Shown piece after piece: positions 1 through 24,000 of a stretch of 24,000 nt of DNA (within the stretch, counting starts at the first letter, position 1; each line of letters begins with the position of its first letter). The position numbers and the translations under genes are program-made. This stretch comes from an uncultured Flavonifractor sp. (GTDB taxonomy: Bacteria > Bacillota > Clostridia > Oscillospirales > Oscillospiraceae): contig NZ_CALWOJ010000014.1 of the NCBI RefSeq assembly GCF_944383115.1, positions 1-24,000 on the forward strand. The letters run 5' to 3'. The notes below the pieces were generated by a model. That model saw only the letters and a list, made by a program, of their open reading frames with translations. It did no database searches and was not told where the DNA came from.

Positions 1-145
1 GTAACGGGGCCAGCCGCGGCTGCCTACTTAAAGTTCAGCGGCCATGCTCGGAGGTGATTTTCCCGGCCCGTCCTGTCCGCCTTGCACCAAAACGGCGGCT
101 CTCTGCGCAGGGTTGGGGGCGGTACTCGTCCTCGTCACAGCGTTT
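1..145 (-). promoter_or_regulatory. T-box riboswitch leader, 5' part (Stem I / specifier region), Ile specifier AUC; truncated by window edge
   Basis: Minus-strand read shows CUGUGACGAGGACGAGUAC (GA/K-turn-like base of Stem I), CAGAGAGC (AG bulge, about 97-105) and UUGGUGCAAGG (GGUGNRA-like distal loop, about 80-90). It also shows GGGAAA-AUC-A (specifier loop; AUC = fwd 56-58, followed by a purine) and GAACUUUAAGUAG (Stem II region). The position downstream of divIVA is where ileS and its T-box sit in many Firmicutes. The T-box/antiterminator part would lie beyond position 1. Confidence 0.7.
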
Positions 146-151
146 TGCAGA

Positions 152-191
152 TAAAAATCACTGGGAGACGCCCTTTTTCGGCGTCTCCCAG
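152..191 (-). terminator. Rho-independent terminator after divIVA
   Basis: Perfect 12-bp stem CTGGGAGACGCC / GGCGTCTCCCAG (161-172 / 180-191) with a 7-nt loop. On the minus strand it is followed by TGATTTTTAT. Confidence 0.8.
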
Positions 192-192
192 T

Positions 193-221
193 ATCTTACC
201 CGTTTGCAGGGATTCTGTCAA
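193..221 (-). promoter_or_regulatory. Sigma-A type promoter candidate for the T-box leader
   Basis: Minus strand reads TTGACA (fwd 216-221), 17-nt spacer, TAAGAT (fwd 193-198). It lies between the divIVA stop and the terminator hairpin. Confidence 0.45.
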
Positions 222-226
222 GAGGT

Positions 227-973
227 TCAGCGGATTTCGTAATCCTTGCCGAATTGCAGATTGTCAAAGTCGATGCGGCGGGTGGGTTCTTCCACCTCGT
301 CCACCTCGTCCTCGTCCTCCTCCGGCTCCGCCGGACGGGGGGCGGCGGCCTTGCGGCCGCTGAGTTCCATCAGCTCGTCATAGAGGCTGCTCTCCTGGGC
401 CGCTTCCCCCTTGGGGGCGGACGCTTCGGCGGCGTCCTCCTGCTCCTGCTGGAGCAGACGCTCCACCTGCGCGCCGATATCCCGCACGGCGTCCTCCACC
501 GGGTCGGCGGGGGCGGGCGGGGCGGCGGTCACCTGAGACAGGCCGTTCAAAAAGTCCATCTCGTGCTGGTGCAGCTCCTTGAGCTTGCCCACATAGGCGG
601 CGGTGGACTGCTGGGCGGCCATAAGACGCATCTGCTCGTCCCGGATGGACTGCTGCAGTTCGGCCACCCGGGCCTTGGCGTCGGCCTCGGCGTTCTGGAG
701 CAGCTGATTGCGCTTCTGCTCGGCCTCGGCCACCAGGTCATCGGCCATCTTCTGGGCGGTCATCAGGGCCTTGCGCATGGCGTCCTCGGTGGAGCGGTAC
801 TCCTCCACCTTCTCCACCAGCACCTTCATTTTAGCCTTCAGGGTGGCGTTTTCTTTGTACAGGGTGGTGTAATCCGCCGTCAGGACGTCCAGAAACTCGT
901 CCACCATTGTCATGTTATAGCCGTTAAACGCCTTGGTAAAGGCGTGTTCAGAGACTTCCTGCGGCGTCAGCAT
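227..973 (-). CDS. divIVA: DivIVA-domain cell division / septum-site protein
   Basis: N-terminus MLTPQEVSEHAFTKAFNGYNMTMVDEFLD is the classic DivIVA motif. A long coiled-coil region and an acidic tail follow. RBS AGGGGGAA lies upstream. Synteny sepF-divIVA-(ileS T-box). Confidence 0.9.
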   Translation of the reverse strand: MLTPQEVSEHAFTKAFNGYNMTMVDEFLDVLTADYTTLYKENATLKAKMKVLVEKVEEYRSTEDAMRKALMTAQKMADDLVAEAEQKRNQLLQNAEADAKARVAELQQSIRDEQMRLMAAQQSTAAYVGKLKELHQHEMDFLNGLSQVTAAPPAPADPVEDAVRDIGAQVERLLQQEQEDAAEASAPKGEAAQESSLYDELMELSGRKAAAPRPAEPEEDEDEVDEVEEPTRRIDFDNLQFGKDYEIR

Positions 974-1015
974 AGGTCAATTCCCCCTGTTTTATGTGGT
1001 TTGCGCGTATAGCGT

Positions 1016-1516
1016 TTAGAAATACAGCCCGTTGTTTTCCAGTTCATCAATCAGATCGCCCAGAATGTCCACGTTGTAGGGCGTGATGATGTAAGTGGAG
1101 ATGGCCACCTTCTTGATCTTGCCCTCGTTGGCGTAGGCCACGCCGGACAGGAAGTCCAGCAGGCGGCGGGCAATGTCCTTGTTGGTCGATTCCAGGTTGA
1201 GGACCACGGTGCGCTTCTCACGCAGATGATCGGCGATCTCGCTGGCGTTTTCAAACCGCTCGGGCTTTACCAGCACCACCTGCAGCTGGGTGGTGGTGTG
1301 GATGTTGACCACCTTGTTGCTGCGGCGATCACTGTCGGTGGAATAGAGGCTGCCGGTGGAGTCCTGGACGGCCTGGCTTTTGGCGCTCTTGCGCTCGCCG
1401 CCGGTACGGTCCATCCGCTCGCTGCGGGAGACGGGTTCAAAATCGTCCTCAAAGTCGTCCTCCGGCTCGTCCTCGTAGGGGCGGGCCAGCCGCCGCAGTT
1501 CATCAAACAATCCCAT
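1016..1516 (-). CDS. sepF: Cell division protein SepF
   Basis: MGLFDELRRL start, disordered middle, and the conserved C-terminal SepF domain (VVLVKPERFENASEIADHLREKRTVVLNLE...AISTYIITPYNVDI). RBS GGAGGT upstream. Confidence 0.9.
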   Translation of the reverse strand: MGLFDELRRLARPYEDEPEDDFEDDFEPVSRSERMDRTGGERKSAKSQAVQDSTGSLYSTDSDRRSNKVVNIHTTTQLQVVLVKPERFENASEIADHLREKRTVVLNLESTNKDIARRLLDFLSGVAYANEGKIKKVAISTYIITPYNVDILGDLIDELENNGLYF

Positions 1517-1540
1517 ATTCGGTTACCTCCTAAGATCCGA

Positions 1541-2248
1541 TCATACTTGGTGCATGGGCGGGCGGGGACCAAACAGGGCGGTGCCCACCCGCACCAGGGT
1601 GGCGCCCTCCCGGACGGCGTCCTCATAGTCGCCGCTCATTCCCATAGAAAGACAGTCGATTGTGGTTCCATTATCCGACATCTTGTCTCTTATGTCAACA
1701 TAAAGCTGCCGCATTTTTTGAAAAAAGGGCCGGTTTCCGTCAGGTCCCTCGGCCACGGGGGGGATGGCCATCAATCCCCGCAGGCGCACGTTGGGACAGG
1801 CCGCCGCCTTCTGGGCCAGGGCGGGCAGCTCGTCGGGGGAAATACCGCTTTTGGACTCCTCCCCGCCGATATTGATCTCCAGCAGAATGTCCTGCACCAG
1901 GTCCAGCTTGGCGGCCTGGGCCTGGATGGCGTCCAGCAGATGTTCCGAACCCACCGACTCGATGAGATCCACCCGGCCCACCACCTGCTTTACCTTGTTG
2001 GTCTGAAGATGGCCGATAAAATGGAGCGCGGCCCCGGCATAGGCGTCGTCGGCCAGATGGGCGGTCATCTCCTGCACCCGGTTTTCTCCGCAGATGGTGA
2101 CGCCGGCGGCAATGGCCTGCCGGATGGTATCCGAGGTCTGCACTTTCGTGGCGGCTACCAGAGTGATCTCGGACGGGTCCCGGCCCACTTCCCGGGCCGC
2201 GGCGGCGATGTTGGCCTTGACCTGTGCTACTTTCTCTTCCAGGGACAT
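1541..2248 (-). CDS. yggS: YggS/YlmE-family pyridoxal-phosphate homeostasis protein
   Basis: Fold-type III PLP protein: LVAATKVQT (PLP lysine motif), HFIGHLQTNKVK, LSMGMSGDYEDAVREGATLVRVGTALFG. I chose the start at MSLEEK (ATG 2248) with GGAGGTG 6 nt upstream rather than the ORF-track start at 2278. Confidence 0.9.
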   Translation of the reverse strand: MSLEEKVAQVKANIAAAAREVGRDPSEITLVAATKVQTSDTIRQAIAAGVTICGENRVQEMTAHLADDAYAGAALHFIGHLQTNKVKQVVGRVDLIESVGSEHLLDAIQAQAAKLDLVQDILLEINIGGEESKSGISPDELPALAQKAAACPNVRLRGLMAIPPVAEGPDGNRPFFQKMRQLYVDIRDKMSDNGTTIDCLSMGMSGDYEDAVREGATLVRVGTALFGPRPPMHQV

Positions 2249-2287
2249 GATACGCACCTCCAAAAAATAAACACACAAAATGCCGGA

Positions 2288-3574
2288 TTACGCAATGACC
2301 TTGCCGTCGTACAGCTCACCGGAGGAGATAATGATCTGATCTCCTGCCCGCAGGGCCTTTTTGGCCTGGGAGGCCACGGTGGAGGTCACCGGTTCCACCA
2401 GAATAAAGTTATCCTCTTCTGCCAACACGGTGACCTGCTTGAATTCAGCCCGCTGGCCCACCAGGGCGTACACCCCGGTGACCGAGATCTGGGACTGCTC
2501 CCCGGTCTCGCTGTCGGTGACGGTCTGCTGATCCACCCGCAGGGCCTCCTTGGGCAGGCGGATACCGGTAATGGTGTCAAAGACCAGATCCACCGTCTGC
2601 CGCCGCAGCAGGGTGGTGTCGGACAGGAACTTGTCGGTGGACAGCACCACCGCCACCTGCCCTCCCTCCGGGTCGCTCAGCCGCTCCACCTTCATGTCCA
2701 CCTCACCCGACCAGTCCCGGGAGAACCGGACGGTGACGGTGCGTCCCTCCACCAGACGAGCGGCGTCCCCCTCCGACAGGGTACAGGTGAAGTACCAGGT
2801 GGAGTTGGTAATAAGCTTGCCGATGGCGGTGGGATCCTCCGCCGGCTTTTGCCTGGCCAGTTCCTCCAGTTGAGCGGGGGTGAGGGTCTCCAGCATGGCC
2901 GGAGTGATGAGGCTCTCATACCCGTCCACCAGGCCGGAGAAGATCCCCGACTGGGCGGCGGTCACCCGGCTGGTATTCTGGGAGGTTTGGGCGGTAAGGG
3001 TGTTGATCTGGGCGTTTACCTCGTCCAGAGAGGCCTGGAGGGCGGCGGCGGAGTCCCCCTCTTCCTCCCCGAAGGTATAGCTGCGCTTGTATACCAGGCT
3101 CTTCAGTTCCATGGTCTGGCTCTCCAGACCGGTCAGGTCTCCGGAGGCCACGGCGCCCCGCAGGCTCGCAATGGCATCGGCCACCCGGCTGCTGAGCTGG
3201 GCGGAATCTCCGCTCCCCCCGGTCTGGGCCAGGGCGTACTCCAGCTGTTCCTGCTCCAGCAGCAGCTGCTGGAGGGTCTCCCGCTGGGTAAGGCCGGCGT
3301 CGCTCTGATAGAGCAGCGCCACCGTCTCGCCCAGGCTCACCTTTTCCCCCTCTTCGGGCAGGATCTCAACGGTACCCCCCTGGCCGGGGAGAACGGTCTC
3401 CGCCCGGACCAGAAAGCCGGTGGCTTCCAAACTATCGTCCACCGCATAGCTGTAAGCCGTTACCGTGGGATAGAGATCCCGCAGGCTGCTCAGGGCGGAG
3501 GCCGCAATGGTGATGACCACAGCGGCCAGCACCACCAGCATGACGATACGGGCGTTCAAAGAACCTTGCTTCAT
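2288..3574 (-). CDS. HlyD / membrane-fusion-protein-like protein with N-terminal TM anchor (orphan adaptor)
   Basis: N-terminal TM helix (IVMLVVLAAVVITIAASAL), a biotin-lipoyl-like hairpin (EGEKVSLGETVALL), a long coiled-coil segment and C-terminal beta-rich domains. RBS AAAGGAG upstream. No pump gene is adjacent. Confidence 0.6.
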   Translation of the reverse strand: MKQGSLNARIVMLVVLAAVVITIAASALSSLRDLYPTVTAYSYAVDDSLEATGFLVRAETVLPGQGGTVEILPEEGEKVSLGETVALLYQSDAGLTQRETLQQLLLEQEQLEYALAQTGGSGDSAQLSSRVADAIASLRGAVASGDLTGLESQTMELKSLVYKRSYTFGEEEGDSAAALQASLDEVNAQINTLTAQTSQNTSRVTAAQSGIFSGLVDGYESLITPAMLETLTPAQLEELARQKPAEDPTAIGKLITNSTWYFTCTLSEGDAARLVEGRTVTVRFSRDWSGEVDMKVERLSDPEGGQVAVVLSTDKFLSDTTLLRRQTVDLVFDTITGIRLPKEALRVDQQTVTDSETGEQSQISVTGVYALVGQRAEFKQVTVLAEEDNFILVEPVTSTVASQAKKALRAGDQIIISSGELYDGKVIA

Positions 3575-3588
3575 AGGCGCTCCTTTTA

Positions 3589-3825
3589 TCAGTCGCCATG
3601 CTCCTCCCGCTCCAGAGAGATGGCCCGCTCGGGCACAATGGTGGAGATGGCGTGCTTGTAGATCACCTGCTGCTTGTCCCCTGTCATAAGTACCACCACA
3701 AAGGCGTCATAGCCCACGATCTGACCCTTGAGCTGATAGCCGTTCATCAAAAAGGCGGTGACATTGGCCCGGGTACGCCGGGCGCGAAGCAGAAACAAAT
3801 CTTGCAGGTTGGGTGTCTTTTGCAT
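3589..3825 (-). CDS. hfq: RNA chaperone Hfq
   Basis: Sm1/Sm2 motifs: NLQDLFLLRARRTRANVTAFLMNGYQLKGQIVGYDAFVVVL...QVIYKHAISTIVP. I chose the start at MQKTP (ATG 3825) with AAAGGAG upstream; the ORF-track start at 3870 lies in an AT-rich leader. Confidence 0.92.
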   Translation of the reverse strand: MQKTPNLQDLFLLRARRTRANVTAFLMNGYQLKGQIVGYDAFVVVLMTGDKQQVIYKHAISTIVPERAISLEREEHGD

Positions 3826-3827
3826 AT

Positions 3828-3858
3828 GGATGCACTCCTTTTTCTCTGAGATGCATCC
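3828..3858 (-). promoter_or_regulatory. hfq leader hairpin presenting the RBS in its loop
   Basis: 7-bp stem GGATGCA / TGCATCC (3852-3858 / 3828-3834 on the minus strand). The 17-nt purine-rich loop UCUCAGAGAAAAAGGAG contains the SD. The stem ends 2 nt before the ATG. Confidence 0.3.
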
Positions 3859-3923
3859 AATATATACCAATTATTGGATAATTTAAGTCGAATCCTGGGG
3901 AAGCGACCACATTTCCCGGGGAG

Positions 3924-5882
3924 TTACGCTCTGCCGAACCGTTTTTCAATCTGTTGGCGGGTCAATTCTATGGCCACCGGCCTGCCGTGGGGACAGTATT
4001 TGACTTCCCCCGCCATAACAGCTTTAGCCACCTTGAGCAGCTCGGCCTCCCCGTTTTTCTGGCCCCCCTTGATGGCGGCTTTGCAGGCCATGGTGTGGAG
4101 CAGGGCGTCCCGGGCGGCGTCCGGGTCAGCGGTGCCGCAGGTGATGAGCCTGCCCGCCAGCTCCAGCAGTACGTCGGGAATGGCGGCGGCGTCCACATCG
4201 TCGGGGGCGGTGCGGACAATGATAGCCCCGCCGCCGAAGTCCTCCGCCTCAAAGCCGAAACGCTCCAGCAGGGGCAGCTGGGAGAGCAGCGCCGCCCCCT
4301 CCTCCGCCGGAGGGGTGAACACCACCGGGGTGAGCAGGGCCTGGACCATGGGGGTGTACCCCGCCGCCTTCAGCCGGTCAAAGTTCATCCGCTCATGGGC
4401 GGCGTGCTTGTCGATGAGCAGCACCTTGTCCCCCTGCTCCACGATGATGTAGGTGTTTAAGACCTCCCCCGCCATGCGCCAGGGTATTTCGTCGGCGCAA
4501 GCTGCGTATCCCTCGCTTTGCCGTTCACGGCAAAGCTCGCTCTCTGCGCTGCGCCTCCTCTCCCCACCGGACCCGCTGGCGCTGGGCTCCGGCGGGGGCC
4601 CCGCTTCCGGTTCGGGCTGGATGGGAGTCTGGGGTTCCACAGGGGGAATGGTGGGAACGGCTTCCTTTTCGACCACCGTAGGGGCGACCCTTGTGGTCGC
4701 CCGCACAGGTTGAGCGGTTTGGGCAGGCCGGGCGGCGAAGTCCCGCAGGGGCAAAGACGGCGCGGGCTTGACCTCCGCCTTGCGGGGCGGCTCCGCCGTC
4801 ATGGTGCGGAAGGTGGTCTGGTGGAGGGTCACCGTGTCCTGGGCTGCCTTGGGGGCCAGCCGGGGACTGTCCGCCAGGGCGGAGGGCCGGGACCGGTCGG
4901 CCTCCAGGGTGGATTTCACGGCGTAGTACACCGCGTCGAATACCTTCTTGTCGCTGCCGAACTTGACCTCCTGCTTGGTGGGGTGGACGTTTACATCCAC
5001 GGCGTTGAGCCTGGTCTGGAGGTGGAGGACGCAACCGGGGAACTTGCCCACCATCTTCTGGTTGGCGTAGGCCTCCTCCAGCGCGGCCATCATGGTGCGG
5101 CTTTTCACATACCGGCCGTTGACAAAGAAGTGCTGATAGCCCCGGCTGCCCCGGCAGCAGGTGGGCAGGGACACAAAGCCGGTGACGCTCATATCCTCCC
5201 CGGAGCCCTTCACCGGGGTAAAGCCCAGGGCCAGGTCACGGCCCAGCACGGCGTACAGCGCCGATTTCAGCTGGCCGTCGCCGGGGGTAAGCAGATCCTG
5301 TTTGCCGTCCCGGAGGAACTTAATGCTCACCTCCGGGTGGGACAGGGCCAGCCGCTGCACCATGGCGAAGCAGGCGGCGCTCTCGGCGGAGTCCTTCTTC
5401 ATAAACTTGAGCCGGGCGGGAGTGTTGTAGAACAGGTCTTTCACCACCATGGTGGTACCCTGGGGACAGCCCGCCTCCTGCTGATCCACCAACACGCCCC
5501 CCTCCAGGGAGAGGGCGGCGCCCAGGGGAGAATGGTTGGTGCGGGTGAGCAGTTCCACCCGGGACACGGCGGAGATGGCGGCCAGGGCCTCCCCCCGGAA
5601 GCCCAGGGTACCGATGGCCTCCAGGTCGTACTCGGTACGCAGCTTGCTGGTGGCGTGGCGGAGAAAGGCGGTGGGGGCCTCGTGGGCCTCGATGCCGCAG
5701 CCGTTGTCGGTGACCCGGATGAGGGCCATGCCCCCGTGCTGGATCTCCACCGTCAGCTTGTCGGCCCCGGCGTCGATGGCGTTCTCCATCAGTTCCTTTA
5801 CCACGGAGGCGGGCCGCTCGACGACTTCACCGGCGGCAATCAGGTCGGCCACATGGGAGTCAAGTTGTTGGATGTGAGGCAT
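3924..5882 (-). CDS. mutL: DNA mismatch repair protein MutL
   Basis: GHKL ATPase N-terminus (IAAGEVVERPASVVKELMENAIDAG, GFRGEAL), a Pro-rich linker, and a C-terminal dimerisation domain (LIDKHAAHERMNFDRL ... KYCPHGRP). Confidence 0.97.
   Translation of the reverse strand: MPHIQQLDSHVADLIAAGEVVERPASVVKELMENAIDAGADKLTVEIQHGGMALIRVTDNGCGIEAHEAPTAFLRHATSKLRTEYDLEAIGTLGFRGEALAAISAVSRVELLTRTNHSPLGAALSLEGGVLVDQQEAGCPQGTTMVVKDLFYNTPARLKFMKKDSAESAACFAMVQRLALSHPEVSIKFLRDGKQDLLTPGDGQLKSALYAVLGRDLALGFTPVKGSGEDMSVTGFVSLPTCCRGSRGYQHFFVNGRYVKSRTMMAALEEAYANQKMVGKFPGCVLHLQTRLNAVDVNVHPTKQEVKFGSDKKVFDAVYYAVKSTLEADRSRPSALADSPRLAPKAAQDTVTLHQTTFRTMTAEPPRKAEVKPAPSLPLRDFAARPAQTAQPVRATTRVAPTVVEKEAVPTIPPVEPQTPIQPEPEAGPPPEPSASGSGGERRRSAESELCRERQSEGYAACADEIPWRMAGEVLNTYIIVEQGDKVLLIDKHAAHERMNFDRLKAAGYTPMVQALLTPVVFTPPAEEGAALLSQLPLLERFGFEAEDFGGGAIIVRTAPDDVDAAAIPDVLLELAGRLITCGTADPDAARDALLHTMACKAAIKGGQKNGEAELLKVAKAVMAGEVKYCPHGRPVAIELTRQQIEKRFGRA
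4678..4702 (+). repeat. GTAG-headed hairpin (REP-like) inside the mutL linker coding region
   Basis: GTAG GGGCGACC CTTGT GGTCGCCC: perfect 8-bp stem with GTAG immediately 5'. It lies antisense to mutL and is read in-frame as RATTRVAPT. Confidence 0.35.
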
Positions 5883-5914
5883 AGAAATACCTGCTTTCTA
5901 AAGGGAGAGATAAC

Positions 5915-5940
5915 GGGCGGTCCGGGAGGCCCGCCCCTAC
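5915..5940 (-). repeat. REP-like element E1 (GTAG + 9/4/9 hairpin)
   Basis: Minus strand reads GTAG GGGCGGGCC TCCC GGACCGCCC. 8 of 9 stem pairs form, with a G-A mismatch at stem position 7. Confidence 0.55.
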
Positions 5941-5950
5941 ATGGTTGGGA

Positions 5951-5976
5951 GTAGGGGGCGGCGTCCCCGACGCCCC
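5951..5976 (+). repeat. REP-like element E2 (GTAG + 9/4/9 hairpin), head-to-head with E1
   Basis: Plus strand reads GTAG GGGGCGGCG TCCC CGACGCCCC. 8 of 9 pairs form, with the same TCCC loop and the same position-7 G-A mismatch as E1. The two GTAG heads are 10 nt apart. Confidence 0.55.
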
Positions 5977-5982
5977 GCGGGA

Positions 5983-6684
5983 TCAGCTCAGCGCCCCCAG
6001 CAGCGTAAACCCATTGAGGACCATGTGCAGGGCAATGGCGCTCCAGATGGAGCCCCCCCGGTCGTAGCACCAGGTGAGGGCCAGGGCCCCAGGCACATAC
6101 TGGATCGTCAGCAGCAGATATCGCAGATCCAGTGTGCCAAAGGCATACACGAACTGGACGGTGCAGTAGAAGGCATATACCGCCACCGACAGCACATAGC
6201 CCAGGACCCGGCTGTAGCCCCGCACCGAGCTGAAAAGCAGGCCCCGGAACAGGGGTTCCTCCACCATTGGCATCAGCACCACCAGGATGAGGACGGTGGC
6301 GCCGGGGGCAAAGGCATACTGCTCGGGGTAGCTCATCAGGTTGGGGTTCTGCACCGGCAGAGGGATGAGCCCCACCAGGAAGGAGAGTATTTCGGCCCCC
6401 ACCAGGCCGGTAACGAAGGCAAACAAATTTTCCGGCAACCAGTCCAGCAGCAGGTGGAACCCATGCCGCAGGAAGGACCAGAACACCAGGAAGGTCAGGG
6501 CGGTAATAATGAGGTAGTATACCGCGTTGGCCTCGGCCACCGGGAACTCCCCCTCATAGGACCGCTGAACCCAGCCCATAAGCCAGGGGAACAAAAACAC
6601 ATACAGGGCGAAAAAGACCCAGCCCCGGTAGCATTCCGCCCGGGTGATCTGGGGCCGCCAGGGGCGGCGTCGTCCGGTGAGCAT
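5983..6684 (-). CDS. CPBP-family (CAAX/Abi) intramembrane glutamic endopeptidase
   Basis: Polytopic membrane protein with the VEEPLFRGLLF motif (EExxxR) and ALHMVLNG (HxxxN). RBS AAGGAGGA upstream. It is packed tightly between mutS and mutL. Confidence 0.8.
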   Translation of the reverse strand: MLTGRRRPWRPQITRAECYRGWVFFALYVFLFPWLMGWVQRSYEGEFPVAEANAVYYLIITALTFLVFWSFLRHGFHLLLDWLPENLFAFVTGLVGAEILSFLVGLIPLPVQNPNLMSYPEQYAFAPGATVLILVVLMPMVEEPLFRGLLFSSVRGYSRVLGYVLSVAVYAFYCTVQFVYAFGTLDLRYLLLTIQYVPGALALTWCYDRGGSIWSAIALHMVLNGFTLLGALS

Positions 6685-6710
6685 GGCGCGGTCCTCCTTT
6701 GTGGTCGGTT

Positions 6711-9308
6711 TTATACCAGCTGCTTCAATTCAAAGAGCAGGTTCATGGCCTCGATGGGGGTGAGGGTATTGAGATCCACCCCGCGCAGCCGCCGGGCCAC
6801 CTCGCCGCCCCCCATGTCCAGCAGGGACACCTGGTCGGGGGCGGGAGCCGCCGGGGCCTGGGGGGTCTGCACCCCGCCTGCCTCCAGCTCTTTCAGGATG
6901 TGGCGGGCCCGGGTGATGACCTTGTCAGGCACCCCGGCCAGCTTGGCCACTTCGATGCCATAGCTCTGGTCGGCCCCGCCGGGGACGATCTTCCGCAGGA
7001 AGAGAATGTCGTCCCCCTTCTTCTTGGCGGCGATGTTGTAGTTCTTCACCCCGGGGATGACCCCCTCCAGGGCGGTGATCTCATGGTAGTGGGTGGCAAA
7101 CAGGGTCTTGGCCCCCAGCTTTTTCTTGTCGGCGCAGTACTCCAGCACCGCGCGGGCAATGGACATACCGTCGTAGGTGGAGGTGCCCCGGCCGATCTCG
7201 TCCAGGATGAGCAGGCTCTTGCTGGTGGCGTTTTTTAAGAGTTCCGCCACCTCGGTCATCTCCACCATGAAGGTGGACTGACCGGCGCTCAGGTCGTCGC
7301 TGGCTCCGATGCGGGTGAATACCCGGTCCACGATGCCGATGCGGGCGGACTTGGCGGGGACGAAGGAACCCATTTGGGCCATCAGGACGATAAGGGCCAC
7401 CTGGCGCATGTAGGTGGACTTGCCCGCCATGTTGGGGCCGGTAATGATGGCCACCGTGTTGTCTTTTCCGTCCATCCGGGTGTCGTTGGGGACAAAGAGG
7501 GCATTTTTCAGCATCTTTTCCACCACCGGGTGGCGGCCCTCGGAAATTTCGATGGCGTCGGACAGATCCACCTCCGGGCGGCAGTAGCCGTTCTCGGCGG
7601 CCACGGCGGCAAAAGAGGCCAGCACATCCACCTGGGCCACGGCGGCGGCGGAGCGTTGGATCTCCCCCACCCGGGCGGCGGCCTGACAGCGCAGGTCACA
7701 GAAGAGCTGATACTCCAGGGCGGTGACCCGGTCCTGGGCGGACAGGATCTCATGCTCCAGGTCCTTCAGCTCCTGGGTGATGAACCGCTCGCAGTTGGCC
7801 AGGGTCTGCTTGCGGATGTAGTCCTCCGGCACCTGGTCGTAGTAGGATTTGGATACCTCGATGTAGTAGCCGAACACCTTGTTAAAGCCCACCTTCAGGC
7901 TCTTGATGCCGGTCTTTTCCTTCTCTCTGGCCTCCACGGCGGCCACCAGGTCCTTGCCGCCGGTGAGGATGCTCCGCAGCCGGTCCACCTCCGGGTCGTA
8001 GCCGTCCCGGATAAAGCCCCCCTCCCGGACCGAGAAGGGCGGATCGTCGCAGATGGCGGAGCAGATCAGCTCCCGCAGCTGGGGCACATCGTCCAGGCCG
8101 GCGGCCAGGGAGGTGAGCAGGGCGCCGGAGTAGGGGGAGAGCAGCTCCCGCAGCCGGGGCAGCTTGCCCAGGCCGGCGGCCAGGGCCGCCAGGTCCCGGC
8201 CACCCGCAGTGCCGTACACAATGCGGCCGATGAGCCGCTCCAGGTCGGTGATCTCCCGCAGGGTGTCCTTCAGCTCCTCCCGGCCGATGGGGTCGCCCAC
8301 CAGCTCCTCCACCGCACCCAGCCGACGGCTGATGGCGCCGGGAGAGAGCAGGGGCCGCTCCATCCAGGTGCGGATGAGCCGGTGGCCCATAGCGGTGCGG
8401 GTCTTGTCCAGCACCCACAGCAGGCTCCCCTTTTTCTCCTTGGAGCGGAGGGTCTCGGTCAGCTCCAGGTTGCGCCGGGCGGTGAGGTCCAGCTCCATGA
8501 ACTGGCCGGAGGTGAACCAGGTCAGGGTGGTGATGTGGGAGAGGTCGGTTTTCTGGGTCTCGTAGAGATAACTCAACAGGCCGCCCACCGCCTGGAGGGC
8601 GTGGTCGTCCCCCTCCGGCAGCTGATCCAGGCCGCCGGTGAACTGCTCCTCCACCAGGGCGCGGGCGGAATCGGGCCGAAAGCGGGCCTCCCCGCCGTTC
8701 TCGCACCGGCAGCCCAGCTGATTGGTGAGAAAGTCCAGCAGGGCGGCGTCGCTGTAGGCCCCGTCGGACAGCATGGCCTCCCGGGGGGAGAAGCGGCCCA
8801 GCTCGTTGCACAGGTGTTCCTTGGCGTCGGGGCCGGTAAAGGAGGTGACGGAGATCTCGCCGGTGGAGATGTCGCAGAAGCACAGCCCCGCCCCGGCGGA
8901 GTCGGCACAGACGGCGCAGATAAAGTTGTTGCGGCCCTCCTCCAGCATGGAGGAGGCGATGACGGTGCCGGGGGTGACGATACGGATGATGTCCCGGTCC
9001 ACCAGCCCCTTGGCGGTGGCGGGGTCCTCCATCTGCTCGCAGATGGCCACCTTGTAGCCCTTGGCGATGAGCCGGGCGATGTAGGCGTCGGCGCTGTGGT
9101 AGGGCACGCCGCACATGGGGGTGCGCTGATCCTCCGGCTTGCCCCGGTCCCGGGTGGTGAGGGTGAGATCCAGCTCCCTGGAGGCCAGCTTGGCGTCCTC
9201 CTGGAACATCTCGTAGAAGTCGCCCAGCCGGAAAAAGAGGATGCAGTCCGGGTGAAGTTCCTTCATTTTCAGATATTGGCGCATCATGGGAGTCAGTTCC
9301 GACGGCAT
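6711..9308 (-). CDS. mutS: DNA mismatch repair protein MutS
   Basis: MPSELTPMMRQYLKMKELHPD, FYEMF mismatch-binding motif, Walker A GPNMAGKSTYMRQ, and DEIGRGTSTYDG. RBS AAAGGAG (fwd 9317-9323) upstream. Confidence 0.98.
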   Translation of the reverse strand: MPSELTPMMRQYLKMKELHPDCILFFRLGDFYEMFQEDAKLASRELDLTLTTRDRGKPEDQRTPMCGVPYHSADAYIARLIAKGYKVAICEQMEDPATAKGLVDRDIIRIVTPGTVIASSMLEEGRNNFICAVCADSAGAGLCFCDISTGEISVTSFTGPDAKEHLCNELGRFSPREAMLSDGAYSDAALLDFLTNQLGCRCENGGEARFRPDSARALVEEQFTGGLDQLPEGDDHALQAVGGLLSYLYETQKTDLSHITTLTWFTSGQFMELDLTARRNLELTETLRSKEKKGSLLWVLDKTRTAMGHRLIRTWMERPLLSPGAISRRLGAVEELVGDPIGREELKDTLREITDLERLIGRIVYGTAGGRDLAALAAGLGKLPRLRELLSPYSGALLTSLAAGLDDVPQLRELICSAICDDPPFSVREGGFIRDGYDPEVDRLRSILTGGKDLVAAVEAREKEKTGIKSLKVGFNKVFGYYIEVSKSYYDQVPEDYIRKQTLANCERFITQELKDLEHEILSAQDRVTALEYQLFCDLRCQAAARVGEIQRSAAAVAQVDVLASFAAVAAENGYCRPEVDLSDAIEISEGRHPVVEKMLKNALFVPNDTRMDGKDNTVAIITGPNMAGKSTYMRQVALIVLMAQMGSFVPAKSARIGIVDRVFTRIGASDDLSAGQSTFMVEMTEVAELLKNATSKSLLILDEIGRGTSTYDGMSIARAVLEYCADKKKLGAKTLFATHYHEITALEGVIPGVKNYNIAAKKKGDDILFLRKIVPGGADQSYGIEVAKLAGVPDKVITRARHILKELEAGGVQTPQAPAAPAPDQVSLLDMGGGEVARRLRGVDLNTLTPIEAMNLLFELKQLV

Positions 9309-9790
9309 GGCGGGCGCTCCTTTTCTGTCTCAGTATAGTAGCGATCCAGTTCCCATTTTAATGGGTTCTGGTCAATATAGGTCCAAATGGTTTGAAAATC
9401 ATCGGTGTTGCGGACGATGTGGTCGTGATAGCCCCGCTGCCAGACCGGTGTGCCCCAGGCTTTGGTCACCAAAGTCTTAAAGGAACGCACCACGTTGGTC
9501 AGCGTAGGGGCCGATGCCTTCATCGGCCCGCTCTCCAGGGTTACCAGAAAATGAACGTGGTTGGGCATAATCACAAATTTAATGATGCCGGGGATAGAGG
9601 ACAGATGGCGCTCTGCCAGCTGTCCCAGAGGGGTGAGCCTGATCTGCGGGGCGATGTAGGCATCGCCCCCTACGATGGTGGACAGCGTATGGCGGCGGTC
9701 CTTGGTGCAGATAGTAATAAAATAGGTGCCGCCGGAGGTGTAATCCCAGGTTTTTAAGCGGAGATTCTTACGGACGGGATAATCGGGCAT
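9293..9790 (-). CDS. REP-associated tyrosine transposase-like protein (RAYT / IS200-type Y1 HUH enzyme, COG1943-like)
   Basis: WDYTSGGTYFITICTKDR beta-strand, HUH motif in IMPNHVHFLV, C-terminal WQRGYHDHIVRN with the candidate catalytic Tyr, and YIDQNPLKW. No tnpB partner and no IS ends were seen. RBS AAGGAGG upstream. Lower GC than its neighbours. Confidence 0.85.
   Translation of the reverse strand: MPDYPVRKNLRLKTWDYTSGGTYFITICTKDRRHTLSTIVGGDAYIAPQIRLTPLGQLAERHLSSIPGIIKFVIMPNHVHFLVTLESGPMKASAPTLTNVVRSFKTLVTKAWGTPVWQRGYHDHIVRNTDDFQTIWTYIDQNPLKWELDRYYTETEKERPPCRRN
9504..9529 (+). repeat. REP-like element H1 (inside the RAYT CDS)
   Basis: GTAG GGGCCGATG CCTT CATCGGCCC: perfect 9-bp stem, 4-nt loop. 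Confidence 0.65.
9648..9673 (-). repeat. REP-like element H2 (inside the RAYT CDS)
   Basis: Minus strand reads GTAG GGGGCGATG CCTA CATCGCCCC: perfect 9-bp stem. It differs from H1/H3 by a compensatory C-G to G-C swap. Confidence 0.65.
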
Positions 9791-9808
9791 TGGGAAACCC
9801 TCCTTTGC

Positions 9809-9834
9809 GGGCCGATGTGGGCATCGGCCCCTAC
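9809..9834 (-). repeat. REP-like element H3 (miaB-RAYT spacer)
   Basis: Minus strand reads GTAG GGGCCGATG CCCA CATCGGCCC: perfect 9-bp stem. Its GTAG overlaps the miaB TAG stop codon. Confidence 0.65.
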
Positions 9835-11234
9835 ACCTTCTCCCCCATCAAAGACCACTTGTTGGCCCCGGTGATCTTGACCTGCACAAACTGCCCGATG
9901 AGGGACTCCTCCCCGGTGAGGCGCACCAGCCGGTTGCCGGAGGTGCGGGCGGTGAGGCCCTTGTCATCCTGCCCGTCCACCAGGCAGCGCACCGTTTTCC
10001 CAATATAGGCCGCGTGCTTTTCCTCGGAAATCTGGTCCTGCCGCTCCACCAGCCGCTGGAACCAGGCCGCCTTCTCCTCCTTGGAGACGGGGTCTTCCAT
10101 CTTGGCGGCGGGGGTGCCCACACGGGGGGAATAGATAAAGGTAAAGAGGGCGTCAAACCGCACCTCGTCCAGCAGGGTCATGGTCTGCTCGAATTCCTCC
10201 GCCGTTTCCCCGGGGAAGCCCACGATCACGTCGGAGGTGATGACCACGTCGGGGATGGCCTCTCTCAGCCGGCGCACCTTGTCCAGGTAGCCCGAGCGGT
10301 CATACACCCGGTTCATGGCCTTCAGCACCCGGTCGCTGCCCGCCTGGAAGGGCAGGTGGAAGCAGGGGGCGATCTTGGGGGAGGACGCCATGGTGTCAAA
10401 GAGCTTCTGGGAGGCGTCCTTGGGGTGGCTGGTCATAAAGCGCAGCAGGAAGTCCCCGGGAATCTCGGAGGCCGCCTTCAAGAGGTCGGCAAAGTCACAG
10501 GGAGAGTCCAGATCCTTGCCGTAGGAGTTGACGTTCTGGCCCAGCAGGGTGATGTCCTTGTACCCCTCGGCCACCAGGCCCCGGATCTCATCCAGAATGA
10601 CCTCCGGCTGACGGGACCGCTCCCGGCCCCGGACGTAGGGCACGATGCAGTAGGTGCAGAAGTTGTTGCAGCCGTACATAATGGATACCCAGGCCTTCAC
10701 CCTGTCCTGGCGCACCACCGGGATGCCCTCGGCGATGGAGCCGGGCTCGTCGGCGATGTCGAAGATTCTCCCCCGGCGGGTCACCAGCCGGTACAGGAGT
10801 TCCGGGAACCGCCACAGGGCGTGGGGCCCGAACACCAGGTCCACCTGCCGGTAGCTCTCTTTGATCTTCTGGGCACGGTGGGGCTCCTGAGCCATGCAGC
10901 CGCACACGCAGATGAGCTGGTTGGGCTTGGCCCGCTTGGTGTGGACCAGGGCGCCCACGTTGCCCAGCACCCGCATTTCGGCGTGTTCCCGGATGGCGCA
11001 GGTGTTGATGAGGATCAGGTCGGCTTCCGCCTCGCTGTCGGTGAAGTCGTAGCCCATCTCCCGCAGGTAGCCCCGCAGTCGCTCGGAGTCGGCCTCGTTC
11101 TGCTGGCAGCCGTAGGTATCCACAAAGGCCAGCGGGGGCGTGGGGCGGGCGGCGTTGCGCTCATGGAGTTTCTGGCAGAAGTCCCGCTGACGCGCCACGT
11201 CGGCGGGGGAAATTTTGGTGGTCTGTCGGTTCAA
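9831..11234 (-). CDS. miaB: tRNA-2-methylthio-N6-dimethylallyladenosine synthase MiaB (radical SAM methylthiotransferase)
   Basis: UPF0004 domain (FVDTYGCQQNEADSE), radical SAM CNNFCTYCIVP, and a C-terminal TRAM domain. TTG start with GGAGGA upstream. Confidence 0.93.
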   Translation of the reverse strand: MNRQTTKISPADVARQRDFCQKLHERNAARPTPPLAFVDTYGCQQNEADSERLRGYLREMGYDFTDSEAEADLILINTCAIREHAEMRVLGNVGALVHTKRAKPNQLICVCGCMAQEPHRAQKIKESYRQVDLVFGPHALWRFPELLYRLVTRRGRIFDIADEPGSIAEGIPVVRQDRVKAWVSIMYGCNNFCTYCIVPYVRGRERSRQPEVILDEIRGLVAEGYKDITLLGQNVNSYGKDLDSPCDFADLLKAASEIPGDFLLRFMTSHPKDASQKLFDTMASSPKIAPCFHLPFQAGSDRVLKAMNRVYDRSGYLDKVRRLREAIPDVVITSDVIVGFPGETAEEFEQTMTLLDEVRFDALFTFIYSPRVGTPAAKMEDPVSKEEKAAWFQRLVERQDQISEEKHAAYIGKTVRCLVDGQDDKGLTARTSGNRLVRLTGEESLIGQFVQVKITGANKWSLMGEKV

Positions 11235-11315
11235 AACGGTTCCTCCCGAAAAGTCTGTATCAATACATAATCATAGCACTTTTCCGGGTCAAACACAAGG
11301 CCTGTCCCCTTTTCA

Positions 11316-11344
11316 TTGACTGGATTCGGCGGGGAGTATATAAT
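11316..11344 (+). promoter_or_regulatory. Sigma-A type promoter candidate for the alr-like/dtd operon
   Basis: TTGACT (11316-11321), 17-nt spacer, TATAAT (11339-11344), 33 nt upstream of the ATG at 11378. Confidence 0.55.
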
Positions 11345-11377
11345 GGTAGAGACTATCCACGGAAAGGCGGCGGAGCC

Positions 11378-12445
11378 ATGAAAACCCTGGTCATCGAGCG
11401 GGACGCACTGAAACATAATATCTCCGTGGTCAAGGAGCGGGCGGGGGGCGCCGTGATCTACGGCGTGGTCACCGGGGACGGCCAGGGAGCCGGCCTCATT
11501 GAACTGGCCCGCGCCCTCCGGGCCGAGGGCATCGGCCGCTTTGCCGTGTCCGAGGTGGCGGAGGCCGCCGCCCTGCGGAAGGCGGGCTTTGTGGAGGAGG
11601 AGATCCTCATGCTCCGCTGCACCACCGACCGGGAGGAGCTGGAGGGGCTGCTGGATCTCAACGTGATCTGCACCGTGGGCTCCCACGACAGCGGCATGGC
11701 CCTCAACGGGGTGGCGGAGGCCCGCTCCACCGTGGCCGAGGCCCACATCCAGATCGACACCGGCATGGGCTTCGGCGGCTTTCTCTCCGCCGAGCCGGAG
11801 AAGATTTTGTCCACCTTCCGGGATCTGCCCAACATTGCCGTGTCCGGGGTGTGTACCCAGCTGTACACCAAGAGCCGCAAGGGCAAGGCCCTGTCCGCCC
11901 AGGTGGCGGAATTCACCAAAACGGTGGAGGCCATCCACGCCGCCGGGTTTGAGACGGGTACCGTCCACGCCGCCGGGTCCTATGTGCTGATGCACCATCC
12001 CGACGCCCGGCTGGGGGGTGTCCGGGCGGGTACCGTGCTGATGGGCCGGTGCCGCCGGGCCAGAGGGGACGGCCTGCGCCGGGTGGGCTACGGCGAGGTG
12101 AAGGTGGAGGAAACCCGCTGGGTACCCAAGGGCCATATTGTGGGGGGCAATACGCCCGCGCCCCTGAAAAAGAACACCCGGGTGGCGGTGCTGCCGGTGG
12201 GCTACCAGAACGGCTTCGGTATGGGTCGGCCCTGGGCGGGGGGCTTTTTCTCCGCCCTGCGCCGGTGGCTTGCCCAGCGGCAGATCACCATCCGGATCAA
12301 CGGCCAGAAGGCCAGGGTCATCGGCGGCATCGGCGCCATCGAGACCATCGTGGATGTGACCGACCTGAACTGTGCCGCTGGAGACCGGGCGGTGTTTGAT
12401 ATCGACCCCATTTTTGCCAAGGGATTTGTCCGGGAATACCGGTAA
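11378..12445 (+). CDS. Alanine racemase-fold (fold-type III PLP) homologue lacking the canonical catalytic Lys and Tyr
   Basis: Collinear with Alr over the full length (HIQIDTGMGFGG vs HLKMDTGMGRLG; VRAGTVLMG vs VRFGIAMYG; LPVGYQNGF vs IPIGYADGW; INGQKARVIG vs VDGQKAPIVG). The PLP-Lys motif AVVKANAYGHG is replaced by GVVTGDGQGAG (T32, codon 11471-11473). SYG is replaced by VGG (G257, codon 12146-12148). Confidence 0.8.
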   Translation: MKTLVIERDALKHNISVVKERAGGAVIYGVVTGDGQGAGLIELARALRAEGIGRFAVSEVAEAAALRKAGFVEEEILMLRCTTDREELEGLLDLNVICTVGSHDSGMALNGVAEARSTVAEAHIQIDTGMGFGGFLSAEPEKILSTFRDLPNIAVSGVCTQLYTKSRKGKALSAQVAEFTKTVEAIHAAGFETGTVHAAGSYVLMHHPDARLGGVRAGTVLMGRCRRARGDGLRRVGYGEVKVEETRWVPKGHIVGGNTPAPLKKNTRVAVLPVGYQNGFGMGRPWAGGFFSALRRWLAQRQITIRINGQKARVIGGIGAIETIVDVTDLNCAAGDRAVFDIDPIFAKGFVREYR

Positions 12446-12465
12446 ATCAGAAAGGAATTGAAACG

Positions 12466-12909
12466 ATGCGTGCAGTTGTGACCCGCGTGAAGAATGCCTC
12501 CGTCACCATCGACGGCAAGGTAAACGGCGAGATCGGCCAGGGCTTCCTGGTGCTGCTGGGGGTGGCCCCCGGCGATACCGAGGCCCAGGCCGTCAAGATG
12601 GCCGACAAGGTGTGCGGCCTGCGTATTTTTGAGGACGAGAACGAGAAGATGAACCTGAACCTGGAGGCGGTGGGGGGCTCCCTGCTGGTGGTGAGCCAGT
12701 TCACCCTCTACGCCGATACCAAGTCCCGCCGCCCCGGCTTCTCCGGGGCCGCCAAGCCGGACATCGCCATCCCCCTGTATGAGAAGTTCATGGCCGAGTG
12801 CGCAAGCCGGGGCTTTGAGGTCCAGCACGGCGAATTTGGGGCGGATATGCAGGTCTATTCTCAGAACGACGGCCCTGTGACCATTTTGCTGGACACCGAT
12901 ACCATGTAA
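12466..12909 (+). CDS. dtd: D-aminoacyl-tRNA deacylase
   Basis: MRAVVTRV start, GFLVLLGV, SQFTLYADT and NDGPVTILLD motifs. The length (147 aa) is typical. Confidence 0.95.
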   Translation: MRAVVTRVKNASVTIDGKVNGEIGQGFLVLLGVAPGDTEAQAVKMADKVCGLRIFEDENEKMNLNLEAVGGSLLVVSQFTLYADTKSRRPGFSGAAKPDIAIPLYEKFMAECASRGFEVQHGEFGADMQVYSQNDGPVTILLDTDTM

Positions 12910-12928
12910 AGAAGGGGGCAGACAACCT

Positions 12929-13534
12929 ATGAAAATTCGCGTTTTACAGGTGGGGCCCATTGGCACCAACTGCTACCTGCTGGAGGACGAGCATACCAAT
13001 ACCGCCGCCGTGGTGGACCCCGGCGACGAGGCCGACCGCATCCTGGCCCAGGCCAGGGAGGACGGGGTGGAGATCAAGCTCATCCTCCTCACCCACGCCC
13101 ACTATGACCACACCACCGGCGTGGCGGGGCTGCTCAAGGCATTGCCCGGCATCCCGGTGTACCTCCATCCCGACGACGCCGCCCGGCTGGGCAGCCCGGT
13201 GTTCCCCCCGCTGGGGACCGACCCCAAGCCCTACGGCGACGGCGACGTGGTGAAGGTGGGAGGCATCGACGTGCAGGTGATCCACACCCCCGGCCACACC
13301 CCCGGCGGGGTGTGCCTGATGGCGGGAGACGCCCTCTTCACCGGCGATACCCTGTTCCAGGGTTCTATGGGCCGCACCGACCTGCCCGGCGGCAGCTATG
13401 AGGAGCTGATGGCCTCCCTGAAACGGCTGGCCGGACTGCCGGGTGACTATCACGTCCTGCCCGGCCACATGGATCTGTCCACCCTGGAGGCCGAGCGGAA
13501 GGGCAACTACTACATGCAGCAGGCCGTCCTATGA
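12929..13534 (+). CDS. MBL-fold metallo-hydrolase (glyoxalase II-like)
   Basis: THAHYDHTTG (HxHxDH), HTPGHTPG, GDTLF and LPGH motifs. Its stop overlaps the next start (ATGA at 13531-13534). Confidence 0.85.
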   Translation: MKIRVLQVGPIGTNCYLLEDEHTNTAAVVDPGDEADRILAQAREDGVEIKLILLTHAHYDHTTGVAGLLKALPGIPVYLHPDDAARLGSPVFPPLGTDPKPYGDGDVVKVGGIDVQVIHTPGHTPGGVCLMAGDALFTGDTLFQGSMGRTDLPGGSYEELMASLKRLAGLPGDYHVLPGHMDLSTLEAERKGNYYMQQAVL

Positions 13535-15009
13535 AACTATATCTCAACGGCCACGACTACAAATACGCCGCCGAGCAGATGCTGCTGACCCTGTTTCCCG
13601 ACCAGCGGCCGGAGTACCCCGCCCAGCCCCCCGCCCCGGCGGAGGACGCCCTGGTTCTCTCCCTCAGCCGGGGGAGGCTGTGGGCCACCGCCACGGCAAA
13701 ACTGACCTGGCGGGGTAGGACATATCGGGCAAGCCGCCGGTGTAAACTGGAAGAGCTGGCCGACCGCCTCTCCACCAGCCGGGCGTTGCAGCGCATTTTG
13801 AAGCTGGCCTTCTACGACGCCGGGGTGGCCGCACGGGGGAACGAGCCCCCCTGGGGGGCGCTGACCGGCGTGCGGCCGGTGAAGATCCCTACCCGGGCCA
13901 TGCTGGCGGGAGCCACGCCGTCCCAGGCGGAGCAGGTACTCAAAGACACCTACCGGGTGTCCCCCCTGCGGCGGCGGCTGGCCATGGACTGCGCCCGGGC
14001 CAGTCTGGAGGCCCAGCGGAGCCTGAAACCGGAGGAGGTGTCCCTCTATGTGGGTATTCCCTTCTGCCCCACCCGGTGCGCCTACTGCTCCTTTGTGTCC
14101 GCCGACGTGGGCCGGGCCCTCAAGCTCATCGACCCCTTTCTGGACTGCCTTTCCCGGGAAATCAAGGCCACCGGCCAGATGCTGGCGGGGGCAGGCCTGA
14201 AAGTACGCACCGTCTACTTCGGCGGCGGCACCCCCACCACCCTGTCGGCCCTTCAGCTGGACCGGCTTATGGGGGGCCTCGCCGATTCCATTGACCTGTC
14301 CTGCTGCACCGAGTACACGGTGGAGGCGGGACGGCCCGACACCATTACCCGGGAAAAGCTGGAGGTCCTCTTCCGCCGGGGCTGCGGCCGGGTGTCGGTG
14401 AATCCCCAGACCATGCAGGACCATGTGCTGGCCGCCATGGGCCGGGCCCATCGGGCTGAGGACATCCGCAGGGCCTACGCCCTGGCCCGGGACAGCGGCA
14501 TCCCCTGCGTCAACATGGATCTCATCGCCGGTCTGCCCGCCGACAGCGTGGACGGCTTCCGTTCCTCCCTGGATCAGGTGCTGGCCCTGGCGCCGGAGAA
14601 TATCACCGTCCATACCCTGGCCATGAAGAAGGGCTCCCGGCTGATGGAAGAAGGAAGTGCGGTTCCCTCGGACGACGACGTGGCCGCCATGCTGGAGTAC
14701 GCCTGGTCTGCCCTGGGTGGGGCGGGGCAGATCCCCTACTACCTCTACCGTCAGAAGTATATGTCCGGCTCCTTTGAGAACGTGGGCTGGTGCCTGCCGG
14801 GCACCGAGAGCCTCTACAACATCTGCATGATGGAGGAGCTGCACACCATCGTCTCCCTGGGGGGCGGCGGGGTGACCAAGCTGGTCAACCCGGCCACCGG
14901 CTATATCGAGCGGGTTGCCAACCCCAAGTACCCCAAGGAGTATGTCGAGAAGATTGACGCCGTCTGCGCCGGGAAGGAGCAGGTGGCCCGCTTTCACAAC
15001 GGCCTGTAA
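13531..15009 (+). CDS. hemZ: HemZ-like oxygen-independent coproporphyrinogen dehydrogenase family radical SAM protein
   Basis: HemZ-type N-terminus MKLYLNGHDYKYAAEQMLLTLFP, radical SAM CPTRCAYCSF, YFGGGTPT, and a HemN-like C-terminus. Confidence 0.8.
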   Translation: MKLYLNGHDYKYAAEQMLLTLFPDQRPEYPAQPPAPAEDALVLSLSRGRLWATATAKLTWRGRTYRASRRCKLEELADRLSTSRALQRILKLAFYDAGVAARGNEPPWGALTGVRPVKIPTRAMLAGATPSQAEQVLKDTYRVSPLRRRLAMDCARASLEAQRSLKPEEVSLYVGIPFCPTRCAYCSFVSADVGRALKLIDPFLDCLSREIKATGQMLAGAGLKVRTVYFGGGTPTTLSALQLDRLMGGLADSIDLSCCTEYTVEAGRPDTITREKLEVLFRRGCGRVSVNPQTMQDHVLAAMGRAHRAEDIRRAYALARDSGIPCVNMDLIAGLPADSVDGFRSSLDQVLALAPENITVHTLAMKKGSRLMEEGSAVPSDDDVAAMLEYAWSALGGAGQIPYYLYRQKYMSGSFENVGWCLPGTESLYNICMMEELHTIVSLGGGGVTKLVNPATGYIERVANPKYPKEYVEKIDAVCAGKEQVARFHNGL

Positions 15010-15020
15010 GGAGGTTCGCC

Positions 15021-15965
15021 ATGTCTTATCAGCTGCAAGAGATCAACGAGAGCGTCCGTACCGACCCCAAAGGATTTCTGGAGGCCTGCGACGCCGCCTA
15101 TCAAAGCCGCATTGACTCCGCGGTGGACCGCATCCTGGAGCGGATGAAGGTAAGCCCCATCGTGCTGCTGTCCGGCCCCTCCGGCTCGGGCAAGACCACC
15201 ACCGCCCTCAAGCTGGAGCAGGAGCTGGAGCGCCGGGGTGTGAATACCCACACCATCTCCATGGACAACTACTATAAAACCCTCAACCGCAAGACCGCCC
15301 CCCGCACCCCCGAGGGGGACATCGACTACGAGTCCCCCCTGCTGCTGGACCTGGACCTGCTGGACGAGACCTTCTCCAAGCTGTCCCGGGGCGAGTGGGT
15401 GGTGGTGCCCAGGTACGAGTTTGCCCGCCAGATGCGCAACGACAGCCGGGGCACCTTTTTGAAGCTGGACAAAAACGAGATCGCCATCTTTGAGGGCATC
15501 CACGCCCTCAACGACGACATCTTCGGCCGCCACCCGGAGGCCACCGGCCTGTACATCTCCGCCCGCTCCAACGTACTGGAGGGGGAGGACCTGCGGTTTA
15601 AGGGCACCTGGATGCGCATTTCCCGCCGGTCGGTCCGTGACTATAATTTCCGGGGCACAGACCTTTTGGAGACCCTTCTGATGTGGTATAATGTGCGCCG
15701 GGGCGAAAAGACCTACATCTCCCCCTTCAAGAACCGGGCCAATATCATCATCGACTCCTCCCTGCCTTACGAGGTGTCGGTGTTCGCCAACTATGCCGAC
15801 GCCCTGCGGGAAGCGGTGGACCAGATCCCCGCCGACAACCCCCGCTATCATGAGTTCCACGATCTGGTGGACTCCTTCCGGTACTTTGAGCCGGTGGACC
15901 CGGCTCTGGTCCCTCCCGAGTCCCTCATTCGGGAGTTCATCGGCGGCGGAACGTACAGTTACTAA
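15021..15965 (+). CDS. Uridine kinase/PRK-family P-loop nucleoside kinase-like protein
   Basis: Walker A GPSGSGKTT, ISMDNYYK, IAIFEGIHAL, RISRRSVRDYNFRG, and ISPFKNRANIIID (Udk-like order of motifs). RBS GGAGG upstream. Confidence 0.65.
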   Translation: MSYQLQEINESVRTDPKGFLEACDAAYQSRIDSAVDRILERMKVSPIVLLSGPSGSGKTTTALKLEQELERRGVNTHTISMDNYYKTLNRKTAPRTPEGDIDYESPLLLDLDLLDETFSKLSRGEWVVVPRYEFARQMRNDSRGTFLKLDKNEIAIFEGIHALNDDIFGRHPEATGLYISARSNVLEGEDLRFKGTWMRISRRSVRDYNFRGTDLLETLLMWYNVRRGEKTYISPFKNRANIIIDSSLPYEVSVFANYADALREAVDQIPADNPRYHEFHDLVDSFRYFEPVDPALVPPESLIREFIGGGTYSY

Positions 15966-15971
15966 TAAAAG

Positions 15972-15998
15972 TCTAGGGGGGACTTTGTCCCCCCTAGA
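15972..15998 (+). other. Perfect 12-bp hairpin directly after the stop codon
   Basis: TCTAGGGGGGAC TTT GTCCCCCCTAGA. No U-tract follows. It is the first of four consecutive GC-rich hairpins in this spacer. Confidence 0.6.
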
Positions 15999-16097
15999 TA
16001 CAGCCCCGCCGCGCCGCAGGCGGCACAGCGGGGCTGATACCCCCCTCACCCGCGCCCACGCGGGTGGTTGCCCGCCGGTGGCGGAGCAAGCAGCGGT

Positions 16098-16136
16098 GTC
16101 CTGCGGCGAAATGAATTCGCCTGCGGACTTATTTTT
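16098..16136 (+). terminator. Rho-independent terminator candidate (end of the dtd-hemZ-udk-like operon, or attenuator before mrp)
   Basis: Stem GTCC...GGAC enclosing GGCGAA / TTCGCC (5-nt loop), followed by TTATTTTT (16129-16136). Confidence 0.55.
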
Positions 16137-16179
16137 ACTGAAATCTCTGGTAACAACATAGGAAAGAAGGAAAAATACC

Positions 16180-17001
16180 ATGTCTGAATGTACCCACAAC
16201 TGTTCCTCCTGCGGCGAAAGCTGCGGCGAGCGCACCGCTCCCCAGGATCTCCACGTTCCCGCCAACGGCCTGTCCCACATCGGCAAGGTCATCGCCGTGG
16301 TCAGCGGCAAGGGCGGCGTGGGCAAGAGCCTTGTGACCTCCTCCCTGGCGGTGGCCATGCGCCGCATGGGCAAGAAGGTGGCCATTCTGGACGCCGACAT
16401 CACCGGCCCCTCCATCCCCGCCGCCTTCGGCATCCACACCCGGGCCGAGGGCAGCGAGCTGGGCATCTACCCCGCCGAGACCCGCACCGGCATCGGCATC
16501 ATGAGCCTCAACCTGCTCACCGAGCATGAGACCGACCCCGTGGTGTGGCGGGGCCCCGTCATCGCCGGTACCGTCAAGCAGTTCTGGACCGACGTGATCT
16601 GGGGGGACGTGGACTATATGTTCGTGGATATGCCTCCCGGAACCGGCGACGTGCCCCTGACCGTGTTCCAGTCCCTGCCCATCGACGGCATTGTGGTGGT
16701 CACCTCCCCCCAGGACCTGGTGAGCATGATCGTCACCAAGGCCGTCAAAATGGCCGAGATGATGCACATCCCCGTGCTGGGCCTGGTGGAGAACTACTCC
16801 TACTTCCAGTGCCCCGACTGCGGCAAGCGCCACGCCATCTTCGGCGAGAGCCACATCGACCAGGTGGCCGCCGGCCTGGGCCTGAAGGTGCTGGCTCGGC
16901 TGCCCATGGATCCCGCCGTGGCCGCCGCCTGCGACGCCGGCAAGATCGAGGAGCTGGAGCAGAATTACCTGGCCGACGTGGCCCGCACCCTGGCGAAATA
17001 A
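16180..17001 (+). CDS. mrp: Mrp/NBP35 (ApbC) family iron-sulfur cluster carrier ATPase
   Basis: Deviant Walker A SGKGGVGKS, DADITGPS, DMPPGTGD, a CPDC cluster-ligand motif, and a Cys-rich N-terminus CTHNCSSCGESCGE. Confidence 0.9.
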   Translation: MSECTHNCSSCGESCGERTAPQDLHVPANGLSHIGKVIAVVSGKGGVGKSLVTSSLAVAMRRMGKKVAILDADITGPSIPAAFGIHTRAEGSELGIYPAETRTGIGIMSLNLLTEHETDPVVWRGPVIAGTVKQFWTDVIWGDVDYMFVDMPPGTGDVPLTVFQSLPIDGIVVVTSPQDLVSMIVTKAVKMAEMMHIPVLGLVENYSYFQCPDCGKRHAIFGESHIDQVAAGLGLKVLARLPMDPAVAAACDAGKIEELEQNYLADVARTLAK

Positions 17002-17122
17002 CCAATATCAGGCTTTACAAAACGTTCATATCCGGTTCAAAACGGGTTCACAGTGAGAGGTTAGGATAAGAACCGTGGTTGAGACATACCACTCCTCTCT
17101 TTCCTCTCTTTTTCAGATCTTG

Positions 17123-17170
17123 GAAACACAGGCCCGCAACAGGCGGCGGGCCTGTGTTTCTGCGTTTTAC
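17123..17170 (+). terminator. Strong Rho-independent terminator
   Basis: Perfect 15-bp stem GAAACACAGGCCCGC / GCGGGCCTGTGTTTC (17123-17137 / 17146-17160) with an 8-nt loop, followed by TGCGTTTT. Confidence 0.8.
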
Positions 17171-17192
17171 CTCAAAAAGGAGGGACAAGCCC

Positions 17193-17804
17193 ATGCCCAC
17201 CCGCGTCAAAAAACGCCGCCGTTCCCCTCTGCTGCCCGCCCTTGTCGTTCTGGTGCTGATGGGAGCAGCCTTCCTGATCTGGCGGCTGGCCTTCTCAGGC
17301 CCCCAGCCCTCGGGCAACCTGCCCGACTGGGTCACCGAAAAGCTGCTCCCCGTCAATCCCTACTCCCGGCCCGGCGAGCCTTTGGAGGAGGTCAACGGCG
17401 TGGTGGTCCACTATGTGGGCAATCCGGGTACCACAGCGGCCCAGAACAACAGCTACTTCAAAAACCTGGCCACCACCGGGGAGACTTACGCCTCCAGCCA
17501 CTTCCTCATCGGCCTGGACGGGGAGATCCTCTGCAACGTCCCCCTGGACGAGATTGCCTACTGCACCGGCCCCCGGAACGTGGATACCATCTCCATCGAG
17601 TGCTGCCACCCCGACGACACCGGGGCCTTTACCCAGGCCACCTATGACTCCCTCATCAAGCTGGTCCGCTGGCTCATGGACGAGTACCACCTGGATACCG
17701 ACCAGGTGATCCGCCACTACGACGTCACCGGCAAGGAGTGCCCCCGGTATTTTGTCCGAAACCCGGAGGCCTGGGAACAATTTCTGGTTGATTTAAAAGA
17801 ATAG
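17193..17804 (+). CDS. Membrane-anchored N-acetylmuramoyl-L-alanine amidase (Amidase_2/PGRP fold)
   Basis: Basic N-terminus plus a TM helix (LLPALVVLVLMGAAFLIW). VVVHYVGNPG, SSHFLIGLDGEI, ISIECCHPD and HYDVTGKECPRYF motifs. I chose the start at ATG 17193 with AAGGAGG upstream; the upstream TTG at 17079 would read through the terminator. Confidence 0.85.
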   Translation: MPTRVKKRRRSPLLPALVVLVLMGAAFLIWRLAFSGPQPSGNLPDWVTEKLLPVNPYSRPGEPLEEVNGVVVHYVGNPGTTAAQNNSYFKNLATTGETYASSHFLIGLDGEILCNVPLDEIAYCTGPRNVDTISIECCHPDDTGAFTQATYDSLIKLVRWLMDEYHLDTDQVIRHYDVTGKECPRYFVRNPEAWEQFLVDLKE

Positions 17805-17869
17805 TCCGTTTTATAGGACAGTTGATCCGGTATCCTGTGTATGACAACACAGGAAAGGAGCGCTGACCT

Positions 17870-17992
17870 ATGGAATTTGAACTTCGCTATGTAAACGGAC
17901 ACATTGAGGTGTACGACGCTGCCGGGGCCTTCCGGTTTTCCGCCGACTCCCAGGGGGAGGCGCTTGCGGAACTGGAGGATCTGGCCGCATGA
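17870..17992 (+). CDS. Small hypothetical protein (40 aa): MEFELRYVNGHIEVYDAAGAFRFSADSQGEALAELEDLAA
   Basis: ATG preceded by AAAGGAG with an 8-nt spacer. The ORF ends 6 nt before a strong terminator. It is below the 60-aa cutoff of the ORF track. I recognise no homology. Confidence 0.4.
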   Translation: MEFELRYVNGHIEVYDAAGAFRFSADSQGEALAELEDLAA

Positions 17993-17998
17993 AAACAG

Positions 17999-18033
17999 GG
18001 CCGGGCCGCGGTTCACGCGGCCCGGCCTTTCTT
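17999..18033 (+). terminator. Rho-independent terminator
   Basis: Perfect 12-bp stem GGCCGGGCCGCG / CGCGGCCCGGCC (17999-18010 / 18016-18027) with loop GTTCA, followed by TTTCTT. Confidence 0.75.
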
Positions 18034-18061
18034 GACACTTTGGCTGGATTTGGGGTAATAT
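18032..18061 (+). promoter_or_regulatory. Sigma-A type promoter candidate for parE/parC
   Basis: TTGACA (18032-18037), 18-nt spacer, TAATAT (18056-18061), about 70 nt upstream of the parE ATG. Confidence 0.5.
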
Positions 18062-18129
18062 AATACTGTATGCGTATCAAACAGCGCCGGCTCCAGGGCC
18101 GGCATCTTTGAGGATATGAGGAGAGGCCA

Positions 18130-20121
18130 ATGGCAAGAAGTTCTTCCCCCAAAAGTTACGGCAACGACTCCATTTCGTCCCTGAAGGGGGCCGACCGGGT
18201 CCGCAAGCGCCCGGCGGTCATCTTCGGCTCCGATGGGCTGGAGGGCTGCGAACACGCGGTGTTTGAGATCCTGTCCAACGCCATCGACGAGGCCAGAGAG
18301 GGCCACGGCGATCTCATCACACTTACCCGGTACGAGGACAAGTCCATCGAGGTGGAGGACTTCGGCCGGGGTTGCCCGGTGGACTGGAACGAGGCCGAGC
18401 AGAAGTACAACTGGGAGCTGGTGTTCTGTGAGCTGTACGCCGGCGGCAAGTACAACAACAACTCCGGCGACAACTACGAGTACTCCCTGGGCCTCAACGG
18501 CCTGGGCTCCTGCGCCACCCAGTACGCCAGCCGCTACTTTGACGCGGTGATCCACCGGGACGGCTTTGAGTACACCCTCCACTTTGAGAAGGGCGAGAAC
18601 GTGGGCGGCCTGAAAAAGGAGCCCTACTCCGGCAAAAAGACCGGCTCCAAATTCCGCTGGCTGCCCGACCTGGACGTGTTCACCGACATCGACATTCCGG
18701 TGGAGTACTACCTGGACGTGCTGAAGCGGCAGGCGGTGGTCAACGCCGGGGTCACCTTCCGCTTCCGCAACCAGGTGGGGGGCAAGTTCGAGACCACCGA
18801 CTTCAAGTACGAAAACGGCATTCAGGACTATGTGAAGGAGCTGGCGGGGGACAACCCCCTGACCCAGCCGGTGTTCTGGCAGACCGAGCGGCGGGGCCGT
18901 GACCGGGCGGACAAGGACGAGTACAAGGTGAAGCTCTCCGTGTCCTTCTGCTTCTCCAACACGGTGCAGATCATTGAACACTACCACAACTCCTCCTGGC
19001 TGGAGCATGGCGGCTCCCCGGAGAAGGCGGTGAAGTCCGCCTTCGTGGGGGGCATCGACGCCTGGCTCAAGGCCCAGGGCAAGTATCAGAAGAGCGAGAG
19101 CAAGATCACCTGGGCCGACGTGGAGGACTGCCTGGTGCTGGTGAGCAACAACTTCTCCACCCAGACCTCCTACGAGAACCAGACCAAGAAGGCCATCACC
19201 AACAAGTTTGTTCAGGAGGCCATGACCGAGTTTTTGCGGTCCCAGCTGGAGGTCTACTTCATCGAAAACCCCTTCGACGCCGCCAAGATCGGCGAGCAGG
19301 TGTTGATCAACAAACGCTCCCGTGAGAACGCCGAGCGCACCCGGCTGAACATCAAGAAGAAGCTGTCCGGCAATGTGGACATCTCCAACCGGGTGCAGAA
19401 GTTTGTGGACTGCCGTACAAAGGACACCACCCGCCGGGAGCTGTATATCGTGGAGGGCGACTCCGCTCTGGGCAGCGTCAAGCTGAGCCGGGACGCGGAG
19501 TTCCAGGGCATCATGCCCGTCCGGGGCAAGATTTTGAACTGCCTCAAGGCCGACTACGCCAAGATCTTCAAAAGCGAGATCATCACCGACCTTCTGAAGG
19601 TGCTGGGCTGCGGGGTGGAGGTCCACGACAAGCACGCCAAGGACCTGGCGGAGTTTGACCTGATGAACCTGCGGTGGAATAAGATCGTCATCTGTACCGA
19701 TGCCGACGTGGACGGCTTCCAGATCCGCACCCTGATTTTGACCATGCTCTACCGCCTCACTCCCACCCTCATCCAGCGGGGCTATGTGTATATCGCCGAG
19801 TCCCCCCTGTACGAGATCAACTACAAGGAAAAGACCTGGTTCGCCTACTCCGACGCCGAGAAGAACGACATCGTAAACGGCGAGCTGGCGGGCAAGAAGT
19901 GTTCCATCAACCGCTCCAAAGGTCTGGGCGAGAACGAGCCCGACATGATGTGGCTCACCACCATGAACCCGGAGACCCGGCGGCTCATCAAGGTCATGCC
20001 CGAGGATGTGGCGCGCACCGCCCAGGTCTTTGACCTGCTGTTGGGCGACAACCTCCAGGGCCGGAAGGACCACATCGCCGAGAACGGGTATAAATATCTG
20101 GAGCTGGCGGATATTTCGTAA
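18130..20121 (+). CDS. parE: Type IIA topoisomerase subunit B (ParE / topoisomerase IV B-like paralogue)
   Basis: GHKL ATPase (FEILSNAIDEA, GRGCPVD, GLNGLG), Toprim YIVEGDSALGS, PVRGKILN and DADVDGFQI. It is followed directly by the A subunit. Confidence 0.88.
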   Translation: MARSSSPKSYGNDSISSLKGADRVRKRPAVIFGSDGLEGCEHAVFEILSNAIDEAREGHGDLITLTRYEDKSIEVEDFGRGCPVDWNEAEQKYNWELVFCELYAGGKYNNNSGDNYEYSLGLNGLGSCATQYASRYFDAVIHRDGFEYTLHFEKGENVGGLKKEPYSGKKTGSKFRWLPDLDVFTDIDIPVEYYLDVLKRQAVVNAGVTFRFRNQVGGKFETTDFKYENGIQDYVKELAGDNPLTQPVFWQTERRGRDRADKDEYKVKLSVSFCFSNTVQIIEHYHNSSWLEHGGSPEKAVKSAFVGGIDAWLKAQGKYQKSESKITWADVEDCLVLVSNNFSTQTSYENQTKKAITNKFVQEAMTEFLRSQLEVYFIENPFDAAKIGEQVLINKRSRENAERTRLNIKKKLSGNVDISNRVQKFVDCRTKDTTRRELYIVEGDSALGSVKLSRDAEFQGIMPVRGKILNCLKADYAKIFKSEIITDLLKVLGCGVEVHDKHAKDLAEFDLMNLRWNKIVICTDADVDGFQIRTLILTMLYRLTPTLIQRGYVYIAESPLYEINYKEKTWFAYSDAEKNDIVNGELAGKKCSINRSKGLGENEPDMMWLTTMNPETRRLIKVMPEDVARTAQVFDLLLGDNLQGRKDHIAENGYKYLELADIS

Positions 20122-20135
20122 GAGGATGAAAGAAC

Positions 20136-22379
20136 ATGGCTAAGAAAAAGGACCCCCAGGAGGGGGCGAAAAAGGTCAACAACCCCAACGTCATGGGCCT
20201 GCGGCCCGAGGTGCTGGAGCAGCCCATCACCGAGACCCTGGAGCTCAACTATATGCCCTACGCCATGAGCGTCATCGTCTCCCGGGCCATTCCGGAGATT
20301 GACGGGTTCAAGCCCTCCCACCGGAAGCTGCTGTACACCATGTACCAGATGCACCTGCTGGGGGGCGCCCGCACCAAGAGCGCCAACGTGGTGGGCCAGA
20401 CCATGAAGCTGAATCCCCACGGCGACGCCGCCATCTACGACACCATGGTGCGCCTCTCCCGGGGCTACGGCGCCCTGCTCCACCCCCTGGTGGACTCCAA
20501 GGGCAACTTCGGCAAGGTGTACTCCCGTGACATGGCCTGGGCGGCCAGCCGTTACACCGAGGTGCGCTTAGACCCCATCTGCGCCGAGCTGTTCCGGGAT
20601 ATCGACCAGGACACGGTGGACTTTGTGGACAACTACGACGGGTCCATGCAGGAACCCACCCTGCTGCCCACCACCTTCCCCAACGTACTGGTGAGCGCCA
20701 ACCAGGGCATCGCCGTGGGCATGGCCTCCAACCTGTGCGGCTTCAACCTGGCCGAGGTGTGTGACGCGGCGGCGGCCTTCCTGAAAGATCCCAAGGTCAA
20801 CCTGATGGAGTACCTGAAGGCCCCCGACTTCCCCACCGGCGGCGAGCTTTTGTACGACGAGGCCGCCCTGCGGCAGATCTACGATACCGGCCGGGGCTCC
20901 TTCCAGGTGCGGGCCAGGTGGCGCTACCTCAAAAGCGAGAACCTCATTGAAGTGTACGAGATCCCCTACACCACCACAGTGGAGGCCATCATGGACAAGG
21001 TGGCCGAGCTGATCAAGGCGGGCAAGATCCGCGAGATCGCCGACATGCGGGACGAGACCGACCTGAACGGCCTGAAAATCACCATCGACCTGAAGCGGGG
21101 TACCGACCCGGACAAGCTGATGGCCAAGCTGTTCAAGTCCACCACCCTCCAGGACGCCTGCTCCTGCAACTTCAATATCCTCATTGCCGGGATGCCCCGG
21201 GTCATGAGCGTGGGAGAGATCCTGGAGGAGTGGACCGCCTGGCGGATGGACGGCGTGCGCCGGCGGACCTATTTCGTGATGAAGAAGAAGCAGGAGAAGC
21301 TCCACCTGCTCAAGGGCCTGAAAAAGATCCTGCTGGACATCGACCGGGCCATCAAGATCATCCGGGAGACCGAGGAGGACGCCGAGGTGGTGCCCAACCT
21401 GATGATCGGCTTCGGCATCGACAATATCCAGGCGGAATATGTGGCCGACATCAAGCTGCGCAACATCAACAAGGAGTATATCCTCAAGCGCATTGAGGAG
21501 GTGGCCGGGCTGGAGGAGGAGATCGCCGACCTCCAGGACATCGTCAATAACCCCGGCCGCATCAAGAAGATCATTGCCACCGAGCTGGCGGCGGTGAAGA
21601 AGAAGTACGCCACTCCCCGGCGCACCGAGATCGTTTACGACTATCAGGCCGCCGGCGCCGAGGCGGAGGAGGACGAGACCCCCGACTACGCCGTCCACGT
21701 CTTCTGCTCCAAAGAGGGCTACTTCAAGAAGATCACCCCCCAGTCCCTGCGCATGAGCAGCGAGCAGAAGTACAAGGAGGGGGACGGCCCCTGGCTGTAC
21801 TGGGAGGGGAGCAACCGGGATATGCTGTTGGTGTTCACCGACCAGCAGCAGTGCTACAAGGCCAGCCTCAGCGAGTTTGACGACGCCAAGGCCAGCGTGC
21901 TTGGCGATTTTCTGCCCACCAAGCTGGGCATGGACCCCGGCGAGGGCTTTGTGTGGGCCTGCCTGACCAGCGACTACTCCGGTCACCTGCTCTTCTTCTT
22001 TGAAAACGGCAAGGTGGCCCGGGTGGAGCTGGCCGCCTACCAGACCCAGACCAAGCGGCGGAAACTGACGGGGGCCTACTCCGACAAGTCCCCCCTGGCC
22101 GCCGCCCTCCATATCAAGGAGGACCTGGAGGTGGCAGTCACCTCCACCGAGGGCCGGTGCCTGGTGTTCCACACCGCCGCCCTCTCCCCCAAGACCACCC
22201 GCTCCACCCAGGGGGTCAACGTGATGAACCTCAAGCCCCGGTGGAAGGTGGAGAAGGCCGCGCCTCTGGCGGACACCACCGTGGTCAACCCCGCCCGCTA
22301 CCGGGCCAGGTCCCTGCCGGCGGCGGGGGCCCTGCTCAAGGAGGAGGACCGGGGGGAGGAACAGATCAGCCTGCTGTAA
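20136..22379 (+). CDS. parC: Type IIA topoisomerase subunit A (ParC / topoisomerase IV A-like paralogue)
   Basis: [34 protein letters not shown], and the active-site [10 protein letters not shown] (catalytic Tyr). The beta-pinwheel C-terminal domain is short and I found no GyrA-box (QRRGGKG), which favours ParC over GyrA. Confidence 0.88.
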
Positions 22380-22406
22380 ACCGGCGGGAGAAATGAGGAA
22401 TCCCTG

Positions 22407-23273
22407 TTGAAACACACGCTCAGCTACTATGTGAAAAGCTACGCCGTCATTACCCTGGGCTCCCTGCTCTACGCCCTGGCGTACAACATTTTCTACGCCC
22501 CCAACCTGGTGGCCATGGGGGGCCTTACCGGCCTGGGCCAGGTACTCAACGCCCTGATCCCCGTTCTGCCGGTGGGTACCACGGTGTTTGTGATGAACGT
22601 GCCCCTCTTCTTTTTGGGGTGGAAGTTCATTGGCGGGCACCTGCTGGTATCCTCCCTGTATGCCATGACCTTCAGCTCCTTTGCCATCGACGTGCTGGAC
22701 ATGATCTACCAGTTCCCGCCCATGGATACCATGCTGGCCGCCATCTTCGGCGGGGCCCTGCTGGGGGCGGGCATCGGCCTGGTATTCTCCAAGGGAGCCA
22801 CCACCGGCGGTACCGACCTCATCGCCCGGCTGCTCAAGCTGAAATTTGCCTGGCTGCCCATGGGCACCCTGGTCCTTATCCCCGACTTTATCGTCATCGT
22901 GCTGGCCGCCATCGCCTTTGGCAGGGTGGAGAGCGCCCTGTACGGCCTGGTGTCCCTGTTCATCACCTCCAAGGTGATGGATATGGTACTCTACGGCCTG
23001 GACAGCTCCAAGGTGGCCTATATCATCAGTGACTCCTGCAAGGCGATCACCGACGCGGTGATCGCCATGGACCGGGGGGCCACCATCCTCCACGGAGAGG
23101 GGGCCTACTCCGGGGACCAGAAAAAGGTGCTGATGGTGGCCTTCAAGCAGAAGGAGATCGTGCCTTTAAAGGAGAAAGTCAACGAGATTGATCCCCACGC
23201 CTTCCTCATCGTGTGCGACGCCCACGACGTGCTGGGGGAGGGCTTCCGCACCTACAGCAAAGACGACATCTAA
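22407..23273 (+). CDS. YitT-family membrane protein (DUF2179 C-terminal domain)
   Basis: TM-rich N-terminus (AYNIFYAPNLVAMGGLTGLGQV, GGTDLIA) and a soluble C-terminal domain (MVAFKQKEIVPLKEKVNEIDPHAFLIV). TTG start with GAGGAA upstream. Confidence 0.85.
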   Translation: MKHTLSYYVKSYAVITLGSLLYALAYNIFYAPNLVAMGGLTGLGQVLNALIPVLPVGTTVFVMNVPLFFLGWKFIGGHLLVSSLYAMTFSSFAIDVLDMIYQFPPMDTMLAAIFGGALLGAGIGLVFSKGATTGGTDLIARLLKLKFAWLPMGTLVLIPDFIVIVLAAIAFGRVESALYGLVSLFITSKVMDMVLYGLDSSKVAYIISDSCKAITDAVIAMDRGATILHGEGAYSGDQKKVLMVAFKQKEIVPLKEKVNEIDPHAFLIVCDAHDVLGEGFRTYSKDDI

Positions 23274-23307
23274 GCCCCGGCGGGCCATAGAGAAAGGAAG
23301 GGTTTCC

Positions 23308-23898
23308 ATGACGGATTTCACCAAAGTAAAAGCCAATCTGGAGCGGCAGGGTTTTGATGTGACCTGCTTTGCCACGGCGGCGGAGGCGGCCCAATACCTG
23401 ACCGGCAAGCTGGCGGGGAAAACGGTAGGTCACGGCGGCTCCGTCACCCTGCAGGAGATGGGCCTGTCCGAGAAGCTCAGCGCCTGCGCCACGGTGTACA
23501 GCCACTGGAACGGCCACAGCTTTGCTGAGGCTGCCGCCGCGCCGGTCTACCTGACCTCGGTGAACGGCCTGGCGGAGACCGGGGAGATCGTCAATATTGA
23601 CGGTACCGGCAACCGGGTGGCCTCCACCATCTTCGGCCATGAGGAGGTCTACTTTATCGTAGGCCGCAACAAGCTCTCCCCCGACTACGACGCCGCCCTG
23701 TGGCGGGCCCGCAACATCGCCTCCCCCAAGAACGCCCAGCGTCTGAAGAAAGCCACCCCCTGCGCGGCAAAGGGGGACAAGTGCTATGATTGCAGCAGTC
23801 CTGAGCGGATCTGCCGGGCCTTGACGGTGCTTTGGGAAAAGCCCACCGGAGTGGGCCGGGCCGAGGTGGTACTGATCGACGAGGATCTGGGCTATTGA
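23308..23898 (+). CDS. LUD-domain (LutC/YkgG-like) lactate-utilisation-family protein
   Basis: LTSVNGLAETGEIVNIDGTGNRVAS and VYFIVGRNKL are typical of LUD/DUF162 proteins, and the C-terminus has a Cys cluster. I chose the start at MTDFTK (ATG 23308) with GAAAGGAAGGG upstream. Confidence 0.75.
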   Translation: MTDFTKVKANLERQGFDVTCFATAAEAAQYLTGKLAGKTVGHGGSVTLQEMGLSEKLSACATVYSHWNGHSFAEAAAAPVYLTSVNGLAETGEIVNIDGTGNRVASTIFGHEEVYFIVGRNKLSPDYDAALWRARNIASPKNAQRLKKATPCAAKGDKCYDCSSPERICRALTVLWEKPTGVGRAEVVLIDEDLGY

Positions 23899-23919
23899 CC
23901 TGAGAAAGGAGGCGCGGCG

Positions 23920-24000
23920 GTGAAACGGAGGGTATGGGCATGGACGCTGAGTCTGGCCCTGCTGCTGTCGGGCTGTTCTCTGTCTGGGTCCGTCTACACG
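23920..24000 (+). CDS. Lipoprotein, N-terminal fragment (runs off the window)
   Basis: GTG start after GAAAGGAGG. The signal peptide VKRRVWAWTLSLALLLSGCS carries an LSGC lipobox. The frame is open to the window end. Confidence 0.5.
   Translation, partial: MKRRVWAWTLSLALLLSGCSLSGSVYT

Follow-up and report, generated by a model that had tools for sequence, protein, structure and literature searches.

REP hairpins inside and upstream of a RAYT gene in gut Oscillospiraceae, probably kept intact by turnover in permissive protein loops

Three GTAG-headed hairpins in the 24-kb window (the whole stretch of DNA that we analysed) are true copies of a dispersed bacterial repeat, the REP, and two of them are embedded in the coding sequence of the RAYT enzyme that would recognise them. 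We consider it likely, with a probability of roughly 0.6, that these hairpins are REPs handled by a resident enzyme of the TnpAY1 subclass 2.4 type and that they are kept perfect by turnover within permissive loops of the protein.

An earlier sequence-only reading had placed three GTAG-plus-9-bp hairpins here, and re-reading the letters shows that its positions were exact. The upstream REP, H3 (9809–9834, minus strand), reads GTAG GGGCCGATG CCCA CATCGGCCC, and the site-A REP, H2 (9648–9673, minus strand), reads GTAG GGGGCGATG CCTA CATCGCCCC on the coding strand. The site-B REP, H1 (9504–9529, plus strand), has the exact GTAG, 9-bp stem and 4-nt loop but is inverted relative to the gene, appearing on the RAYT coding strand as an iREP, GGGCCGATG AAGG CATCGGCCC CTAC. 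On the GTAG strand the loops are CCTT (H1), CCTA (H2) and CCCA (H3). The stems of H1 and H3 are identical, while at stem position 4 their C:G pair is G:C in H2, a compensated change that had been noted before and is seen in the sequence. The pattern GTAGGGGSCGATGN4CATCGSCCC had no match over 100 dinucleotide-preserving shuffles of the window, and a perfect 9-bp stem of whatever sequence around a 4-nt loop should turn up only 0.12 times per shuffled window. Folded as single-stranded DNA, H1, H2 and H3 each reach about −12 kcal/mol (z = −3.7 to −4.3). The remaining 23.5 kb of the window hold no fourth copy of this exact type; all of its copies in the window sit at the RAYT gene.

H1 and H2 lie within the ORF at 9293–9790 (minus strand) in mutually opposite orientations, 118 nt apart with coding sequence between them, and the ORF confirms their earlier translation: H2 is read in the GTA-GGG frame as VGGDAYIAP and H1 as GPMKASAPT, its ..CCC-CTA-C end giving A-P-T. 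H3 occupies the 40-nt spacer between miaB and RAYT (9791–9830), and miaB takes its stop codon (9831–9833) from the TAG in the H3 tag, an overlap already pointed out and borne out by the coordinates. The ribosome-binding site read from the sequence, AAGGAGG (9799–9805, minus strand), is found 3 nt downstream of H3 and 8 nt upstream of the RAYT ATG. The upstream neighbour miaB (9831–11234) carries Pfam UPF0004, Radical_SAM and TRAM domains, and the downstream neighbour mutS (6711–9308) carries Pfam MutS domains I–V; both were delimited by ORF coordinates, both are on the minus strand, and the last 16 nt of RAYT overlap the mutS start.

The 165-residue product of the host gene (9293–9790, minus strand) is, judged by profile and predicted fold, a RAYT (TnpAREP-like) enzyme of the HUH/Y1 type. 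Pfam Y1_Tnp matches it above the cutoff (E 1.9e-6). NCBIfam REP_Tyr_transpos (NF047646) gives 73 bits (E 2.2e-20), under its 80-bit equivalog cutoff; at a length of 146 this profile may be too short for the hairpin-encoded loops, and the protein is a clear relative despite the score. The profile match to the TnpAREP of PDB entry 4er8 has an E value of 2.8e-10, and the AlphaFold2 model (pLDDT 81.5) has 4er8_A as its best PDB fold match (E 8.7e-7, TM-score 0.55). The HUH motif PNHVH (residues 76–80) aligns with PEHMH of 4er8 and is invariant in the homologue alignment, as is the catalytic tyrosine, Y138 in YIDQNP, which aligns with Y115 (YIYINP) of 4er8 and fits the class 2 TnpAY1 pattern Y-x-x-x-N-P. 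In the E. coli TnpAREP the GTAG contacts are W94, Q95, E100, H101 and R104 (PMC6006769), and the alignment predicts W117, Q118, D123, H124 and R127 as their counterparts. With H1, H2 and H3, GT[AG]G-tagged palindromes are present within 1 kb of the gene. The TnpAREP identity of the protein, as predicted from sequence and model, supports the earlier suggestion that these hairpins are REP-like substrates of a RAYT. In the AlphaFold2 model the H2 peptide forms the tip of a β-hairpin (residues 41–48) between β1 and helix A, ahead of the HUH strand, and the H1 peptide lies in the loop of residues 86–96, between the HUH strand and the next helix, which by alignment corresponds to the β3:αC loop of 4er8. 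Both peptides are thus placed in surface loops, where the confidence of the model is lower, and the proposal that REPs invaded tolerant protein loops holds in this respect.

The gene appears in the same setting wherever it was located. An identical RAYT protein is found in at least 57 metagenome blocks, with the order miaB-RAYT-mutS in all four places listed, and the same order is seen in the related loci L201, L136 and L186, whose MiaB proteins are 67–92% identical. RAYT is a resident gene with one fixed locus, flanked by miaB and mutS. A RAYT–MutS fusion ORF considered for L136 was ruled out, as a stop codon precedes mutS. Elsewhere in the window, the 747-aa protein encoded at 20136–22379 returned no record of the same protein, and a look-up of DivIVA gave no additional sequence.

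Hairpins inside the coding sequence are a property of the family. GTAG-tagged hairpins were detected within the CDS in 68 of 84 homologues (30–52% identity), with none in codon-shuffled controls, which agrees with the earlier idea that there is a RAYT subfamily with the sites built into the gene itself. A GTAG hairpin in sense orientation is present at site A in 39 of the 84, and a hairpin followed by CTAC in the site-B loop in 59; these counts allow one internal mismatch, while detection of perfect stems gave 26 and 37, an undercount because one class of REPs has a conserved G.A mismatch. Polarity is fixed, with a REP at site A before the HUH motif and an iREP at site B after it: ahead of HUH 39 hairpins are GTAG-first and 6 inverted, whereas past HUH 60 are inverted and 18 GTAG-first. 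The 67 strictly tagged in-CDS hairpins comprise 30 distinct stems, all starting with GG at the foot and 56 of them with GGG. Within one gene, site A differs from the reverse complement of site B at 0–4 of about 20 positions, and in six genes the stem differences between the two sites are compensated. The length of the site-B loop varies among homologues from 9 to more than 80 residues, including extra hairpin-derived peptides.

The in-gene hairpins are constrained at the level of nucleotides. Among synonymous recodings a median of about 0.3% would retain a perfect stem, yet all 42 of the hairpins examined in this way are perfect. Across 120 homologues the residues encoded by the two arms co-vary like base pairs in 95–97% of cases: at site B the residue pairs are P/A, A/P, T/S and S/T in 100 of 103 homologues, and at site A they are G/A, A/G and D/V in 105 of 110. 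Distant homologues carry peptides such as VGANCVRP, VGADIIRP, GRTQFAPT and GRMISAPT, with the palindrome and GTAG kept. The claim that the nucleotide hairpin rather than the peptide is conserved is borne out by these data; homologues encoding the same peptides with non-palindromic codons would have spoken against it, and in the homologues compared the palindromic codons were retained.

The motif is also dispersed outside RAYT genes. These data come from other Oscillospirales genomes, the source genome being represented by the 24-kb window. Among GTDB species genomes we counted at least 120 motif loci, nearly all in Oscillospirales and several per MAG. The free stem position (position 4) is Watson-Crick paired in 159 of 163 copies. 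Only 26% of the sites fall in any stop-free frame, compared with 72% of random positions. Of 30 adjacent pairs, 24 have GTAG outermost, with spacers of 19–20 or 47–64 nt that cluster at 52–58 nt around a common core, so inverted REP doublets with a conserved spacer, the arrangement known as REPIN or BIME, occur in these other genomes. Elsewhere in Oscillospirales the motif is thus dispersed, mostly extragenic and paired as inverted doublets, that is, a true REP. The doublets might have arisen by deletion from the stretch that separates site A from site B, but this idea was dropped because their 53-nt spacers share a core of their own (gaattcgc) and do not resemble RAYT coding sequence.

The sequence-only reading had contrasted the embedded copies with the REPs that flank the RAYT gene in Enterobacteria and Pseudomonas. 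The premise that REPs only flank RAYT genes is out of date: for TnpAY1 subclass 2.4, REPs inserted in frame in tnpAREP genes are reported to be the hallmark (Quentin et al., 2018, BMC Genomics 19:475; PMC6006769). By its sequence, the RAYT gene fits this subclass (Bertels RAYT Group 4). The signature NH[IFV]H / WQ / YIxNNP is represented by NHVH, WQ and YIDQNP, with Q for the first N and a family consensus of YIDxNP, although such a signature is not decisive by itself because subclasses 2.6 and 2.7 have similar motifs. The variable in-frame REP insertion between β3 (HuH) and αC corresponds to the site-B loop (residues 86–96). Shared with the subclass are also canonical REPs of the GT[AG]G kind, which have 8–9-bp stems on a GGG-CCC foot of three G-C pairs, along with 'double-foot' forms, which we find in L172 and L189 and in the distant relatives L170, L180 and L193; in L173 and L178 the REP is of the type given for a subclass 2.4 gene of Chloroflexus (PMC6006769).

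How could the hairpins remain perfect inside a gene? The inverted REP pair that flanks the gene in a classical REPtron here lies largely inside it, with H3 GTAG-first upstream, H2 GTAG-first before the HUH strand and H1 inverted just after it, the last two in surface loops that tolerate the nine residues encoded by each palindrome. E. coli TnpAREP requires both GTAG and the REP structure for binding, cuts beside a neighbouring iREP and in the linker, and catalyses strand exchange (PMC3333891), and perfect-palindrome REPs are recognised partly via their loops (PMC8266576). By analogy, the RAYT would bind and cleave H1–H3. A REP lodged in a permissive loop would then probably stay a preferred site for replacement by the current cognate type, either because the enzyme cuts single-stranded DNA and exchanges strands at REP/iREP pairs, or through gene conversion from other copies. 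Since the REP would be replaced at the same loop, its position would persist while its sequence turns over with enzyme specificity. In this scenario turnover, rather than a dedicated regulatory role, would keep the hairpins intact.

The kept position and polarity are, however, also predicted by a dedicated cis-acting function, and the sequence taken by itself fits both. The in-gene and upstream REPs could be selected sites of an enzyme that senses or limits itself, binding the GTAG hairpins of its own gene when these are single-stranded during replication or transcription and so blocking or attenuating expression; alternatively, a master copy of the cognate REP could be kept linked to the part of the protein that determines specificity. 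Stems turn over among proteins of 30–52% identity, yet position and polarity are conserved; conservation of the loops that the hairpins encode is roughly that of the Tyr motif (0.80 and 0.79, compared with an overall 0.61); the upstream and site-B REPs change together between alleles; and both the ribosome-binding site and the part of the gene that codes for HUH are enclosed by the pair. Additionally, since the E. coli enzyme binds a REP and cuts beside an iREP, REP-then-iREP on the coding strand would make a complete substrate. On the other hand, a tagged hairpin is missing from the CDS of 16 of the 84 homologues and others have flanking copies only, so that the arrangement is dispensable. 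The site-B loop also collects surplus and degenerate copies (P0008, P0054 and L136), as would be expected of tolerated insertions, and Quentin et al. model this loop as peripheral, away from the DNA-binding surface (PMC6006769). A selected cis-acting role is thus a serious but, on balance, unlikely alternative.

The allele at L201 shows the gene and its REPs changing together. The flanking genes of L201 and the window share 91–92% nucleotide identity, and so nearly do the ends of RAYT (5' end 83%, 3' end 91%), but the central part of the gene is unalignable (46%), and exactly at the position of H3 there is a different 26-nt REP that matches the site-B REP of the L201 allele itself. The central part of the gene and the upstream REP were therefore swapped together between close relatives in one event. 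The mosaic breaks some 20 nt ahead of site A and again some 75 nt past site B. Since these breakpoints lie apart from the hairpins, an enzyme-catalysed cassette exchange cut exactly at the hairpins was rejected for this event and ordinary homologous recombination is favoured. It is conceivable that the in-gene REP pair couples the substrate to the recognising part of the enzyme. A REPIN-like cassette would then consist of the HUH core with site B and either site A or the upstream REP, and would be swapped or converted in one piece, such that enzyme specificity and REP type would switch together, as between the window and L201, with the enzyme acting on, or being limited by, its own gene. We put this forward tentatively and think it rather doubtful.

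It is improbable that the hairpins act mainly in the mRNA, either as local stem-loops that stabilise the transcript or pause transcription, or through an H3:H1 duplex that is cut (e.g. by RNase III) and keeps the transposase low. In favour of such a role, H3 pairs with H1 across ~290 nt in the RNA minimum-free-energy fold of 9480–9850 (minus strand; z = −6.7), RAYT belongs to the co-oriented miaB-RAYT-mutS gene run, and Di Nocera et al., 2013 (PMC3733652) argued that many REPs act as RNA. However, in the class of REPs with the conserved G.A mismatch, the mismatch is always on the GTAG strand (8 sense and 13 antisense hairpins) and never appears as T.C, tracking the GTAG DNA strand and not the transcribed one, which points to DNA rather than RNA as the probable functional form. 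The compensated differences between sites A and B keep the local hairpins while weakening an A:B duplex, across 163 copies the free stem position shows four mismatches with no G.T wobble among them, and the polarity of GTAG, which is irrelevant to an RNA hairpin, is strongly kept. An Rfam scan of 9000–10200 gave, by E value, only a chance snoRNA match and no known RNA family.

That the gene and hairpins form an active insertion sequence of the IS200/IS605 type, with the hairpins as transposon ends, is highly improbable. The Y1/HUH fold is common to the IS200, IS608 and ISDra2 transposases, which act on single-strand hairpins with a 5' tetranucleotide guide, and the tags of our hairpins resemble guide sequences. 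IS608, ISDra2 and their relatives are mobile and multicopy, however, with same-strand end hairpins outside the gene and a Y-x-x-x-Q motif, whereas RAYT occupies one fixed locus in the samples shown and in related genera, its 3' end overlaps mutS, its Tyr motif is Y-x-x-x-N-P, its hairpins are inverted and within the gene, and there is no tnpB in the window. Equally hard to sustain is the view that VGGDAHIAP and GPMWASAPT are functional motifs conserved at the protein level with incidental palindromes, since, well conserved as both peptides are in the closest homologues, it is already contradicted by the recoding, the Watson-Crick-like co-variation and the fully changed peptides of distant homologues; in addition, the same 26-mer is also found outside genes, and the model places both peptides in loops of lower confidence.

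The window holds three further GTAG hairpins of types other than that of H1–H3. One, GTAG GGGCGACC CTTGT GGTCGCCC (4678–4702, plus strand), lies in frame in the MutL linker, encoding RATTRVAPT, and its stem is also found at sites A and B of the RAYT alleles L136 and P0107. The MutL linker also shows gain and loss of REPs at the strain level. The other two form a head-to-head doublet (5915–5976) between an Rce1-like gene and mutL, with GTAGGGGCGGGCCTCCCGGACCGCCC on the minus strand (5915–5940) and GTAGGGGGCGGCGTCCCCGACGCCCC on the plus strand (5951–5976), 10 nt apart. Both copies carry a conserved G.A mismatch, and their types are those carried by the L201 RAYT allele.

A close relative is the E. 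coli REPtron (TnpAREP/YafM, PDB 4ER8; Ton-Hoang et al., 2012, PMC3333891; Messing et al., 2012, PMC3479197), which resembles our system in fold, HUH motif, catalytic tyrosine and GTAG-contact residues (W94, Q95, R104), in GTAG-tagged palindromes arranged as inverted pairs and in REP subtypes (y, z1, z2) with compensated stem positions. The E. coli protein differs in belonging to subclass 2.2, with a DHLH motif and a C-terminal tail, and its long bulged REPs lie beside the gene, never within it, in contrast to the short stems of the window locus, which are perfect or have a single G.A mismatch. As in the Pseudomonas REPIN-RAYT systems (Bertels and Rainey, 2011; Bertels, Gallie and Rainey, 2017, PMC5581495), RAYT appears to be a vertically inherited single-copy gene, the unit is an inverted REP doublet, and RAYT and REP co-evolve, but the Pseudomonas enzymes belong to Groups 2 and 3 and go with hundreds of extragenic REPINs, whereas the inverted pair in the window encloses the HUH-coding core of the RAYT gene itself. 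REPs wholly within ORFs, many of them replication or repair genes, were described by Di Nocera et al., 2013 (PMC3733652), comparable to the REP in the MutL linker, as was the use of the TAG of GTAG as the stop of a flanking ORF, comparable to the miaB stop in H3. Their GTAG REPs come mainly from Proteobacteria and some deeper-branching phyla, in contrast to those described here, and neither an example from Firmicutes or Clostridia nor a RAYT gene with an internal REP was seen in their text.

For subclass 2.4, Quentin et al. name Cyanobacteria, Bacteroidetes and 'various phyla', with no Clostridia or Oscillospirales example found in the text, and place the insertions 'generally between HuH and Y', viewing them as tolerated peripheral insertions (PMC6006769). 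The accessible parts of that paper's text and supplementary text mention neither a second fixed site before HUH nor REP/iREP polarity, and neither compensated differences between sites A and B nor a concerted swap of allele and REP. Apparently undescribed so far are therefore the site-A copy, the polarity of the pair, the allele in which the central part and upstream REP are swapped together, and the way in which the MutL linker gains and loses REPs. No paper dealing with RAYTs or REPINs of Oscillospiraceae or Ruminococcaceae came up in the literature that we searched.

REPs and domesticated transposases are widespread. Because REPs inside tnpAREP genes have already been published, the locus adds little in principle, and with the layout known since 2018 it is not a new kind of system but a new and well-documented example from gut Clostridia. 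It does bring a very large clade of Clostridia from gut and rumen within the range of the phenomenon, and it offers unusually clean comparative evidence, in the form of in-CDS hairpins that are nucleotide-constrained, a REP/iREP pair of fixed polarity on either side of the catalytic core, mismatches tied to one strand, and the replacement of the central region of the enzyme together with the adjacent REP in close relatives. The RAYT alleles and the turnover of REPs in the MutL linker are concrete substrates for studying RAYT specificity and REP turnover. If substrate and recognising part of the enzyme do travel as a cassette, gut Oscillospiraceae would provide, at miaB-RAYT-mutS, a natural allele series for the co-evolution of RAYTs and REPs.

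Re-reading agreed exactly with the positions and sequences that the sequence-only reading had given for three GTAG-headed 9-bp hairpins, H1 (9504-9529, + strand, GTAG GGGCCGATG CCTT CATCGGCCC), H2 (9648-9673, - strand, GTAG GGGGCGATG CCTA CATCGCCCC) and H3 (9809-9834, - strand, GTAG GGGCCGATG CCCA CATCGGCCC). Stem position 4 is C:G in H1 and H3 and, with compensation, G:C in H2. In 100 shuffles that preserved dinucleotide composition this pattern never turned up, and perfect 9-bp stems with 4-nt loops should number 0.12 in a shuffled window; as single-stranded DNA each hairpin folds at about -12 kcal/mol (z-scores -3.7 to -4.3). H2 and H1 lie in mutually opposite orientations within the RAYT open reading frame (9293-9790, - strand), where they encode VGGDAYIAP and GPMKASAPT, respectively. 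H3 fills the 40-nt spacer after miaB (9831-11234, - strand), whose stop codon is the TAG of H3's GTAG, and a strong ribosome-binding site (AAGGAGG, 9799-9805) sits between H3 and the RAYT ATG.

The 165-aa RAYT product matches Pfam Y1_Tnp above the cutoff and the NCBIfam model of REP-associated tyrosine transposases at 73 bits, just under the 80-bit cutoff. A profile from 31 RAYT homologues matched E. coli TnpAREP (PDB 4er8) at E 2.8e-10; by alignment PNHVH is the HUH motif, Y138 corresponds to the catalytic Y115, and W117, Q118, D123, H124 and R127 to residues contacting GTAG in the 4er8 crystal structure, a list of which is available for the E. coli enzyme (PMC6006769). 4er8_A is also the best PDB match of the AlphaFold2 model (pLDDT 81.5). 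There, the H2-encoded residues 41-48 (site A, before HUH) are predicted as a beta-hairpin tip, after beta1 and before the first helix, and the H1-encoded residues 86-96 (site B, after HUH) as a loop that follows the HUH strand and precedes the next helix; model confidence is lower for both than for the core. Quentin, Siguier, Chandler and Fichant (2018; PMC6006769) split the TnpAY1 family into subclasses, of which 2.4 (Bertels Group 4) has the motifs NH[IFV]H, WQ and YIxNNP, 'long' and 'double-foot' GT[AG]G REPs and a variable insertion between beta3 and alphaC; in this subclass REPs are inserted within the tnpAREP gene itself, and these insertions keep the reading frame, as a rule fall between HuH and Y, and were read as tolerated and peripheral. 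By its sequence the window protein fits this signature, and among more distant homologues we find both double-foot REPs (L170, L180, L193) and a REP type given for subclass 2.4 in Table S1 of that study. With a probability of roughly 60%, this is a subclass 2.4 RAYT with H1-H3 as its cognate REPs, and the inverted pair that otherwise flanks the gene now resides in two permissive surface loops.

For comparison we used the DNA of 86 homologues at 30-52% protein identity (80 metagenome and 6 genome loci); the HUH motif was located in 83, and the window's RAYT brings the set to 84 genes. With one internal mismatch permitted, 68 of the 84 have at least one GTAG-tagged hairpin in the coding sequence, and codon-shuffled versions of the same genes have none. 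Before HUH the GTAG is on the sense strand in 39 cases and inverted in 6; after HUH the inverted arrangement (hairpin then CTAC) is found 60 times and GTAG-first 18 times, and both sites are present in 34 genes. The 67 strictly tagged in-gene hairpins represent 30 distinct 5' arms (such as GGGCGAAC, GGGCGCAC, GGGACGCTG, GGCGGGATG, GGGCGGAT and GGACGCAT). Of 21 within-gene pairs, 8 have a site A identical to site B read in reverse complement; a ninth (L121) shares core and loop with one stem pair different, and the others differ at 1-4 positions. Compensated A/B stem differences occur in the window, L124, L134, L136, L153 and L186. Such strict polarity and conservation would favour the main alternative, that the in-gene pair is a selected cis-acting site, either for autoregulation or for substrate-specificity linkage. 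However, the 16 of 84 homologues that lack an in-gene hairpin indicate that the pair is dispensable, and degenerate copies accumulate in the site-B loop; both points lean towards tolerated insertion, and we regard a selected site as rather unlikely.

A further alternative is that the selected feature is an RNA duplex of H3 with H1. The two pair over ~26 bp in the minimum-free-energy fold of 9480-9850 (- strand; z = -6.7), a thermodynamic prediction only, in which the ribosome-binding site and the initial ~290 nt of coding sequence lie between the paired arms; at such a length, RNase III might cleave the predicted duplex. Two observations, however, speak against this proposal. Sites A and B differ from each other in compensated ways, and one REP class (in the window, the doublet at 5915-5976) has a lone G.A mismatch whose place in the stem does not vary. 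In the homologues the GTAG strand shows this mismatch as G.A in every case, both where it is sense (8 cases, site A) and where it is antisense (13 cases, site B), and never as T.C. The asymmetry therefore tracks the GTAG strand and not the transcript, as recognition of a single DNA strand predicts, and the class recalls E. coli TnpAREP, which requires a mismatch in its REP (PMC3333891).

Conservation could also lie at the protein level. In the 120 closest protein homologues, the residue pairs of site B (G-x-M..S-y-PT) are P/A 71, T/S 22, A/P 4 and S/T 3 (100 of 103) and those of site A (VG-x-D..I-y-P) are G/A 51, A/G 30 and D/V 24 (105 of 110), so these flanking residues co-vary exactly like base pairs. 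Synonymous recodings of the encoded peptides retain the perfect stem in a median of 0.3%. Conservation of the two loop peptides (0.80 and 0.79 vs 0.61 overall) is close to that of the Tyr (Y) motif, which in surface loops points to a constraint on the nucleic acid. Taken together, these observations lead us to reject the protein-level explanation.

A hopping insertion sequence is rejected because RAYT keeps its miaB-mutS position across related genomes: it is a resident gene at a fixed locus. The exact protein occurs in at least 57 blocks of the assembly collection, with the order miaB-RAYT-mutS-Rce1-like-mutL-hfq in all 4 listed places, and RAYT occupies the same locus in L201, L202, L136 and L186, whose miaB proteins are 67-92% identical. 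The last 16 nt of RAYT (9293-9308) overlap the start of mutS (6711-9308, - strand); the C-terminal tail ..EKERPPCRRN is read from this region, and L201 has the same overlap. The miaB-mutS spacer of the Intestinimonas genome L032 is without RAYT; its 325 nt (3040-3364) hold another repeat family, with cttccccc..gggggaagg hairpins adjoining ggtgccccgcaggggcggatgagggg, which also lies between REP pairs of two Faecousia loci (spacers in L104 and L117). L136 (miaB protein 92% identical; 4460-5670) has ~540 nt inserted between miaB and RAYT, in which we read two small ORFs. Its RAYT has no obvious start codon and a site-B loop enlarged by REP-like units in degenerate tandem array, and this allele may be in decay.

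L201 is a close relative (flanking genes 91-92% identical in DNA) with a different RAYT allele, and comparison of window 9293-9834 with L201 5940-6582 reveals that RAYT is a mosaic. Identity is 83% over 99 nt at its 5' end and 91% over 150 nt at its 3' end (WQ motif and beyond); the central part (~codons 34-116; ~249 nt in the window, 333 nt in L201), covering the HUH strand and both loops, is unalignable (46%). L201 has REP types other than H1-H3: in the place of H3 there is a 26-nt REP, GTAGGGGGCGGCGTCCCCGACGCCCA, with the flanks TGTAG.. and ..GCAAAGGAGG kept, and it matches the site-B REP of L201's own allele. Relative to L201, a 17-nt deletion places the window's miaB stop inside GTAG. The Rce1-like/mutL spacer of the window contains a head-to-head doublet of a fourth REP type (5915-5940, - strand, and 5951-5976, + strand; G.A mismatch at stem position 7 in each copy), identical at the orthologous spacer of L201, whose RAYT allele has exactly these two doublet REP types upstream and in the site-B loop. 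Since, in the window, REPs close to RAYT match the resident allele and the nearby dispersed ones match that of L201, the comparison suggests that the window's central cassette is a newcomer. The cassette breakpoints do not coincide with hairpins, and ordinary recombination is therefore the simplest mechanism of the swap. For the upstream REP to be replaced so exactly, either conversion from the copy inside the gene or an exchange mediated by the enzyme is required.

If H1-H3 are cognate REPs, RAYT would recognise the GTAG-tagged hairpin on single-stranded DNA, by analogy with the E. coli, S. maltophilia and Marinomonas enzymes for which this was shown (PMC3333891, PMC8266576). Existing REP sites may then act as landing pads where an old REP is replaced by the current cognate one, so that REP position would persist and REP sequence would track enzyme specificity.

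Scanning one genome per GTDB species for GTAGGGGNCGATGN4CATCGNCCC gave at least 120 stretches with the motif, those listed being almost all from Oscillospirales (Oscillospiraceae, Ruminococcaceae including R. flavefaciens isolates, Acutalibacteraceae, Faecousia, Gemmiger, Lawsonibacter). Some MAGs account for several of the matches listed, and 6 of 120 listed loci have a RAYT homologue. The free stem position is Watson-Crick in 159 of 163 listed copies (C:G 63, A:T 50, G:C 24, T:A 22), and their loops are mostly CCCA, CCTA or CCCT. Of 30 adjacent pairs among listed matches, 24 have their GTAG ends outermost, and their spacers, either 19-20 or 47-64 nt long, have a core in common; position 4 often differs between the two REPs of a doublet, as between H2 and H1, a difference reminiscent of that between REP types y and z in E. 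coli. A stop-free frame over 150 nt on each side surrounds 26% of listed sites vs 72% of random positions. In these other genomes, then, this motif is a true REP. The GGGNCGATG REP forms inverted doublets in L026, L046, L057, L069, L074 and L108, with 52-54-nt spacers whose 'gaattcgc' core is common to different species and occurs in both orientations; such a doublet, at ~105 nt, resembles one conserved REPIN- or MITE-like mobile unit more than a pair of independent REPs.

A REP of another type lies in frame in the MutL linker (4678-4702, + strand, GTAG GGGCGACC CTTGT GGTCGCCC, peptide RATTRVAPT; mutL 3924-5882, - strand). In L204, a strain with an identical RAYT protein, this linker (compare 15088-15277) has ~135 extra nt, in which REPs of a third type form an inverted pair in frame (GGGCGCGC / GGGCGCAC), and further on lacks ~102 nt (MutL 660 aa vs 652 aa in the window). 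REPs have therefore been both gained and lost there between strains. Four other perfect hairpins with 11-13-bp stems and without GTAG (160-192, 15972-15998, 17999-18027 and 23042-23066) are possibly terminators.

Di Nocera et al. (2013; PMC3733652) described GTAG REPs within ORFs, notably those for replication and repair, and cases in which a GTAG supplies the stop codon TAG. The sequence-only reading had taken the hairpins for REP-like elements embedded in the enzyme's own gene; this interpretation is upheld, and given these reports and PMC6006769 its central point is a rediscovery. In both papers and the literature searched we found no mention of the Oscillospirales clade and no description of a second fixed site before HUH, of the REP/inverted-REP polarity, of compensated A/B differences, of a strand-specific mismatch, or of a concerted swap of allele and REP. 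The novelty is limited in that the system is of a published kind, to which these observations add new detail.
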